Position numbers and translations under genes: made by a program. Source: an uncultured Treponema sp. (lineage in GTDB: Bacteria > Spirochaetota > Spirochaetia > Treponematales > Treponemataceae). Taken from it: DNA of 64,000 nucleotides. Below, piece by piece: positions 1-64,000 of this stretch. The DNA lies in contig ONHK01000010.1 of the NCBI GenBank assembly GCA_900317625.1, forward strand, positions 6,039 to 70,038. Reading direction: 5' to 3'. Below the pieces are notes generated by a model. That model worked only from the letters and a program-made list of their open reading frames with translations, was not told the DNA's origin and made no database searches. Every line of letters starts with the position of its first letter. Position 1 is the stretch's first letter.

Positions 1-2
1 CG

Positions 3-53
3 GCTGTAAAATCGAAACGACTTGCGCTTAAATACCGCGAACTGATGAAATAG
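3..53 (+). CDS. 3' end of an upstream gene (partial, ...AVKSKRLALKYRELMK*)
   Basis: Open frame from the window edge to TAG at 51-53, followed by a terminator. Confidence 0.45.
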   Translation, partial: AVKSKRLALKYRELMK

Positions 54-81
54 AAATAGGTTGCTTTTGAAGCATTTGTTG

Positions 82-116
82 AAAGTGGATTTTTCTATGG
101 AAGAATCCACTTTTTT
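82..116 (+). terminator. Intrinsic terminator
   Basis: aaagtggattttt / aagaatccacttt stem followed by a T run. Confidence 0.7.
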
Positions 117-171
117 ATTTTTTTACAGAAAAATTTGAAACTTTTGTTATTTAGAATTATTTTTTAAATAT

Positions 172-903
172 ATGAAAAAAATTATGAAAGAGATTGACGC
201 TGCTGTTGAGCCGGATGAGATTACTGAAGCCATGGAAAAGGAAACGGATTTGCCTTCTGTGGTGAACAAGGGGCTTCAGAGCAACGAAGATTTCTATAAA
301 ATGGCGTTCCAGTTTCAGGAAATTATGATGATTTATGAAAGCGCCATAAAACAGCTGGAAACGAAACTTGAAATTTTGAACAAGGAATACAAGGTTACGG
401 GGCGCAGAAATCCGATTGAAACGATAAAATCCAGAATAAAATCACCGGACAGCATTGCGAAAAAACTTGAAAAAAAAGGTCTTTCTGTAAATTTTAAGAC
501 GATGACTGAAAATTTACAGGATATTGCAGGCGTTCGTGTTATTTGTCCTTATATTTCTGACATTTATAATGTAAAAGATATTTTACTTAAGCAACCTGAC
601 ATAAAGCTTGTTGAGCAAAAGGATTATATTGAAAATCCTAAGGCAAGCGGATATAGGAGTCTGCACCTTGTTGTTGAGATTCCTGTTTATCTTAGTCAGA
701 CTGAACATCGGGTTAAGGTTGAAATTCAGCTGCGGACAATTGCAATGGATTTTTGGGCAAGCCTTGAGCATGAGTTGAAATATAAAAACGAGCAGAAAAT
801 TCCAGATTCTGTTCGCCGTGAACTTTTTAGGGTTGCGGAAACAATTGCCATGACTGACCGTGAGATGGAAGAAATTGCAATTGAGCTGCAGGCTTTGGAT
901 TGA
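172..903 (+). CDS. Small alarmone ((p)ppGpp) synthetase, RelA/SpoT-domain (RelP/RelQ-like)
   Basis: SRIKS, DIAGVR, DYIENPKASGYRSLH and EIQLRT..MDFWASLEH motifs. Confidence 0.9.
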   Translation: MKKIMKEIDAAVEPDEITEAMEKETDLPSVVNKGLQSNEDFYKMAFQFQEIMMIYESAIKQLETKLEILNKEYKVTGRRNPIETIKSRIKSPDSIAKKLEKKGLSVNFKTMTENLQDIAGVRVICPYISDIYNVKDILLKQPDIKLVEQKDYIENPKASGYRSLHLVVEIPVYLSQTEHRVKVEIQLRTIAMDFWASLEHELKYKNEQKIPDSVRRELFRVAETIAMTDREMEEIAIELQALD

Positions 904-960
904 TTTTTGGTCAAAATTCTTTTGTTTCAACTTTTTTGAAAAATTCGCTATAATGAAACT

Positions 961-1608
961 ATGATAAAATTAGTTGCATTTCTTGGAAATTACGGAAAAG
1001 AATATGAAAAGACTCGGCACAATGTTGCGTGGCAGTTTGAGGATTCTTTGCCGTTTGCCGCAAGATTGAACTGGCAGAATAAATTTAAAGGCAATTTTTC
1101 AATGATTGAGCCGGAAACGCTTGCCGCATGGTGCGCGGAAGTTGGAATTCTTTCAAAAAAAGACGGTTCTGCTGTGATTGTTCCTCCTGAAATGGAAAAA
1201 ATCTTCTTTTTGAAGCCAGAAACTTATATGAACCTTTCTGGGGAAAGCATAATTGAAATCTGCAATTTTTATAAAATCAAGCCGGAAGAAACTCTTGTTG
1301 TGCATGATGAACTGGAACTTCCGCTTGGGACTGTAAGTTTAAAATGGAGCGGCGGACTTGGCGGGCATAATGGATTGCGCTCAACAAAGCAAGTTTTTGG
1401 AACGGCAGATTTTTGGCGTTTGCGCTTTGGGCTTTCAAAACCAACAAACCGTGATATTGCAGATTATGTTTTGGGTAAATTCACAGAAGATGAGCAGATT
1501 ATTTTGAGTCAAATTTTTCCTCAGGCTGCTGAATTGCTTGCGAAAGTCTTGTTCAGCAAAGAACCTTCCAAATTTTTGCAGGAATGGGGAAAGAAAAAAC
1601 TGATTTAA
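961..1608 (+). CDS. pth: Peptidyl-tRNA hydrolase
   Basis: GN.GKEYEKTRHN, KPETYMNLSG, VHDEL, GGHNGLRS. Confidence 0.95.
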   Translation: MIKLVAFLGNYGKEYEKTRHNVAWQFEDSLPFAARLNWQNKFKGNFSMIEPETLAAWCAEVGILSKKDGSAVIVPPEMEKIFFLKPETYMNLSGESIIEICNFYKIKPEETLVVHDELELPLGTVSLKWSGGLGGHNGLRSTKQVFGTADFWRLRFGLSKPTNRDIADYVLGKFTEDEQIILSQIFPQAAELLAKVLFSKEPSKFLQEWGKKKLI

Positions 1609-1609
1609 A

Positions 1610-1638
1610 TTGAAAACGCTTCGGATTTTTGTTATATT
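1610..1638 (+). promoter_or_regulatory. Sigma70-type promoter of the clpP operon
   Basis: TTGAAA-N17-TATATT with an extended TG. Confidence 0.6.
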
Positions 1639-1708
1639 TAAAGGGAACTTTAAATATTATCTTTTAAAGTTTTTTATCATAAATTTATTGTATTTTTTAG
1701 GATGTTAA

Positions 1709-2314
1709 ATGAAAGAAATTCGTTTTGACGAAGAAGAGGACGCAAAAAAGAAAGCACCGGAAATGCCAGATCCTCTTACAGAAAAATTTATTAAAACTCG
1801 CCAGATTATTCTTTCTGGAGAAATCAACAAAGATTTAGCTGAAAAAATTGTTCGTCAGCTATTGATTCTTGAGTCAGATGATGCGGAAAAACCTGTTTAT
1901 ATTTATATTGATTCACCTGGCGGTGATGTTGATGCAGGTTTTGCAATTTTTGACATGATTCGTTTTGTAAGTTGTCCGGTTTATCTTATTGGAATGGGGC
2001 TTATTGCCAGTGCGGCGGCTTTGATTCTTCTTGCTGTTGATAAGGAGCACCGCTTGGCTTTGCCAAATAGCCGTTATCTTATCCATCAGCCTTCTTCTGG
2101 AATGCGAGGTGTTGCAACTGACATTGAAATTCATGCAAAAGAAATGGAACGCACAAAGGCTGTTTTGAATAAAATAATTTCTGAACAGACAGGAAAATCA
2201 ATCGAGCAGGTTTCTGCGGACACAAACCGCGACTACTGGCTTAATTCTGAAGAATCTGTTGAATACGGTCTTGTTTCAAGGATTATAAATTCTCGAAAAG
2301 ATTTGGTAAAATAA
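1709..2314 (+). CDS. clpP: Clp protease proteolytic subunit
   Basis: YIDSPGG, catalytic Ser (IASAA), His (IHQP), Asp (RDYWL). Confidence 0.95.
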   Translation: MKEIRFDEEEDAKKKAPEMPDPLTEKFIKTRQIILSGEINKDLAEKIVRQLLILESDDAEKPVYIYIDSPGGDVDAGFAIFDMIRFVSCPVYLIGMGLIASAAALILLAVDKEHRLALPNSRYLIHQPSSGMRGVATDIEIHAKEMERTKAVLNKIISEQTGKSIEQVSADTNRDYWLNSEESVEYGLVSRIINSRKDLVK

Positions 2315-2317
2315 TTT

Positions 2318-3226
2318 ATGGTGTTTGCACTGACCGAAAGGCTTGCGGATGAAATTCTTCAGGCTTTGGAAAATCAGGAACAGAAATTTTTAGTTGACGC
2401 TCAAAATTCAATTCTGGTTTCTTCGGAAAATTTCAGTGCTGATGAAGACAGTTTTTTTAGTTTGCCCGAATGGAATTCTTCTGATGGCTTTGCGCTAATG
2501 GAAGACTTTGTAAGCACTTTGCATTCCCCGATTGCAAAAGATGAACTGCAGCAGATTCTCCATTCAGGAAGGGGGGTATTCAGAAATTTTAAGGATACAT
2601 TGAAAAAATATCCAGAAGTTGAAAAGCTTTGGCATAGGTTTAAGAATAGAAAAATGCGGCTTTACATCAACGGATGGTATAATCAGCTGCGAGAAATATG
2701 GGGCTTGGAAAAGTTAGACCATGAACCTGAAGAAACTGGTGATTTGATTCAGGATGACTTTAATTTTGAAAGTTATTCATCATCAAATCATGAAGAGGTT
2801 CTTTTCAATTTAAAAAATGCAGCATCAGGCGAGATTGAAAATTCGGCATCAGAAGAATTAAAGAGAGCTTTGTTTGATTTATGGATACAGCAGTTTGAAG
2901 AAGGCAACTTGCAGACTCAAATTGGAATTGTATGCCATTCAAATTCTGATGAATTTGCCGGATGCATTACAGCAAAGCCTGTATATGGGAAAACAAATTC
3001 CCGTGGAACAGATAAAATTGTAGTTTTGACAAGTTTTTATGTTCTTGAAAAATTTAGAGGTCTTGGTATTGGCAGTGAACTTTTAGAATTGTTCATTAAT
3101 ACTTTGAAAGACCAGAAAAAAAAATGGGTTTTGCTGACCAACACAATTATTCCTGATTCTTTGATGCCTTTGTTGATTAGAAACGGTTTTGAAAGAATGG
3201 GATCTGGTTTTGTAGCAAAACTTTAA
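2318..3226 (+). CDS. UPF0158-domain protein fused to a GNAT acetyltransferase
   Basis: N-terminal LPEW..SDGFALMEDF..GRGVFRNFKD; C-terminal FYVLEKFRGLGIGSELL acetyl-CoA motif. Confidence 0.75.
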   Translation: MVFALTERLADEILQALENQEQKFLVDAQNSILVSSENFSADEDSFFSLPEWNSSDGFALMEDFVSTLHSPIAKDELQQILHSGRGVFRNFKDTLKKYPEVEKLWHRFKNRKMRLYINGWYNQLREIWGLEKLDHEPEETGDLIQDDFNFESYSSSNHEEVLFNLKNAASGEIENSASEELKRALFDLWIQQFEEGNLQTQIGIVCHSNSDEFAGCITAKPVYGKTNSRGTDKIVVLTSFYVLEKFRGLGIGSELLELFINTLKDQKKKWVLLTNTIIPDSLMPLLIRNGFERMGSGFVAKL

Positions 3227-3252
3227 AATTTTTTGCTTAGGAGCAATTTATT

Positions 3253-3987
3253 ATGTATAACAGACGTGAATCAGAGATTGATATGAATTCAGTAGCTGCG
3301 TTCCTTCAGGATGCAGTTGATAAGGTTAAGACTCAGGAAAATCTTGATCTTCTTACGGAACTTAAAAAAGTTTTTAAGAAAAATGTTCCTCTTACACTTA
3401 GAAATTATGTTGCAGCGTATCTTGTAAAAGAAACTGTAAAGCACTTTCATGGAACTTATCGTTCGCGCAAAAACGATTTCCGTGATAATAAAAAAACTTT
3501 CCGCGAGCGAAATGTTCGTGATCAGAAACTTGCAGAAACGACTGCAGAAGAAAGACAGCCACGTCCGCGCGTGCAGATTGATCCAGAATTGGCTGCAACA
3601 ATTTTTATCAGTATTGGACGAAACCGCCGTGTATTCCCACGCGATTTGGTAGGACTTTTGGTTGGCGGAGCTGGTCTTGACCGCGACAGAATCGGTGATA
3701 TTCGTGTTTTGGCAAATTATTCATTTGTTCAGCTTTTTAAAGAAGATGCAGAAAAAGCAATTTCTGTTTTAAATGGTTATGATTACCGCGGAAGAAAACT
3801 TGCTGTAAGCTATAGCCGCACAAAAGATGACGAATTGGTTGATGATGATTCAGTTCCAATGTCAAATGGTTTGGATGAACAGGCTGCCGCAGAAGATGCC
3901 GCAGCATACGCAGCTGCAACAAAGGCTTCTGGAAATGAGGCGTTTGGCGCTCCTCACGTAGAACCTTCTGACGATACAGGAATGTAA
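3253..3987 (+). CDS. Stand-alone DbpA-type RNA-binding domain protein
   Basis: IFISIGR..VFPRDLVG..IGDIRVLANYSFV; no helicase core. Confidence 0.8.
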   Translation: MYNRRESEIDMNSVAAFLQDAVDKVKTQENLDLLTELKKVFKKNVPLTLRNYVAAYLVKETVKHFHGTYRSRKNDFRDNKKTFRERNVRDQKLAETTAEERQPRPRVQIDPELAATIFISIGRNRRVFPRDLVGLLVGGAGLDRDRIGDIRVLANYSFVQLFKEDAEKAISVLNGYDYRGRKLAVSYSRTKDDELVDDDSVPMSNGLDEQAAAEDAAAYAAATKASGNEAFGAPHVEPSDDTGM

Positions 3988-3995
3988 TTTTTTTG

Positions 3996-4028
3996 CTGCC
4001 ATTTCTTTTTTGAAATGGCAGTTTTTTT
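3996..4028 (+). terminator. Intrinsic terminator
   Basis: ctgccatttc / gaaatggcag stem followed by T7. Confidence 0.65.
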
Positions 4029-4033
4029 ATCTT

Positions 4034-4720
4034 ATGAATATTTCAGTTTTAAATACAGGTCCTTTTGGCATAAATACTTGGATTATTGAACTTTGTAAGA
4101 ATAAAGCTCTTGTTTTTGATCCGGCGGCTTGCAGATTTACAAGAGATTCTCAGAAAATTATAGATTTTTTGAAAGAAAAAAATCTTGAGCCGGTTGCATT
4201 TCTTTTGACTCATGGACATTTTGACCATATTACAGGAACTGGAATCTGCAAATCTTTTTACCCGGAAGTTCCTCTTCTAATCCACAATGAGGATTCGGTG
4301 ATGATTGGAAAAAATGCCGCCGAGGTTCAGAAATTTCAGCTTGAATCTATGGGACTTGAAAAACTTTTGCCTGCGCTGGAAGGGCTTCCTGATGCGGATG
4401 TTGCTTTTAGTGGCGAGCCAGTTTTGTCTTCAATTATAAAAACTGATGATTTGGAACTGAATAATGCGCTTTCTGACTGGAAAATTTTGCACACGCCAGG
4501 GCATACAAAAGGCTCTGTCTGTTATTATAACGAAAAAGAAAAAATTCTTGTTACCGGCGATACTATTTTTTATCACAGTTGGGGGCGTACGGATTTTCCA
4601 GGTGGAAGTGAATCTGAAATGATGAAATCTTTGGAGCGAATTTATTCAACTTTGCCACAGGATGTTCAGGTTTTTCCGGGGCACGAGTATGCAGGCTTTT
4701 TGCTTACTGAAAACCGATGA
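4034..4720 (+). CDS. MBL-fold metallo-hydrolase (glyoxalase II-like)
   Basis: THGHFDH, HTPGHT, GDT, PGH; ATG at 4034 preferred over TTG at 4010. Confidence 0.9.
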   Translation: MNISVLNTGPFGINTWIIELCKNKALVFDPAACRFTRDSQKIIDFLKEKNLEPVAFLLTHGHFDHITGTGICKSFYPEVPLLIHNEDSVMIGKNAAEVQKFQLESMGLEKLLPALEGLPDADVAFSGEPVLSSIIKTDDLELNNALSDWKILHTPGHTKGSVCYYNEKEKILVTGDTIFYHSWGRTDFPGGSESEMMKSLERIYSTLPQDVQVFPGHEYAGFLLTENR

Positions 4721-4761
4721 TTTGGAGCAACTTTTTAGTTACGATTTTATTTGTTTTTTTC

Positions 4762-5427
4762 TTAAAAGCCGTAAAATGATTCTGGATGGTAAGGTATAAA
4801 TTCTAGTTGCTGATTGTATTCAATTCTGTAGAAAATTGAATTTATATATTTTTTCGCGATTTCAAGGATTGCAAAACTTGGAAAACTTCTGTGCCGCGGA
4901 GATGAAATGCTTCCTGGATTCATGATGTATGTTGTTCCCGGAAATTCTGTTGGAACATGAGTGTGCCCGAAAACTACAGCATTTGCTCCATAAACTTTTG
5001 CCGTTGCTTCCAGTGTTGAAAAATCATAATAAACGCCTTCTGAATGTCCGTGGCTTACAAGAATTGTTCTGTTTCCGGCTTTGAGTGTGACTTTTTGAGG
5101 AACAATTATTTTTTTTTCAGAATCTGTTAAAAAAGAAGCGGGATCGTTGTTTCCTTTTGCGAATGCAATGACCGGCGGAAGCCATTTTTCCACTGAAATA
5201 TGATTTTTTGCTTTTTCAATAACGTAAAAAAGGTCAAAAATTCCGTCGCCGGCAAAAATTATTGCGTTGACTTGCGAACCAAAATTCTTCACTATTTTTA
5301 AAAGAATTTCTGCCGCACCGTGGCTATCCGAAATTACAAGAATTTTTGAGTTTTCTTTTTTTTCAAGATGTTCCAAATCTTTTTTTGTTGCAAGGATTCC
5401 GTTTTCAAGTTGAGAAAGATTGAGCAT
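4762..5427 (-). CDS. YfcE/YsnB-family metallophosphoesterase
   Basis: SDSHG, AGD, GNND, HGH, GHTH, NPGS. Confidence 0.9.
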   Translation of the reverse strand: MLNLSQLENGILATKKDLEHLEKKENSKILVISDSHGAAEILLKIVKNFGSQVNAIIFAGDGIFDLFYVIEKAKNHISVEKWLPPVIAFAKGNNDPASFLTDSEKKIIVPQKVTLKAGNRTILVSHGHSEGVYYDFSTLEATAKVYGANAVVFGHTHVPTEFPGTTYIMNPGSISSPRHRSFPSFAILEIAKKYINSIFYRIEYNQQLEFIPYHPESFYGF

Positions 5428-5430
5428 CGT

Positions 5431-6195
5431 CTAGTCCAGTACAAAATGGTTTATTGGAATCAGTCCTGTTTCAGAATCAACATATCTTGAAATTTTTGTA
5501 TCGCCTGCAATCATTTTTGCAATATTGAAAATTTTTGCGTCTTTTTCAAATGGAGCATCAGCAATTTCTGCAAGGAAAACGGCTTTTTCAATTATTGAGG
5601 AAGCTTCTTCTGAAAATTCCTGCTCTGATTCGGCTTCAAGAATTCCATTCAGCTGCGCTTTTTGTTTTTTGTCCAAAACGATGTCAGAAGTGTATTCTGT
5701 TCCCAAAATATCATCCTGACTAAAAAGCGAAATAACCGGAAATGGAAGTTTTCCGTCATATTCGTCCTGAAGCCGCGTTATTGCCCGGTAAGTTCCTTCC
5801 GGCGCGCCAAGAATAACAAGCCCGGAAACATCTTTATCATCCAGAATATTTGCAAGATTTGTTGTATAAGTCCGGCTTCCGTGTTTGAAATCATCTGGAA
5901 ACACAAGGGCAATCAAATTTCCGTCTTCATTTGCATTTCCATATTTTTGAAAAAGCTGATTTTTTGTCTTTTCAACAAATTCTGCGTCATTGTAACCGTA
6001 ACCAAAAAAAACAACGATATTTTTATTGGATTTGTGCCAGGTTTGCGTTGGAAGTTCAAGTTCTTTTGCATTTTCCTGGGCTTCATATAAATTTATAAGG
6101 CTTGAGGCAGAAAAATTGTATTCAGTTTGTTTTCCGCACGATGAAATAAAAAAAACTGCGGCAGCAATAAAAATGCAGACAAATAATTTTTTCAT
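5431..6195 (-). CDS. Hypothetical lipoprotein
   Basis: MKKLF signal peptide with ISSC lipobox. Confidence 0.7.
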   Translation of the reverse strand: MKKLFVCIFIAAAVFFISSCGKQTEYNFSASSLINLYEAQENAKELELPTQTWHKSNKNIVVFFGYGYNDAEFVEKTKNQLFQKYGNANEDGNLIALVFPDDFKHGSRTYTTNLANILDDKDVSGLVILGAPEGTYRAITRLQDEYDGKLPFPVISLFSQDDILGTEYTSDIVLDKKQKAQLNGILEAESEQEFSEEASSIIEKAVFLAEIADAPFEKDAKIFNIAKMIAGDTKISRYVDSETGLIPINHFVLD

Positions 6196-6312
6196 AATTC
6201 CCACTTTACGGAAAAGTTTAACAGTTCTTATAAAAAAAATATAGTTCTTTCAAAAATTTTACCTTCAGATTTTGATAGATTTTTATTGCTTGATTGCGAT
6301 ATACTTAGCGAT

Positions 6313-7254
6313 ATGTGTTTTCTTGTTATTAAGCAACTTTTGATAATGTTTTTGATTGCGGCGAGCGGATTTGTTGTTACAAGACAATTTAAATTCGGCG
6401 AGCTGGAGCAACAGTTTGTTTCTAAAATTCTTATTTATTTTGTAAATCCGATTTTGGTTTTCAGCCGGTTTGATATGGATTTTGACACTGAAAATCTGCG
6501 GAATTTTGGAATTGTCCTTGTCTTGGCGATTGTTATTCATTTTGTAATGGTTGCAGTCGCTCTTGTTTTTTGCCGCTCAAAATCTGATGAAGATAAGGAG
6601 CTTGATCAAATTGATAAATTGAATGTTGTTTTTACAAATTGCGCTTTTATTGGAATTCCTTTGATTGATGGAATTTTCCCGGATACGAACGCGGTTTTTT
6701 ATTTGCTTCCGTTTATTGTGGTTTTCAATGTTTTTCTCTGGGTTTTTGGTTATGGAATTTTCTGTGGCCGTGTGAATATAAAAAAACTTATTCTGAATCC
6801 AAATATAATTGCGGTTGTCGCAGGATTTTTGCTTTTCTGCTGTCCATTCAGGCTTCATGACGTGATTGCTATTCCGCTTAAACAGATTTCTGGAATGAAT
6901 ACCGCGCTTGCAATGTTTCTTTTAGGAATGCTTTTTGCTAATTTCCACGGATTTAAAAAATCTTATATCATGCATATTGTAAAACTTTGCATTCTTCGTT
7001 TTGTTGTGGTTCTGATTTTTGTTTTTGCGGTTGTTTTTGCCGCGTCAAGAATTTTCAGCTATATTCAGGATATTCGTCTGATTTGTTATGTAACTTATAT
7101 TGCGGCTCTTTGCCCTGTTGCCATGAGCGTTTCTAGCTTTGCGGTTCTTTTTAACAAGGATGAATCTTATGCGGGATTAAGCGTGCTTGCGACTTCTTTG
7201 TTCTGCGTTATTTCCTTGCCGTTGAGCGTGGCTCTTGCGGAATGTTTTTTCTAG
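6313..7254 (+). CDS. AEC (auxin efflux carrier-like) family transporter
   Basis: About 10 TM segments, FTNCAFIGIPL, NPNIIA; start uncertain. Confidence 0.85.
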   Translation: MCFLVIKQLLIMFLIAASGFVVTRQFKFGELEQQFVSKILIYFVNPILVFSRFDMDFDTENLRNFGIVLVLAIVIHFVMVAVALVFCRSKSDEDKELDQIDKLNVVFTNCAFIGIPLIDGIFPDTNAVFYLLPFIVVFNVFLWVFGYGIFCGRVNIKKLILNPNIIAVVAGFLLFCCPFRLHDVIAIPLKQISGMNTALAMFLLGMLFANFHGFKKSYIMHIVKLCILRFVVVLIFVFAVVFAASRIFSYIQDIRLICYVTYIAALCPVAMSVSSFAVLFNKDESYAGLSVLATSLFCVISLPLSVALAECFF

Positions 7255-7268
7255 CCTGAAAGAACTGA

Positions 7269-7886
7269 ATGAAGAAAAGGTGCTTTTTTCAGATTATTTT
7301 TTTAGTTTTTTTCTCGTTGGCATTTGCAAAAAAAAGTGATATTCAATTTTCGGCTGGACTGCTTTTTTCCGATTACGATTATGCAGTTTCCAGCTATAAA
7401 TTTACTGGTTCTGGCTTTCAGGGCGTTGATTTTTCTTTGTCGAATTTCAATTTTTTTGATAAGGAAAATCATATTGGAACTTTTGAGAAAATTTCTTTTC
7501 AAGCCGGGGAACAGTTTTGCCTGGAATTTCTAGTTGGCTCTGGTTTTGGCGTAAAAGTCAATGAATTCTTAAGGATTCAGGCTGCTCCGTTTCTTGGGTT
7601 TGGCTTGGAAATTGAAAATGACCAGAATCTTTCTGAAAAATACAAAAAATCATTTAAAACTTCATCTTCTGCGGACGAATATAAATTTTCTTTTGGTGCA
7701 GGAACAAGTGTTTATTTCATTCTTTTTCAAAACTGTAAATTTTCTTCGGTTTTGGGTGCGGATTTTTCATTCAGTTTTTTGTGCCGCGATTTTATCCGTG
7801 TTGACAATTCAAATTATTATCTTGATTACAAAAATTATTCGGCTCTAAAATTTCAGCCATTTTTGGGAATCTCATATAATTTTTAG
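7269..7886 (+). CDS. Putative outer-membrane beta-barrel protein
   Basis: Signal peptide, amphipathic strands, C-terminal GISYNF. Confidence 0.6.
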   Translation: MKKRCFFQIIFLVFFSLAFAKKSDIQFSAGLLFSDYDYAVSSYKFTGSGFQGVDFSLSNFNFFDKENHIGTFEKISFQAGEQFCLEFLVGSGFGVKVNEFLRIQAAPFLGFGLEIENDQNLSEKYKKSFKTSSSADEYKFSFGAGTSVYFILFQNCKFSSVLGADFSFSFLCRDFIRVDNSNYYLDYKNYSALKFQPFLGISYNF

Positions 7887-7951
7887 GATTTTGCGGAAAT
7901 TCCCCGGATATTTTTACGCAATATTTTTGAAAAATACTGTATAATTTTTGT

Positions 7952-9751
7952 ATGAGTAATAAAATTCCAAAACGTTCAGAAGTCCCGGCGGCAGATAAAT
8001 GGGACTTGTCTTCAATTTATAAATCAAATGATGAATGGGAATCGGCTTTGAGCGAACTTCCTGTGCTTACAGAAAAAGTTCTTCAATACAAGGGAAAACT
8101 TGGAGAAAATTCAAGAACTTTGCTTTCTGCGTTACAAGCCTTGGAGCAGGCGGAGTTAAAACTGGAAACAGTTTATCATTACGCAAGTCTTCAGCACGAG
8201 GCGGATGAAGATGACAGCGAGGCTGCTGACCGTGAAGGTCGGGCGATGATGGCTTATACAAAAATGCAGTCTGAAATAAGTTTTATGGATCCAGAATTGC
8301 TTTCGATTCCAGAAGAAACTTTAAAATCCTGGATTTCTTTGCCGGAATTTAAGGATTATAAGATTTATGTTGAAAAACTTCTGCATTTTAACAAATACAC
8401 TTTGAGCGAAAAAGAAGAAAGAATTCTTTCGCTTCAGGCGCAACCTGCGGAAACTGCGTACAATGCTTTTAGCGTGCTTGAAAATGTTGATTTGAACAAG
8501 CAGTTTGGTTCGGTAAATATTAATGGTGAAGAAATGCCATTGACGCAGACAACTTTTACAACATTGTTAAAGAATCAAGACAGAAAAGTCCGCGAGGCAA
8601 CTTATAAGCAGTTTTACAAAAAATTTGAAGATTTTCAGAATGTAATTTCCGCGCTGTATGCCGGCAACGTAAATCAGGATGTTTTTCGGGTACGCGCACG
8701 AGGTTATGATTCTTCGCTTCAGGCTGCCTTGTATGGAAATAAAGTTCCGCTCAGCGTTTACCATAATCTGATTGATTGTGTCCACAAAAATTTGGGAACT
8801 TTGCACGAATACTATTCTTTGCGGAAAAAAATTATGGTGCTGGATGAGCTTCGTCATTATGATGTTTACGTTCCTCTGGTAAAATCAGTGAAAATGCATC
8901 ATTCTTATGATGAATCTGTTGAAATTGTCCGCAATGCGCTTGCTCCTTTGGGAAAAGAATACACGGACCGGCTTTGTGATGGTTTAAAAAACGGTTGGGT
9001 TGACCGTTATGAAAATGTCGGAAAACGCAGCGGAGCTTTTTCTAGCGGTTCTTATATTGGAAATCCGTATATTCTTTTGAATTATGACGAAAATGACATC
9101 CGGGATGTATTTACAATGGCGCACGAAGGAGGTCATTCAATGCACAGCTGGTATTCTGTTCACAATAATCCGTTCCTTTCTTATGATTACACAATTTTTG
9201 AGGCGGAAGTTGCTTCTACATTCAATGAGGAGCTTGTTTTTGAATATCTTTTGAAAAATGCAAAAACTGAAGATGAGAAAAAATACCTTCTTGCAATGCG
9301 TGCTGATGATATTCTTGCGACTTTGTACCGACAGACAATGTTTGCGGAGTTTGAGTTAAAAGCTCATAAATTTGTTGAGAACGGAACTCCTCTTACAGCA
9401 AAACTTTTGCGCAAAACTTACCGTGGACTTCTGGAATTATATTTTGGTCCGGAAATGCATTTTGAAGAAAACAGTGATATGGAAGGTTTGCGGATTCCTC
9501 ATTTTTATAATGCGTTCTATGTTTATAAATATGCGACAGGAATTTCGGCTGCGTTGGCTTTGGCAAAGCGGGTAACGTCCGGTGGCGAAAAAGAGCGTGA
9601 AGATTACTTTAGATTCTTGAAGTCAGGTGGAAGCCGTTATCCTATTGAAAGTTTGCGTGTTGCCGGTGTTGATATGGAAAGTTCAGAACCTGTTCAGGCT
9701 ACTTGTGATACATTTAAAGAAATTGTAGAAGAATTAAAGAAATTGTTCTAA
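7952..9751 (+). CDS. pepF: Oligoendopeptidase F (M3B)
   Basis: KWDLSSIY, GKRSGAF, HEGGH zinc motif, AEVAS, HFY. Confidence 0.95.
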   Translation: MSNKIPKRSEVPAADKWDLSSIYKSNDEWESALSELPVLTEKVLQYKGKLGENSRTLLSALQALEQAELKLETVYHYASLQHEADEDDSEAADREGRAMMAYTKMQSEISFMDPELLSIPEETLKSWISLPEFKDYKIYVEKLLHFNKYTLSEKEERILSLQAQPAETAYNAFSVLENVDLNKQFGSVNINGEEMPLTQTTFTTLLKNQDRKVREATYKQFYKKFEDFQNVISALYAGNVNQDVFRVRARGYDSSLQAALYGNKVPLSVYHNLIDCVHKNLGTLHEYYSLRKKIMVLDELRHYDVYVPLVKSVKMHHSYDESVEIVRNALAPLGKEYTDRLCDGLKNGWVDRYENVGKRSGAFSSGSYIGNPYILLNYDENDIRDVFTMAHEGGHSMHSWYSVHNNPFLSYDYTIFEAEVASTFNEELVFEYLLKNAKTEDEKKYLLAMRADDILATLYRQTMFAEFELKAHKFVENGTPLTAKLLRKTYRGLLELYFGPEMHFEENSDMEGLRIPHFYNAFYVYKYATGISAALALAKRVTSGGEKEREDYFRFLKSGGSRYPIESLRVAGVDMESSEPVQATCDTFKEIVEELKKLF

Positions 9752-9752
9752 A

Positions 9753-9803
9753 AAAAAGGTTTCTGCAATTTGAAATTTTATTCATCTTTGCAGAAACCTT
9801 TTT
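9753..9803. terminator. Bidirectional terminator
   Basis: aaaaaggtttctgcaa / ttgcagaaaccttttt between convergent genes. Confidence 0.75.
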
Positions 9804-9812
9804 AGGTTATTT

Positions 9813-10505
9813 TTATTTAGAACCGTAAGCTTCGTATTTTTTTGAAGGTGAATATGTGCCTTCTCGGTATTCGCCAGTCAAGCTAGGAATTTTCATTTTC
9901 ATTCCTGGCATAATGAGATTTGGATTATTTGGCTGCGGAATATTATTTTTGTTTTCCTGGTAAAGGTTTTCCCAAAGCAAAGGATTGTTGTAGACATAAG
10001 GACGGCCGGAAATATTCCAGAAGCAGTCTTTTGTTTCTGCCCAAGGTCTTACAATATAATATTCAGGAAGAGGAGTTACTTCGTAAACTCCATCCAATGC
10101 GGCAATCGCTTGCTTTGCGTAATCTTGAGTTGCGGCGTAATCTTCTTTTCCAAATGAAGACTCTGCATTTCCGTAAGCTTCTTTTGCGGCTGTATATGCC
10201 ATCGGGAATGTTTTTTCACAACCGATTCCTTCTGCCCATTTTATTTTGTTTTCCGCAAGTTTTAATTGTTGCTCCGCATTGTAGCGAGCCATCATCGAAT
10301 CAATGTAAGCCTGTGAAAGTGCTGCGTTTTCGGCAGCCTTTTTTGAATATTCAACAGCGTCATCATACTGACCAGCATCAAATGCGATATGTGCTTTCTT
10401 TTCATATTCGTCAGCAAGTTTCTGATATGTGTTGTTTTTGTAGCTAACAGCAAAAATTGATGCGGCTGCAATCAAGAATGCTGTGGCAGCAATGATTTTT
10501 TTCAT
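9813..10505 (-). CDS. Exported helical protein with a C-terminal LysM-like domain
   Basis: Signal peptide; YIVRPW..KDCFWNIS..LYQEN..NPNLIMPGMKMKIP. Confidence 0.75.
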   Translation of the reverse strand: MKKIIAATAFLIAAASIFAVSYKNNTYQKLADEYEKKAHIAFDAGQYDDAVEYSKKAAENAALSQAYIDSMMARYNAEQQLKLAENKIKWAEGIGCEKTFPMAYTAAKEAYGNAESSFGKEDYAATQDYAKQAIAALDGVYEVTPLPEYYIVRPWAETKDCFWNISGRPYVYNNPLLWENLYQENKNNIPQPNNPNLIMPGMKMKIPSLTGEYREGTYSPSKKYEAYGSK

Positions 10506-11590
10506 TATTTTGCCTCCGATGTTGATGTTACAGTTTCGTTGATAGAATCAACTGCGTCTTTTACAAGACCTTCAAGAGAAGAATCATTTCCTTTAAAGTC
10601 TTCAACTTCAAAATCCTCGATTTCTTCAGGAATTTCAGCTTCCTGTGTTTCTGGTGCAGCATATGAATCAGCTTCAAGAAGAACTGCGTCTTCCGCTTCG
10701 ATTCCATCAATGTTTTCACCTTCAAGTGGTTTTTCCTGGTCAGCTTTTGTTGCGTAATTTGCGGCGGCTTCAACTTTTGCTTTTGCTTCATCAATTGCTT
10801 TTTGTGCGGCTGCTCGTTTTTCTGCAACTTTTTCAGTGATTCTTTCAAATTGCTCGGTTGATTTCAAGTAATGTGTGTAGGCTGATTCTGCATTCTGCAT
10901 TGCATAATTCTGGTCGCCGGATTTGAATTCTTCTGCGGCCTTTGTATATTCTGCCTTTGCCGCAACACCAGCTTTTACTGCATCGGCATCTTTTTTTGCC
11001 TTGAACGCATTTACTCGAGCTTCTTTTGCAAGCTGTTTGTATGCCTTGTTCAGAACATTTATGAATTTTCCGTTTGCCATATTTGCCTTGTCAAGCATTA
11101 ACGTTCCGAGCAAATTTGTTGAATTGTTCAGATTTTCAAATTCTGAAAGGGCAGTGCAACCTTCGTTGTAAGAATTTTCATCGTAAGGAATCAAATCGTT
11201 TTCTTCAATTTTTTTCTTGTTTTCCAGCGCTTTTGAATAAGCAGTCAAAGCCTGGTATCTTTTTTCAACATCGCCGAGCGGAACTGAAATATCAAGTCCT
11301 GAATCAGCCTGTGCCTTTAGTGCGTCATAAAGCGCATCTGCCGCATTGAACTGTTCCTGGGCTATCTTGTCAGCACCAGCTTCAATTGCCGCATTTCGGG
11401 CCGCTTCTGTTTTTTCAAGGGCAGCTGAATTGTCAACATTTGTTGCCTCTTCAACTTTGTCCTCAACTTCATTTACCTTGTCTTCTATTGCAGATGGTAA
11501 TGTATCTTCTGTCTTTGGTGTTGAGCCGCAGGATGTAAATGTGAAGGAAAAAACTGCTGCGAACAGAACTGTTACAATGATTTTTTTCAA
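10505..11590 (-). CDS. Ala-rich helical lipoprotein
   Basis: FTSC lipobox; stop overlaps the next start. Confidence 0.75.
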   Translation of the reverse strand: MKKIIVTVLFAAVFSFTFTSCGSTPKTEDTLPSAIEDKVNEVEDKVEEATNVDNSAALEKTEAARNAAIEAGADKIAQEQFNAADALYDALKAQADSGLDISVPLGDVEKRYQALTAYSKALENKKKIEENDLIPYDENSYNEGCTALSEFENLNNSTNLLGTLMLDKANMANGKFINVLNKAYKQLAKEARVNAFKAKKDADAVKAGVAAKAEYTKAAEEFKSGDQNYAMQNAESAYTHYLKSTEQFERITEKVAEKRAAAQKAIDEAKAKVEAAANYATKADQEKPLEGENIDGIEAEDAVLLEADSYAAPETQEAEIPEEIEDFEVEDFKGNDSSLEGLVKDAVDSINETVTSTSEAK

Positions 11591-11709
11591 AGTGAATGAA
11601 CCTCCATTTTTTAATGCTTATATTTTACAATAACTTTAGTTCCTTCGCAATATTTTAACTTTTATGGTAAAATGATAAAGATAGAATTCTTTGTTTTTAG
11701 GAGATTTTT

Positions 11710-11931
11710 ATGGCAGATGATTTTTCTTTTGAGATAACTGAAAAAATCGGCGTTCTTTCAACAAGCAAATCAGGTTGGACTCTTGAATTGAATAAAGTAA
11801 GCTGGGGCGGACGGCCTGCGAAATTCGATATTCGAAGCTGGGCACCGGAACATTCAAAAATGGGAAAAGGTGTTACTTTGAATGAAGACGAACTGATGGC
11901 GTTGAAAAAACTTATTGAGAATATTGAATAG
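11710..11931 (+). CDS. YdbC/PC4-family ssDNA-binding protein
   Basis: GWTLELNKVSW..KFDIRSW..KMGKGVTL; GGAG RBS. Confidence 0.9.
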   Translation: MADDFSFEITEKIGVLSTSKSGWTLELNKVSWGGRPAKFDIRSWAPEHSKMGKGVTLNEDELMALKKLIENIE

Positions 11932-11934
11932 TTT

Positions 11935-12951
11935 TTATTGAATTGAAAAATCGTAGCTGGCACAGGTTGCGCCTTTTTTTACTATGATTTCATAAATCAT
12001 TTTCTGCAGAATTATGTCTTCAAGCAGCGTTCCTGAAGAGCGGATTTCCATGTCTGAATTTGCTAAATCTGCCAGGATTGCCGTTGTTTGCCCTGATGTC
12101 CAATGTTTTGCGGCCTTTGAATACTGGGTTTTTAGTTTTTTGCTGGCAAATCCGTTTATTTTCAGGTTAAAATCGTCTGTCTGTCCTTGAACGCGAAGTT
12201 TGTGCCACAAAAGAAGTTTTCTGAAACAAGATGTTAGCCCCGCGATTATCATTACAGAAGAATTTTCTTTTGAAAGCCGGATTTTCTGCAGAATATCAAG
12301 AGATTTTTCAAGTCTTTTTTCTGGCTCTGGAATTTCTTCTGCCATTGCCTCAAAAAGTGTGAATGCGTTTTCTTCCCTTGAATGTGAAAGAACTGAGTCA
12401 ACTTCTTTTGCGGTGATTTGGGTTCCTTTTGGAAAAAGAATAAAAAAGCGGGAACATTCGTTCTTTAACGCCTCAGTATTGTTTTCAATCATTTCAAGAA
12501 TGTCTTCGGCAGCTTCTTCCTGAATTGAATATCCATTTTTTCGGAAAAAATTCTGAACCCACGGAACTTTTTGGTTTTCGAACATTTCCCAAAATATTTT
12601 TTTATTTGCGGCAGGAATTGCTTTTTCAATCTTTGTGTCTATTGAAATTTCATCGCTTGTTAGAATAAGGACATTTGTCTCTGAAGTTGAGCTGAAAATC
12701 CATTTTGTTATTGTTTCAATGTCTTCCTTTTTTTTGAGGATTTCTGCATTTTTTACGGTTACACAGACTGCATTTGCAAAAAGAGATTCATTTTCAAGAA
12801 TTCCCATAAAATCTTTTACAGGAGTTTCAGAGGCATAATAATTATATTCTTCAATTTCGCCGAATTTCTTTTTCAATGCGTCCCGGAGCTTTTTTACCGC
12901 ATCATTTTTTTCACCGTTTTCCGGGCCTGTGTAAAGGTAAACTGCCGCCAT
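11935..12951 (-). CDS. holA: DNA polymerase III delta subunit
   Basis: VYLYTGPE, ESLF motif, length and synteny. Confidence 0.85.
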   Translation of the reverse strand: MAAVYLYTGPENGEKNDAVKKLRDALKKKFGEIEEYNYYASETPVKDFMGILENESLFANAVCVTVKNAEILKKKEDIETITKWIFSSTSETNVLILTSDEISIDTKIEKAIPAANKKIFWEMFENQKVPWVQNFFRKNGYSIQEEAAEDILEMIENNTEALKNECSRFFILFPKGTQITAKEVDSVLSHSREENAFTLFEAMAEEIPEPEKRLEKSLDILQKIRLSKENSSVMIIAGLTSCFRKLLLWHKLRVQGQTDDFNLKINGFASKKLKTQYSKAAKHWTSGQTTAILADLANSDMEIRSSGTLLEDIILQKMIYEIIVKKGATCASYDFSIQ

Positions 12952-12952
12952 A

Positions 12953-13564
12953 TCAGTAAGTTCTTACAATATTGGAAAGAATTCCTACAACGCGTACATC
13001 TGTGCAATAAATTGGCTGCATTGTTGGATTTTCTGGCTGCAGGCGAATTCTGGAAGCTTCTTTGTAATATCTTTTTAAAGTGATTGCATCGTCTAAAACA
13101 GCCACAACAATTTGTCCGTCTAAAGCTGTGTCCGCCTGTTCAACAACAGCGAGATCTCCTTCCAAAATTCCTGCGTTTATCATGCTTGTTCCACGAACCC
13201 GGAGCGCAAAATAGCTTTTTCCAGGGCGGATAAAAGGTTCTGTAAGATTTACATAGCCGTCAAGATTTTCTTCGCTGAGCAATGGTTTTCCGGCTGCAAC
13301 TGTTCCAAGAAGAGGAACTTTGCTTACAAACGGCTTGTTTTCTTTTTGTCTTTCATCTATAAGAATTCTGATTGAGCGGGAGCGTTTTTGTTCAGTTGTA
13401 AGATAGCCTTTCTTCTGAAGAGCCGCAATGTGATCCTGTACTGCCCGGAGAGAAATTCCGAAATGTTCGCTGATTTCGCGCACGGTTGGCGGATAAACAT
13501 TTGTTTCTGTAAAATCCGCAATAAAGTCTAAAACTTCTTTTTGTCTTTCTGTTATTTGTTTCAT
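12953..13564 (-). CDS. lexA: LexA repressor
   Basis: YPPTVREI wHTH, VAAG cleavage site, GTSM Ser, TLKR Lys. Confidence 0.95.
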   Translation of the reverse strand: MKQITERQKEVLDFIADFTETNVYPPTVREISEHFGISLRAVQDHIAALQKKGYLTTEQKRSRSIRILIDERQKENKPFVSKVPLLGTVAAGKPLLSEENLDGYVNLTEPFIRPGKSYFALRVRGTSMINAGILEGDLAVVEQADTALDGQIVVAVLDDAITLKRYYKEASRIRLQPENPTMQPIYCTDVRVVGILSNIVRTY

Positions 13565-13584
13565 ATTGAATCCTTGTAAAATTT

Positions 13585-13851
13585 TTATTCTTCTTCAAAT
13601 CTTGAGTCAAAGAGTGCTTCGATTTCGTTTGCACATTCAACTTCGTCCGGTCCATCTGTGCGGAGGGTTAAGACTGTATTGTAGCCGGCTGCCATTGTGA
13701 TTACACCCATGATTGATTTTGCATTTACGGTTGAGTCATCACGTGAAAGAGAAACTTCACACTGATACTTGTTGGCGGTCTGTGCAATGATTGCTGCTGG
13801 TCTGGCGTGAATTCCTGCGCGGTTTTTTACGGTAAGCATTTTTTCTGTCAT
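13585..13851 (-). CDS. ptsH: Phosphocarrier protein HPr
   Basis: GIHARPA, NAKSIMG. Confidence 0.95.
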   Translation of the reverse strand: MTEKMLTVKNRAGIHARPAAIIAQTANKYQCEVSLSRDDSTVNAKSIMGVITMAAGYNTVLTLRTDGPDEVECANEIEALFDSRFEEE

Positions 13852-13879
13852 AATTTTTTCCTTTTATTTGTATATTTTA

Positions 13880-14869
13880 TCAATATGAATCATCTGAATC
13901 TGTAAGGGCATTTTTTACAACGCCATTTTCTATCCATTTAAGGACATTCTGGTTGAAATCCCTTGCGGAATTGTAACCCATGTTTTTAAGTCGCTCGTTC
14001 ATGGCGGCGGCTTCTATAATAATCGGCATATTTCTTCCAGGACGAACTGGAATGTCTATTGCCGGAACTTTTACGCCAAGAATATCCATGTATTGCTCGT
14101 CCACACCAAGTCGGTCGTAAATCTTGTTCCGATCCCATTCTTCAAGGCGAACAACCAGCTGAATCTCTTTTTGGTCGCGGATTGCTCCAACTCCATAAAG
14201 TTTTGAGATGTTTATAATTCCAAGACCGCGGATTTCCATATGATGGCTAATCAGAGTGTTTGCACCTCGTCCAAGAACTGTATTTCCATTTACGCATCGG
14301 ACTTCTACAATATCGTCAGCAACAAGCCGGTGTCCGCGTTCAACAAGTTCAAGCGCAGTTTCGCTTTTTCCGACTCCAGAATGTCCTGTAAGAAGAATTC
14401 CTACACCGTAAACTTCAACAAGAACTCCGTGAAGCGTTTTTGTTGGCGCAAAAGTGTTTGTAAAAACCCGGATAAGTCGTTTTGAAAAATCAGTTGTATC
14501 AAGTGGAGTAGAAAGAATCGGGCAGCATGCTTCTTCCGCAAGGCGCGAAAAATCTTCTGTAGGCTCTCGGCTGCTCGAAAAAATGCAACAAGGAATCTTG
14601 TAATTAAAAAGTTGCTGCAGAGTGTCCGTCTTGTTTTCATCGTGAAGTTTCTTTAAATATGCAGTTTCTCCACGCCCAAAAAGCTGGACACGCTGAAAAG
14701 CAAAAGCATCAAAAAATCCGGAAATTGCAAGTCCCGGTCGGTTAATGTCCGGAACTGTGATTGTTCTAGGCAAACCTCGGCGGCCCGCAATGCATTTTAG
14801 TTCAAGAGCATCGTGTCCTGGTAAATCTAGGTCAAGCAAATCTAAAACTGTGAATTTTTTTTCAGCCAT
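13880..14869 (-). CDS. hprK: HPr(Ser) kinase/phosphorylase
   Basis: GHSGVGKSETALEL, LVADD, MEIRGLGII. Confidence 0.95.
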   Translation of the reverse strand: MAEKKFTVLDLLDLDLPGHDALELKCIAGRRGLPRTITVPDINRPGLAISGFFDAFAFQRVQLFGRGETAYLKKLHDENKTDTLQQLFNYKIPCCIFSSSREPTEDFSRLAEEACCPILSTPLDTTDFSKRLIRVFTNTFAPTKTLHGVLVEVYGVGILLTGHSGVGKSETALELVERGHRLVADDIVEVRCVNGNTVLGRGANTLISHHMEIRGLGIINISKLYGVGAIRDQKEIQLVVRLEEWDRNKIYDRLGVDEQYMDILGVKVPAIDIPVRPGRNMPIIIEAAAMNERLKNMGYNSARDFNQNVLKWIENGVVKNALTDSDDSY

Positions 14870-14884
14870 ATAAATTATACTATA

Positions 14885-16255
14885 CTAATTATATGTCTTT
14901 TTTGCAATGATAATATACGACATAATCATCGCAATCCCTGTCATAATCCAACTTATCGGGTAAACGAGCAAAAGACTTGTCCAGCGGCTGAAATCCTGCA
15001 AAAACAGAATTTCTGTGTAGTTCGGAAAAATTGCCTTTACCCAGAAAACACGGAAAATGCAGATAAAAAGAATGCTGATTGCGGCAGGAACCATTGAATG
15101 TCCTAGCGCGCGTATTGTGGAGGCAGAAACCTCGTAAGTTGCAGCAATACACTGAAAAGAAACTACAACAAGCATTCGTGCGACGCCAAATTTTATAGCT
15201 TCCGGATCGACTGTATATATTGAAATGAAGAAATCCCGGAAGAAAACAAAAAAGAAATTCAAAATTCCGCAGAAACCTACAGCAAATAAAATACAGAAAA
15301 GATTTACTTTTCTGCAGCGGTCAAATTTCCGTGCGCCAAGATTCTGGCTTGTAAATGAAGTTGTTGCCATATTAAAAGCCAAAACGACATAGTAACAGAA
15401 AAGTTCGTAATTCAATTCGCTTGCTGAACCGGCCATTGCTTTTGAGCCAAAAGAATTTATTGAACCTTGAACAATCAAATTTGAAATTGCAAACAGAACC
15501 GACTGAAGTCCAGAAGGAATCCCGATTTTCATCATTTTAGAAAGAAGATGCGGATGAATTCCCAGCTTTTTAAAGTCAAGGTGAAGCTCGTCTGTTTCCC
15601 GGACAAGAAACGAAATCACCAAAGTTGCGCTTATTCCAGTTGCAATTACAGTTGAAATCGCGACTCCTGCAACTCCAAGATGAAAAACAATCACCAGAAG
15701 AAGATTCAGAAAGACATTTAAAATTCCAGAAATTATAAGCGCAAAAAGCGGACGTTTTGTGTCACCCTTGCTTCTTAGGATTGAAGAGCCAAAATTGTAA
15801 AGCATAAAAAATGGCATTCCCATAAAATAAATGCGTAGGTAAAGTGTCGCAAGATTGATTACATCTTCCGGCGTATCTATAAAAAGAAGAAAAGGCTTTG
15901 CAATGAACCAGCCGATAAAAATCAGCGCAACTCCAGCGATAATCGCAAACGTTATAGTCGTATGCACCGCATTCTGAATTTCCTGTTTTTTGCCCGCGCC
16001 AATAAAATTTGCGATTATAACATTTGCACCAAGAGAAACTCCGACAAACAGGCTGATTATGATATTGATTATCGGACCGTTGCTGCCAACTGCCGCAAGA
16101 GACTGGCTTCCGGCAAAACGTCCTGCGACCGCGGCATCAGCAGAATTGAACAGCTGCTGAAGAATATTGCTTGCGGCAATAGGAATTGCAAAAATAAGAA
16201 TTTTGTTCCAAAGAGAACCATTTATCATGTCAATTTTATTTTTTGCGCTGTCCAT
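14885..16255 (-). CDS. MATE family efflux transporter
   Basis: LQQLFNSAD, LAAVG, GDTKRPL, about 12 TM segments. Confidence 0.92.
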   Translation of the reverse strand: MDSAKNKIDMINGSLWNKILIFAIPIAASNILQQLFNSADAAVAGRFAGSQSLAAVGSNGPIINIIISLFVGVSLGANVIIANFIGAGKKQEIQNAVHTTITFAIIAGVALIFIGWFIAKPFLLFIDTPEDVINLATLYLRIYFMGMPFFMLYNFGSSILRSKGDTKRPLFALIISGILNVFLNLLLVIVFHLGVAGVAISTVIATGISATLVISFLVRETDELHLDFKKLGIHPHLLSKMMKIGIPSGLQSVLFAISNLIVQGSINSFGSKAMAGSASELNYELFCYYVVLAFNMATTSFTSQNLGARKFDRCRKVNLFCILFAVGFCGILNFFFVFFRDFFISIYTVDPEAIKFGVARMLVVVSFQCIAATYEVSASTIRALGHSMVPAAISILFICIFRVFWVKAIFPNYTEILFLQDFSRWTSLLLVYPISWIMTGIAMIMSYIIIAKKTYN

Positions 16256-17385
16256 TATATTTCTTTTAAAGCCTCCTGAATATCTTGAGCGGAAAATTCT
16301 TCCCGATTCTGCTGATTTGCGATAAGAGCCGCCCGGTTTATTACAGACTCAATTTGAGCGCAGCTGAAACCATTGAAATTTTTCGCGAGCAATTTTATAT
16401 CGCAGGAAGATTTTTTTCCAGCTGAATATTTTTCAATCAGTTTTTCGCGGGTTTCCAAATCTGGAAAAGGAACTGTGTATTTTGCGTCAAAACGTCCGGG
16501 GCGAATCAAGGCTTCATCCAGTGCGGCGCGGCTATTTGTTGCGGCAAGCACAAGAATTCTATCGTGCGGAGTAAATCCGTCCAGCTCATTTAAAAGTGCA
16601 GTTACAATTCTTGTGTTTTCTGTCTCAATTGCAGAGCCGGAATAATTTCTTCTTGTTCCGATTCCGTCAAATTCATCAATGAAAACAATGCAAGGAGTAT
16701 GATGTCGGGCTTTTGCAAAAAGAAGCTTTACTTTTGCCGGACCGATAGCCATGAACATGCTTTCAAAATCAGTCGCTTTAGCCGGAATAAAATTTACTTT
16801 CGCTTCTCCAGCCAAAGCGCGCGCAAAAAGAGTTTTTCCGTTTCCGGGTGCGCCTTCCAAAAGAATTCCCTTTGGCATTCTGATTCCTTTTGCCTTGTAT
16901 GTGGCAGGATTTTTCATAATGTCAGCAATCTGCATCATGTCTTTTTTTAGATTTTCCATTCCTACAATATCGCTGAATTTTACGCCGGTTTTTCGGACAG
17001 TCTTAAAAGTGTTTGGGGAAATAAATTTTCTGAACGCAAAAATAATCACCGCAAAAAAGATTACATAAAAAACAACATCCAGGACTGTGGAAATTATTTC
17101 TGAAAAATCTTTTTCTTCTTTAAATTGAATGTTATTTAATAGAAGAAATTCTTTTAAATTCGGCGAATCAGGATTTTCAGTTGAAAAAACATTTTCGCCG
17201 CCAGCGTATTTAAAATTTATTTTGTCAGGAAAAATCGTCGCCTCTGAAATTTTTCCTTCAGAAACTTCATTGTAAAAAGTTTTGTACGGCACAGAAACTG
17301 GCTTTTTTTCAAAAAATAAAAAATATGCGCCGCAGGCTAAAATTGCCGCAAAAATCAAACCCAAAAAAAATCTGTTTTTTTTCAT
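16255..17385 (-). CDS. FtsH-like membrane-anchored AAA+ ATPase lacking the M41 protease domain
   Basis: Two TMs around an FtsH_ext-like region, GAPGNGKT, FIDEFD, ALIRPGRFD; no HExxH. Confidence 0.85.
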   Translation of the reverse strand: MKKNRFFLGLIFAAILACGAYFLFFEKKPVSVPYKTFYNEVSEGKISEATIFPDKINFKYAGGENVFSTENPDSPNLKEFLLLNNIQFKEEKDFSEIISTVLDVVFYVIFFAVIIFAFRKFISPNTFKTVRKTGVKFSDIVGMENLKKDMMQIADIMKNPATYKAKGIRMPKGILLEGAPGNGKTLFARALAGEAKVNFIPAKATDFESMFMAIGPAKVKLLFAKARHHTPCIVFIDEFDGIGTRRNYSGSAIETENTRIVTALLNELDGFTPHDRILVLAATNSRAALDEALIRPGRFDAKYTVPFPDLETREKLIEKYSAGKKSSCDIKLLAKNFNGFSCAQIESVINRAALIANQQNREEFSAQDIQEALKEI

Positions 17386-17432
17386 TCCTTAATCTTAATG
17401 AATTGTCGCAATCTGGGCAAAAGAAAAAATTA

Positions 17433-17563
17433 TTTTTGGGCGGCTTTTTGTACGTTTACCTGCGGCAAACTACCAAAAATCAGGCTATCCGCCCTTCCGG
17501 CATTCGCCTCCATTCCTGCGCTCCGCTTCGGAACACCTTCGGTGGGGCTCCTATCCTTGCCGC
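17433..17563 (-). repeat. Structured intergenic repeat, family 2 (copy E)
   Basis: Minus strand GCG..GGATAGGA...GGATAGCCTG...CGCCCAAAAA, same framework as 25222-25338. Confidence 0.6.
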
Positions 17564-17596
17564 ATTCGTGATTATTGTGTTCAAATATTAAAAATC

Positions 17597-17793
17597 GCAT
17601 AAATGTATAAATTTATAAATTGTGAAAAAACGCTTTCAGCAAATTTACAATTTGCTCCAGATGGTTGTGCTCGCGTTTCACTTGAGTTGATTTGGGTGCT
17701 CCGCACTTTAATTGGTACAATCGCACAAAATCTTCACAAATTGTAAATTTGCTTACGCTTTTATTCATTTTTCTAAAAACTATAAATTTATGC
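17597..17793 (-). repeat. Long-hairpin repeat, family 1 (copy A)
   Basis: Core shared with 18362-18557 and 53403-53593; nested inverted repeats. Confidence 0.85.
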
Positions 17794-17811
17794 TATACAA
17801 ATTACATTTTT

Positions 17812-18336
17812 TTATTTGTGCCGGTAATAAAAAACGGTAAAAAAATTGTGCGGTTCTGTTTTTTCTAAAATCCATTCTGAATCTTTAAATTCTGGAAAAA
17901 ACGCGTCAGCATCTTTTGTGTCGCATGGAAAATTTTCATTTATTTCAGAAATAATAAGTTTTTCACAAAGTTTTTTTTCAAGTGCAGTCCGGTAAATCTG
18001 TTCCCCGCCGCAAATAAAAATCCTTGAATATCCTGCGTTCTTGCACAGTGCAATTGCTTTTTCCAGCGAATCTGCCGTCTTTATTTTTGGCGCATTTTTT
18101 GTTTCTTCCCCGGAATTTAAATAATCAAAATTTTTTGTCATGGAAACAACAACGTTAAATCTTCCTGGCAGAGGTTTTCCTATTTCTTCAAAAGATTTTC
18201 TTCCAAAAATAACCGCGCCGCCCATCGTTGTGCTCTTAAAATGCGCAGTTTCTTCTGGAATTTTCCATGGAATTTTTCCGTTTGCACCAATAACACGGTT
18301 TTTTGCGCAAGCCACAATAATTGCAATTTCTTCCAT
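17812..18336 (-). CDS. folA: Dihydrofolate reductase
   Basis: VIG..GKIPW, GRKSF, PLPGR, ICGGEQIY, ADAFFP. Confidence 0.92.
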   Translation of the reverse strand: MEEIAIIVACAKNRVIGANGKIPWKIPEETAHFKSTTMGGAVIFGRKSFEEIGKPLPGRFNVVVSMTKNFDYLNSGEETKNAPKIKTADSLEKAIALCKNAGYSRIFICGGEQIYRTALEKKLCEKLIISEINENFPCDTKDADAFFPEFKDSEWILEKTEPHNFFTVFYYRHK

Positions 18337-18361
18337 AATAACGCTCTAAAATGTCCTAGAA

Positions 18362-18557
18362 ATAAAATTCAAGTTTTTGAAAATTCAGAAAAGTCGCTCA
18401 CGTTGGATTTCCAATTTGCTCCAGATGGTTGGGCTCGCGCTGCGCTTGTATTGTTTTGGGTGCTCCGCACTTTAATTGGTACAATCGCCCAAAATCTTCA
18501 CAAATTGTAAATCCGCCTGCGCTTTTGTTTCTTTTGTTGTAAAAACTTGAATTTTAT
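18362..18557 (-). repeat. Long-hairpin repeat, family 1 (copy B)
   Basis: Terminal IR ataaaattcaagttttt / aaaaacttgaattttat; core near-identical to copy A. Confidence 0.85.
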
Positions 18558-18561
18558 GGTT

Positions 18562-19044
18562 TTATACTTCAACCGCAATCAAAGAGCCGTGCGCATTTTG
18601 TGCCGAAGCGTAAACACTTCTGTTTTTTCTGTACGGATTTTTAAAGTTTTCAATCTGGCTGCGGATTTGCACAAGATGTTTTTTCAAAAGTTCGCGGTTT
18701 TTCTGGTTTTGCTCAAGAACTTTGTCCTGAAGTTTTTCCAGCTCATTCTGAATTGATTCAACAGATTTGTCGCTTTCAGAATTTGCATTTTTTGCAGAAG
18801 ATTTATACATTTCGGACATCGGAACAATTACTTTCTGAAGATTTTTAATTCCTGCCACAACCTGCTGTTCAAGTTCCGCATGATTTATGATTGCATTTGT
18901 GTCTTCTGTTGAAATTGCGTTTTCCTGTTTTTCAAGGACATTCAGATATTCCTGAAATTTTGAACGTTGCTGTTCAAGTAGAGTTCTGAATCTTCTTAAA
19001 ATCGCAACTCTTTCATTCAGTTCTTCGTCGGTAAGTTCTGCCAT
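18562..19044 (-). CDS. flgN: FlgN-like flagellar export chaperone
   Basis: Coiled-coil protein directly downstream of fliS. Confidence 0.65.
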   Translation of the reverse strand: MAELTDEELNERVAILRRFRTLLEQQRSKFQEYLNVLEKQENAISTEDTNAIINHAELEQQVVAGIKNLQKVIVPMSEMYKSSAKNANSESDKSVESIQNELEKLQDKVLEQNQKNRELLKKHLVQIRSQIENFKNPYRKNRSVYASAQNAHGSLIAVEV

Positions 19045-19068
19045 AATTTCCTCCCGCGTTTGCCGGTT

Positions 19069-19515
19069 TTAGCCCGTTATGTCCAGCGTTGATTCTCTTA
19101 AAGAGGTGTTTGCCGGCGCGTTTGCAACGCTGTTTGAAGCTGTTCTCCATGCTCCAAGAAGTTCGTTCATCATATTTACTACAAATTCAATCTTTTCTTT
19201 TTTGTGGTTAAAAATCGCGTCTGTAAGTTCATTGTTAAAATATATGTAAAGCGACATAAGATTTTTTGCAATTTCGCCGCCTTTTTCCATATCAAGCGAA
19301 ACCTGAAGCTCCGTTATTATTGCCTGAGCCTTTTGAATCAGCTTTGTGAAATTTTCAATATCGCCAGGTTTTAACTTGCCGTCTGAATCCATCAGAGAAA
19401 GCGCGGAATTTAATTTTTTTACAGCCGCCTCATATAAAAGAACAACGAGTTTTCCTTGGCTGGCAGTTGTAACATTCGTTTTTTGATATGCAGAATAAGC
19501 CTGATTAAATGCCAT
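19069..19515 (-). CDS. fliS: Flagellin chaperone FliS
   Basis: AYQKTNVTTAS..LVVLLYEAA, IITELQVSLDMEKGGEIAKNL. Confidence 0.95.
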   Translation of the reverse strand: MAFNQAYSAYQKTNVTTASQGKLVVLLYEAAVKKLNSALSLMDSDGKLKPGDIENFTKLIQKAQAIITELQVSLDMEKGGEIAKNLMSLYIYFNNELTDAIFNHKKEKIEFVVNMMNELLGAWRTASNSVANAPANTSLRESTLDITG

Positions 19516-19555
19516 AAATTAAACCTCCCTGGAAAAATCCAGAACATCTCTTTCA

Positions 19556-19582
19556 TTTTCGGATACTGAAAAAAAAACTTTA
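19556..19582 (-). promoter_or_regulatory. Sigma28 (FliA)-like promoter for fliS-flgN
   Basis: TAAA-N15-TCCGAAAA on the minus strand; spacer contains a T9 run. Confidence 0.55.
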
Positions 19583-19653
19583 CTAAAAATCTGAAATTTA
19601 TCGACAATTTGCGCAATAGTTCGTATATTAATAAGAAGAATATTTAGATAGAA

Positions 19654-19892
19654 TTGATTTTGAGTTTGGAAGAAATAATAAATTAAATCTGCGGGAAGAA
19701 AAAGTAAGCGGCAACCGAGCCATTTTGAGCGATGGCAAGCAATTTTGAAAAAATTGCGCAGTCCGATACTTTGTTCGCTCAACCATGGCGAATTGACGTG
19801 CTTTTTCTGGTAGCTGATTTAATTGATGTATTAATTCAAAGTTAAATCTGCCGAAAGCGATTTTTCAAAATGATTAAAAAACTCAAAATCAA
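19654..19892 (+). repeat. Family-1-related long hairpin with a different internal module (copy D)
   Basis: Terminal IR ttgattttgagttt / aaactcaaaatcaa; 3' arm aligns with copy C. Confidence 0.7.
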
Positions 19893-19910
19893 AGCTGACA
19901 AGGATTTTTG

Positions 19911-21929
19911 ATGAGCAAAAACAACGGTTCAAAAAAAGATGATATGAACGATTTTGATCCATACAGTTTCTTTAAACTGGAAGGACCGGAAGATAACAAG
20001 AATAATAAAAAACGAAACAAGAGACCTAAGCGGAATTTTTCATTTTTGGGATTTTTGCTTTTGCTTCTGATAGGACTTACAATCGTCCAGCTGAACTTGC
20101 CGGGAAAATTTTCTGTCTCAGAAATTGAATTTTCTAAATTCCGGGAAATGGTTCTTGACGGTCAGATTGTTGAAGTAGAAATCGGCGAAAATTATTACCT
20201 GGGCTATGGTCCGCAGGTTGTTGTTCCAGTTGAAAATAATAAAGAAGAAAAAGGATTCCGCGTTTTTGCAAAAGAAGTTGCAGCCCGCGAAAACCGTCCT
20301 GTATACAAGGCGAGCGGTTATCCTCTTTCAAAATTTATTGAGCTTCTGGACGAAAAAAAAGTTACATACAAATTTGTTACAAAGCAAAACAATGCGATTC
20401 TTTCAATGTTGATTTCGCTTGCAGGACCGATTATTTTCTTTGCGATAATCTGGTTTATTCTGTTTAAAAAAATGGGCGGAAGTTCCGGTGGAATGGGAAG
20501 CATTTTTGGAGCCGGTGGTTCAAGGGCAAAAGCTGTTGAGGAAGGAAAGGTAAAAACTCGTTTTGCAGATGTTGCCGGTGTTGATGAGGCAAAGGAAGAA
20601 CTTGTTGAAGTCGTTGATTTCTTGAAATCTCCAAAAAAATATACAGATATTGGTGGAAAAATCCCGAAAGGTGTTTTGCTTGTAGGACCGCCAGGAACTG
20701 GTAAGACAATGCTTGCTCGTGCTGTCGCAGGGGAGGCTGGAGTTCCATTTTTCAGTATTTCTGGTTCAGACTTTGTTGAAATGTTTGTTGGTGTCGGTGC
20801 AAGTCGTGTCCGGGATCTTTTTAAGCAGGCTCGAGAAAAAGCTCCATGTATTATTTTTATTGATGAAATTGATGCTCTTGGAAAAAGCCGCGTAAATGGT
20901 TTTGGCGGTGGAAATGACGAGCGCGAGCAGACATTGAACCAGCTTTTGGTTGAAATGGACGGTTTTGAGAATGAAAAAGGATTGATTGTCCTTGCTGCTA
21001 CAAACCGTGCGGATATTCTTGATCCAGCGTTGCTCCGCCCTGGGCGTTTTGACCGTCAGGTTCCTGTTGAACGCCCGGATGTTGAAGGGCGAGAGGCAAT
21101 TCTTAGAATCCATGCAAAACACGTAAAAATTGCGGATGATGTTGATTTTGTCTCAATTGCGCATGGAACTAGTGGATTTGCTGGTGCGGATCTTGCGAAT
21201 GTTGTGAACGAGGCGGCTCTTCTTGCTGTAAGAAATGGTCATAAACTTGTAACGATGGATGATTTTAATGACGCAATCGATAAAGTCAGCATCGGACTTA
21301 AAAAGAAAACAAAGAAAGATAAGGAAAAGCAGCTTAGACTTACTTCTGTTCATGAAACAGGACATGCTTTGGTAGGAGCGTTTACACCAGATTATCCGCC
21401 GGTAAATAAAATTACGGTTGTTCCCCGTTCTAATGGTGTTGGTGGATTTACTCAGTATCGCGACAAAGAGGAAAAATTCGCGCTTACCCGCAAAGATATG
21501 ATAAATGAAGTTGATACTTTGCTTGGCGGACGAGCCGCTGAACAGATTGTCCTTGGAGATATTTCTACTGGTGCTTCAAATGATATTGCGCGCGCAACAG
21601 ATATTCTTAAGCAGATGATTGTTGATTACGGTATGAGCGAAAAATTCAAGAATATGACTCTTGGAAAAGGCGTTCTTGGTAACCGTGGTGGCGATCCTAA
21701 TCTTGTGCGGGAATTCAGTGAGGAAACACAAAATTATATTGATAACGAAATTGCAAAAGTCATGGAAGAACGTTATGAGTATGTTTTAAAGCTTCTTGAA
21801 GAACACAAGGATTTGCTTGAATATATTTCTGATCGTCTGAAAGAAAAAGAGACTATGGACGGCAAGGAATTTTATGACATTGTGAACGGTGCAAAGCATT
21901 GCGATGAGCTTGCGGCTCCGCTTACTTGA
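19911..21929 (+). CDS. ftsH: ATP-dependent zinc metalloprotease FtsH
   Basis: [20 protein letters not shown] motif, HETGH. Confidence 0.97.
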
Positions 21930-21961
21930 CCGCGTTATTTACTTATAATAAAATGAACTTT

Positions 21962-22645
21962 ATGAAAAAATACGCAAAATTTGTTGCTGGTGCTATTGCT
22001 TTTTTCTTGTTTGCGTCAGCGGTTTCCGCACAGGCAATTACGACTGCAAGTGCATATTTCAAGACTGTTTCTGAATATTACGCGACTTTAAAAGATTATG
22101 AGGCTGATTTTGATATCCGTGCAGACAAGCGCGATATGGCTGGAAAAGTTTCATATAAAAAACCTGATCTTTTGCGGATGGATTTTACATCTCCTGCGGA
22201 ACAGGTTATTGTCTTTAATGGCGATATGCTTACGGTTTATCTTCCGGAGGAAGCGGCTGTTCTTCAGCAGTCTGTAAAATCAGAAGGTTCTGGTAATGCT
22301 GCGAATTTGAACACAGCGCAGGGGCTTTCTCTTTTGAGCCGTTATTATGTGGTGGCTTATGAGGTTGGCCAGGAACCGGTTTTGCTGGAGGAAGGTTCTT
22401 CTGAAAAGGTTGTAAAACTTGTTCTTTCCAGAAGAAATTCTTCTGAAGCGTTCCGTTACATAAAACTTGCAATAAATGCAGAAACAAAACTTATTCGTCG
22501 TGTTGAGGCTGCAACTTCGCATGGTGAAACTTTTGTATTCAATTTTACAGGATATAAAATAAATTCTGATATTTCTGATCAGCGTTTTATTTATGATCCG
22601 CCGTCATCTGCAAACAATTACAATAACTTTTTGTTTTCGGAGTAA
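21962..22645 (+). CDS. lolA: Outer-membrane lipoprotein carrier LolA-like protein
   Basis: Signal peptide, GKVSYKKPDLLRMDF..EQVIVFNG, F.YDPP; upstream of rodZ-rimO. Confidence 0.8.
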   Translation: MKKYAKFVAGAIAFFLFASAVSAQAITTASAYFKTVSEYYATLKDYEADFDIRADKRDMAGKVSYKKPDLLRMDFTSPAEQVIVFNGDMLTVYLPEEAAVLQQSVKSEGSGNAANLNTAQGLSLLSRYYVVAYEVGQEPVLLEEGSSEKVVKLVLSRRNSSEAFRYIKLAINAETKLIRRVEAATSHGETFVFNFTGYKINSDISDQRFIYDPPSSANNYNNFLFSE

Positions 22646-22652
22646 AGTTTAA

Positions 22653-23738
22653 ATGGAAAGCTATGGCGAAATTTTAAAGAAAGCGCGGAAATCAAAAAAT
22701 ATTGACCGGGAAACGGCTGCACGTGAAACTTCGATTACTTATTCTTATGTTGTTGGACTTGAGGAAGAAGATGATGGCGCTTTTCCGGGTGAAGCATATA
22801 TGCAGGGTTTTATGAGGAATTATGCTGAATATCTTGGCGTAAATCCTGAAACAGTATTGACTCTGTATAAAAATAAAAAACTTCAGGAAGCTCCGATTCC
22901 TGAGAATCTTTATGTTCATGAAAAACCTGCATATTTCTGGCCATTGATTTCTTGCGGAATCGGGCTTTTTGTCATAGCGATTTTCGCGGTTCTTCTTATT
23001 TTTATAATGAAGAAAAAAAATGCAACTACAGAAGATGTTGTCCTTGATAAGGAAAATACTTCAAAAAAATATGAGCTTACAGACAAAGCTTTGACAACCC
23101 GGCTTTACAAAGGTGACCAGATAATTTTTCCGGGTGTTCAGGGGCAAGTTGTGCTCACTGTTAGCGATACACTTTCTCAGTTTGGATTGCAGTGTCCGGT
23201 TGGAACTTTGTATACAGATTTGGCGGAAGAATCTGAACTTGATATCGATGGCGATTCAAACACGGATTTGATTGTCTACGTTTCTGATATTTCTTCAACA
23301 AATGAGGCGCGTGGTGCTGAAGTCAGAATCTTAAAGCGTGGCGAAGGCGCTTATATCGCTTCTGTAAGTCAGGATGAGATTCCGCTTGCCACGGAAGTTG
23401 AAGCCAAGCACAAGCAGGTTGTTATTCTTGAGGATAACCGTGCTTATCCATTTACAATAAATGCAAGTTTCCGCGGCGCGTGTGAATTCCGCTATAAAAT
23501 TGACCGCCGCGATGCAATTGAAGCGTATTTTACAAGCGGCGAAGTTGCGACAATCACGGCAAATAATGGCGTTCGGCTTTGGATGTCTAACTGTAATACT
23601 GTTAAGTTTGGTATTGTTGCGGACGCAAGAACTTACGACTTGGAAATTGGAAAAGCGGGGCAGGTTTTGGCGGAAGACATCAAGTGGATAAAAGATACTG
23701 ATGGAAAGTACAAGTTGGTGGTGATTGAACTTGACTAA
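22653..23738 (+). CDS. RodZ-like HTH membrane protein
   Basis: GEILKKAR..GFMRNYAEYLG HTH followed by one TM. Confidence 0.75.
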   Translation: MESYGEILKKARKSKNIDRETAARETSITYSYVVGLEEEDDGAFPGEAYMQGFMRNYAEYLGVNPETVLTLYKNKKLQEAPIPENLYVHEKPAYFWPLISCGIGLFVIAIFAVLLIFIMKKKNATTEDVVLDKENTSKKYELTDKALTTRLYKGDQIIFPGVQGQVVLTVSDTLSQFGLQCPVGTLYTDLAEESELDIDGDSNTDLIVYVSDISSTNEARGAEVRILKRGEGAYIASVSQDEIPLATEVEAKHKQVVILEDNRAYPFTINASFRGACEFRYKIDRRDAIEAYFTSGEVATITANNGVRLWMSNCNTVKFGIVADARTYDLEIGKAGQVLAEDIKWIKDTDGKYKLVVIELD

Positions 23739-25212
23739 ATTTTTTATAGATCAGCACGGATGTGCAAAAAATCAGGTTGATGGTGAACTTATTATTAACC
23801 GGATGCTTAATCTTGGAATGGAGCAGACTTTTGAAGCCTCAGAAGCTGATTTTATAATTGTTAATTCCTGCGGATTTATTGAATCTGCCAAAAAAGAATC
23901 TTTAGAGGCGGTTTATTCCGCAAAAAATCAGTATCCGAACGCAAAAATTCTGCTTACAGGTTGTCTTGCCGAACGCTATGCCAATGCCTTAAAAGCCCAG
24001 TTGCCAGAGGCGGATGCGATTTTTGGAAATGGAAATCTTGATAAAATTGATGAAACTGTAAAGTCAATGCTGAAAGGTGAACGCCCGGTTGAAACGTATA
24101 AACAGGAAGGCGTTTGTGTTGGCGAGCGGCGCGTTCTGCTTTCATATCATGGAAGTGCATTTGTAAAAATTACGGAAGGCTGTTCAAACCATTGTTCGTT
24201 CTGCGCGATTCCGGTTATTCGAGGTGAACTAAGAAGCCGCCCTGCGTTGAGCATTATAAATGAAATAAAAGATTTGTATTCTCGTGGCGTTGTGGAATTT
24301 AATCTTATTGGGCAAGATTTGGCGGCGTATGGAACTGGCGAAAACGATGATGTTTTTGGAACGGGTCGGCTTCCGCTGCCAAGGTGGGAAAACGGTAGAA
24401 ATTTGGGAACGGATTCTATTTCTGGTTTAGCAAGACTTTTAGAAATGATTTCTGAGTTGCACGGAAAATTTATTGTTCGTCCGCTTTATATTCATCCGGA
24501 TCATTTTAACCGGGATATTCTTCCTGTAATGCAAAAAGACAAGAGGCTTCTTGCATATTTTGATATTCCTTTTCAAAGTGGAAGCGAAAATGTTATTCAC
24601 AAAATGAATCGAAAAGGAAGTGCTGAGGAATATTTGAGGCTTGCGTCTGATATTCGTGCCGCATTGCCAGATGCAACTTTAAGAACGACTTTTTTGACTG
24701 GTTTTCCTGGAGAAACTGATGAGGAATCTTTGGAAACTGTTGAATTCTTGAAAAAGCTTGAAAGCGACTGGTCTGGATGTTTTCCGTACAGCCGCGAAGA
24801 GGACACTCCCGCGTATTCAATGAAAAACCGTGTGAACGCAAAAGTTGCAAAAGCGCGCGCAGATGAGCTTGTTGCGGTTCAGGCGGAAATTACAAAACGT
24901 CATCTTGTGGCAAAAGTTGGCAAGGAATATGATGTTTTAATAGAAGAAATTGTTGAGGGCGACGAAGGTCTTGCGATTGGCAGGGCGTGGTTTCAGGCTC
25001 CGGAAGTTGACGGTTCTGTTGTTGTTCGCTATGAAAAAGAATTTGGAAATCAGGAAAAATTTGTAAAGCCGGGGCGATTTGTGAAAGTTCGGGTTGAAGC
25101 CAGCAGCGACGTTGATCTTGATGCGATTTTTATTGGCGATTCTGAATTGAACAAAGATTCTGCGGATTTAAAGAAAGAAAATTTGATTTACGCTACAGAA
25201 ATAAGAAATTAG
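23725..25212 (+). CDS. rimO: Ribosomal protein S12 methylthiotransferase
   Basis: GCAKNQVD, NSCGFI, CSNHCSFC radical-SAM motif, QAPEVDG TRAM region. Confidence 0.92.
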   Translation: MNLTKFFIDQHGCAKNQVDGELIINRMLNLGMEQTFEASEADFIIVNSCGFIESAKKESLEAVYSAKNQYPNAKILLTGCLAERYANALKAQLPEADAIFGNGNLDKIDETVKSMLKGERPVETYKQEGVCVGERRVLLSYHGSAFVKITEGCSNHCSFCAIPVIRGELRSRPALSIINEIKDLYSRGVVEFNLIGQDLAAYGTGENDDVFGTGRLPLPRWENGRNLGTDSISGLARLLEMISELHGKFIVRPLYIHPDHFNRDILPVMQKDKRLLAYFDIPFQSGSENVIHKMNRKGSAEEYLRLASDIRAALPDATLRTTFLTGFPGETDEESLETVEFLKKLESDWSGCFPYSREEDTPAYSMKNRVNAKVAKARADELVAVQAEITKRHLVAKVGKEYDVLIEEIVEGDEGLAIGRAWFQAPEVDGSVVVRYEKEFGNQEKFVKPGRFVKVRVEASSDVDLDAIFIGDSELNKDSADLKKENLIYATEIRN

Positions 25213-25221
25213 AAAAATCTT

Positions 25222-25338
25222 GCGCGGGATTGGAATGGGCGCGAAGCGATTGCAAAAATTTTTTGAAGAAAAATTTTTGCAACGACCGAAAGGGGAGCCA
25301 TGGAAAGCCCGTTTGCAGAAGAAATTTGCGCCCAAAAA
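25222..25338 (+). repeat. Structured intergenic repeat, family 2 (copy F)
   Basis: GCGCGGGATTGGA...GGAAAGCCCG...CGCCCAAAAA with internal hairpin ttgcaaaaattttt / aaaaatttttgcaa. Confidence 0.6.
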
Positions 25339-25349
25339 AGGAAAAGAAA

Positions 25350-27623
25350 ATGGCATTTGAATATCTTGAGTCGCTAAATCCTGAGCAAACTGAGGCGGTT
25401 ACTCATTCTGGTTCGCCTTTGCTGATTTTGGCTGGTGCTGGTTCGGGCAAAACGCGCGTGATTACAACAAAAATTGCGTATCTTATTCAGCACGAAAATG
25501 TTCAGCCGTGGTCGATTCTGGCGGTTACTTTTACAAAAAAGGCTGCGAACGAGATGAAGGAGCGCGCGATAAATCTGGAGCCACTTGCGGAACAGGCTCA
25601 AATAAAGACTTTTCATTCGTTTGGCGCTTGGTTTTTGCGTCGGTATGCGGAGGAGGCTGGGCTTGACCCGAATTTTACGGTTTACGACGATGATGATTCT
25701 GCTTCACTGATAATGAAGGCTGTTCCGGGAATGACGAAAAAGCAGGCGAATCTTGCGGCGCATAAAATTTCGCTTTGCAAGGATTATTGCCTTACACCGG
25801 ATGACAATCTTTCGGAATTTGATAAAGATGGAAAACTTTCGGAGATTTATTCGGCTTACGAGCAGCGGCTTAGGGCGACTGGAAATGCGGATTTTGGCGA
25901 TTTGATAATGCGCCCGGTTCAGATTATTGAAAAGAATGAAACAATTCGAAATCAGATGCGGTATAGGTTCCGGGTTATAATGGTTGATGAATATCAGGAT
26001 TCGAATGTCGCGCAGTTCCGGCTTTTGCAGGCGTTGAGCGGAGTTAAGGAAAATTCTGGAACTTATGTTTGCGTTGTTGGTGATGATGACCAGTCGATTT
26101 ACAAATTCCGTGGTGCTGAAGTGCAGAATATTTTGCAGTTTCCGAATCTTTTTCCTGGCACAAAAATTATCCGGCTGGAAAGAAATTATCGTTCGACCGG
26201 GAAGATTCTTGCGGCGGCGGATGCGGTTGTTTCAAATAATACTGACCGTCTTGGAAAAACGCTTGTGGCGGCGCGTGGGGAAGGTTCGTTGCCGGTTCTT
26301 GTTTTTCTTGAAAATCAGGATAAAGAGGCGGCTTTTTGTGCGCAGCTGATTCAGAAAGCTGTAGAAACTCAAAATGCGCATTACAGTGATTTTGCTGTGC
26401 TTTACAGAACGAACGCGCAGTCGCTTGGGCTGGAAACGGAATTTCTGCACAAAAAAATTCCTTACGCTGTTGTCGGGTCGTTGAAATTTTATGAGCGCGA
26501 GGAAATCAAGGATGCGCTTGGTTATCTTTCGCTTCTGGTGAATCCGCGGGACGAGCTTGCTTTTGCCCGCATTGTGAATAAGCCTGTCCGTGGCGTTGGC
26601 GAAAAATCGCAGGAAAAAATTGTTTCTTTGGCATATTCTTCGGTTGGAACTTTGGTTGAAAATCTGAATCTTTTGGATGCGGCCGAAAATTGCGCCGGAA
26701 CTTTGACAAAAAAAGCAAAGGAAGGGCTGAAGGATTTTTGTTCGATAATGAAAAAGTTTCAGAGCGAACTTGATGAAAAGTCAAAGGATCTGCCGGATGA
26801 TTTTCAGGTGGATTTGCTTGCGGAAAAGGCGGTTTCTGTGGGTTCTGCAGATTCGGCTTCCGCTTTGAAAAATGATGAAAAAGATTTTGAGCGGCTTTCA
26901 GTTTTTATTCAGCGGGTGATTGAAGAGTCCGGGCTTGATGAATATCACAAAAGTCAGGATGAAATTGATGGAACATCGCGAGTTCAGAACCTGCAGGAAT
27001 TGGTTAATAGCGCAATTTCTTATCCTTTTTCGCGCCGTGGGCTGCTGGATTTTCTTGATTCAATTGAACTGGACAGAAGTCTTGCGGAACAAAATGATGA
27101 ATCTGCGGATGCTGTGACTTTGATTACTTTGCACAATACTAAAGGTCTGGAATTTAACCGCGTTATAATAACTGGACTTGAAAATGGAATTTTTCCGCGC
27201 GAAGAAAAAGTTGGCGATGAGCTTGAAGAGGAACGCCGGCTGTTTTATGTTGGAATTACTCGTGCCAAAAATGAACTTTATATAACCAGCTGTGCAATGC
27301 GACGCTTGTATGGACGAATCCAGCCGATGATGCCGAGCAGATTTCTTCTTGAGGCCGGAGATGTATTTAAGGTGATGGGGCGGATTCCGCTTTCTTTTTC
27401 AAATTCTTTTGGCGAAGAAAAAGAGCTTTCCCCAAAGGCTGAGCTTCTTGAAAAATGGAAAAAAGGTGTCCGTCTTTATAATGATGACTACGGTTACGGT
27501 CAGATTGTAAAAAGCGATGCTGATTCCGGGGAAGTTGTGATTGAAGTTCAATTTGAAAATGGCGACCGGAAAAAGTTCATGCCGGAATATCAGGGAAAAA
27601 AACTTGATATAATAAAAGACTGA
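25350..27623 (+). CDS. UvrD/PcrA ATP-dependent DNA helicase
   Basis: AGAGSGKT, VDEYQD, NYRS, KGLEF, EERRLFYVGITRA; start moved to ATG 25350. Confidence 0.95.
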   Translation: MAFEYLESLNPEQTEAVTHSGSPLLILAGAGSGKTRVITTKIAYLIQHENVQPWSILAVTFTKKAANEMKERAINLEPLAEQAQIKTFHSFGAWFLRRYAEEAGLDPNFTVYDDDDSASLIMKAVPGMTKKQANLAAHKISLCKDYCLTPDDNLSEFDKDGKLSEIYSAYEQRLRATGNADFGDLIMRPVQIIEKNETIRNQMRYRFRVIMVDEYQDSNVAQFRLLQALSGVKENSGTYVCVVGDDDQSIYKFRGAEVQNILQFPNLFPGTKIIRLERNYRSTGKILAAADAVVSNNTDRLGKTLVAARGEGSLPVLVFLENQDKEAAFCAQLIQKAVETQNAHYSDFAVLYRTNAQSLGLETEFLHKKIPYAVVGSLKFYEREEIKDALGYLSLLVNPRDELAFARIVNKPVRGVGEKSQEKIVSLAYSSVGTLVENLNLLDAAENCAGTLTKKAKEGLKDFCSIMKKFQSELDEKSKDLPDDFQVDLLAEKAVSVGSADSASALKNDEKDFERLSVFIQRVIEESGLDEYHKSQDEIDGTSRVQNLQELVNSAISYPFSRRGLLDFLDSIELDRSLAEQNDESADAVTLITLHNTKGLEFNRVIITGLENGIFPREEKVGDELEEERRLFYVGITRAKNELYITSCAMRRLYGRIQPMMPSRFLLEAGDVFKVMGRIPLSFSNSFGEEKELSPKAELLEKWKKGVRLYNDDYGYGQIVKSDADSGEVVIEVQFENGDRKKFMPEYQGKKLDIIKD

Positions 27624-27688
27624 TAACAATCATGCTGCATACTTGAAATTTTTCTTGAAAATCTAAAATTTCGTGTTAAATTAAAAAT

Positions 27689-29599
27689 ATGCAGTATTCA
27701 GAAGAATGGTTAGACAGTGTTTATAGCGATGGTTCAAAATATTTTGTAAGCAATCCTTGCCCAAAAAAAGGGGAAGCGGTAAAAATTGCTCTTCAGATAC
27801 AAGAAAATTCTCCTGTAAAAAATGTATTTTTGTGCGGAAAAAAGAATGGAATCCGCATTGATATAAAAATGCAGAAAGTCGGCTCAAAAAATGGGCTTTG
27901 CCGTTACGAAGGAGAAATTGTTATCTGGGAAGATGAGTATTCGTATTATTTTATTCTTCCGACAGAAAATTGCATCTATTATTACACGCAAGATGGTATA
28001 AAAACTTATATTCCGGATGAAGGCAGAAATTTTAGGATTCTTACTGATTATGCTCAGCCTGAATGGGTAAAAAATGCGGTTTTTTATCAGATTTTTCCGG
28101 AAAGATTTTGCAATGGAAATCCAGAGATAAGTGTAAAAGACAACGAATATCAGTTTGAGGGGCATCCTTCAATTCAAGTAAAAGACTGGAATCAAGTTCC
28201 GCAAGATTATTCAAAAGTTTTCTGCCTTGATTTTTATGGTGGAGACCTTATTGGAATTAAACAAAAAATTCCATATCTGAAAAAACTTGGCGTTACGGCT
28301 CTTTATTTGAATCCGATTTTTTACGCGGCAACTGTTCATAAATATGACTGTCTGGATTATTTTCATGTTGACCCGCATTTTGGTGGCGACGAAGCTTTGC
28401 AGGATTTAATAGAAGAACTTCATAAAAATGATATGAAAATCATTCTGGACGTTTCAATAAATCATACAGGAACTGCAAACCGCTGGTTCAACAAAGAAGG
28501 CGTGTTTTTTCCAAAATCAGAAGGCGCATATAACAATCCAAATTCGGAGGAACGAGAATACTATTTCTTCAACGCGGATAACACCTACAAGTGCTGGTAT
28601 GACGTTCCTTCTCTTCCTACATTGAATTACCAGAGTCAAAAATTGCGGAACCGGCTTTACCGCGACAAAGATTCTGTTGTAAAAAAATGGCTAAAAAAGC
28701 CTTATGGAATTGATGGCTGGCGTTTTGATGTTGCAGATACAATGGCTCGCAATGACAAAATTCAGCTTCACCACGAAGTTTGGCCAGAAATCCGTAAAAG
28801 CATAAAGGAAGAAAATCCGGAATCGTATATCCTTGCGGAAGACTGGACCGACTGCACATCATTTTTGAACGGAAACGAATGGGACAGCCCTATGAATTAT
28901 TACATTTCGTGCCGGGCAATCCGCGGTTTTTATGGACAAGTTGATTTTCATAATTCCCATGTTCCTGAACTTAATTGCGTTCATTTCAGATGGACAGCGA
29001 AAGATTTTTCAAATTGTGTGACAAAATATCTTTCCAGACTTCCGTTTGTAATCCAGCAGAATTTGTTCAACCTTTTGGATAGCCACGATATTTCGCGTTT
29101 CCACAACGATAAAAATATGAAACCGGATTTTGTGCGTGGTGCAGTTATTCTGATTTTCACATTGCCAGGCTGCACGAATGTTTATTACGGCGACGAAGCT
29201 GACATTGATGGATTCACAGAAACAATTGAAGGTTGCCGCTATCCAATGCCATGGAACAAAGATATTGAAAATCTTTCCGCATACAAACTGTATTCTTCCC
29301 TTTGCCACATAAAAACTTCTTCCGCAGCGTTCAAAGACGGAGGTTTTAAAGTTGTAAGCGATGACAACAATGTTTTTGCATATGCGCGTTTTATTTCCAG
29401 TGAACTGTGGTTTACAGTTGCTTCCAGCGATGAAAAAGAAAGGGCAATTGAGCTTCCGCTAAAAACTTTCGGAACGAATTTTGCAGAAAAACCTGCGCCA
29501 GAAACAGACGCTCTTGGCACAAAAATTGAATGTTCCGTAAAAAATGGAAAACTGAACCTAAAAGTTCCAGCCGGCAAAGCGTTTTTGATTAAAATGTAA
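27689..29599 (+). CDS. GH13 glycosidase (maltodextrin glucosidase/neopullulanase-like)
   Basis: FYQIFPERF, DGWRFDVA, AEDW, DSHD. Confidence 0.9.
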   Translation: MQYSEEWLDSVYSDGSKYFVSNPCPKKGEAVKIALQIQENSPVKNVFLCGKKNGIRIDIKMQKVGSKNGLCRYEGEIVIWEDEYSYYFILPTENCIYYYTQDGIKTYIPDEGRNFRILTDYAQPEWVKNAVFYQIFPERFCNGNPEISVKDNEYQFEGHPSIQVKDWNQVPQDYSKVFCLDFYGGDLIGIKQKIPYLKKLGVTALYLNPIFYAATVHKYDCLDYFHVDPHFGGDEALQDLIEELHKNDMKIILDVSINHTGTANRWFNKEGVFFPKSEGAYNNPNSEEREYYFFNADNTYKCWYDVPSLPTLNYQSQKLRNRLYRDKDSVVKKWLKKPYGIDGWRFDVADTMARNDKIQLHHEVWPEIRKSIKEENPESYILAEDWTDCTSFLNGNEWDSPMNYYISCRAIRGFYGQVDFHNSHVPELNCVHFRWTAKDFSNCVTKYLSRLPFVIQQNLFNLLDSHDISRFHNDKNMKPDFVRGAVILIFTLPGCTNVYYGDEADIDGFTETIEGCRYPMPWNKDIENLSAYKLYSSLCHIKTSSAAFKDGGFKVVSDDNNVFAYARFISSELWFTVASSDEKERAIELPLKTFGTNFAEKPAPETDALGTKIECSVKNGKLNLKVPAGKAFLIKM

Positions 29600-29645
29600 A
29601 TTCGTTTTTGTTGTATAAGCGGCAATTTTTTTTTATAATAAACGT

Positions 29646-29954
29646 ATGAGTACTCACAAACAAATTGACGAGGAGACATTGAACAATCTCCTTTATCTTT
29701 CGCGACTTTCTCCAGAAAGCACAAATCTTGAAACCTTAAAAAAGCAGGTTGATGAAATTGTCGGATATTTCGATATTCTTTCAAAATACGATGACAGCGA
29801 AAATCCGTATGATGCATATCCTTCTACAGAAGTCGAAAAACTTCGTGACGATACAGTTGTGCCAGGACTTGATATTTCCGATGTGAAAAAAGTTACTGAT
29901 GAATTTATGGACGGATATTTCCAGGTTCCAAAAGTTCTTGGCGAGGGTGCTTAA
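29646..29954 (+). CDS. gatC: Asp/Glu-tRNA amidotransferase subunit C
   Basis: LSRL..LRDD..GYFQVPKV; precedes gatA. Confidence 0.9.
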   Translation: MSTHKQIDEETLNNLLYLSRLSPESTNLETLKKQVDEIVGYFDILSKYDDSENPYDAYPSTEVEKLRDDTVVPGLDISDVKKVTDEFMDGYFQVPKVLGEGA

Positions 29955-29960
29955 TATCAG

Positions 29961-30036
29961 GCGGGGAAAGTCTTCCCCTCGTTTGCACTTCGTTGCAAAC
30001 TACCCCTTCTCCTAGGGGCGTCGCCCCTAAAACCCC
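29961..30036. repeat. Small multi-hairpin (REP-like) element
   Basis: ggggaa/ttcccc, gtttgca/tgcaaac and taggggcg/cgccccta stems. Confidence 0.5.
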
Positions 30037-30056
30037 ATTAATCTGAAGGAAAAATT

Positions 30057-31553
30057 ATGTATACAATAAACGAAACCGTTGAGGCTTTAAAATCTGGAAA
30101 GACAACCAGCGTTAATCTTGTAAAAGAATCGGTTGAAACTTTTGAAAAAGATAAAGCTTCTGAAAAACCGCTGAACGCTTTCTTGGAACTTTATAGCGAT
30201 GCAATTTTAAAGGCTGAAGAAGCGGACAAAGAAATTGAAAAAGCAAAAAATGAAGGAAAACTCGAGGAACTTTTTGAAAAAAAGCCGCTTTTGGGAATTC
30301 CTTTTGCAAATAAAGATAATATCAGTTCAAAAGGGCACAAACTTACCTGTGGCTCAAAGATTCTTCAGGGATACACTGCGCCGTACAATGCGACAGTTGT
30401 AAGCCGTCTTGAAGCTGCCGGGGCAATTCCGCTTGGTCGCTGCAATCAGGACGAATTTGCGATGGGTTCTTCAACAGAATATTCTTCTTACGGCGCAACA
30501 AGAAATCCTATTAACCGCGAATATGTTTCGGGTGGTTCATCAGGTGGTTCTGCTGCGGCTGTAAGTGCAAATCAGGCGTTGTTCTCGCTTGGAACAGAAA
30601 CTGGCGGTTCGGTTCGTCTTCCTGCCTCTTACTGCGGAATTTATGGTTTAAAGCCAACTTATGGAGTTTTGTCGCGCTGGGGTGTTGTTGCTTACGGTTC
30701 ATCTCTTGATCAGGTTGGAATTATGGGGCATACGCCTTCTGATATTGCAATTCCATTGGCGGCAATGGCCGGTGAAGATTTTTATGATGATACATCCGCG
30801 GAACTTCCTGAAACGGAAAAACTTAAGAATCTTGAAGCATATAAAAATATGGATTCATTAAAAGTTGCGATTCCAAAGCAGTTTCTTGAAACAAAAGGTC
30901 TTGATTCTGATGTAAAAGCGGTTTTTGACAATACAAGAAAATGGTTTGAGTCAAAAGGTGCAAAAATTGATGAAGTCGATTTGCCTGTTCTTGATGCTTC
31001 TATCGCAAGCTATTACGTTATTGCGCTTTCAGAAGCGGCTTCAAATTTAAGCCGTTTTGATGGAATCCGTTACGGTGCGCGCGTTGACAACGGTCATGGT
31101 TATGATGAACTTTTTGTTGATACTCGTTCGGAAGGTTTTGGGCCGGAGGTAAAGCGACGAATTGTTATTGGAAACTATGTCCTTTCAGAACAGTTTTCTG
31201 GTGATACTTATAAAAAAGGAATGACTGTGCGCGCCCGAATTCAGCGTGAAATGGCAAAACTTTTTGAAAGCTACGACATTGTTCTTTGTCCTACTTGTCC
31301 AACTCCGGCATTCAAGCTTGGTCAAAAAGTTGACAATCCTCTTGAAATGTATTTGAGTGATATGTATACAGTTTTTGTAAATCTTGCGCGTATTCCGTCT
31401 GTCAATGTTCCTGCCGGCAAAGCTGGAAATTCTGATAATATGCCGATTGGAATGCAGTTTGCAGGTCCTATGTTCAGCGAGGCAAAATTGCTTCAGATTG
31501 CTCAAGTTTGGGAAAACGATCATCCTGAATGCGGAATTCCAATCAAAAAATAA
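30057..31553 (+). CDS. gatA: Asp/Glu-tRNA amidotransferase subunit A
   Basis: KDNI, GGSSGGSAAAV, TGGSVRLPA, SNLSRFDGIRYG. Confidence 0.97.
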   Translation: MYTINETVEALKSGKTTSVNLVKESVETFEKDKASEKPLNAFLELYSDAILKAEEADKEIEKAKNEGKLEELFEKKPLLGIPFANKDNISSKGHKLTCGSKILQGYTAPYNATVVSRLEAAGAIPLGRCNQDEFAMGSSTEYSSYGATRNPINREYVSGGSSGGSAAAVSANQALFSLGTETGGSVRLPASYCGIYGLKPTYGVLSRWGVVAYGSSLDQVGIMGHTPSDIAIPLAAMAGEDFYDDTSAELPETEKLKNLEAYKNMDSLKVAIPKQFLETKGLDSDVKAVFDNTRKWFESKGAKIDEVDLPVLDASIASYYVIALSEAASNLSRFDGIRYGARVDNGHGYDELFVDTRSEGFGPEVKRRIVIGNYVLSEQFSGDTYKKGMTVRARIQREMAKLFESYDIVLCPTCPTPAFKLGQKVDNPLEMYLSDMYTVFVNLARIPSVNVPAGKAGNSDNMPIGMQFAGPMFSEAKLLQIAQVWENDHPECGIPIKK

Positions 31554-31568
31554 ACGGTAGGAAAAAAT

Positions 31569-33104
31569 ATGGCTATTGATAAATATGAAATTGTAATCGG
31601 ATGCGAAATCCACACTCAGCTTCTTACAAAAACAAAGGCGTTTTGCGCTTGTGAAAACCGTTACGGTGGAATGCCAGATACTCGTGTATGTCCAGTTTGT
31701 CTTGGACTTCCAGGAGCTATGCCTCGTATTTCTAAAGGTTATGTTGAACTTGGAGCAGTTGCAGGTCTTGCCTTGAACTGCGATATTGCGCGTTTTACAA
31801 AATTTGACCGAAAACATTATTTTTATCCGGACTTGGCAAAAGGCTATCAGATTACACAGTACGATTTGCCGCTTTGTACAGACGGTTTTGTAGATCTTCC
31901 GTTGATTCATTATCCAAAAGATGAACAGCCGGGCGGCGAAAAATTCCGTTCAAAAAATTTCATTGGCGAAGACTGCATTGTTGACGGAAAATATCGCCGT
32001 GTAAGAATTGAACGCATTCACCTTGAGGAAGACGTTGGAAAATCCCTTCATTTAAAAGGAAACCATTCTTACATTGACTATAACCGCTGCGGAACACCTC
32101 TTATTGAAATTGTTACAAAACCTGATATGACCAGCCCGGAAGAAGCGGCTTTGTTTATGCAGACGGTTCAGGAAATTCTTCGCTACGTGAAAGTAACAAA
32201 GGGTAATCTTGAAGAAGGAAATATGCGTTGCGACGCAAATATAAACCTTAATGTCTGGGAAGATGGAAAACTTTATCACACTCCAATATCTGAAATTAAA
32301 AACTTGAACTCATTCAAGGCAATCCGTGAAGCTTGTGCGTATGAGGCGCAGCGTCAGCTTAAAGAATTTATTGAAGACCGTCAGGAATTTAATCCGGGCT
32401 TTAAAAACACAATGAACTGGGATGAAGACAATGGTGTTACTCAGATTATGCGTACAAAAAATTCTTTCGTTGACTACCGCTTTACAACAGAGCCGGATAT
32501 TAAGCCGTTTACTGTAAGTACAGAACTTGTTGAAAAAGCTAGCGAGCAGGTTGGTGAACTTCCTGAGCAGAAAAGAGTTCGTTTTCAGGAAGAATTTGGG
32601 CTTACTCAGTTTGATTCAGAGGTTCTTACAAGTACACGTGATCTTTCTTTGTGGTTTGAGGAAGCTGCTGATTCTTCAAAAAGTCCAAAACGAGTTGCAA
32701 ATCTTATAATTGCTGAACTTCTTGCAGTTTTGAACGAGAATAAACAGACAATAAACGATGTAAAAATCACACCTAAGCATATTGCGGAACTTGCTGATGC
32801 CCTTGAAGAAAAGAAAATCACTTCAAAGCAGGGAAAAGATGTTTTTGCGGAAATGCTTGCTTCAAACAAAATGCCTTCTTTGATTATAAAAGAAAAAGGA
32901 ATGGAAGTTGTCAGTGATGCCGGCGCAATTGAGGCGATAGTTGACAAAGTTCTTTCTGAAAATCCAAAAGCAATTGAAGATTTTAAGAAAGGAAAGACAA
33001 ATGTTGTAGGTTGGCTCATGGGACAGGTTATGAAAGAATCTCATGGCAAAGCAAATCCTGGTCAGGCTACAAAAATGATAAACGAAAAACTTGCAGAACT
33101 GTAA
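31569..33104 (+). CDS. gatB: Asp/Glu-tRNA amidotransferase subunit B
   Basis: EIHTQL, RKHYFYPDL, HLEED, MRCDAN. Confidence 0.97.
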   Translation: MAIDKYEIVIGCEIHTQLLTKTKAFCACENRYGGMPDTRVCPVCLGLPGAMPRISKGYVELGAVAGLALNCDIARFTKFDRKHYFYPDLAKGYQITQYDLPLCTDGFVDLPLIHYPKDEQPGGEKFRSKNFIGEDCIVDGKYRRVRIERIHLEEDVGKSLHLKGNHSYIDYNRCGTPLIEIVTKPDMTSPEEAALFMQTVQEILRYVKVTKGNLEEGNMRCDANINLNVWEDGKLYHTPISEIKNLNSFKAIREACAYEAQRQLKEFIEDRQEFNPGFKNTMNWDEDNGVTQIMRTKNSFVDYRFTTEPDIKPFTVSTELVEKASEQVGELPEQKRVRFQEEFGLTQFDSEVLTSTRDLSLWFEEAADSSKSPKRVANLIIAELLAVLNENKQTINDVKITPKHIAELADALEEKKITSKQGKDVFAEMLASNKMPSLIIKEKGMEVVSDAGAIEAIVDKVLSENPKAIEDFKKGKTNVVGWLMGQVMKESHGKANPGQATKMINEKLAEL

Positions 33105-33125
33105 TTTTTCAAAAATGGAAGTAGA

Positions 33126-33929
33126 ATGTCAGATATAGATTTTTTGGCTTCAGAAATTTCTTCAAGATTCGGTACTGTAAAACGCGCAAGAAAATGCTTT
33201 TTGTATACAGCAAAAGGTGTCCGTCTTGTGGATATGTTTCAGGAAAATGGTCGCGCAATTCTTGGTTGGGAAGGTGGTTCTGCATTTACGATGTTCAAGA
33301 ATGCTCTTTGCCGCGGAATTGCCGGAAGTTTTGACACAGATTTTCCGTACAGAACGAAAAAGGCGGTTCAGGAACTTTTTGCTTCAGAGCGGGAACTTTT
33401 TGTTTATTATTCAAAAGAAGAGGCTTTTAAGGCTGCTGTTGCGCTTTCTCCGGCCGGAACAAATTTCTTTCGTCCATGGAATTCTGTAGAAATAAACTGG
33501 GCAGAAATTGATTCGATTGTTTTTGAGCCGCCGCTTCCTTGGGCTGAACCTATTTATTTACTTGCGGCAAAACCTGATTGCGTAAAAAATGCTTTTGAGC
33601 GTGGTGTTATTTTTTCAACAGGAAAAAAAATACCAGCACCGTTGCACGCGGCGATTGCCCGCTCGATTTATAATCTTATTTCTGCTCTTCAAGTTCGTTC
33701 TGAAAAAGACTGGTTTTTGTATGATAAGATTCTTTCAAAATATTGGGAACGAAAAGGACCGTATCTTTTTTCAAAAATCTCAAAAGAAAATTACAGGTCA
33801 TTTGTTCTTCATTGTCTTGACTGCGGACTTGTTATAAATCCAGATTTTTCGAATCCTTCGATTGTTCCATTTGGTGCAGACAAAGGCGTTTTTACGAAAC
33901 TTAAAAATAATCCGTTTGAGGGCTTGTAA
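33126..33929 (+). CDS. Hypothetical protein with a class-III aminotransferase-like N-terminus
   Basis: RARKCFLYTAKGVRLVD...AILG resembles the GSA/class-III N-terminal motif; much shorter. Confidence 0.6.
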   Translation: MSDIDFLASEISSRFGTVKRARKCFLYTAKGVRLVDMFQENGRAILGWEGGSAFTMFKNALCRGIAGSFDTDFPYRTKKAVQELFASERELFVYYSKEEAFKAAVALSPAGTNFFRPWNSVEINWAEIDSIVFEPPLPWAEPIYLLAAKPDCVKNAFERGVIFSTGKKIPAPLHAAIARSIYNLISALQVRSEKDWFLYDKILSKYWERKGPYLFSKISKENYRSFVLHCLDCGLVINPDFSNPSIVPFGADKGVFTKLKNNPFEGL

Positions 33930-34222
33930 TGACGCAGTCCCAGATGATTTTATATGCAATAAAACTTGTCTTGGGCGGAATTGCCGCGTTTTGTTCAATT
34001 TTGCTGTGGTCAAAAACCAAAGATGCGGTTTGGATGAACCTTGTTGTCGGTGTTGTTGCAAAATATGCTGGTGTTGTCTATGAAATTCTTTCGGTTTTGG
34101 GAATAATTTTTCCAGAATCAATTGTTTTTTACGGAATTCCGTTTTCATCTTTGATTTTTACAGCATTGCCGGACATATTTTTTATAATAGCATTTATTTT
34201 GCTGCTTAAACGCAATAAATAG
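33929..34222 (+). CDS. Small membrane protein
   Basis: Three hydrophobic segments; TAATG coupling to the upstream gene. Confidence 0.75.
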   Translation: MTQSQMILYAIKLVLGGIAAFCSILLWSKTKDAVWMNLVVGVVAKYAGVVYEILSVLGIIFPESIVFYGIPFSSLIFTALPDIFFIIAFILLLKRNK

Positions 34223-34230
34223 AGGAAAAT

Positions 34231-34689
34231 ATGGCTTTGTCTTCTGCTGATGAATTTTGGCAAAAATTTATACAGGAAACAGGAACAGATCCTGAATCAA
34301 AATGTGCAGGTGATTTGACTTTTGAGTCCGTTGGTTTTACCAATGACGCGCAGATTGCAAATATTCTTTCTGGCCAGCGCACGGCAATTTTCTCAACATT
34401 TGCGTCTTATTCAGTTGATGGTGAGCCGCTTCCTGTTTCTGGGGAATTGTATCTTGTTTTTGACCGCGGAAATAATCCCCGTGCTGTAATAGAGATTGAA
34501 TCTGTAAATATTCTGCCTTTTAATGAAATTACTTGGGGAATGGCTCAAAAAGAAGGCGAGGACGAAAATCTTGAGCAGTGGCGAGTCCGCCAGCAGGAAA
34601 ACCTTGAGGAAGAAGGTGAGATTGTCGGATTTGAATTTTCCCCGGAAATAAAAATTATCTTTCAAACTTTTAGGGTTTTGTATAAATAA
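34231..34689 (+). CDS. ASCH-domain protein
   Basis: ILSGQRTA, PLPVSG, AQKEGEDENLEQWR. Confidence 0.85.
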   Translation: MALSSADEFWQKFIQETGTDPESKCAGDLTFESVGFTNDAQIANILSGQRTAIFSTFASYSVDGEPLPVSGELYLVFDRGNNPRAVIEIESVNILPFNEITWGMAQKEGEDENLEQWRVRQQENLEEEGEIVGFEFSPEIKIIFQTFRVLYK

Positions 34690-34778
34690 TTTTCTTTGCA
34701 TACATTTTTCTTGTCAGCCTGAATTTTGTAATATATAATTTAATTGCTCATTTGAGCAAATATTTTGGAGGTTAAAAA

Positions 34779-35183
34779 ATGGCTAAAAAATCTGCTATTT
34801 CGATTGGTAGACTTGTTCTTCAGATTGCTTTGGGCGTAATGCTCGCAGTTGCTGGTATCTGGGCTCTTGCAGGAAAAGGCGGAGACGATGCTTACAAGGC
34901 TTTGACTCATCTTATTAATGGTGATGCAGGAAAAGCAATTGGAATGATTTTTGCTGTAGTCGAATTGCTTGCAGGTATTCTTCTTGTTGTTGAATGTTTC
35001 GCTGGCGATAAATTTGGAAAATTTGACAACATTCTTGGATGGATTGTTATCATCGTTTGGATTGTTGCTATTGTTCTTATGGATTTCTTGAACGGAAACC
35101 TTGAAATCAGCAAACTTGAATGGTGGTATTCTCTTGCTGGGCATTGTGTAATTCTTGGCGCATTGCTTGCTTTGAATGACTAA
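34779..35183 (+). CDS. Four-TM membrane protein
   Basis: GGAGG RBS, hydrophobic segments, own terminator. Confidence 0.8.
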   Translation: MAKKSAISIGRLVLQIALGVMLAVAGIWALAGKGGDDAYKALTHLINGDAGKAIGMIFAVVELLAGILLVVECFAGDKFGKFDNILGWIVIIVWIVAIVLMDFLNGNLEISKLEWWYSLAGHCVILGALLALND

Positions 35184-35201
35184 TTTTTAGTTTTTTTCTA
35201 A

Positions 35202-35233
35202 AAAAAGCGGAAATCGGTTGGTTTCCGCTTTTT
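35202..35233 (+). terminator. Intrinsic terminator
   Basis: aaaaagcggaaa / tttccgcttttt. Confidence 0.75.
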
Positions 35234-35271
35234 CATTTTAAAATAGTAAAAAACATTCCGATAATAAAGAT

Positions 35272-35871
35272 ATGAAAAAAAATTTTGCTTTTTTTGCTTT
35301 TATGTTGATTTTTTCTTCTTTTTCTGTATTTGCGGAGAAAAATTTAGGTTCAAAAAATAAAATTATTGGATTTGACGTAGGGCTTGTGACTTGCATTCCT
35401 GTTTACGGCGATTCTTCTTCTCCGTATAAAAACCGGGTTATAATCGGAAGCGATGGGGATATTTCCTTGAAAGTTGGGGCGCCGCTAAAAATTCTTTTTG
35501 GTTATGATTTGATTGGCGACATAAATTGGGATAAAAATGAACATTCGAATCATCTTGATTATGCTTTTTGGACTGGAATAAAAGTTTATCCTGGTTTTGG
35601 CGGACTGAACGGTAGCCTTGCCTATGCTTTGGGGGCAAGAACTGATTTTATTGATGAAGAGATTTTTTATGAGGATGGTTCTTCCAGAAAACGTAGCGTG
35701 GTTGAGACCTCTGCATGGGGAAACGGATTTAAAATTGGTGTTGAATATGATTTTTTGTACAATTCTGATAAAAAAACATTGCCGGCGCTTGGATTTTTTT
35801 ACCGTTTAATGCCGCGTGGCAATAAAAATTATGATAATATTTTTGCCTTTTATATAAATATGGTTTTTTAA
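35272..35871 (+). CDS. Putative outer-membrane beta-barrel protein
   Basis: Signal peptide, amphipathic strands, terminal Phe. Confidence 0.6.
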   Translation: MKKNFAFFAFMLIFSSFSVFAEKNLGSKNKIIGFDVGLVTCIPVYGDSSSPYKNRVIIGSDGDISLKVGAPLKILFGYDLIGDINWDKNEHSNHLDYAFWTGIKVYPGFGGLNGSLAYALGARTDFIDEEIFYEDGSSRKRSVVETSAWGNGFKIGVEYDFLYNSDKKTLPALGFFYRLMPRGNKNYDNIFAFYINMVF

Positions 35872-35873
35872 TA

Positions 35874-35908
35874 AAAAAAATCTGCTGTGTATTACAGCAG
35901 ATTTTTTG
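35874..35908. terminator. Bidirectional terminator
   Basis: aaaaaatctgctgt / acagcagatttttt. Confidence 0.8.
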
Positions 35909-35924
35909 GTTTCATCATTGAAGT

Positions 35925-37457
35925 TTATCGTGCGTATTCAATAATTCTGGTTTCGCGAATCATTGTTATGCGGATTCGTCCAGGATATTTCAAGTCGTTT
36001 TCAATCTGTTTAGCAATATTGGAAGCAAGCTGTTTTACTTCATTGTCTGCAACTTTTTCATTGTTTACAAGAATTCTTAGCTCGCGTCCAGCCTGAATTG
36101 CATACGCTTTTTCAACTCCTTCAAATCCTTCCGCGATTGCCTCAAGGTTTTCAAGTCGTTTTACGTAGTTATCGATTGTTTCCCGACGAGCACCAGGACG
36201 AGCCGCAGAAATTGCATCTGCAATCTGAACAATAATCGCTTCGATTGTCGAGGCTTCTATGTCGTTATGATGTGCTGCAATTGCATTTACAACTCTTGAA
36301 TCTTCGCCCATTTTTCGTGCCATTTCCGCACCGACTTCCGCATGGTTCTGATCACTGTCGTTTTCTGCGCCTTTACCAATATCGTGAAGAATTGCGGCTC
36401 TTTTTGCAAGATCGCGGTCTGCACCGATTTCTGCGGCAATCATAGAAGCTACTGTTGCAACTTCTTTTGAATGAGAAAGAACATTTTGACCATAAGAAGT
36501 TCTGAAATACAAACGTCCAAGCGCACGGATTCCTTCCGTTGGCATATTGTGTATTCCCAAATCGAACAAAGCCTTTTCGCCTTCCTCATAAATCTTGTTC
36601 TGAATCTCGCGGGTTACTTTCTGAACGATTTCCTCAATTCTAGCCGGATGGATTCGTCCGTCAGAAATCAGTCGTTCCAAAGACTGCTTTGCAATTTCCT
36701 TTCTAACCGGGTCAAAACAAGAGATTACTACAGCTTCCGGTGTGTCATCAATTATGATGTCAACGCCTGTAAGAGTTTCCAGCGCACGGATGTTTCGTCC
36801 TTCACGGCCAATGATTCTTCCTTTCATTTCATCGCTTGGAAGCGAAACTGTTGTGACGGTAATGTCGCTTGTCGTTTCCGGCGCGATTCTCTGTATTGCA
36901 GTAACAAGAACTTCACGCGCTTTTTTCTCAGCTGTGATTTGAGCTTCCTGTTCAATTTTGTTCAGAAGAGCCTGTGCATCGTGGCGAGCATCGTTTTCAA
37001 GGTTTTTGATGATAAGATCTTTTGCTTCCTGTGCGGAAAGTCCTGAAATCCGTTCAAGTTCCTTGCGGTATTCTTCTTCCTGGGCTGTAACAACGGCTTC
37101 CCGCTTTTTCATTGCGTTAAGGCGTTCTTCACAGTCTTTTTCTCTTTTTTCAAGTTCAGCAGATTTTTGATCAACCAGTTCTTCTTTTTTGTTTACGCGT
37201 GCTTCATATCTTTGTACTTCTGCGCGGCGTTCACGGTTTTCTCTTTCTTGCTGGTTACGTTCACGAATGAGTTCATCTTTTGCGTTTAGCAAAATTTCTT
37301 TTTTCTGAGCTTCAGCTTCTTTTATTGCGTCCTGTTTTACACGTTCTGCTTTTTGTTCTGATGCAGATAGTTGAAATCTGGCGTACAGCCAGCGAATTGT
37401 CCATCCAAGAACGATTCCAACAATAGGGAGAATGATGAATAATAAAATATTCGGCAT
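35925..37457 (-). CDS. rny: Ribonuclease Y
   Basis: N-terminal TM, coiled coil, KH (KGRIIGREGRNIR), HD (LHDIGK); start at ATG 37457 with RBS. Confidence 0.97.
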   Translation of the reverse strand: MPNILLFIILPIVGIVLGWTIRWLYARFQLSASEQKAERVKQDAIKEAEAQKKEILLNAKDELIRERNQQERENRERRAEVQRYEARVNKKEELVDQKSAELEKREKDCEERLNAMKKREAVVTAQEEEYRKELERISGLSAQEAKDLIIKNLENDARHDAQALLNKIEQEAQITAEKKAREVLVTAIQRIAPETTSDITVTTVSLPSDEMKGRIIGREGRNIRALETLTGVDIIIDDTPEAVVISCFDPVRKEIAKQSLERLISDGRIHPARIEEIVQKVTREIQNKIYEEGEKALFDLGIHNMPTEGIRALGRLYFRTSYGQNVLSHSKEVATVASMIAAEIGADRDLAKRAAILHDIGKGAENDSDQNHAEVGAEMARKMGEDSRVVNAIAAHHNDIEASTIEAIIVQIADAISAARPGARRETIDNYVKRLENLEAIAEGFEGVEKAYAIQAGRELRILVNNEKVADNEVKQLASNIAKQIENDLKYPGRIRITMIRETRIIEYAR

Positions 37458-37580
37458 TTTTGTCTCCTCATTATTTTTGAAATAGTTCAAACCTTATTAT
37501 AAAATATGCGATATTCGTTGTCAAATGAAGAGCGATATATATGTAGAAAAATGTTGAAAAGTTTCGTTTTTTTCTGAAAT

Positions 37581-38321
37581 TTACATTGAAAAATCTTTTC
37601 CAAGATAAATTTCGCGGGCCAGTTCAGATTCAATGATTTCCTGTTTTGTTCCCTGAATCATAATCTGTCCTTTGTTTACAATTATTGCGCGGTCGGTTAT
37701 TTCAAGTGTGTCGCGGACGTTGTGGTCAGTGATTAGGATTCCGATTCCTCGTTTTGCCAAAAGACCAATCATTGACTTGATGTCGGCAACTGCAATCGGG
37801 TCGATTCCGGCAAAAGGTTCGTCTAGCAAAAGGAATTTTGGCTCAACAGCAAGCGAGCGTGCGATTTCTGTTCGTCTGCGTTCTCCGCCGGAAAGCGTGA
37901 AGGCATATTGTTTTCGGATTCGTTCAATCGCAAATTCATCAATAAGTTGTTCCAGGCGCTGCTTTTTTTCAGTTTTTGTAAGATCTGAGCGGGTTTCCAG
38001 AATTGACCAGATATTTTCTTCAACAGTAAGTTTTTTGAATACGCTTGGTTCCTGCGGAAGATAAGAAATTCCTTTTCTTGCGCGCTTGTACATTGGAAGC
38101 GGCGTTATTTGTTCATCATCAAGAAAAATTTCTCCGGCAGTCGGCTTGTAAAAACCTACAATCATATAAAATGTTGTGGTTTTTCCGGCTCCGTTTGGTC
38201 CCAAAAGTCCAAGGACTTCCCCAGACTGCATTGAAAAATCTATTCCCTGCACAACTTTTTTCTTTCCGAAACTTTTAAAAAGGCTGAATGCTTTTAGCGT
38301 GTGGATATTTGTTTCGTTCAT
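37581..38321 (-). CDS. lptB: LPS/glycolipid export ABC ATPase
   Basis: GPNGAGKT, YLPQEPSVF, LSGGERRR, ITDHNVRDTL. Confidence 0.95.
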   Translation of the reverse strand: MNETNIHTLKAFSLFKSFGKKKVVQGIDFSMQSGEVLGLLGPNGAGKTTTFYMIVGFYKPTAGEIFLDDEQITPLPMYKRARKGISYLPQEPSVFKKLTVEENIWSILETRSDLTKTEKKQRLEQLIDEFAIERIRKQYAFTLSGGERRRTEIARSLAVEPKFLLLDEPFAGIDPIAVADIKSMIGLLAKRGIGILITDHNVRDTLEITDRAIIVNKGQIMIQGTKQEIIESELAREIYLGKDFSM

Positions 38322-39136
38322 TCTGCTTTCTCCTGCGGGGTTGATTTTTCTGCGGAATCTGTGGAGTCAGAGGCGGCTGTTTCTGTGTTTTTTTCCTCAG
38401 TTTTTGTTTCTTCCGTAGATTCCTGGTTTTCTGGAGTTTTTTCTGTTGTTTCAGATTCGGCATTTTCCGCGTTTTCGGCTTCTTTTCCATCAGCTGCGGA
38501 TTTTTGCTCGTCAACTATTGAACCTTTTACGCGGCCATCCAGCGTTATTTCCTGCGATGTTAAATCCAATGTGATTTGCTGCGCGCGGAATGTGTCCTGT
38601 CCCTGTTTTATCTGTGAGTTTCCGCTTAGCTCAAGCATCTGGTCGTTTTTCCGGTAGATTGCGTAAGCCCCGGTGCAGATATTGTCTTTCTGTGTGAGTT
38701 CAATTTCAATCTGCATTACGGCGGTGTCTGTGTTCTGGTTATATTCGATTATCTGGGCTTTTGCATTGACGTTGTTTTTTGTGTCTTTTAAGTTTACGTT
38801 GTCCGAAAGTTCCGCGATTTTTGTTTCCCGGTCATATTTTAGTTTTTCACAGGTAAATTCAAGCTCTGATTCCATGTTTTTGCCTTTTATGTTTCCCTGT
38901 GCCTCGATGAAGCGGAAATTTTTCCCGGAAAGCCCGATTTGGTCTGCAAAGATTTCCATTGAATCTGTAAGTACGTATGCCTCGCCGGAAAGTGTTGTGG
39001 AATCAGACTTGTCGCCTACGATTCCTGTCATGCTGTCTGCTGAAAAAGTTATTTTTTCGGCACTTGCGGTTGCGGTGGCAAAAACTGAAGATAAGAAAAA
39101 GGATAAAATTGCGGTAAATTTATTGATTTTCTTCAA
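38318..39136 (-). CDS. lptA: LptA/OstA-like periplasmic protein
   Basis: Signal peptide, beta-jellyroll pattern, position between lptC and lptB; TTG start with GGAG RBS. Confidence 0.8.
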   Translation of the reverse strand: MKKINKFTAILSFFLSSVFATATASAEKITFSADSMTGIVGDKSDSTTLSGEAYVLTDSMEIFADQIGLSGKNFRFIEAQGNIKGKNMESELEFTCEKLKYDRETKIAELSDNVNLKDTKNNVNAKAQIIEYNQNTDTAVMQIEIELTQKDNICTGAYAIYRKNDQMLELSGNSQIKQGQDTFRAQQITLDLTSQEITLDGRVKGSIVDEQKSAADGKEAENAENAESETTEKTPENQESTEETKTEEKNTETAASDSTDSAEKSTPQEKAE

Positions 39137-39680
39137 TCTGCTCTCCGTCTTCATCTGAAATATATTGACCCGTAACAACACCGTTGAAAAGGAATTTCTT
39201 GCTTACTCCGCTTGCTGAAAATCCAGAGCCTTGTATGGTTGTGTTTCCTTTTTTGATTGTGACTGTATCATTTCTGCTGCTTGTAAGCTGTTCTGTTTTT
39301 CCGTTCCAGCGCAATGTGTCTGCGGAAACTTTTATGTCATCCTTCTTGTTTTCAATTTCTATATTGTCGTAAAGCGTGTATTCTTCAGTATCTGTGTTTG
39401 AGGAAAGCAAAGCGCACGAGCCTTGCGTTAAAAGATTTCCTTCTTTGTCCATAACCTGAAAATCCACATCTTTTGCGTACATTGATTTTCCGTCTGAATA
39501 TTGTTCCAGCCTGCTGGCCGAAAGATTCAGCGTTTTCTGGTTGTTTTCGTATCGGCTGTAATTTGCGTCCGTAAAAACGAATTCCGGCACATTGTCCTCA
39601 TCCTGATAGTTTGTGCCGTATTTTAGCGAACAGCCTACGAAAAAAATCAATGAAACGAATAACAAAAAGAGATTTTTCAT
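39120..39680 (-). CDS. lptC: LptC-like lipoprotein
   Basis: FVGC lipobox, ADTLRW..IQGSGF; start overlaps the pyrG stop. Confidence 0.8.
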   Translation of the reverse strand: MKNLFLLFVSLIFFVGCSLKYGTNYQDEDNVPEFVFTDANYSRYENNQKTLNLSASRLEQYSDGKSMYAKDVDFQVMDKEGNLLTQGSCALLSSNTDTEEYTLYDNIEIENKKDDIKVSADTLRWNGKTEQLTSSRNDTVTIKKGNTTIQGSGFSASGVSKKFLFNGVVTGQYISDEDGEQIEENQ

Positions 39681-41284
39681 TATTTGTTCAGCGCCGCTCC
39701 TAAAAATGCCGTAAAAAGCGGATGTGGTTTTGCCGGGCGGGAAACAAATTCCGGGTGATACTGAACCCCGACTCCCCATTTGTGGGTTTTCCATTCAAAA
39801 GCTTCAATTCTGTCATCATCTTCGGCAACTGCTGAAATAAGAAGTCCGTTCTGATTCATTATTTCAGAATATTTTTTGTCGAATGTATGCTTGTTTCTGT
39901 GTCGTTCTGTAACAGAAAGTTTTTTGTAAGCCTGATGAAGTTTTGTATCTTTTACGATTTTTACGCCAAGCGCACCTAGCTGTTCCGAGCCGGCAACTGA
40001 AAGTCCAGCCTGTTCTTCCGGAAGGCTGATGATTGCGTGTTCAGGGTTCTGGATAAATTCTGTGCTGTCCGCATCTGTCCAGCCAATCAAAGAGCGTGCG
40101 GTTTCTATTGCCATAAGCTGCATTCCGACATCAATTCCAAGGTAAGGAATATTGTTTTCGCGTGCAAATTTTACAGTTTTTAAAAGACCAAGGAAGCCAC
40201 GCTGGCCATAATTTCCTGGAATTACAATTCCGTCAACACCTTCAAAAGATGAAGAGATACTTTCTGTTCCTTCAAGAGATTCCGCGTCAACTTTTTTAAG
40301 TTCAAGCTGAGCGCCAAAAGAAGTTACTGCGGCGTGGAAAAGCGCTTCCCGCACCGACTTGAAGCATTCGTCCAGGTAATCTTTTTTGCCGACAATCGCG
40401 ATTTTGATTTTTGGACCATCTTCATTCAGTTTTTTTATAAAACTTGTCCACTGCCGGATGTTTGAATTTGCGGAATCTGTTTTTAATGCGAGTTTTTTTA
40501 CAATTGCCGCGTCAAGACCTTCCTTGTGAAAAAGAATCGGGATTTCGTAGATTGATTTTTCTACATTTGAAGAGGCAAAAACTGCGTTTGTTGAAACATT
40601 GCAGAAAAGCGCGAGTTTCTTGCGCATATCTGGCTCAATTTCCTTTTCGCAGCGGCAAAGAAGAATATCCGGCTGAATTCCTGCTTCCTGCAGCTGTTTT
40701 ACAGAATGTTGTGTCGGTTTTGATTTTAATTCTCCGCCGGTAATCACAGGAATCAGCGAAAGATGTATTGTACAGATTTCGTTTTTCGGTAGTTCATGAA
40801 CCATCTGGCGTCCAGCTTCCAAAAAAGGAATTGATTCTATATCCCCGACTGTTCCGCCGATTTCAACAATTACAACGTCAGCCTGAGTTTTTTGACCTAC
40901 TGAAAAAATTCTTCGTTTTATTTCATCTGTTATATGAGGAATTACCTGAACTGTGCGGCCGTTGTATCGTCCTGCGCGTTCATTTCTGATAACTTGATCG
41001 TAAACTTTTCCGATTGTTATGCAGTTGTCGCTTGTGATTGTAACACTTGTAAAACGGGAAAAATTTCCCAAATCCAAGTCTGTTTCTGCGCCATCTTCTG
41101 TTACATAGACTTCACCATGCTGAAACGGGCTGATGTTTCCCGCGTCAAGATTGATGTACGGGTCGCATTTTATCATGGCAATCTTTAAGCCATAACCTTC
41201 AAGAAGACTTCCAATAGTTGCAGATGCAACACCTTTTCCAAGACTTGAACAAACTCCACTAGTAACCAGAATGTATTTACTCAT
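39680..41284 (-). CDS. pyrG: CTP synthase with a degenerate glutaminase domain
   Basis: SSLGKG, DPYIN, HGEVYVTEDGAETDLD, KPTQHSV, QYHPEF; GIDVGMQ in place of GICLGMQ. Confidence 0.92.
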   Translation of the reverse strand: MSKYILVTSGVCSSLGKGVASATIGSLLEGYGLKIAMIKCDPYINLDAGNISPFQHGEVYVTEDGAETDLDLGNFSRFTSVTITSDNCITIGKVYDQVIRNERAGRYNGRTVQVIPHITDEIKRRIFSVGQKTQADVVIVEIGGTVGDIESIPFLEAGRQMVHELPKNEICTIHLSLIPVITGGELKSKPTQHSVKQLQEAGIQPDILLCRCEKEIEPDMRKKLALFCNVSTNAVFASSNVEKSIYEIPILFHKEGLDAAIVKKLALKTDSANSNIRQWTSFIKKLNEDGPKIKIAIVGKKDYLDECFKSVREALFHAAVTSFGAQLELKKVDAESLEGTESISSSFEGVDGIVIPGNYGQRGFLGLLKTVKFARENNIPYLGIDVGMQLMAIETARSLIGWTDADSTEFIQNPEHAIISLPEEQAGLSVAGSEQLGALGVKIVKDTKLHQAYKKLSVTERHRNKHTFDKKYSEIMNQNGLLISAVAEDDDRIEAFEWKTHKWGVGVQYHPEFVSRPAKPHPLFTAFLGAALNK

Positions 41285-41421
41285 AAGGATATATTTTTTC
41301 ATTATGTTGTGTTTTAGTCAATGATTCGCAGCGATTTAAAATTGTAAAAAAACTGAAAAATTATAACAAAAATTTAAAGGTGAATTTGCCTGTAATCAAA
41401 ACTAAGTGTATAATTGCATAT

Positions 41422-42237
41422 ATGAACGATGCTCTTAATGATGCGGATTTTGAGAAGTTTAGAAAAACAATTTACGATGAAAGCGGAATAACATTTTCTG
41501 CGACAAATCGACCGATTCTGGATAGCCGCATAAAAGAAATTCTGCGTGAAAAGAAAATTGATACAGCGGCGGAATATTATGCGCTTATTCTAAAAGATCA
41601 CGAAGAAATGAAAAGAATGTTGGATTCTGTTACAACGAATCTTACACGGTTTTTTAGAAACCAGCCGCATTTTGATGCTTTTGAAAAATATGTAATTCCT
41701 CATGTTCTGGAAGAAAAACGGAAAACTGGCGATAAAACTATCCGCGTTTGGAGTGCAGGCTGTTCAACTGGCGAAGAGCCATACACAATTGCTATGATTT
41801 TGAAAAGAATTCTTCCGCTTGGATACAATTTTACAGTTATGGCTTCTGATATTTCATTAAAATCATTGATGGTTGCCCAGCAGGGATTTTACGCGGAAAA
41901 CAAAGTTGATGGAGTTCCGCCGGATTATCTTGCCCAGTTCTTTACAAAGAAGGAAAAAGGCTACCAGATTAATAAAGAGATAATGGATTCTGTAAAATTT
42001 GATTATCACAATTTAAAGAATGACTCTGGCATGCGGAATATTGATGTTGTTTTTTGCCGCAACGTTATGATTTATTTTGATGAGGCGGCGCAGCTTGTGG
42101 TTCTGGACAGATTCTGGAATTCAATGGCAAAACATTCGTATCTTTTTATAGGTCATTCAGAATCTTTGTTTGGAATGAACACAAAATTTGAATTCCTGAA
42201 AACTGACTGGGCTTGTCTTTACCAGAAAAATATTTAA
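41422..42237 (+). CDS. cheR: Chemotaxis methyltransferase
   Basis: TTNLTRFFR, WSAGCSTGEEPY, CRNVMIYFD, GHSES. Confidence 0.97.
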   Translation: MNDALNDADFEKFRKTIYDESGITFSATNRPILDSRIKEILREKKIDTAAEYYALILKDHEEMKRMLDSVTTNLTRFFRNQPHFDAFEKYVIPHVLEEKRKTGDKTIRVWSAGCSTGEEPYTIAMILKRILPLGYNFTVMASDISLKSLMVAQQGFYAENKVDGVPPDYLAQFFTKKEKGYQINKEIMDSVKFDYHNLKNDSGMRNIDVVFCRNVMIYFDEAAQLVVLDRFWNSMAKHSYLFIGHSESLFGMNTKFEFLKTDWACLYQKNI

Positions 42238-42267
42238 TCCGCTTGAATTTGTCTTTTGAGGAAAAAA

Positions 42268-43467
42268 ATGGAGCTTAAAGATTCAAAATACGACACACTG
42301 AAAGTTCAGATTTGCGATGATTCAGCTTTGATGCGGAATCTTGTTTCCAGAATTATAAATGACACTCCAGGAATGGAAGTTGTTGGAAAAGCGATGAACG
42401 GAAAAATGCTTCTTGATGAAATTCCGTTTATAAAGCCGGATGTTGTTCTTCTTGATATAGAAATGCCTGTTATGACCGGAGTTGAATTTCTTGAGGAACG
42501 TAAAAAACTCAAGTGGGATATTCCTGTTGTAATCCTTTCTTCAATTGCGACAAAAGGTGCTGCTGTTACCGTAAAGTGTCTTGAGCTTGGCGCAATGGAT
42601 TTTATCACAAAGCCGGGCGGTTCTGTAACAACAGAAGTCATGGACGTAAAAGAATCAATTATTGAAAAAATTGCTTCTTACGGCGGTTCTTATGCGCGCA
42701 GAAAAGGCAAAAAAATTCCATCCACAGATTTTTTCCTGCGTTCAATAAAAATGCGGGAAGCTGAAAAATTTGTCGCGAAGCAAAAAGGAACTGAGGAAGT
42801 TCAGGTGCCACTGGAACCGCTCTTGTCTGGTTGGAAAGAGCCGGCAAAAAAAGAACCTGTTGTGGTAAAGCCGCTTAGGGATGGCGGAAAAATTGAAATT
42901 ATTGCTATTGGAATTTCTACCGGCGGGCCGAATGCGCTTAGGGATGTTTTTAAGATGATTGATCCGCACTTGAAGCAGCCGATTCTTGTTGTTCAGCATA
43001 TGCCTGCAGGTTTTACCGCGGAATTTGCCCGGAGCTTGAACAGAATCTGTCCTTTGGAAGTTTGCGAGGCACAGGATGAAATGCCGATTGAGGGCGGTCA
43101 TGTTTATATAGCGCCAGGAAATTATCATATAATAGTAGAAGAACGAATCTCTGGAAACGTAATACGGACAACGCAGACAGAGCAAAGAAACGGACATCGT
43201 CCTAGCGCTGATGTTCTTTTTGAAAGCATTGCGTCTGTTTACAAAAATAATGCGCTTGGCGTAATTATGACAGGAATGGGGCGCGATGGGGCAGCTCAAC
43301 TTGCGGAAATGCGTAGGCAAGGAGCATGGACTTTAGGTCAGGATGAGGCTTCCAGCATTGTTTATGGAATGCCACGCGTCGGCTGGGAATTGGGCGGTGT
43401 TCAAAAGCAAGTTCCGCTTATGGAAATGGCGGATGAAATCAGTAGGCTTGCGCGCGAGCACTGTTAA
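42268..43467 (+). CDS. cheB: Chemotaxis methylesterase/response regulator
   Basis: Receiver domain plus GISTGG, VQHM, MTGMGRDG. Confidence 0.97.
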   Translation: MELKDSKYDTLKVQICDDSALMRNLVSRIINDTPGMEVVGKAMNGKMLLDEIPFIKPDVVLLDIEMPVMTGVEFLEERKKLKWDIPVVILSSIATKGAAVTVKCLELGAMDFITKPGGSVTTEVMDVKESIIEKIASYGGSYARRKGKKIPSTDFFLRSIKMREAEKFVAKQKGTEEVQVPLEPLLSGWKEPAKKEPVVVKPLRDGGKIEIIAIGISTGGPNALRDVFKMIDPHLKQPILVVQHMPAGFTAEFARSLNRICPLEVCEAQDEMPIEGGHVYIAPGNYHIIVEERISGNVIRTTQTEQRNGHRPSADVLFESIASVYKNNALGVIMTGMGRDGAAQLAEMRRQGAWTLGQDEASSIVYGMPRVGWELGGVQKQVPLMEMADEISRLAREHC

Positions 43468-43479
43468 ATTCTGTAAAAT

Positions 43480-43878
43480 CTATTGAATAATTTTTGTGAT
43501 TTCCAGTTTTACGATTGTCGGTGCTGTTCTTGATGATGCAATCGTAAAACTGCAGCTGATTAAAAAACAGATTGAAATAAAAATCGCCTTGAAAATTTCT
43601 GTACATTCAATTTTTAGAAGAGCTGCGATTTGCCCGGAAAAAATCAGTCCTGCTGCGGCACATAAAATTGGTATAAAAAGCGCAAAAATTCCGGCAATTG
43701 CTTCTTTTTTTTGCGGAAGTCCGATTGTTACTTTTGAACCTTTTTCAATTTTCAGTTTACGAGGATTGGAAACTTGAATGTTTGCCCTAAATTTCTTGTT
43801 TTTTTCAGAGTGGCTTTCCGGAGAAACTAGGATTGACTCATCATTTTGGATTTCAGTTACAATGTAGAGTTGCTTCAA
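43480..43878 (-). CDS. RseC-like small membrane protein
   Basis: Beta-rich N-terminus (GSKVTIG) followed by two TMs; TTG start with RBS. Confidence 0.55.
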   Translation of the reverse strand: MKQLYIVTEIQNDESILVSPESHSEKNKKFRANIQVSNPRKLKIEKGSKVTIGLPQKKEAIAGIFALFIPILCAAAGLIFSGQIAALLKIECTEIFKAIFISICFLISCSFTIASSRTAPTIVKLEITKIIQ

Positions 43879-44408
43879 ATCATTTCTCCTGTCTGTTTTA
43901 ATTCTTTCAGTCTTTTTGCACATTCATCAGCGCCGGTCTTGTTGCCCAGCTCTTTATATGTGTCGCGAAGATTATATAGCGCATCGTAATAATAAGGATT
44001 TACCATTACAGCGTTTTCAAACGCATCCGCGGCTTCTTTGTATGATTTCTGGCTAAAAAATATAACTCCAATGATATTTAAAAGATGGTAGTTTTCCGGG
44101 TTGATTTTTAAGCCATAAAGACAACATTCATGCGCTTCAATAAGATTTCCCTGGGAATACAAAATTGTTGCAAGTTCTTCTATTATTTCTGCATTTTCCG
44201 GTGAAAGTTCGTGTGCTTTTTCAAGACTTTCCGTTGCGCTTTCAAGATTTCCGGAGTCGCGCTGTGTCAAAGCAAGATTGAACCAAAGAAGAGAATTATT
44301 TTTTTCAATTTTTATTGCTTTTACAAAACAGGCGATTGCTTCTTTGTAAGAACCTGCATTTGCGAGTAAAATTGCCTGGTTGTTTAGTCGGGCTGCTGTT
44401 TCAATCAT
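43875..44408 (-). CDS. TPR-repeat protein
   Basis: Repeated A..F.KA....P / WFNL TPR pattern. Confidence 0.85.
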   Translation of the reverse strand: MIETAARLNNQAILLANAGSYKEAIACFVKAIKIEKNNSLLWFNLALTQRDSGNLESATESLEKAHELSPENAEIIEELATILYSQGNLIEAHECCLYGLKINPENYHLLNIIGVIFFSQKSYKEAADAFENAVMVNPYYYDALYNLRDTYKELGNKTGADECAKRLKELKQTGEMI

Positions 44409-44427
44409 ATTTTTCCCAAAAGGACAG

Positions 44428-45516
44428 TTATCTTTTTTCCGCCTTGAATTTTAAAATCATCTCTTCAAAAAGTTCTTTTATCAGTTTTGCAGATTTTGAA
44501 GAATTTGCGCTGCCAAATACATTTGCAAGAATTTCTATATTTTTTTCGATTGTTTCAGTTCCTTTTTTCTGTGCAATTTGAATCGCATCGCTTTCTTCTA
44601 AAAGTTTAATGCACTGTTCAACTGCCGGCGAGTCAATTCCTTCTTTTGCGGCTTTTGCGAAAAATTCAGCGATTTTTTCTTTGTCATCTGGATTTTTCTG
44701 AACGTGCAGAAGAACCGGAAGGCTCTTTTTTCCTTCAACAATGTCATCTCCGCGTTTTTTTCCGGGGTTTCCTGTTGTAAGATTTTGAACATCATCAAGA
44801 ATCTGGAATCCTTCGCCCAAAGCTGCGGCAACTTTTCCCATTTCAAGAGCTTCTTGCCTTGTTGCGCCTCCAGCTAAAAATCCTGTTTGAACTGCAAGCG
44901 ATGCCAAAGTTCCGGTTTTCAGGTGAACCATCTGCGTGTATTCCTGAACTGTAGGAAAAAGATGCGGATTTATGTGCCAATAAATGTCCATCGCCTGTCC
45001 AAGATGAAGCCTGCGCAATTCCTGCGTGTACAATGCGTAAAGCTGATTTTTGAACTCTGTTGAAACTTTCAGCGAGTCGATTGTTTCCGGGGCGACAAAA
45101 TAAAGCCACGAACCTGCGTTCAGCGCAACATCAAGCCCGAATGAGATATGTGCTGCCGGTTTTCCGCGGCGTGTTTCTGCGGAATCTTCTATATCATCGT
45201 GGATAAGCGAGGCTGTGTGAACAAATTCCACAAGCGGAGTTACATCGTAAGTCTGTTCAAGCGTAAGAGGCGCATTCTTTTTTGATTCGCGGCAAAGCTC
45301 TGAGCAAAGCACAAGAAGAATCGGACGCCAGCGTTTTCCGCCCAAATCCATGAGCGAACGGCACGGTTTTATAAGGTTCTCAAAATGCTCGTCTTTTACG
45401 CAGTCCGAAAGTTCCCTGAAAGTTTTTTGTTGCCATTCAACATTCGTTTTTTCTGGAAGCGATTTTTTCAGCGAGTTTTCTATATTTTCCAATATTTCTG
45501 CAAATTCATTTTTCAT
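44428..45516 (-). CDS. Polyprenyl diphosphate synthase
   Basis: GGKRWRP, LIHDDIED, RRG, KT, FQILDD. Confidence 0.92.
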   Translation of the reverse strand: MKNEFAEILENIENSLKKSLPEKTNVEWQQKTFRELSDCVKDEHFENLIKPCRSLMDLGGKRWRPILLVLCSELCRESKKNAPLTLEQTYDVTPLVEFVHTASLIHDDIEDSAETRRGKPAAHISFGLDVALNAGSWLYFVAPETIDSLKVSTEFKNQLYALYTQELRRLHLGQAMDIYWHINPHLFPTVQEYTQMVHLKTGTLASLAVQTGFLAGGATRQEALEMGKVAAALGEGFQILDDVQNLTTGNPGKKRGDDIVEGKKSLPVLLHVQKNPDDKEKIAEFFAKAAKEGIDSPAVEQCIKLLEESDAIQIAQKKGTETIEKNIEILANVFGSANSSKSAKLIKELFEEMILKFKAEKR

Positions 45517-45580
45517 ATTAAAAGAATTATACACGAAATCTGTTAATCATTGAATCAAAAATTCCGAAAAGATAAGTATT

Positions 45581-46177
45581 ATGGCAGCAAACAGTTACGA
45601 AAAACCCGATTATTGGTCTCAAAAAGCGTTTTCAGAAGGTTATCCGGCGCGTTCAGTTTATAAATTAAAAGAAATGGATGAAAAATTTGGAATGTTGAAA
45701 AAAAGTTGCAATGTTCTGGATTTGGGGGCGGCTCCGGGAAGCTGGACAACTTTTCTTTTGCGGAATCTTGGTTCAGAAAGCAAAGTTGTAAGCTGCGATT
45801 TGAATCCTCTTTCAAAATCTGTTCGCGGAGAAAATCTGACTTTTATTCAGGGTGATTTGAATGACGCTGCTATCCGTAAGCAAATCAAGGCTCTTGGACC
45901 TTTTGATCTAGTTGTTTGCGACGCGGCTCCATTGACAACAGGAAACCGGATTGTTGATACAGCGCGCTCGGAGCAACTTGTTGAGATGGCAATCTGGTAC
46001 GCGGAGACAATGCTTAAGCAGGGCGGAAATTTTTGTGTGAAAATATTCCAGAACGGCGACCAGCAGAAATTTTTGCGCAAGCTAAGGGAACTTTTTTCAA
46101 GCGCAAAAGGATTTAAGCCGGAAGCGTGCCGTTCCGAGTCTTTTGAAACATTTCTTGTTGGAATTTCTCGTAAATAG
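45581..46177 (+). CDS. rlmE: 23S rRNA Um2552 methyltransferase
   Basis: YPARSVYKL, DLGAAPGSW, CDAAP, KPEACRSESFE. Confidence 0.92.
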   Translation: MAANSYEKPDYWSQKAFSEGYPARSVYKLKEMDEKFGMLKKSCNVLDLGAAPGSWTTFLLRNLGSESKVVSCDLNPLSKSVRGENLTFIQGDLNDAAIRKQIKALGPFDLVVCDAAPLTTGNRIVDTARSEQLVEMAIWYAETMLKQGGNFCVKIFQNGDQQKFLRKLRELFSSAKGFKPEACRSESFETFLVGISRK

Positions 46178-46187
46178 GTGATACAAT

Positions 46188-47339
46188 ATGAAAAAGTATA
46201 ACAATTACAAGAATTTAACTTTACTTATGAAATTAGAGAATTTATATAAAAAAATGTTCAGCACCCGGCTCAGACGGATTATTTTTCATAGCATGATTGC
46301 TTTTGCCGGCGGAATTTCTCTTGCCTGGGGCGTTTTGTATATCGCTTCAAATTTGAATGTTGAAAAGGGCGTTGGCGGTTTTGAAGCCTCTGCTCCGACT
46401 GAATATATTGAAGAAAATTCAGAGATTTCCGCTGTTTCTGTTTCCGCAGAAAATTCTTCTAGCGCGGAAAGTTCTTCTGACGGTCTTGCTGAATTAGATG
46501 AGCTTGCGCTGATTGATTCTCTTTCTGAAAATGACGCGGAATCAGACAGCCTTGATGCGGCTGCGGCAGTTTTAAGCCAGGATGCTTATTCTTCAGAAGG
46601 ACTTGAGCTTTGCTATTTTACTTACCGCGTTCAAAAAGGCGATATGATTGGTTACATTGCGGACAAATTTAATGTTACGCAGGACACAATTATCAGCGTG
46701 AACAATATCCATCAGTCGCGACTTATTCAGATTGGTCAGATTTTGAAAATTCCTTCTATGCCTGGAATTATTTACACAGTAAAAAAGAATGGTGAGACAG
46801 CCGGTTCAATCGCAGAAAAATTTGAAATCAGTGCGGAAAAACTTGCCCGCGTTAACAATATTCAGGAAAATCAGAATCTGGTTGCTGGTCAGACTTTGTT
46901 TGCCCCGGATGCGCTTTTGGATTGGGTCACCCGGCAGGAAATCAACGGGGATTTGTTCCACAAGCCGATTCATTCGCGTTATTATCTTTCTTCATATTAC
47001 GGCTGGAGAAGTTCTCCGTTCAGCGGAAAACGCTCTTATCATTCCGGAGTTGATATGGCTTGCCCTCAGGGAACTCCAGTTTATGCGGCTCTTGGCGGAA
47101 CAGTAACTTCTGTTGGCTACAATAATGTTTACGGAAATTACGTGATTGTAACTCATCATTCTGGATACAAGACTTTGTACGGACATATGTCAAAGCAACT
47201 TGTAACACGTGGAAAATGGGTCGATACAAGCACAAGAATCGGACTTGTTGGAAGCACAGGTTTAAGCACAGGTCCGCACCTTCATTTTACAGTCTATAAA
47301 TTCGGAAAAACTGTAAATCCGGCTGGACTTTGGAAATAA
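46188..47339 (+). CDS. LysM x2 plus M23 peptidase
   Basis: YRVQKGD, HSGVD, STGPHLHF; start uncertain. Confidence 0.9.
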   Translation: MKKYNNYKNLTLLMKLENLYKKMFSTRLRRIIFHSMIAFAGGISLAWGVLYIASNLNVEKGVGGFEASAPTEYIEENSEISAVSVSAENSSSAESSSDGLAELDELALIDSLSENDAESDSLDAAAAVLSQDAYSSEGLELCYFTYRVQKGDMIGYIADKFNVTQDTIISVNNIHQSRLIQIGQILKIPSMPGIIYTVKKNGETAGSIAEKFEISAEKLARVNNIQENQNLVAGQTLFAPDALLDWVTRQEINGDLFHKPIHSRYYLSSYYGWRSSPFSGKRSYHSGVDMACPQGTPVYAALGGTVTSVGYNNVYGNYVIVTHHSGYKTLYGHMSKQLVTRGKWVDTSTRIGLVGSTGLSTGPHLHFTVYKFGKTVNPAGLWK

Positions 47340-47340
47340 T

Positions 47341-47814
47341 CTACGAAATCCTTTTTGCAACAGTTGAAAGTTTTTTGATGAACAGGTCTATATGACTGCA
47401 TACAAAAACCGCGCAATAAACTGTAACGCAACCGGCGATTGTAAGCGCATACCAGATTGAAAGCGAGCGGTTCTGAATATCTTGCGTTGAAAACAGCGAA
47501 CTGAAAAGCAGGGCAATCATAAGAATTCCGCCGATTATCCAGCCTGCAAAAGGAAGAGGCTTGTAAAATCTGTCTTTTTGCTGGACATGAATCTGAGAAA
47601 TGATTTTTTGAATAGAAGCGTCTGTTACCGGAGTTTCAATTTTTAGCGGTGCAGAAATTTCTTTTTCAGCAAGCTTTAAAAGTTTTATCTGCTCCCGGCA
47701 TTTCTTGCATCCCAAAAGATGAAGAGAAATTTTCAGCGGAACTCGTTCGCCCTTATCCAGCATAAGATACTGATTCATAAAATTTTCGCATTTATTGTTC
47801 ATTTTATTTTCCAT
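47341..47814 (-). CDS. Zinc-binding membrane anti-sigma factor
   Basis: HLLGCKKC (ZAS motif) and two TMs, downstream of an ECF sigma. Confidence 0.8.
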   Translation of the reverse strand: MENKMNNKCENFMNQYLMLDKGERVPLKISLHLLGCKKCREQIKLLKLAEKEISAPLKIETPVTDASIQKIISQIHVQQKDRFYKPLPFAGWIIGGILMIALLFSSLFSTQDIQNRSLSIWYALTIAGCVTVYCAVFVCSHIDLFIKKLSTVAKRIS

Positions 47815-48376
47815 AATATTTCTCCAGCTTATTTTTTAATATTTTTTTTGCCCTGAAAATGTGGGATTTTATTGTATTCACAGGAAAATCTGTTATTTCA
47901 CTTATTTCCTGGTAAGGAATATCGTAGTAAAAATACATTTCCACGCAGATTTCATATTTTTCAGGAAGTTCACTTATTGCCTCGCGGATTGCCTGCTGCG
48001 TGATTTTTCTGATTTGAATTTCTTCCGGCGTAACAGACGCAGAATCAGGAATTATTGTCTCATCATCAATAGGAAGAGAATTTTTCGCCCTTTTTACAGA
48101 ATTTATTGCGGTCGTGTAGGCAATTTTCATCAGCCAGGTTGAAAACATGGAATTTCCCTTGAAAGAATCCAAATGCGTAAAAACCTTGATGAACACATCC
48201 TGCACAAAATCCTCGGAATCAGTTTCGTTGTGAAAAAAACTTTTTCCAAAATTGAAAATTCTGGTTTTGTAGAGCGTCATAAGTTTTGTAAAGGCGTTTT
48301 TGTTTCCGGCTAAAACGCTTTTTACAAGGTGAAAATCTCTTCTTTTTATATGTTCTCTTTCGAGCTGCTCAAGCAT
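47804..48376 (-). CDS. ECF RNA polymerase sigma factor
   Basis: EDFVQDVFIK, FSTWLMKIA, YQEISE..NTIKSHIFRAK. Confidence 0.92.
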   Translation of the reverse strand: MLEQLEREHIKRRDFHLVKSVLAGNKNAFTKLMTLYKTRIFNFGKSFFHNETDSEDFVQDVFIKVFTHLDSFKGNSMFSTWLMKIAYTTAINSVKRAKNSLPIDDETIIPDSASVTPEEIQIRKITQQAIREAISELPEKYEICVEMYFYYDIPYQEISEITDFPVNTIKSHIFRAKKILKNKLEKYYGK

Positions 48377-48379
48377 TCT

Positions 48380-48724
48380 TTAGTCTTTTTTGTGAAAATC
48401 TGGATAAGCGTAGAAAAATATAAGAAGGCAGATTCCTACAACCATCGGCAAAAGTCCGCCTAGGATTGCGTAGGAAAATCCATCTATGATTGCAAAAACC
48501 GCAGTCAGCGTAAGACCGATTCCAGTCAGCAGAAGTCCTGTTAGCAAAGAAAATGCCGCAAAATTGAATTTGCTTGGAACAAAAGTTCCTGTTTTTATCT
48601 GAAGTTTTGTTTCATGGTGCTTCCACAGAATATAAAAGAAAAGAATTAACGCTCCAAAGCAGATTCCGACAATTGGAACGATTGAAATTATTACTTGCGC
48701 CGCAGCGGATGTTATCTGGTTCAT
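48380..48724 (-). CDS. Small membrane protein upstream of the ECF sigma
   Basis: Three TMs; GAGG RBS before ATG 48724. Confidence 0.7.
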   Translation of the reverse strand: MNQITSAAAQVIISIVPIVGICFGALILFFYILWKHHETKLQIKTGTFVPSKFNFAAFSLLTGLLLTGIGLTLTAVFAIIDGFSYAILGGLLPMVVGICLLIFFYAYPDFHKKD

Positions 48725-48784
48725 TTTTTTCCTCGCTTTTTTAGACACTGAATTATACAAAATGTTGCAGAAAAACTCAGAATT

Positions 48785-49273
48785 TCAATCTAAAAATATT
48801 AAATCTTCAAAATAGATGTCCTGGATTTTGTTCAGCACAAGAATTTCGTTCAGTTCTGCTAAAAGTTCTGTTTTGATTTGTTGGTCGGTTTTTGATTTTA
48901 ACTGGGAAATTGTTCTTGCAGAAAAATAATTCACAAAAACCGATTTTATCATTGCGTTTTTGCGTGAAAGTTCCTCAAAAAACTCTTTATCATCTTTTGT
49001 ATACGAAATCAGCGGAGTTAAAACTACAGTTGTTCCGGATTTTTTGTTTTTTTCCGTTGCTGTTACGGCGCGGATTCTTCCAAGATTTTTGTACGAGTAA
49101 AGATTGTCTTTCAAAGGTTTCTGCGGTTGCGCTTTTACAACTGGAACTGCCGGCGATTTTGTTTTTACCGCAATGGTTGTCCCCAAAATCATCAGAAAAA
49201 GAAAAATCACTACCGCCACAAGAATTTTATTCAAAGTGATATTTTCAACCAACGCCCTGCAAAAATTTTTCAT
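48785..49273 (-). CDS. fliL: Flagellar basal-body-associated FliL
   Basis: Single TM; EEL..K...I..YFS..T...L, K.ELL..LN..L...IQDIYF; start uncertain. Confidence 0.8.
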   Translation of the reverse strand: MKNFCRALVENITLNKILVAVVIFLFLMILGTTIAVKTKSPAVPVVKAQPQKPLKDNLYSYKNLGRIRAVTATEKNKKSGTTVVLTPLISYTKDDKEFFEELSRKNAMIKSVFVNYFSARTISQLKSKTDQQIKTELLAELNEILVLNKIQDIYFEDLIFLD

Positions 49274-49320
49274 CTGTTCCGCCTGGATATTAATATACAA
49301 CAGTTTGGATAATTTTTCAC

Positions 49321-49348
49321 TCAAGAAATGCTTAAAACTTGCCGATAA
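49321..49348 (+). promoter_or_regulatory. Sigma28-like promoter
   Basis: TCAA-N16-GCCGATAA (perfect FliA -10) upstream of 49393. Confidence 0.5.
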
Positions 49349-49392
49349 ACAATTGATATAGTAGTTTGTTTTGGATTTTTTAGGGAAATTTA

Positions 49393-51762
49393 ATGAAATC
49401 AGGAATTAAAACTGCTGTAAGTCTGGTGATTGCCGTTTTTATTTTTGGCGCAATTGCGGTTGCTTCTTCACTGGGGCTTTTTGCTTCTGTGGAGCGACAA
49501 TTTTATGAACCGGCACGTTTAAAAGTTATAAACGAAAAACTGGATTCAGTTGCGGGCTACAGCAATGAGTACATTCAGAATCTTCTCGATTTGTTTGGCG
49601 CTGAAAAAGATGGTTTTTTGAGCCACGAAAGTGTACTTTCTTTTGCGGGTCAAAATCCTTCTGCGGAAGCGTTGCGCCTTTTTGAATCCCTAAAAGCAAA
49701 TTGTCCTGGTTTGGAAGGTTTTAGGATTGTTGATTCTGCTGGAAAACGCGTTTTTTACAGTTCATTCCGCAATGATTACGTTGTTCAGACTGAAAAAGGT
49801 GTTCAACGCCGCATTTATTCAAATTATGGAAATCTTCAGACGACGCACGGAAAAAACGAGCTTGAATATCAGACTGTTTCCGCTTTTGAAAATGCCGAAA
49901 ATCTTTCTGTTGAAAGCGAGTCTGATGAAAATTTTCAGGATTCTCCGCGGATTATTTTTGACGGCGACGACCAACGCCTTATTTTTTCTTATAAAATCCG
50001 GACTTTGGATGAAAAATCTGTTTTTTGCAGTGCGATTTTTTATGTGAATCCAGTTGATTTTGCAAATCTTCTTATTGAAAATCACGTTGTTTCTGTAAAC
50101 GAGCCGATTTCTCTTGTTTCTTCTTCGGACGGAAAAACCGGCGGATTTGTGTTCGGGCTTCCAAATGTGGGAAAAAATATTTTTGCTTCCGAAATATTAA
50201 AAAAATGGAATCAAGATGTTTTTGGTCCTGATGAAATAATCGCCTCAAATTCTGCAAAAGTTGAAGGAATTTCTGTGCCTGATTCAGAAAATTCCAGCGC
50301 AGAAAAATCTGATTCTGAAAATTCAGCGTTAAAGGAAGCCGAAAAAAATGTTTCGTGGAGTTTGATTTCCAGCCGGAATGCAAAATTCCTTCATGTTGGC
50401 GGAATTTTTTCCAGCGAAATGCTGAAAATGCCGCAATATGTTCGGATTCTTTTGCTTCTTTGCGCATTTGTAACGGTTTGTCTTATTGTTGTGATATTTT
50501 TTAATATCCGAAAAGACGATTCTGTTGTTATAAAATCAAAAATCCGTGCGATTCAGATTGGGCTTTTGAACGAATATTTTGAAAAAGATGTTGACCGCAA
50601 AAAAGTTGCCGCAATGATTACCGCCCAAAAAGACGCTTTGACCGCAAAAATAAAGAAATCTCTTGGTCGCCGTGGCAAAAAATATGGAAGCGACCTGGAT
50701 GTTATTTTGAACAAAAGCTGGGAAGACATCATCAATATTCTTTCTGGAAACGAAAAATCTCCTTGTTTGGCTGACATTTCTTCCGCAAGCATGAAAGAAA
50801 TCCGGAAAATTTTCGAGGAAGTTCTTGCGACAAATACATTGAAGGTTGAAAATTTAGACAGCTCAAAAAATCTTTCTGCCAAAAATGTTAAGGAAGTCAC
50901 TCCGGTTGAACAACTTGAACAAATCGAGGAAATCGCTCCTGTTGAAGAAATTCCAGAGGCAGTGCCAGTTGAAGAGATTGAACCGCTGGAAGAAGTCGAG
51001 GAGCTGCAAGATGCAGAGCCAATTGATGACGCTGAGTCCTTGGAAGAAGTTGACGATATTGAACCGGTTGAAGAAATTCCAGAAGCAGAACCGATTGACG
51101 ATGTTGAAGAACTGGAAGATGTTGAGGAACTGCAGGATGCCGAGCCTGTAGAAGATGTGGAGCCGCTTGAGGAAATCCCGGAAACAGAGCCAGTTGAAGA
51201 ACCTGAAGAAATCGAGCTGCTGGAAGAGATTCCAGAGGCTGAACCTGCCGAAGATTCAGAGGAAATCGAAGAACTTGAGCCATTTGAAATCAAGGGATAC
51301 GAGCAAAAAATCAGCACAAAAGACAATAGCGTGACATTTGTTCCAGATGAAAACTGCGACAGGAAAAAATTTGAAGGTTCAGAACAACTTGTTATAAGCG
51401 ACAAGACAAAATCTGCGGAAAAAAGTTCAGACGAAGATTTTGGAAAAGATTTTGTTATCTATAATCCGTTTGATTTTGCTAAAGAAAATCTTGAAAATTC
51501 CGATTCTGAAAGTAGTGTTGCTAATTCAGAAGAAAATTCTGTGCCGCAGGAAGAAGCTGCGCCTTTGGAAGAACTTTCTTCAGAAAAGGATGGTTTTATG
51601 TTCACTACTTTTGCAGAAAATGATAACAATGTAACAGAATTGCCTTTGGACGCAATCGTTCTTGGCGAAGATGGCGTTTTCCATATTTCCGCGGATGTTT
51701 CAAAAATTGAAATGCCGATTGATGAAGACTTTAAGAAACTTGTAGATTCAGTAATTCACTAA
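49393..51762 (+). CDS. Two-TM membrane protein with a long acidic repeat tail
   Basis: TM, extracytoplasmic domain, TM, then E/D/P-rich repeats. Confidence 0.85.
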   Translation: MKSGIKTAVSLVIAVFIFGAIAVASSLGLFASVERQFYEPARLKVINEKLDSVAGYSNEYIQNLLDLFGAEKDGFLSHESVLSFAGQNPSAEALRLFESLKANCPGLEGFRIVDSAGKRVFYSSFRNDYVVQTEKGVQRRIYSNYGNLQTTHGKNELEYQTVSAFENAENLSVESESDENFQDSPRIIFDGDDQRLIFSYKIRTLDEKSVFCSAIFYVNPVDFANLLIENHVVSVNEPISLVSSSDGKTGGFVFGLPNVGKNIFASEILKKWNQDVFGPDEIIASNSAKVEGISVPDSENSSAEKSDSENSALKEAEKNVSWSLISSRNAKFLHVGGIFSSEMLKMPQYVRILLLLCAFVTVCLIVVIFFNIRKDDSVVIKSKIRAIQIGLLNEYFEKDVDRKKVAAMITAQKDALTAKIKKSLGRRGKKYGSDLDVILNKSWEDIINILSGNEKSPCLADISSASMKEIRKIFEEVLATNTLKVENLDSSKNLSAKNVKEVTPVEQLEQIEEIAPVEEIPEAVPVEEIEPLEEVEELQDAEPIDDAESLEEVDDIEPVEEIPEAEPIDDVEELEDVEELQDAEPVEDVEPLEEIPETEPVEEPEEIELLEEIPEAEPAEDSEEIEELEPFEIKGYEQKISTKDNSVTFVPDENCDRKKFEGSEQLVISDKTKSAEKSSDEDFGKDFVIYNPFDFAKENLENSDSESSVANSEENSVPQEEAAPLEELSSEKDGFMFTTFAENDNNVTELPLDAIVLGEDGVFHISADVSKIEMPIDEDFKKLVDSVIH
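50900..51285 (+). repeat. Intragenic acidic repeats with a 126-bp (42-aa) higher-order period
   Basis: gttgaagaaattccaga at 50941 and 51067; LQDAEP codons recur 126 bp apart. Confidence 0.75.
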
Positions 51763-51773
51763 AATCAGGCAGA

Positions 51774-53315
51774 TTAATCGTTGTGAACAATGCAGCTTTT
51801 TATAAGAGAAGCAAAAAGATAGATTTTCTTATAAATTGCAATGCAGAATTCTCTTAACGGAATGTCTATGTAGTGCTCAAGTTCCTTGCAGTTTGAAATA
51901 AGCGTTGGTTTCGGCTTCTGCAAGTCTTCAACAAGAGATTTTATTATTTTTCCGATTGTTATTAAATCCCTGGAGCTTTCCATTACAAATTCATAGGCGC
52001 TTTCGTTTGCCTCTGTAATAAGACGGTTCACAATATTTTTTGAACTTGAGTCGCGTTCCGTTTTTGGAAGAAGCGTCTTGATTTTTATTCCAATCATTGC
52101 ATCATCCGCAAGTCCGTTGTCAAAATCAATAAGTTTATCAGAAACCGCAAGCAGATTGTTGTAGCAGTCAGAAATTTGAGTTGTAAGCGTTGTTGAATCC
52201 CAAGTTCCGCGGACAACCACAACATCGTAAAATTCCCGCAAATCTTTTTTCACAACTTCAATCAAAAATGTCTTAAGGTAAGAAAGTGCCTGACAATTGT
52301 CGAACTGGTTCAGTTTTTTCTGCTCAAAAATTGTATTTTTTGAATAAACATAGTTGTTCAGCTGTATTATCTCTGTTTCGCCAAAAAGCTGCGAGGCAAA
52401 ATTATTTTCTGTGGCTGAACGTTCCTTTTCTATCAATGAGTATACTGTGTTCTCAACGTCATTCTTCAATTTGTCAAGATATGGTTCTACAATGTTTGCT
52501 TTTAAACTCTGTATATTCGGAACATAATTCGGGTCAGAAGAAGAAAGTTTTATAATCATTTCAAAAGTCTGGGCATTCTTTAAAGCCAAAAGCCGCGAAA
52601 TGATTTTTTTCCAAAGTCCAAGAGAAATCGGTTCCTGGCCACCTTTAAAAGCCTTTAAAAGTTTTATCGCGTTCGTCCAGTCGGAATCAAAAGGAATATC
52701 CCAGATTGATTCAATGTAGTCTTTTAGGTCATCAACAACATATTCCGCATTGACGTGCTCAAAATGAGGCATTGTGGAAAAACTGTTCTCGCGGATTTGC
52801 TTGTCGAATTTTTTCAGGAAAAAATAATAGTCAAATGTTGAAATTGCCTTGAAAACAAGAATCTGGCGGTACAATCCGTCGATTGCGCTGATTTTTTCAA
52901 CAGTAAAAAAATCGTTGATTTTGGAAAGTTTTTCTTCAACCTGAGCCTTTAAATGGTTAAGCGGAATTTTTTTGCTCATTCCGACAATAACTTGCTCGTT
53001 CAGGTTGTCTTCCAGTGCGCGGATTTCTTCCGGCATTGCAAAGTTTATAACAAGATGTTTAAGTGTGTTCTGGTTTTGGATTGAATTGAACAAATTTTGA
53101 AGCGGCGCGACAGATTTGTAAATTTCAAAAAAAAGTTTTCCCATTGCAGGAAGAATTTCGTTTCCGTTATATTTGTAAAATTTGTTGAACCGACTCTTGG
53201 AAAGTTTTTTTGCGATTGCGCGCAGCTGGCGTTTTTTTTCAGCTTCAGAATCGTTTCCGCCAAATAAGGCTGCCAGGATATTCGCAAAAAATCCAGATTT
53301 TTCTTTTTTTTCCAT
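51774..53315 (-). CDS. Conserved spirochaete hypothetical protein (DUF5312-like)
   Basis: 513-aa helical ORF; family recalled, not verified. Confidence 0.7.
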   Translation of the reverse strand: MEKKEKSGFFANILAALFGGNDSEAEKKRQLRAIAKKLSKSRFNKFYKYNGNEILPAMGKLFFEIYKSVAPLQNLFNSIQNQNTLKHLVINFAMPEEIRALEDNLNEQVIVGMSKKIPLNHLKAQVEEKLSKINDFFTVEKISAIDGLYRQILVFKAISTFDYYFFLKKFDKQIRENSFSTMPHFEHVNAEYVVDDLKDYIESIWDIPFDSDWTNAIKLLKAFKGGQEPISLGLWKKIISRLLALKNAQTFEMIIKLSSSDPNYVPNIQSLKANIVEPYLDKLKNDVENTVYSLIEKERSATENNFASQLFGETEIIQLNNYVYSKNTIFEQKKLNQFDNCQALSYLKTFLIEVVKKDLREFYDVVVVRGTWDSTTLTTQISDCYNNLLAVSDKLIDFDNGLADDAMIGIKIKTLLPKTERDSSSKNIVNRLITEANESAYEFVMESSRDLITIGKIIKSLVEDLQKPKPTLISNCKELEHYIDIPLREFCIAIYKKIYLFASLIKSCIVHND

Positions 53316-53402
53316 AACGTTATTTTTAAATGATTTTGGGAGAGTGTCAAGAACATAGAATTTTTATCAAAAATCGAGTATATTTATAAAGATTTATAGT
53401 AT

Positions 53403-53593
53403 GAAGTTTGAGTTTTGCTGAAGAATAAATAAAAGCGTAGTCAGAGTTTTAATTTGAGAAGACTTTTGGCGATTGAGCTAATAAAAGTGCGGAGCACCCA
53501 AAACAATACAAGCGAAGCGCGAGCCAAATCCGTCTGAACAAATTGAAAATCTGACGAGAGCGGTTTTTCAGAATTTATAAAAACTCAAACTTC
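53403..53593 (+). repeat. Long-hairpin repeat, family 1 (copy C, inverted relative to A and B)
   Basis: Terminal IR gaagtttgagtttt / aaaactcaaacttc; core aaagtgcggagcacccaaa. Confidence 0.85.
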
Positions 53594-53629
53594 CTGCTGA
53601 TTCATATAGGAGATTCCGAGAGGTATTTT

Positions 53630-54673
53630 ATGAAAAAATCAGTTTTTGTGCTTGCAACAACTTTTTTTACTGCGGCTTTATTTGCTTATAATCCACCGGC
53701 TGGCGGACAAAGCATTTTTAATATTTCAAGTCCAACTCAGCTTACGTCTGCATCTTCGGCGGCGGGAGGTGGAATTTTTTATCCTGGACCAGATTCTGTG
53801 GCGTTCAATCCGGCTCTTTCTAGCTTTGAGGAACGTGTTCAGCTTGACGCGGATTTTTCTGTTCTTGCAAACAAGGGGGACGGTGATTCCGGGGCGGCTT
53901 TTCAGACTGGAATTTTAATCCCGATGAAAATGTTCAACTTCAGCGGACTTTTTAGCGGCGTTTTTCTTGGCGCGGATGATATGGATGTTGAAAAATCCCT
54001 GAACATAAAAGCTGGTTTTTCAAAGGAAATCACAGAACGTCTTAGCGTCGGTTTGAATTTGGATTCTGGATACTTGTGGGGAAACGGCTCGGACTGGTCT
54101 TTAGGCGCTGGAATTGGTGCACTTTATAGAAGAGAATCTCTTGGTGCATTAAAAGATTTTAGAATCGGAGCTTCGCTTTTAAATCTGGGAAAATACTATA
54201 AAGCAGGAAAAATACTTGGAATCGATGAGTCAAAAGATGCCTCGGTTTTTCCGAATTTTGTAACGCTAAAAACAGGCGTAGGCACGAATTTTATAAAAAA
54301 TGACTTGCTTGTGTTTGGCGGTTCTTTTGATATTACAACGCAGTGCTTTCAGAATGTCGTGTTTGACTTGGGGCTTCAGGTTGGCATAAAAAATCTGATT
54401 TTTGTAAATCTTGCGGAACGAATTGATGTTTCTGAATGTGCTTATGGCAGCCCGGATTTGCTTCCGGCAATCGGAGTTAGCGTTAAATTCAATTTGAACG
54501 CAAAGAATAATTCATATTTGACTGCCCACAACTGGGAAAAAAGTGAACTTCTTGCTTCTGCGGCTTGGCAGCAAAAATATGAAAACATAGAAGTTGTTTC
54601 GGCTGGCTTAAGAATAAAGCTTGGTCAAAAAGATGTTGAACCACCTGTAATTAAAATTTGGGATGAAGAATAA
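53630..54673 (+). CDS. Outer-membrane beta-barrel (FadL/PorV-like)
   Basis: Signal peptide, GG..SVAFNPAL plug-like motif, GASLLNLG strands. Confidence 0.65.
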   Translation: MKKSVFVLATTFFTAALFAYNPPAGGQSIFNISSPTQLTSASSAAGGGIFYPGPDSVAFNPALSSFEERVQLDADFSVLANKGDGDSGAAFQTGILIPMKMFNFSGLFSGVFLGADDMDVEKSLNIKAGFSKEITERLSVGLNLDSGYLWGNGSDWSLGAGIGALYRRESLGALKDFRIGASLLNLGKYYKAGKILGIDESKDASVFPNFVTLKTGVGTNFIKNDLLVFGGSFDITTQCFQNVVFDLGLQVGIKNLIFVNLAERIDVSECAYGSPDLLPAIGVSVKFNLNAKNNSYLTAHNWEKSELLASAAWQQKYENIEVVSAGLRIKLGQKDVEPPVIKIWDEE

Positions 54674-54696
54674 CCGGAATCTGAATGGAGAATAAA

Positions 54697-57600
54697 ATGA
54701 AAAGAAATTTTGTTGTAAAAATAGCAGCGTTTTGTCTGATTTCTGCTTCAGCCTTGATTTACGCTGAGTCTGGCAAAAAATACATTTCACCGAACAATGA
54801 CGGAGTTCAGGACAATCTTACAATTCCTCTGAAAATTTCAGATAAGCATCTTATAAAAGCGTGGAGTCTTGTTGTAGAAGATTCAAACGGAAAAGTTGTG
54901 CGTACAATAGGAAACAAAGTTGCTCTTCCTGAAAAAGTGAATGCAAAATCTTTTTTTAAGCAGCTTGTGACTCCAAAAAAAGGCGTTGATGTTCCTGCGG
55001 CGGTTACTTGGAACGGAGCAATGGATAATGGTGAAACCGCTCCAGACGGAACTTATTATTACTATTTTACAGCGACAGATGACAACGGAAATATTGGAAA
55101 AACTGGAAAATATGCGGTTGTTGTTGATACAAAAGCTCCAGAAATTGCTCTTTCGCAGCCGACCGACAAGATTTTTGGTGAAGGCGCAAAATCAGATTTT
55201 TCAATAAAACAGTCAGGTTCAAAAGAATCAAAATGGACAGGAATTTTCAAGAATGCGCAGGGGCAGATTGTTAGAACTTTGACTTGGGAAAACAACAGCC
55301 CCGAATCTTTTAAATGGAGCGGAACTGATGATGTTGGAAAAAATGTTCCGGACGGTGTTTATTCCTATGAAGTAACTTCTACAGACGAGGCCGGAAATAC
55401 TTCTGAAAGTGCGGCAATCACAAACATTATCTATTCAGCGGAAAAACCTGCCACAAATATTTTTATTGCCGGCAGCCGATATTTTTCACCGGAAACAGAT
55501 TCGGAACTTTCCAGCATAAAATTTGAAGTTTCAATTCCTGTTCCGGCAGCTACAAGCGGAAATAAACTTACTCAATGGTCAGTTTCGATTGTTGATTCAA
55601 CAGGAACTGTTCGCCGCTCTTATGACAGCTCAAAAAGTGAAGTTCCACCTTCAGAAATTATTTTTGACGGAAAAGAGGACAGCGGAAAAATTCTTCCGAA
55701 TGGAAAATATCAGGCTTTTGTAAGAGCTTCTTATTTAAATGGATTTGAAGCCGCTCTTTTAAAATCCCCGGAATTTGTTCTGGACACAACAAAACCTTCA
55801 GCCCAGCTCGGAATTTCTTCTTCAATTTTTGGTGGTGCAGACAAGCCTAATGTAAAAATCTCTATGCTTGATGACAATGCCGGAAAATACGCTGCGATTC
55901 CTGCCTGGTACGGACGGATTTTTAATGCGGAAACTGGAGCTACAGTCCGCGAGTACAATTTTGGTCAGTATCTTCCAGACAATATTTTATGGAACGGTTT
56001 TGACTCAAACGGAAAACTTGCCTCTGATGCAAAATATAAATTTGAACTTTCGGCAACGGATTTTGCAGGAAATAAAGGCGTTGTTGTTGCAAAAGACACA
56101 TTCACTTTGGACACAAAAAAAGCGACATTGCTTCTTTCTTTGAGCGATCCTGCGTTTAGCCCGAATAATGATAAGGTAAAGGATTCAATTCAGTTTTTGC
56201 CTGTATTAAAGGATGCTTCTGGAGTTGAGTCTTATGACCTTGTAATTAGAAACGCAAAAAATCCATCGGTAAGAACAATTCATGGAACAAAATCTTTGCC
56301 GGCGTCAATTTCCTGGGATGGAAAAGATTCTTCTGGAATTATCAGCGCGGACGGCAATTATTTTGCGACTTTGGTTGTGACGACAACAAATGGAAACGTT
56401 ATTTCTGTTGATTCTTCAAATTTTGTGCTTGATACAGTTGCTCCTTCCCTTGCGGCAAGTGCACCTTGGTCAGCATTCAGCCCGGATGGAGACGGAATTC
56501 AGGACACAATTCCTATAACAATAACAGGTTGCAGCCAGGAAAATCTTTGGACGGCGGAAATTAAAGATTCAAAGAACAAGGTTGTAAAACGCTATACCTG
56601 GAAGGGAAAAATCAAGACAGGCGCAAAAGATTTCTTTGAGTGGGATGGCTCGGATGAATCAGGAAACAAGGTTGCGGACGGAATTTATTCAATTGTGATT
56701 TCTTCTACGGATGAGGCAGGAAACGCGTTCAGCACAACAATGTCTGGATTTACTTTGGATGCGCGCGAAACAAAGATTTATGTTACGGCAGAAAATGAAG
56801 GAATTTCCCCGAACGGCGACAAAATTCTGGACACACAAAAATTCAACATAAAAGCTAGTGTTCCAGATGGAATTTTGACATGGAAATTTGACATTCGCAG
56901 TGAAAATGGAACTTCTGTACGCTCGTGGTCAGACAAAGACAGCGCAAATCTTCCGGCCACAATTATTTGGGATGGACTTGATAACGACGGTAAAGTTGCG
57001 GAAGGAACTTTCACTGGAACTTTGAGCGTAACTTACAAAAAAGGAAACAAAGTTGATTCAGTTTCTTCTCCATTTATTTGTACAGCGATTCCGCCGGTTC
57101 TTAGTGTAAAAACAGCACCAGAATATTTTAGCCCGGACAACGATGGAACAGATGATGATTTGTTCATCAAGCTTAGCGGAACTTCAAAAGCGATGATAAA
57201 AAACTGGTCATTTGAAATTGATGACCCGAACGGAAAAGTTTTCTGGCAGATAAAAGGAAATTCTTCTATTACAGAACGGATTGTCTGGGACGGTTTAAGC
57301 AATACACAGAAAAATGCAAAAGGTTATGCTGAGCGTGTTCAGTCTGCAATGGATTATCCGTATACATTCACGGTTTCTGATAATCTTGGAATGACAAGCA
57401 GTGTTAATGGAATAATTTCAATTGACGTTCTTGTTATCCGCGATGGAGATGTTCTGAAAATGGCAGTTCCTTCTATTATATTCCGTTCTGACAACGCAGA
57501 CTTTAAGACTTCAAAAGAAGTTCAACACGGTCTTGACCCGGCGATTGCAGCAAACAATGAACGAGTTTTAAAACGAATTGCGGAAATTCTGAACAAATTC

Positions 57601-57873
57601 AAGGACTATAAAGTTACAGTTGTTGGTCATGCGAACCGCCTTACAGATTTGGAGGCAGAGGAAACAGAAGATAATATGCGTCAGTGGGGACCTGCATTGA
57701 TTCCTCTTTCCGCAAAACGTGCCGAATTTGTAAAAGATTACCTTGTTAAAAAAGGAATAAACGCAAACAGACTTTCCACAGTCGGAAAAGGCGGAACAGA
57801 ACTTGTTGTTGACTACAAAGACAAAGACAACAACTGGAAAAACAGACGTGTAGAATTTATTCTGGAGAAATAG
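54697..57873 (+). CDS. Secreted protein with about 8 FlgD-Ig/(F)SPNGDG repeats and a C-terminal OmpA domain
   Basis: Repeated SP(N/D)xD and W(D/N)G motifs; VVGHAN, LSAKRA, NRRVEF. Confidence 0.88.
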   Translation: MKRNFVVKIAAFCLISASALIYAESGKKYISPNNDGVQDNLTIPLKISDKHLIKAWSLVVEDSNGKVVRTIGNKVALPEKVNAKSFFKQLVTPKKGVDVPAAVTWNGAMDNGETAPDGTYYYYFTATDDNGNIGKTGKYAVVVDTKAPEIALSQPTDKIFGEGAKSDFSIKQSGSKESKWTGIFKNAQGQIVRTLTWENNSPESFKWSGTDDVGKNVPDGVYSYEVTSTDEAGNTSESAAITNIIYSAEKPATNIFIAGSRYFSPETDSELSSIKFEVSIPVPAATSGNKLTQWSVSIVDSTGTVRRSYDSSKSEVPPSEIIFDGKEDSGKILPNGKYQAFVRASYLNGFEAALLKSPEFVLDTTKPSAQLGISSSIFGGADKPNVKISMLDDNAGKYAAIPAWYGRIFNAETGATVREYNFGQYLPDNILWNGFDSNGKLASDAKYKFELSATDFAGNKGVVVAKDTFTLDTKKATLLLSLSDPAFSPNNDKVKDSIQFLPVLKDASGVESYDLVIRNAKNPSVRTIHGTKSLPASISWDGKDSSGIISADGNYFATLVVTTTNGNVISVDSSNFVLDTVAPSLAASAPWSAFSPDGDGIQDTIPITITGCSQENLWTAEIKDSKNKVVKRYTWKGKIKTGAKDFFEWDGSDESGNKVADGIYSIVISSTDEAGNAFSTTMSGFTLDARETKIYVTAENEGISPNGDKILDTQKFNIKASVPDGILTWKFDIRSENGTSVRSWSDKDSANLPATIIWDGLDNDGKVAEGTFTGTLSVTYKKGNKVDSVSSPFICTAIPPVLSVKTAPEYFSPDNDGTDDDLFIKLSGTSKAMIKNWSFEIDDPNGKVFWQIKGNSSITERIVWDGLSNTQKNAKGYAERVQSAMDYPYTFTVSDNLGMTSSVNGIISIDVLVIRDGDVLKMAVPSIIFRSDNADFKTSKEVQHGLDPAIAANNERVLKRIAEILNKFKDYKVTVVGHANRLTDLEAEETEDNMRQWGPALIPLSAKRAEFVKDYLVKKGINANRLSTVGKGGTELVVDYKDKDNNWKNRRVEFILEK

Positions 57874-57897
57874 AAGGGAAACTTTTCAAAATTCTAG

Positions 57898-57948
57898 AAA
57901 ATGCCTAGACTAAAGCTATTTATAGATTTGGTTTAGGCATTTTTTTTC
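57898..57948 (+). terminator. Intrinsic terminator
   Basis: aaaatgcctagactaaa / tttggtttaggcatttt followed by a T run. Confidence 0.7.
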
Positions 57949-57955
57949 TTGAAGA

Positions 57956-58033
57956 TACAAGTTTTATGGCACTTTTTCAACCGAAATTTACAAGTTTTAT
58001 AATGATTTTATGGTGTTCAAATACAAGTTTTAT
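57956..58033 (+). repeat. Three TACAAGTTTTAT direct repeats at an exact 33-bp period
   Basis: Copies at 57956, 57989 and 58022. Confidence 0.8.
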
Positions 58034-58076
58034 GATTTTATTGGTGCTGGTTGAAAAAGCATATTTCTTGTTAAAT

Positions 58077-58106
58077 AAAAAAGACTTCTGAAAAATCAGA
58101 AGTCTT
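58077..58106 (-). terminator. Terminator downstream of the tRNA remnant
   Basis: aagacttctga / tcagaagtctt stem with a T run on the minus strand. Confidence 0.7.
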
Positions 58107-58109
58107 CGA

Positions 58110-58153
58110 CGGCTGCTGCAGGTTTTGAACCTGCGACACATGGATTAACAGTC
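58110..58153 (-). pseudogene. 3' half of tRNA-Asn(GTT), att-site remnant
   Basis: Minus strand GA-CTGTTAA-TCCAT-GTGTC-GCAGG-TTCAAAA-CCTGC-AGCAGCC-G; no D arm or 5' acceptor strand. Confidence 0.8.
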
Positions 58154-58341
58154 AGCCGAATTTCTATCTCAGAGTAATTCAAAACTTCTTGATGTCAGAA
58201 CTTATATTTCTATTTTACAGTAGTATAACAATTTATGCAATTGATTTATTTTGAGTTACTTTGAGTAGTTTATATTTTATGTAGGTCTTTGTGTAGGTCT
58301 CATGTTATGTTGTTATTACAGACATAAGATGCATTTTTACT

Positions 58342-58725
58342 TTATTCAGTAATCTCAATAAAGTTTTCTTCAAGTCCAACAATACAGCTCTCGTAATATC
58401 CGTCTCCAGTTGTTCGCGGTCCACTAGAAACGGAATATCCAGCTTCATCAAGTTTTGCAGTAAGTTCATCAACTGCAGTTTTACTTCCAACACTAAATGC
58501 AATATGTGCGTAACCAGTGCGGAATGGATGCTTCGTCTGTTCAACAAGTTCTGGGCGCGTCATAAGCTCAAGTCGTGAACCGTCATCAAAAGAAATGAAG
58601 TAAGATCTAAAATCTGTTTTTGGATTGTGGTAGCCGTCATTGGCTTTTCCGTTCAGGTAGGTTGTAAAAAAATCTTTTGCTTTTTCCAGGTCTTTTACAT
58701 AAAGTGCAACGTGCTCAATTTTCAT
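58342..58725 (-). CDS. VOC/glyoxalase family protein
   Basis: IEHVALYV.DLE, RLELM, GYAHIAFSVG, GDGYYE, IEIT. Confidence 0.9.
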   Translation of the reverse strand: MKIEHVALYVKDLEKAKDFFTTYLNGKANDGYHNPKTDFRSYFISFDDGSRLELMTRPELVEQTKHPFRTGYAHIAFSVGSKTAVDELTAKLDEAGYSVSSGPRTTGDGYYESCIVGLEENFIEITE

Positions 58726-59698
58726 AATAATTTTATTATATCATAGTTCCAGAAAAAAGGGTGTCTTAATTGCCGTTCGTTCCAGCCGTACTTCGTACAG
58801 CTTCCACTCACTACGATTCTCGAGTTCCAGTAAATGCTCCGTCCAAAAAGGTTGCAAAAAGACAGCTCTCTCATTCACTCATTCCGCTGCACTTCGTTCC
58901 GCTCCATTCGTTCATTCGTTCGCAGACTTTTTGCATATACTAGGAAGCTCGCAAGGTGGTCTTTGTGAAAGCGGCGCAAGGAGCAATGCAAGCACAGTCA
59001 GCCCAGTCGCTTCGTGCATCTGCTTCGCAGTAGCACTACGCTTTGTGGTCTGCCTGTTTCCGCAGGCGGGCCCATCGTTGTAAGGGGTCTATTTTTGCAA
59101 AAGCCGCTAAGCGTATCCGTTACGCGCTGAATAATTATCGTGAACCAGAAATGTATCGTCCGCGTAGGTCGCAACTAAAACAAGCGGGCACGCAAAATGT
59201 TTTCCCCCTTTCCCCCCTGCCGCGGGGCACCCCCCCTAAACCCCCTTTCGAAAAAATAAGGAATGTAATTGAACCGCTCTCGGGGGGATAGGGGGCAAAC
59301 CTTTTGCTCAACATTACAGTTGTCCCGCTTGTTTTAGATGCTCAGTTGGTTCTACAAGGGCGGCTTTTCGGGAACTTCTTTCGTATGTGACAAATGGTTG
59401 CCTCAATCGCACCGCCCAGCGCGGGCGGCGCTCAATCGGCAAGGCGGTTCTGTTGAGCCGCCTGAGTCGTTCGCACACCAGGACAAGCCTGGTGCGCTCT
59501 CTCCTTGTGGCGCAGAAAGAAAAGCAGGAAGCAGAACTAGCGCCACTTTAGTTCTCCAGAAAGTCTCCGCTAAAAAAATGGCTGTTGCCATTTTTTCTTA
59601 ACGCTCCGACCTACCGTGAAAACTTCAAACACTCTGGTCGCGCGTCCTTGCGCTCCCGTCGCTTGCCGAGTTCTCGGACATTGATTTATAATTGACAT

Positions 59699-59941
59699 AT
59701 GAACTTTGAAGAATCTGATGAAATCCACTTTGAGAAAAACGGATACGATTTCTGCAAACATCATGAATCAGATCCAATCTGGTCTGCGACCAGGATCGAT
59801 GTTGATGAAACAGGACCATTTCTTTTCAGCTTTGACTGTGAGGTAGTTTACAACTTCTGGACCGATTATCCTGGAAAGCTCACAGCTGAACAAATCGAAC
59901 TTTTCAAAAAGTGGAATCCAACAATGGCTGCTCTAAAATAA
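59699..59941 (+). CDS. Small hypothetical protein
   Basis: FLFSFD...YNFW.DYP..LT.EQ..F...NP pattern; TTGCCG-N18-TATAAT directly upstream. Confidence 0.7.
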   Translation: MNFEESDEIHFEKNGYDFCKHHESDPIWSATRIDVDETGPFLFSFDCEVVYNFWTDYPGKLTAEQIELFKKWNPTMAALK

Positions 59942-60016
59942 AAAACGCGGGGGGAGCGCGCGCAGCGGTCTTGAAAAACTTGCAAAAAGTTTTAATCTGG
60001 TAACGTCCAATTAAAA

Positions 60017-60284
60017 CAACGCATAGTTGTTTATATCCGTATTTTTTAAATATATATCTATACTCTTATAAATATTTATCTTTTTCCTTTAGTAAAGCGT
60101 TGCTAAAGAAAATTTATAAAATAAAGCAACTCAAAACAACTCAATAATATTTCAATTCTTATCTAACAAACTCAAAAACAACAACACTTTTGCAACGCAT
60201 ACGTTTTTTAATGCGTTGCGAACAACGCATTTATTTCAATCCACCGCAAGGACGGCTTTCTGCTCTTTATTCTTGGCAACGCAT
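60017..60284. repeat. CAACGCAT iteron-like repeats around an AT-rich tract
   Basis: Direct copies at 60017, 60193, 60223 and 60277; inverted copy at 60211; variants at 60097, 60127 and 60137. Confidence 0.65.
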
Positions 60285-60392
60285 AAAAGGCGAAGCCTAT
60301 CGGGGGCACGGGGGTTTGTAAAAACGCTGATAAATCAACCCAACATTTTGAAATACTAAAGGAAGTTCAAAAGAGTTATAAAGAATAAGATA

Positions 60393-61436
60393 TTACTTAT
60401 CTTTGTTCATTATGTTTTCTAATTCTTTTAATGTATCTTCCTCGTATAAATTTGTAAGATATTTAATTGGTAGATCCATAATGTATTCAGCTTGAGCAAA
60501 AGTAAAATTTAATTTTTTATGCAAATTAAATTCAGCTTCACTTTTATGCAAACTATTAGAAATTATTTTAAGGCATTTTTTTCTGAGTAAGTAAAATTTT
60601 TGAAGTCCTTGTAATAATTCTAATCTTTCCTTATTTTTACTTTCTCTGTTTTTTTCATTTTCGATATCTTCAACTTTTTTACAAATATCTGCTCCTGTTT
60701 TAGTTAAGCGACAGTTGCTTTCTTGATATGGGACAGTTTCAGGATTTTCTACATCAAATTCAATTAATGGTACAGATCTTTTTGAAAGTGATATTAAAAT
60801 TGATAATGTAAAATCGAAATCGAGAGATATTTGTTTTAATATATTCCCCATTGCGATACTAGTTTTTCTAAAATTTATATCATTTGCAAACAAAGCTAAT
60901 CGTTCATAATAATTAAGACCAGTAATTTCATCAGGGTATGAACTTTTTAAGAATTCTTTTGTAGAATCAATTTCCCTATAATTTGTATTTTCTTGTCGAA
61001 GAATATTCCATTCTGAATTTATTTTATCTTTTTCTTGTTCTTTTAAAAGAATTTTTTTATGCAATACTTCTTTTATTTTAGATGAACTTTCACCAGCCCA
61101 TGTCATAGTAGGAAATTTATCACATTCCCTTAAATTCATAACATATATATTACCTTTATAATTTGATAAAAGGTAACATGCGTAATAAAAACCAGATAAC
61201 TCATTAGGAGCGTCGTTTGAATACCATATTCTAAAATCATCCCCATTTTTAAAACATTCTTCAAAATCTACCTTTTTTGTACGATATTTTGAAATATCCC
61301 AATGTTTATCAAGATCTTCTTCAGTTGCTATTGGGCCATAAAAAAAATTATCAGGAAATATAAGTATATCATTATAAGAGACACCTGCTTGTTCCATAGA
61401 TGCACCAGTGGAATCACTAAAAATTATTTCTTTCAT
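60393..61436 (-). CDS. DUF1835/DUF3658-like protein with a C-terminal GyrA/ParC C-gate-like segment
   Basis: FSDSTGASM, YGPI, RIWYS, EWNILRQEN; tail ERLELLQGL..QAEYIMDLPIKYLT; GGAGG RBS. Confidence 0.7.
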   Translation of the reverse strand: MKEIIFSDSTGASMEQAGVSYNDILIFPDNFFYGPIATEEDLDKHWDISKYRTKKVDFEECFKNGDDFRIWYSNDAPNELSGFYYACYLLSNYKGNIYVMNLRECDKFPTMTWAGESSSKIKEVLHKKILLKEQEKDKINSEWNILRQENTNYREIDSTKEFLKSSYPDEITGLNYYERLALFANDINFRKTSIAMGNILKQISLDFDFTLSILISLSKRSVPLIEFDVENPETVPYQESNCRLTKTGADICKKVEDIENEKNRESKNKERLELLQGLQKFYLLRKKCLKIISNSLHKSEAEFNLHKKLNFTFAQAEYIMDLPIKYLTNLYEEDTLKELENIMNKDK

Positions 61437-61629
61437 TTGCTTTTTCCTCCGTAATTTATGCGCTATTATTTTATCTTGTACTGGTATAATAAAACATGAG
61501 CTATGACAACGAAAGTCACAGGTAACACAAATGTTTGCAAGTTTTATTTTATTTTATTTTTCAGTTTTCCTACGTCATTATATGGCATACCTCACATGAT
61601 ATATTTAATTGAATTTACGGAGGTATCCT

Positions 61630-62019
61630 ATGCCAGTATCAACATTAAACAACTCTATCATAAGTTATTGTGACTTCTTCAATAAGCTTTGTAAACATCC
61701 AAATAATACAGATATTCAGGTATCCTTGGAATCAGTAAAAAAATACTACAACAGATATAAAGACAATAAAAGTTTAATTAGTGAAATACAACACTATTAT
61801 GATAAACTCAAAACCGAACAATCTTATGACATTCTGCTATCTTTTGAAGAATATGAACAATTATGGGCATATATTCATTTAATGATTGAAGTAATCGAAG
61901 GTAAAACTATAAATCTTTGGGAAAGAATCCGTTCTTTTTCTGATATGAATGCTTTTCAAAATGGAATGGCAAGGCTTTGGTCCAATGGGCATAAAACTGT
62001 TTATACAATAATCTTGTAA
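61630..62019 (+). CDS. Hypothetical protein
   Basis: GGAGG RBS before ATG 61630. Confidence 0.7.
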   Translation: MPVSTLNNSIISYCDFFNKLCKHPNNTDIQVSLESVKKYYNRYKDNKSLISEIQHYYDKLKTEQSYDILLSFEEYEQLWAYIHLMIEVIEGKTINLWERIRSFSDMNAFQNGMARLWSNGHKTVYTIIL

Positions 62020-62041
62020 TATTATTTTAAAAGAGGCTTAT

Positions 62042-62941
62042 ATGATTTATTTAAGAAAATTTGATTTAGCATCATTAGAAGCAGAAGGCAATATTATTAA
62101 GCATTGGAAAAATAAATTAACTATTGGAACCGGTTTATATCCTTTTAATATATTTCCATTAAAAGAAATTTATTCTTTTTCTTTTGAGAATCCTATAACT
62201 ATTTTGTACGGAGATAATGGTAGTGGAAAAAGTACTTTGCTGAATATAATCGCTGAGAAATTAAAACTCAAACGTAGTGCAGCTTACAACAGAACTCATT
62301 GGTTTAATGAATATATTTCTTATTGTAATTATGAAGGAAATATTCCAGAACAAAGCAAAATCATAACAAGCGATGATGTATTTGATTTTATGCTTGGTTT
62401 TCGGGAAATGAATCAAGGTATAGAACTTAAGCGAGAACTAATTATTGATAAATTCAATGATATTAGAAATGAAAAAGAGATACAAGGTTTATCATTGAAG
62501 GATTATGCAAATAAAATAGATTGTAATAATCCTGAAACTTTTATTGAGTTCGAAGAAGTTTGGGAAGCTGTAAAAGGTTCCTTAAATCAGTTTCAGAAAA
62601 AACGTGTTAGAAGAAATATTCCAGGTAAATCAAATGGGGAAAGTGCTATCGTCTTTTTCTTTGATAAAATCCAAGAAAATGCGCTTTATTTACTTGACGA
62701 ACCAGAGAATTCCCTTTCTCCAGAGCGGCAGCTTCAACTTCTGGAATATATTCAAAACAGTGCAATTGGATGTGGATGCCAATTTATTATTGCTACACAT
62801 TCACCGTTTTTGTTATCATTAAAACGTTCTCAAATATATGATTTGGATGACATTCCTGTTCATACAAAGAAATGGACAGAACTCAAAAATGTTCGAACTT
62901 ATCGTAATTTTTTTATTGAACATGAAAATGAATTCAAGTAA
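62042..62941 (+). CDS. Soluble ABC-type ATPase (COG3910/AAA_21-like)
   Basis: GDNGSGKS, SNGES, LLDEPE, ATHS. Confidence 0.88.
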   Translation: MIYLRKFDLASLEAEGNIIKHWKNKLTIGTGLYPFNIFPLKEIYSFSFENPITILYGDNGSGKSTLLNIIAEKLKLKRSAAYNRTHWFNEYISYCNYEGNIPEQSKIITSDDVFDFMLGFREMNQGIELKRELIIDKFNDIRNEKEIQGLSLKDYANKIDCNNPETFIEFEEVWEAVKGSLNQFQKKRVRRNIPGKSNGESAIVFFFDKIQENALYLLDEPENSLSPERQLQLLEYIQNSAIGCGCQFIIATHSPFLLSLKRSQIYDLDDIPVHTKKWTELKNVRTYRNFFIEHENEFK

Positions 62942-62975
62942 AGAATAAAACCTTTATAAATGTTAGTATTAAATT

Positions 62976-63839
62976 ATGAACACCATAACAAATAAAAAAG
63001 CACTTAAAAAAGCAGATGAACTCGGAAAAAACTCAACAGAAAAGGATGTCCAGGAATTAGATTCCAAACTCCCTGCAATGAAAAAAGGTGTCATCGCTAA
63101 AATCTGGGACAAAGTTCTTTTTCTTTGGGAACAAGCAAAGTCGCCAGAAGTTCCTCTTCGCCTTAAGCTTGTAATTGTCGGTGCTCTTTTATATCTGGTG
63201 CTACCAATTGATATTGTACCAGATACAATTCCTGGAATAGGTTTATTAGATGATCTCTCAGTAATTCTTACAGTTTTCCGTGAGGTCTCTAAATATGCAC
63301 TTCCGAAATTGGAAAAGAAGATTGAAAATAAATTCTATGAAGTCAGTTATCAAAAAATAGATGAAAAGCTTTCAGAAGTTTATAAATCAATTTTGGCAAC
63401 GACAATAATTACATTCTTTGTAAATGCAGTCGGTTGCACAATCCTGGTTACAAAACCATTCGGCAATGTTATTTCAAGAAAGGTTGCAGTTGCAATTTTC
63501 TTTTTAATTTTTGTATATGCTTTAATCCGCTTTATCATCTATCTAAAGAATTATGGCAATCTTACAAAAAAAATTACTTCGTCGATTTATAAAAAGAAAA
63601 GCTTTTCTCAGGGTATTTCAGATTTTGTTTGCAGCGAATACAAATATATTGCCTATCTTTTTGATGGACTCCAGATTGTAAAGTCAGTTGTTCCTGAACT
63701 TAAAGATATTCCTGACGGTCCAAAGATTGTAAAAACATTCAAAAATCATTATAGAAAAAGAATCATCCTCTTTAGTGTTTTCTTTGTCTTGTATTCGTTT
63801 TTGATTATGGCAACAAAGTTTATTTTGTTTAGAATATAA
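62976..63839 (+). CDS. YkvA/DUF1232 membrane protein with an extended C-terminus
   Basis: ALLYLVLPIDIVPDTIPGIGLLDD. Confidence 0.85.
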   Translation: MNTITNKKALKKADELGKNSTEKDVQELDSKLPAMKKGVIAKIWDKVLFLWEQAKSPEVPLRLKLVIVGALLYLVLPIDIVPDTIPGIGLLDDLSVILTVFREVSKYALPKLEKKIENKFYEVSYQKIDEKLSEVYKSILATTIITFFVNAVGCTILVTKPFGNVISRKVAVAIFFLIFVYALIRFIIYLKNYGNLTKKITSSIYKKKSFSQGISDFVCSEYKYIAYLFDGLQIVKSVVPELKDIPDGPKIVKTFKNHYRKRIILFSVFFVLYSFLIMATKFILFRI

Positions 63840-63925
63840 AAAAATCAAAAATATTTTTTTACCCCTGTCATTCCTTGTCATACCTATGATGTTATTATTT
63901 GTTTAGATGATGACAGGAGGACTGT

Positions 63926-64000
63926 ATGAAAACAATTTATCTTAATCAGGCAATAATCAGTTACGTAGAATTTATGCGAAGGGTTATTTTTATTAAAAAT
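63926..64000 (+). CDS. Start of a hypothetical protein (partial), similar to the N-terminus of 61630
   Basis: GGGAG RBS; MKTIYLNQAIISYVEF.. open to the window end. Confidence 0.6.
   Translation, partial: MKTIYLNQAIISYVEFMRRVIFIKN

Follow-up and report, generated by a model that had tools for sequence, protein, structure and literature searches.

CTP synthase (PyrG) is a textbook glutamine amidotransferase and, to our knowledge, the only glutamine amidotransferase regulated by GTP. What, then, might be the function of a PyrG homologue in which the catalytic nucleophile of the glutaminase site, Cys379 of the E. coli enzyme, is replaced with aspartate? Such a gene lies in the window analysed here, a stretch of 64,000 nucleotides from an uncultured rumen Treponema sp. 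(contig ONHK01000010.1), and an earlier, sequence-only reading had proposed that it encodes a natural ammonia-dependent CTP synthase or, alternatively, a regulatory paralogue. The entry of exogenous ammonia into CTP synthase and the true role of GTP in this enzyme are still debated (PMC9138612).

The gene is full length, as had been stated earlier: the product (534 or 540 aa, depending on the start codon; Table 1) aligns end to end with the solved CTP synthases 9kao and 1vco (E 4e-149). The start is likely Met7, at position 41284, and the alignment of orthologues begins at residues 3-7. All features expected of the CTP synthase family are present, i.e., Pfam domain PF06418 (CTP_synth_N; 380.9 bits against a cut-off of 26.1, with profile positions 1-265 covered), Pfam domain PF00117 (GATase; 86.1 bits against a cut-off of 22.8, in the C-terminal domain), the synthase residues and the tunnel residues. 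Asp-type PyrG thus has the two-domain architecture and length of canonical PyrG (EC 6.3.4.2; E. coli 1S1M, T. thermophilus 1VCO, 9KAO), with which it also shares His515, Glu517 and Arg468. Identity to E. coli PyrG is approx. 54% in the synthase domain; in the glutamine-amidotransferase-like (GAT) domain it is 36%, compared with 50% for the canonical paralogue described below.

Table 1. Features of the Asp-type pyrG locus (positions in the window; residue numbers of substitutions follow E. coli PyrG)
Feature	Position	Strand	Remarks
Asp-type CTP synthase paralogue	39680..41284	-	534 aa from Met7; Pfam and PDB matches, E 4e-149
Longer version of the open reading frame	39680..41302	-	540 aa; in-frame ATG at 41302
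Synthase (amidoligase) domain	40484..41278	-	Residues 9-273; ATP, UTP and Mg catalytic residues all intact
Class I GAT-like domain	39701..40369	-	Residues 312-534; catalytically disabled, purifying selection
GAT codon (Asp) at the Cys379 position	40130..40132	-	Within GIDVGMQ, 40118-40138
PGNYG for PGGFG	40205..40219	-	Oxyanion/lid junction; Gly352 to Asn, Phe353 to Tyr
ERHRNKHT for ERHRHRYE	39884..39907	-	His469 to Asn, Arg470 to Lys, Tyr471 to His, Glu472 to Thr; Arg468 kept
HPE	39749..39757	-	Triad His515 and Glu517 kept; 118 of 119 clade members
AGSEQLG for GG(T/S)(M/L)RLG	39974..39994	-	GTP-activation motif
DAGNISP	41126..41146	-	T51N and M52I at the GTP cleft/NH3 entry; tunnel Pro54 kept
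lptC	39120..39680	-	Pfam LptC, E 1.3e-11; adjoins pyrG, same order at canonical spirochaete pyrG
lptA-like (OstA/LptA fold)	38318..39181	-	Acidic C-terminal tail; part of the ancestral gene order
lptB-like ABC ATPase	37581..38321	-	Next gene of the same-strand cluster

In the alignment with 9kao and 1vco, the aspartate falls exactly on the catalytic cysteine, NY on GF and NKHT on HRYE, and the GAT codon within GIDVGMQ, PGNYG, ERHRNKHT and HPE were all found where they had been reported. The hallmarks of the glutamine-hydrolysing enzyme (EC 6.3.4.2) are absent: the Cys-His-Glu triad lacks its cysteine (Cys379Asp), the oxyanion strand is altered at Gly352 (Gly352Asn), and, together with the GTP-activation motif, the cleft residues Leu109, Thr51, Met52 and Arg470 have been replaced (Leu109Asn, Thr51Asn, Met52Ile, Arg470Lys). 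Phe353Tyr, His469Asn and Tyr298Lys are further differences from canonical PyrG. Thr438 and Arg440 function in GTP activation, Thr51 and Met52 belong to the GTP cleft, and the same cleft contains a proposed entry for exogenous NH3, the NH3-dependent activity being inhibited by GTP (PMC9138612). The sequence-only reading had not mentioned that the GTP-activation motif and the GTP-cleft residues are lost.

Judged from the alignments, the changes are coordinated, in that the nucleophile, Gly352, Arg470 and the GTP-activation motif are replaced, whereas the residues of the synthase site and the NH3 tunnel are retained; of the further arguments that the enzyme does not depend on glutamine, the loss at the GTP motif and cleft is the strongest. 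Cys379 variants of E. coli CTP synthase studied by Weng and Zalkin reportedly lose the use of glutamine and keep NH4Cl-dependent synthesis. The same combination, which is proposed here for Asp-type PyrG, is displayed by the engineered E. coli variant G352P, in which glutamine-dependent activity is absent and NH4Cl-dependent CTP synthesis is nearly full (PMC9138612). However, the engineered variants are single laboratory mutations, whereas Asp-type PyrG is a natural, multi-site, selected form that occurs in many species and in which the GTP site has also been dismantled. It is very improbable that the aspartate, together with His and Glu, acts as the nucleophile of a still glutamine-dependent CTP synthase: although His515, Glu517, Gln383 and Glu403 are retained, substitutions affect Gly352, the glutamine-binding Arg470 and the GTP-activation motif alike, some members of the clade carry Asn or Ser at the nucleophile position, and we know of no aspartate nucleophile among class I amidotransferases.

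The codon at 40130-40132 does not differ among contigs from two DNA-library and two RNA-library runs, which come from four studies. Among 119 relatives, the nucleophile position is occupied by Asp in 116, Asn in two and Ser in one, and across species Asp is encoded by both GAT and GAC. A sequencing error, against which the sequence-only reading had argued, is thus ruled out, and the alignments and the 119 relatives likewise establish that the loss of the nucleophile and the accompanying changes are real and stable and that the synthetase motifs are intact. The lptA-lptC-pyrG segment with the Asp codon is also covered by RNA-library contigs from two studies, which is proof of neither transcription nor expression level. 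Purifying selection is strong on both domains (dN/dS approx. 0.02): the synthase domain has values of 0.014-0.025 and the GAT domain values of 0.023-0.028, which match those of the GAT domain in the canonical paralogue. The GAT domain has diverged more than the synthase domain by the same ratio in both paralogues (1.37 vs. 1.38). On the stem branch of the Asp clade, 1.63 was obtained for the GAT domain vs. 0.39 for the synthase domain, i.e., the burst of change was restricted to the GAT domain. A decaying pseudogene, or an artefact of assembly or sequencing, has next to no probability. The orthologue in one genome (G022) is frameshifted near the C-terminus, and the gene has been lost in about half of the genus; however, the frame is intact in approx. 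80 genomes, and complete genomes of cultured strains carry the gene. This distribution, the dN/dS values and the agreement of the codon in four independent runs refute such an explanation.

Within the clade, constraint is unevenly distributed. Residues K18, K40, D42, D72, E140, D147, E149, K187, K189, Q192 and K223 (E. coli numbering) of the synthase site are invariant in all 119 members, the mean entropy of the site is 0.08, and the exceptions are the conservative T188S and an occasional T191M. The window protein has all three constriction residues of the NH3 tunnel (Pro54, His57 and Val60); at the gate residue, His57, 18 of the 119 members differ. Positions 436 and 438 of the GTP-activation loop are among the most variable sites of the clade (entropy 2.1-2.4); this loop has been freed from constraint.

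A second, fully canonical pyrG (type B) lies on another contig of the same Treponema genome. The sequence-only reading had itself named a canonical copy elsewhere, with the present copy inactive, as evidence that would count against it, and the first half of this is what was found. The window gene is therefore one of a pair of paralogues and not the PyrG of this organism, but nothing shows that the Asp copy is inactive. The two paralogues are approx. 53% identical in the synthase domain. In a search of 1.84 billion representatives, the best matches of type B were no more than 52-55% identical and came from MAGs labelled variously as Bacteroidales and Desulfovibrio. The pyrG-lptC-lptA order also flanks the canonical single-copy pyrG of spirochaetes; the gene order is ancestral, and by its position the Asp gene is orthologous to their native pyrG. 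The coupling to lptC noted earlier was confirmed (the pyrG stop codon TAA and the lptC ATG overlap by one base, TAATG), but it carries no functional message because the same order is found beside the canonical single-copy gene. A new envelope-related role deduced from this linkage was rejected, as the neighbours of canonical spirochaete pyrG are identical. An Rfam scan of positions 35000-44000 revealed no riboswitch or leader, the sole match being a sub-threshold sRNA.

Taken together, the substitutions, their conservation, the selection regime, paralogy, synteny and presence in RNA libraries make it probable that the Asp-type gene encodes an ammonia-only, GTP-independent isozyme of CTP synthase. 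The ammonia dependence proposed earlier is hence the best-supported reading, though for an enzyme that is paired with a canonical PyrG and not alone in its genome. The ancestor would have been the native spirochaete pyrG, whose Asp-bearing descendant has kept its place in the ancestral pyrG-lptC-lptA order. The lineage would have acquired a glutamine-dependent, canonical pyrG of non-spirochaete type, after which the native copy may have lost, in a burst, both glutamine hydrolysis (Cys379Asp, Gly352Asn and Arg470Lys) and the GTP switch (Thr438, Arg440, Leu109, Thr51 and Met52), whose sole role would be to activate that hydrolysis. The synthase domain is predicted to continue to phosphorylate UTP with ATP and then to aminate it. 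Free NH3/NH4+ would supply the nitrogen; it might enter via the remodelled GAT domain, either through the former GTP cleft/vestibule or through the old glutamine pocket, and then travel along the retained tunnel. The two paralogues could be envisaged to share the work, e.g., at high vs. low ammonium. Nonetheless, the advantage of a dedicated NH3 enzyme is unproven, since canonical CTP synthase is already able to use NH3.

A nucleophile-less glutaminase domain attached to an intact synthetase is also found in CPS1, an ammonia-only enzyme that retains an inactive glutaminase-like domain with a Cys-to-Ser replacement (PMC4655335); the analogy is functional, as the two synthetases are not homologous. 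The two enzymes have in common a glutamine-dependent ancestor, a class I domain with a replaced cysteine and (for Asp-type PyrG, presumptively) the uptake of external ammonia (PMC4655335). However, CPS1 belongs to another enzyme family and another domain of life, has serine rather than aspartate, and has gained an allosteric activator, N-acetylglutamate, whereas none is known for Asp-type PyrG. A literature search, in a collection with few subscription journals, gave nothing relevant on CTP synthases that are naturally Cys-less or use only ammonia, nor on pyrG paralogues of Treponema.

In the good-quality genomes of Treponemataceae, the Asp copy is in every case accompanied by a canonical pyrG, so that a non-essential or regulatory role also fits. 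The only Asp-only candidates in the family are G056 (69% complete) and G022 (92% complete, with the frameshifted Asp copy), and these genomes are too poor to support the claim that the Asp copy suffices as sole pyrG. The constant co-occurrence would suit a non-catalytic, regulatory paralogue that forms mixed tetramers or filaments with type B and thereby tunes activity or assembly, all the more so as CTP synthases are obligate oligomers, some of which form filaments (PMC9138612). Such a role is, however, quite unlikely: the residues of the ATP, UTP, Mg and CTP sites are invariant in the clade, whereas a purely structural subunit would have no such need, and the synthase domains of the putative partners have diverged considerably. 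Moreover, in a planctomycete (a Thermoguttaceae MAG), a Cys-to-Asp PyrG that arose independently is the only PF06418 match in the genome and thus appears solitary.

The remodelled GAT domain itself might have acquired a new task. In the 119 sequences, the old pocket retains D379 in 116, E403 in 119, K470 in 118, H515 in 118 and E517 in 118; such conservation of Asp379, Glu403, Lys470, His515, Glu517 and Gln383, far beyond what a dead site would need, hints at a function beyond scaffolding. It is conceivable, if rather doubtful, that the pocket captures and deprotonates NH4+, hydrolyses an alternative nitrogen donor instead of glutamine, or senses a ligand that controls the synthase, e.g., glutamine bound without hydrolysis. 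Of these, a working site formed by the Asp379, Glu403 and Glu517 carboxylate cluster with His515, which would take up NH4+ at the old tunnel mouth or process a non-glutamine donor, is itself a tentative proposal. Near-invariance of the pocket although the adjoining GTP loop varies freely, a dN/dS equal to that of a working GAT domain, the use of both Asp codons and the independent origin of the aspartate in the planctomycete all speak for repurposing. On the other hand, the nucleophile position also accepts Asn and Ser, position 353 varies, and four members have His or Pro instead of Gln383; aspartate is a chemically poor nucleophile for amide hydrolysis; and the strained turn of the nucleophile elbow may merely tolerate small polar residues. 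It should be noted that the NH4+-capture version overlaps with, rather than opposes, the ammonia-only isozyme. If it is correct, a glutaminase domain would have been converted into a module for ammonium intake in Treponema and, by convergence, in a planctomycete, and amidotransferase domains would gain a new functional class.

The Asp variant occurs in at least 119 species genomes. Within the genus, 81 of the 201 genomes carry it, and in the family Treponemataceae it was seen in eight of the 24 genera sampled. It may be regarded as a natural experiment in which glutamine hydrolysis and the GTP site were removed together while tunnel and synthase were kept under strong selection. The clade, which includes the cultured T. 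parvum, T. saccharophilum and T. socranskii, could offer a natural NH3-only scaffold for mapping ammonia entry, and the locus a case of a native gene re-specialised following the arrival of a foreign canonical copy. If the isozyme uses only NH3, the annotation "CTP synthase (glutamine hydrolyzing)" is probably wrong for more than 100 public proteins. In gut and rumen ecology, the isozyme would be one more sign that anaerobes of ammonia-rich habitats bypass glutamine as nitrogen carrier. The variant is not confined to the gut, the habitat originally suggested, as T. parvum and T. socranskii are oral species. A general loss of glutamine metabolism was rejected: GS, AmtB and GDH are present in the genome to which the window belongs, and guaA has kept its cysteine. 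The presence of AmtB, GDH and GS indicates that this genome handles free ammonium.

It is fairly probable that the Asp PyrG, i.e., the pyrG product of the window in which the residue equivalent to E. coli Cys379 is replaced by Asp, acts as a GTP-independent CTP synthase isozyme using ammonia only, encoded by a native gene that was kept after a canonical copy arrived. Because its relatives align only from residue 3-7 onward, the 540-aa ORF likely starts at Met7 (41284). The sequence-only reading described a full-length gene with a replaced nucleophile, altered PGNYG and ERHRNKHT motifs and a retained HPE, and each of these features is present: Pfam recognises CTP_synth_N (381 bits) and class I GATase (86 bits) domains, and solved CTP synthases match the protein end to end (E 4e-149). 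That the replacement could be an artefact is very unlikely, as contigs from four studies (two DNA runs, two RNA-library runs) show no difference at the Asp codon.

Coordinates of the Asp PyrG motifs, neighbouring features and the planctomycete counterpart
Feature	Position	Strand	Basis or source
Asp PyrG ORF	39680..41302	-	
Asp (GAT codon) for catalytic Cys of GICLGMQ	40130-40132	-	alignment to solved CTP synthases
PGNYG for PGGFG	40205-40219	-	alignment to solved CTP synthases
ERHRNKHT for ERHRHRYE	39884-39907	-	alignment to solved CTP synthases
HPE retained	39749-39757	-	alignment to solved CTP synthases
pyrG-cheR intergenic region	within 41259-41379		
LptA-like protein	38318-39181	-	
199-aa ORF adjoining rny	35272-35871	+	
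Asp-type PyrG ORF, Thermoguttaceae MAG	from ~3475	+	JAVBQW010000011.1

Orthologues of the window gene were found in 81 of the 201 genomes of the genus (62-98% identity), and all of these except two incomplete MAGs have a second pyrG match, which wherever listed is the canonical paralogue, type B (~45% identity). When Treponema PyrG proteins were aligned, 11 of the 11 full-length same-genus orthologues fetched had GID[LV]GMQ, without Cys, together with PG[NS]YG and ERHR[NS]K. None of the nearest 120 90%-identity clusters in the protein database has Cys at the nucleophile position; in an alignment of 119 rows (the window protein and sequences from these clusters), the position is occupied by Asp (116), Asn (2) or Ser (1). 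Cluster members from T. zioleckii and T. parvum are annotated "CTP synthase (glutamine hydrolyzing)". Scanning a single genome of each prokaryote species for the motif returned at least 119 loci; among the matches listed, 115 belong to Spirochaetota, including T. parvum ATCC 700773, T. saccharophilum DSM 2985 and T. socranskii ATCC 35535, and cultured strains with both genes make the paralogue pair directly testable. Of 24 genera sampled in the family, 8 have the motif, its Asp being encoded by GAT in some copies and GAC in others, and a reversed control pattern gave zero matches in the same scan. In four further genera, five genomes (four at 96-99% completeness) have an Asp copy alongside a canonical type B-like copy. 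On these comparisons, the Asp gene is evidently a conserved clade rather than a one-off. Two contigs filed under Bacteroidota ('Prevotella sp.' and 'Bacteroidaceae' MAGs, L147 and L065) carry Treponema Asp-clade pyrGs, marked as such by LGNFSRF and ERHRNKHT, and are probably mis-binned.

A family search of the 2.3-Mb, 88%-complete genome to which the window belongs revealed a canonical pyrG on contig C16, adjoining guaA; it is 45% identical to the Asp copy and shows the full set of canonical motifs (PGGFG, GICLGMQ, ERHRHRYEF, HPEF). Its closest database representatives share only 52-55% identity and carry mixed labels. Type B loci (L001, L030-L047) form two deep subclades, B1 only where the Asp copy is absent and B2 only where it is present, which may reflect two separate acquisitions or old paralogy. 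In one 92%-complete MAG (G022), in which type B was not found, the Asp-type orthologue (C55:27793-29338, L014) is frameshifted near the C-terminus, through either pseudogenization or assembly error. Moreover, 20 of the 201 genomes (including G003, G013, G014, G024, G093 and G203) have no pyrG match, some of the 20 being 98-100% complete, and four still lacked one on re-check with the Pfam family; certain Treponema lineages may rely on salvage of cytidine.

In a maximum-likelihood tree of the synthase domain only, the Asp clade is monophyletic (SH-aLRT 99) and nests with single-copy canonical PyrGs of other spirochaete families (99), with type B outside this group; the tree of the glutamine-amidotransferase-like (GAT) domain gives the same grouping (support 100). 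The Asp clade has the spirochaete signatures GVCSSLGKG, DAG and GN[YF]xRF, and type B the general bacterial GVVSGLGKG, DPG and GHYERF. In other spirochaete families, lptC and then lptA also lie 3' of the canonical single-copy pyrG, and in three cases cheR comes before it, just as in the window. Trees, signatures and shared synteny thus identify the Asp gene as the positional orthologue of native spirochaete pyrG. Coupling to lptC, to which the sequence-only reading had drawn attention, is real (TAATG, a one-base overlap of stop and start codons) but inherited, being common to canonical spirochaete pyrGs. More basal Asp copies from other genera retain M52 and, in some cases, E472 or R440, a pattern suggestive of remodelling in steps.

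Residues kept and replaced in the Asp clade (E. coli numbering, from the MG1655 gene)
Site	Residues
Synthase site, invariant	K18, K40, D42, D72, E140, D147, E149, K187, K189, Q192, K223
NH3 tunnel, kept	P54, E59, V60; H57 (window protein)
Other kept residues	E68, R356, G357, G360, R468, E403, Q383, H515, E517
Glutaminase site, replaced	C379D, G352N/S, F353Y, H469N/S, R470K, E472T
GTP cleft, replaced	T51N, M52I, L109N, Y298K, E359L, G436A, T438S/I/V, R440Q/K

The 104-110 loop, residues 352-360 and 429-440, E68, R468, R470, T51 and M52 form the walls of the GTP cleft; GTP activates via Thr438 and Arg440 of the CTPS-specific motif GG(T/S)(M/L)RLG and blocks the entrance proposed for exogenous NH3 at the cleft base, and E. 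coli G352P has zero Gln-dependent and nearly full NH4Cl activity (PMC9138612). By these roles, the replaced residues are those that serve to hydrolyse glutamine and to place this step under GTP control, and the conserved ones those for UTP + ATP + NH3 -> CTP. Continued use of glutamine is very unlikely, and an ammonia-only, GTP-independent isozyme, favoured with moderate confidence, is the most economical reading; CPS1 is a comparable precedent for ammonia-only logic (PMC4655335). The CTP synthase family, its chemistry and laboratory mutants anticipating the phenotype are already known; a natural Cys-less CTP synthase or this Treponema pyrG paralogue pair was not found described in the literature searched.

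That the gene is a pseudogene is likewise very unlikely. In three close species pairs its dN/dS is ~0.02 overall (synthase 0.014-0.025, GAT 0.023-0.028), and in these pairs the GAT domain of the canonical paralogue gives 0.016-0.023. Across 51 species pairs, the Asp copy has diverged ~1.4x as much as type B, with the same GAT/synthase divergence ratio in both paralogues (1.37 vs 1.38). On the stem of the clade, the GAT domain accumulated 1.63 and the synthase domain 0.39 substitutions per site. This marks a burst of remodelling and then renewed constraint. Among the 119 clade members, mean entropy is 0.08 at the synthase site and 0.37 in the still well-conserved old glutamine pocket (domain mean 0.95); positions 436 and 438, once part of the GTP loop, rank with the most variable sites (2.1-2.4 bits). 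The near-invariance of Asp379, His515, Glu517, Glu403 and Lys470, otherwise unexplained, would fit a pocket that still works, e.g., in ammonium capture or as a sensor, although we regard this as unlikely. It is more doubtful still that the protein is a regulatory partner, a role that would fit the Asp enzyme never being the sole pyrG in good Treponemataceae genomes. Thus, of the two roles first proposed, the ammonia-only enzyme is preferred; the protein is indeed a paralogue, but the regulatory role is improbable.

The window's genome has genes for AmtB, glutamate dehydrogenase and two glutamine synthetases, and its guaA retains Cys; glutamine metabolism is therefore intact, and the Asp enzyme adds to it instead of compensating for a loss. 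Bovine-gut and faecal metagenomes of several studies contain the Asp gene, as do four metatranscriptome runs (two studies). One RNA-library contig (38751-41269) covers lptA, lptC and pyrG, and RNA-library contigs of both studies end at 41259-41269, near the pyrG 5' end, where DNA contigs read through, a pattern that hints, if weakly, at real transcription, the contigs not addressing expression level. The pyrG-cheR intergenic region (77 bp) has a TATAAT-like box and is possibly a divergent promoter region. The LptA-like protein has a strongly acidic, Glu/Thr/Ser-rich C-terminal tail of ~70 residues without a family match, and the 199-aa ORF has no Pfam match.

The listed motif matches also include a Thermoguttaceae (Planctomycetota) MAG, whose Asp-type PyrG is the sole PF06418 match in a 5.3-Mb genome of unstated completeness. 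Its backbone is non-spirochaete, HPE is kept, and parallel changes occur at T51/M52, the oxyanion strand, H469 and the GTP motif; its Cys-to-Asp change is independent of that in Treponema.
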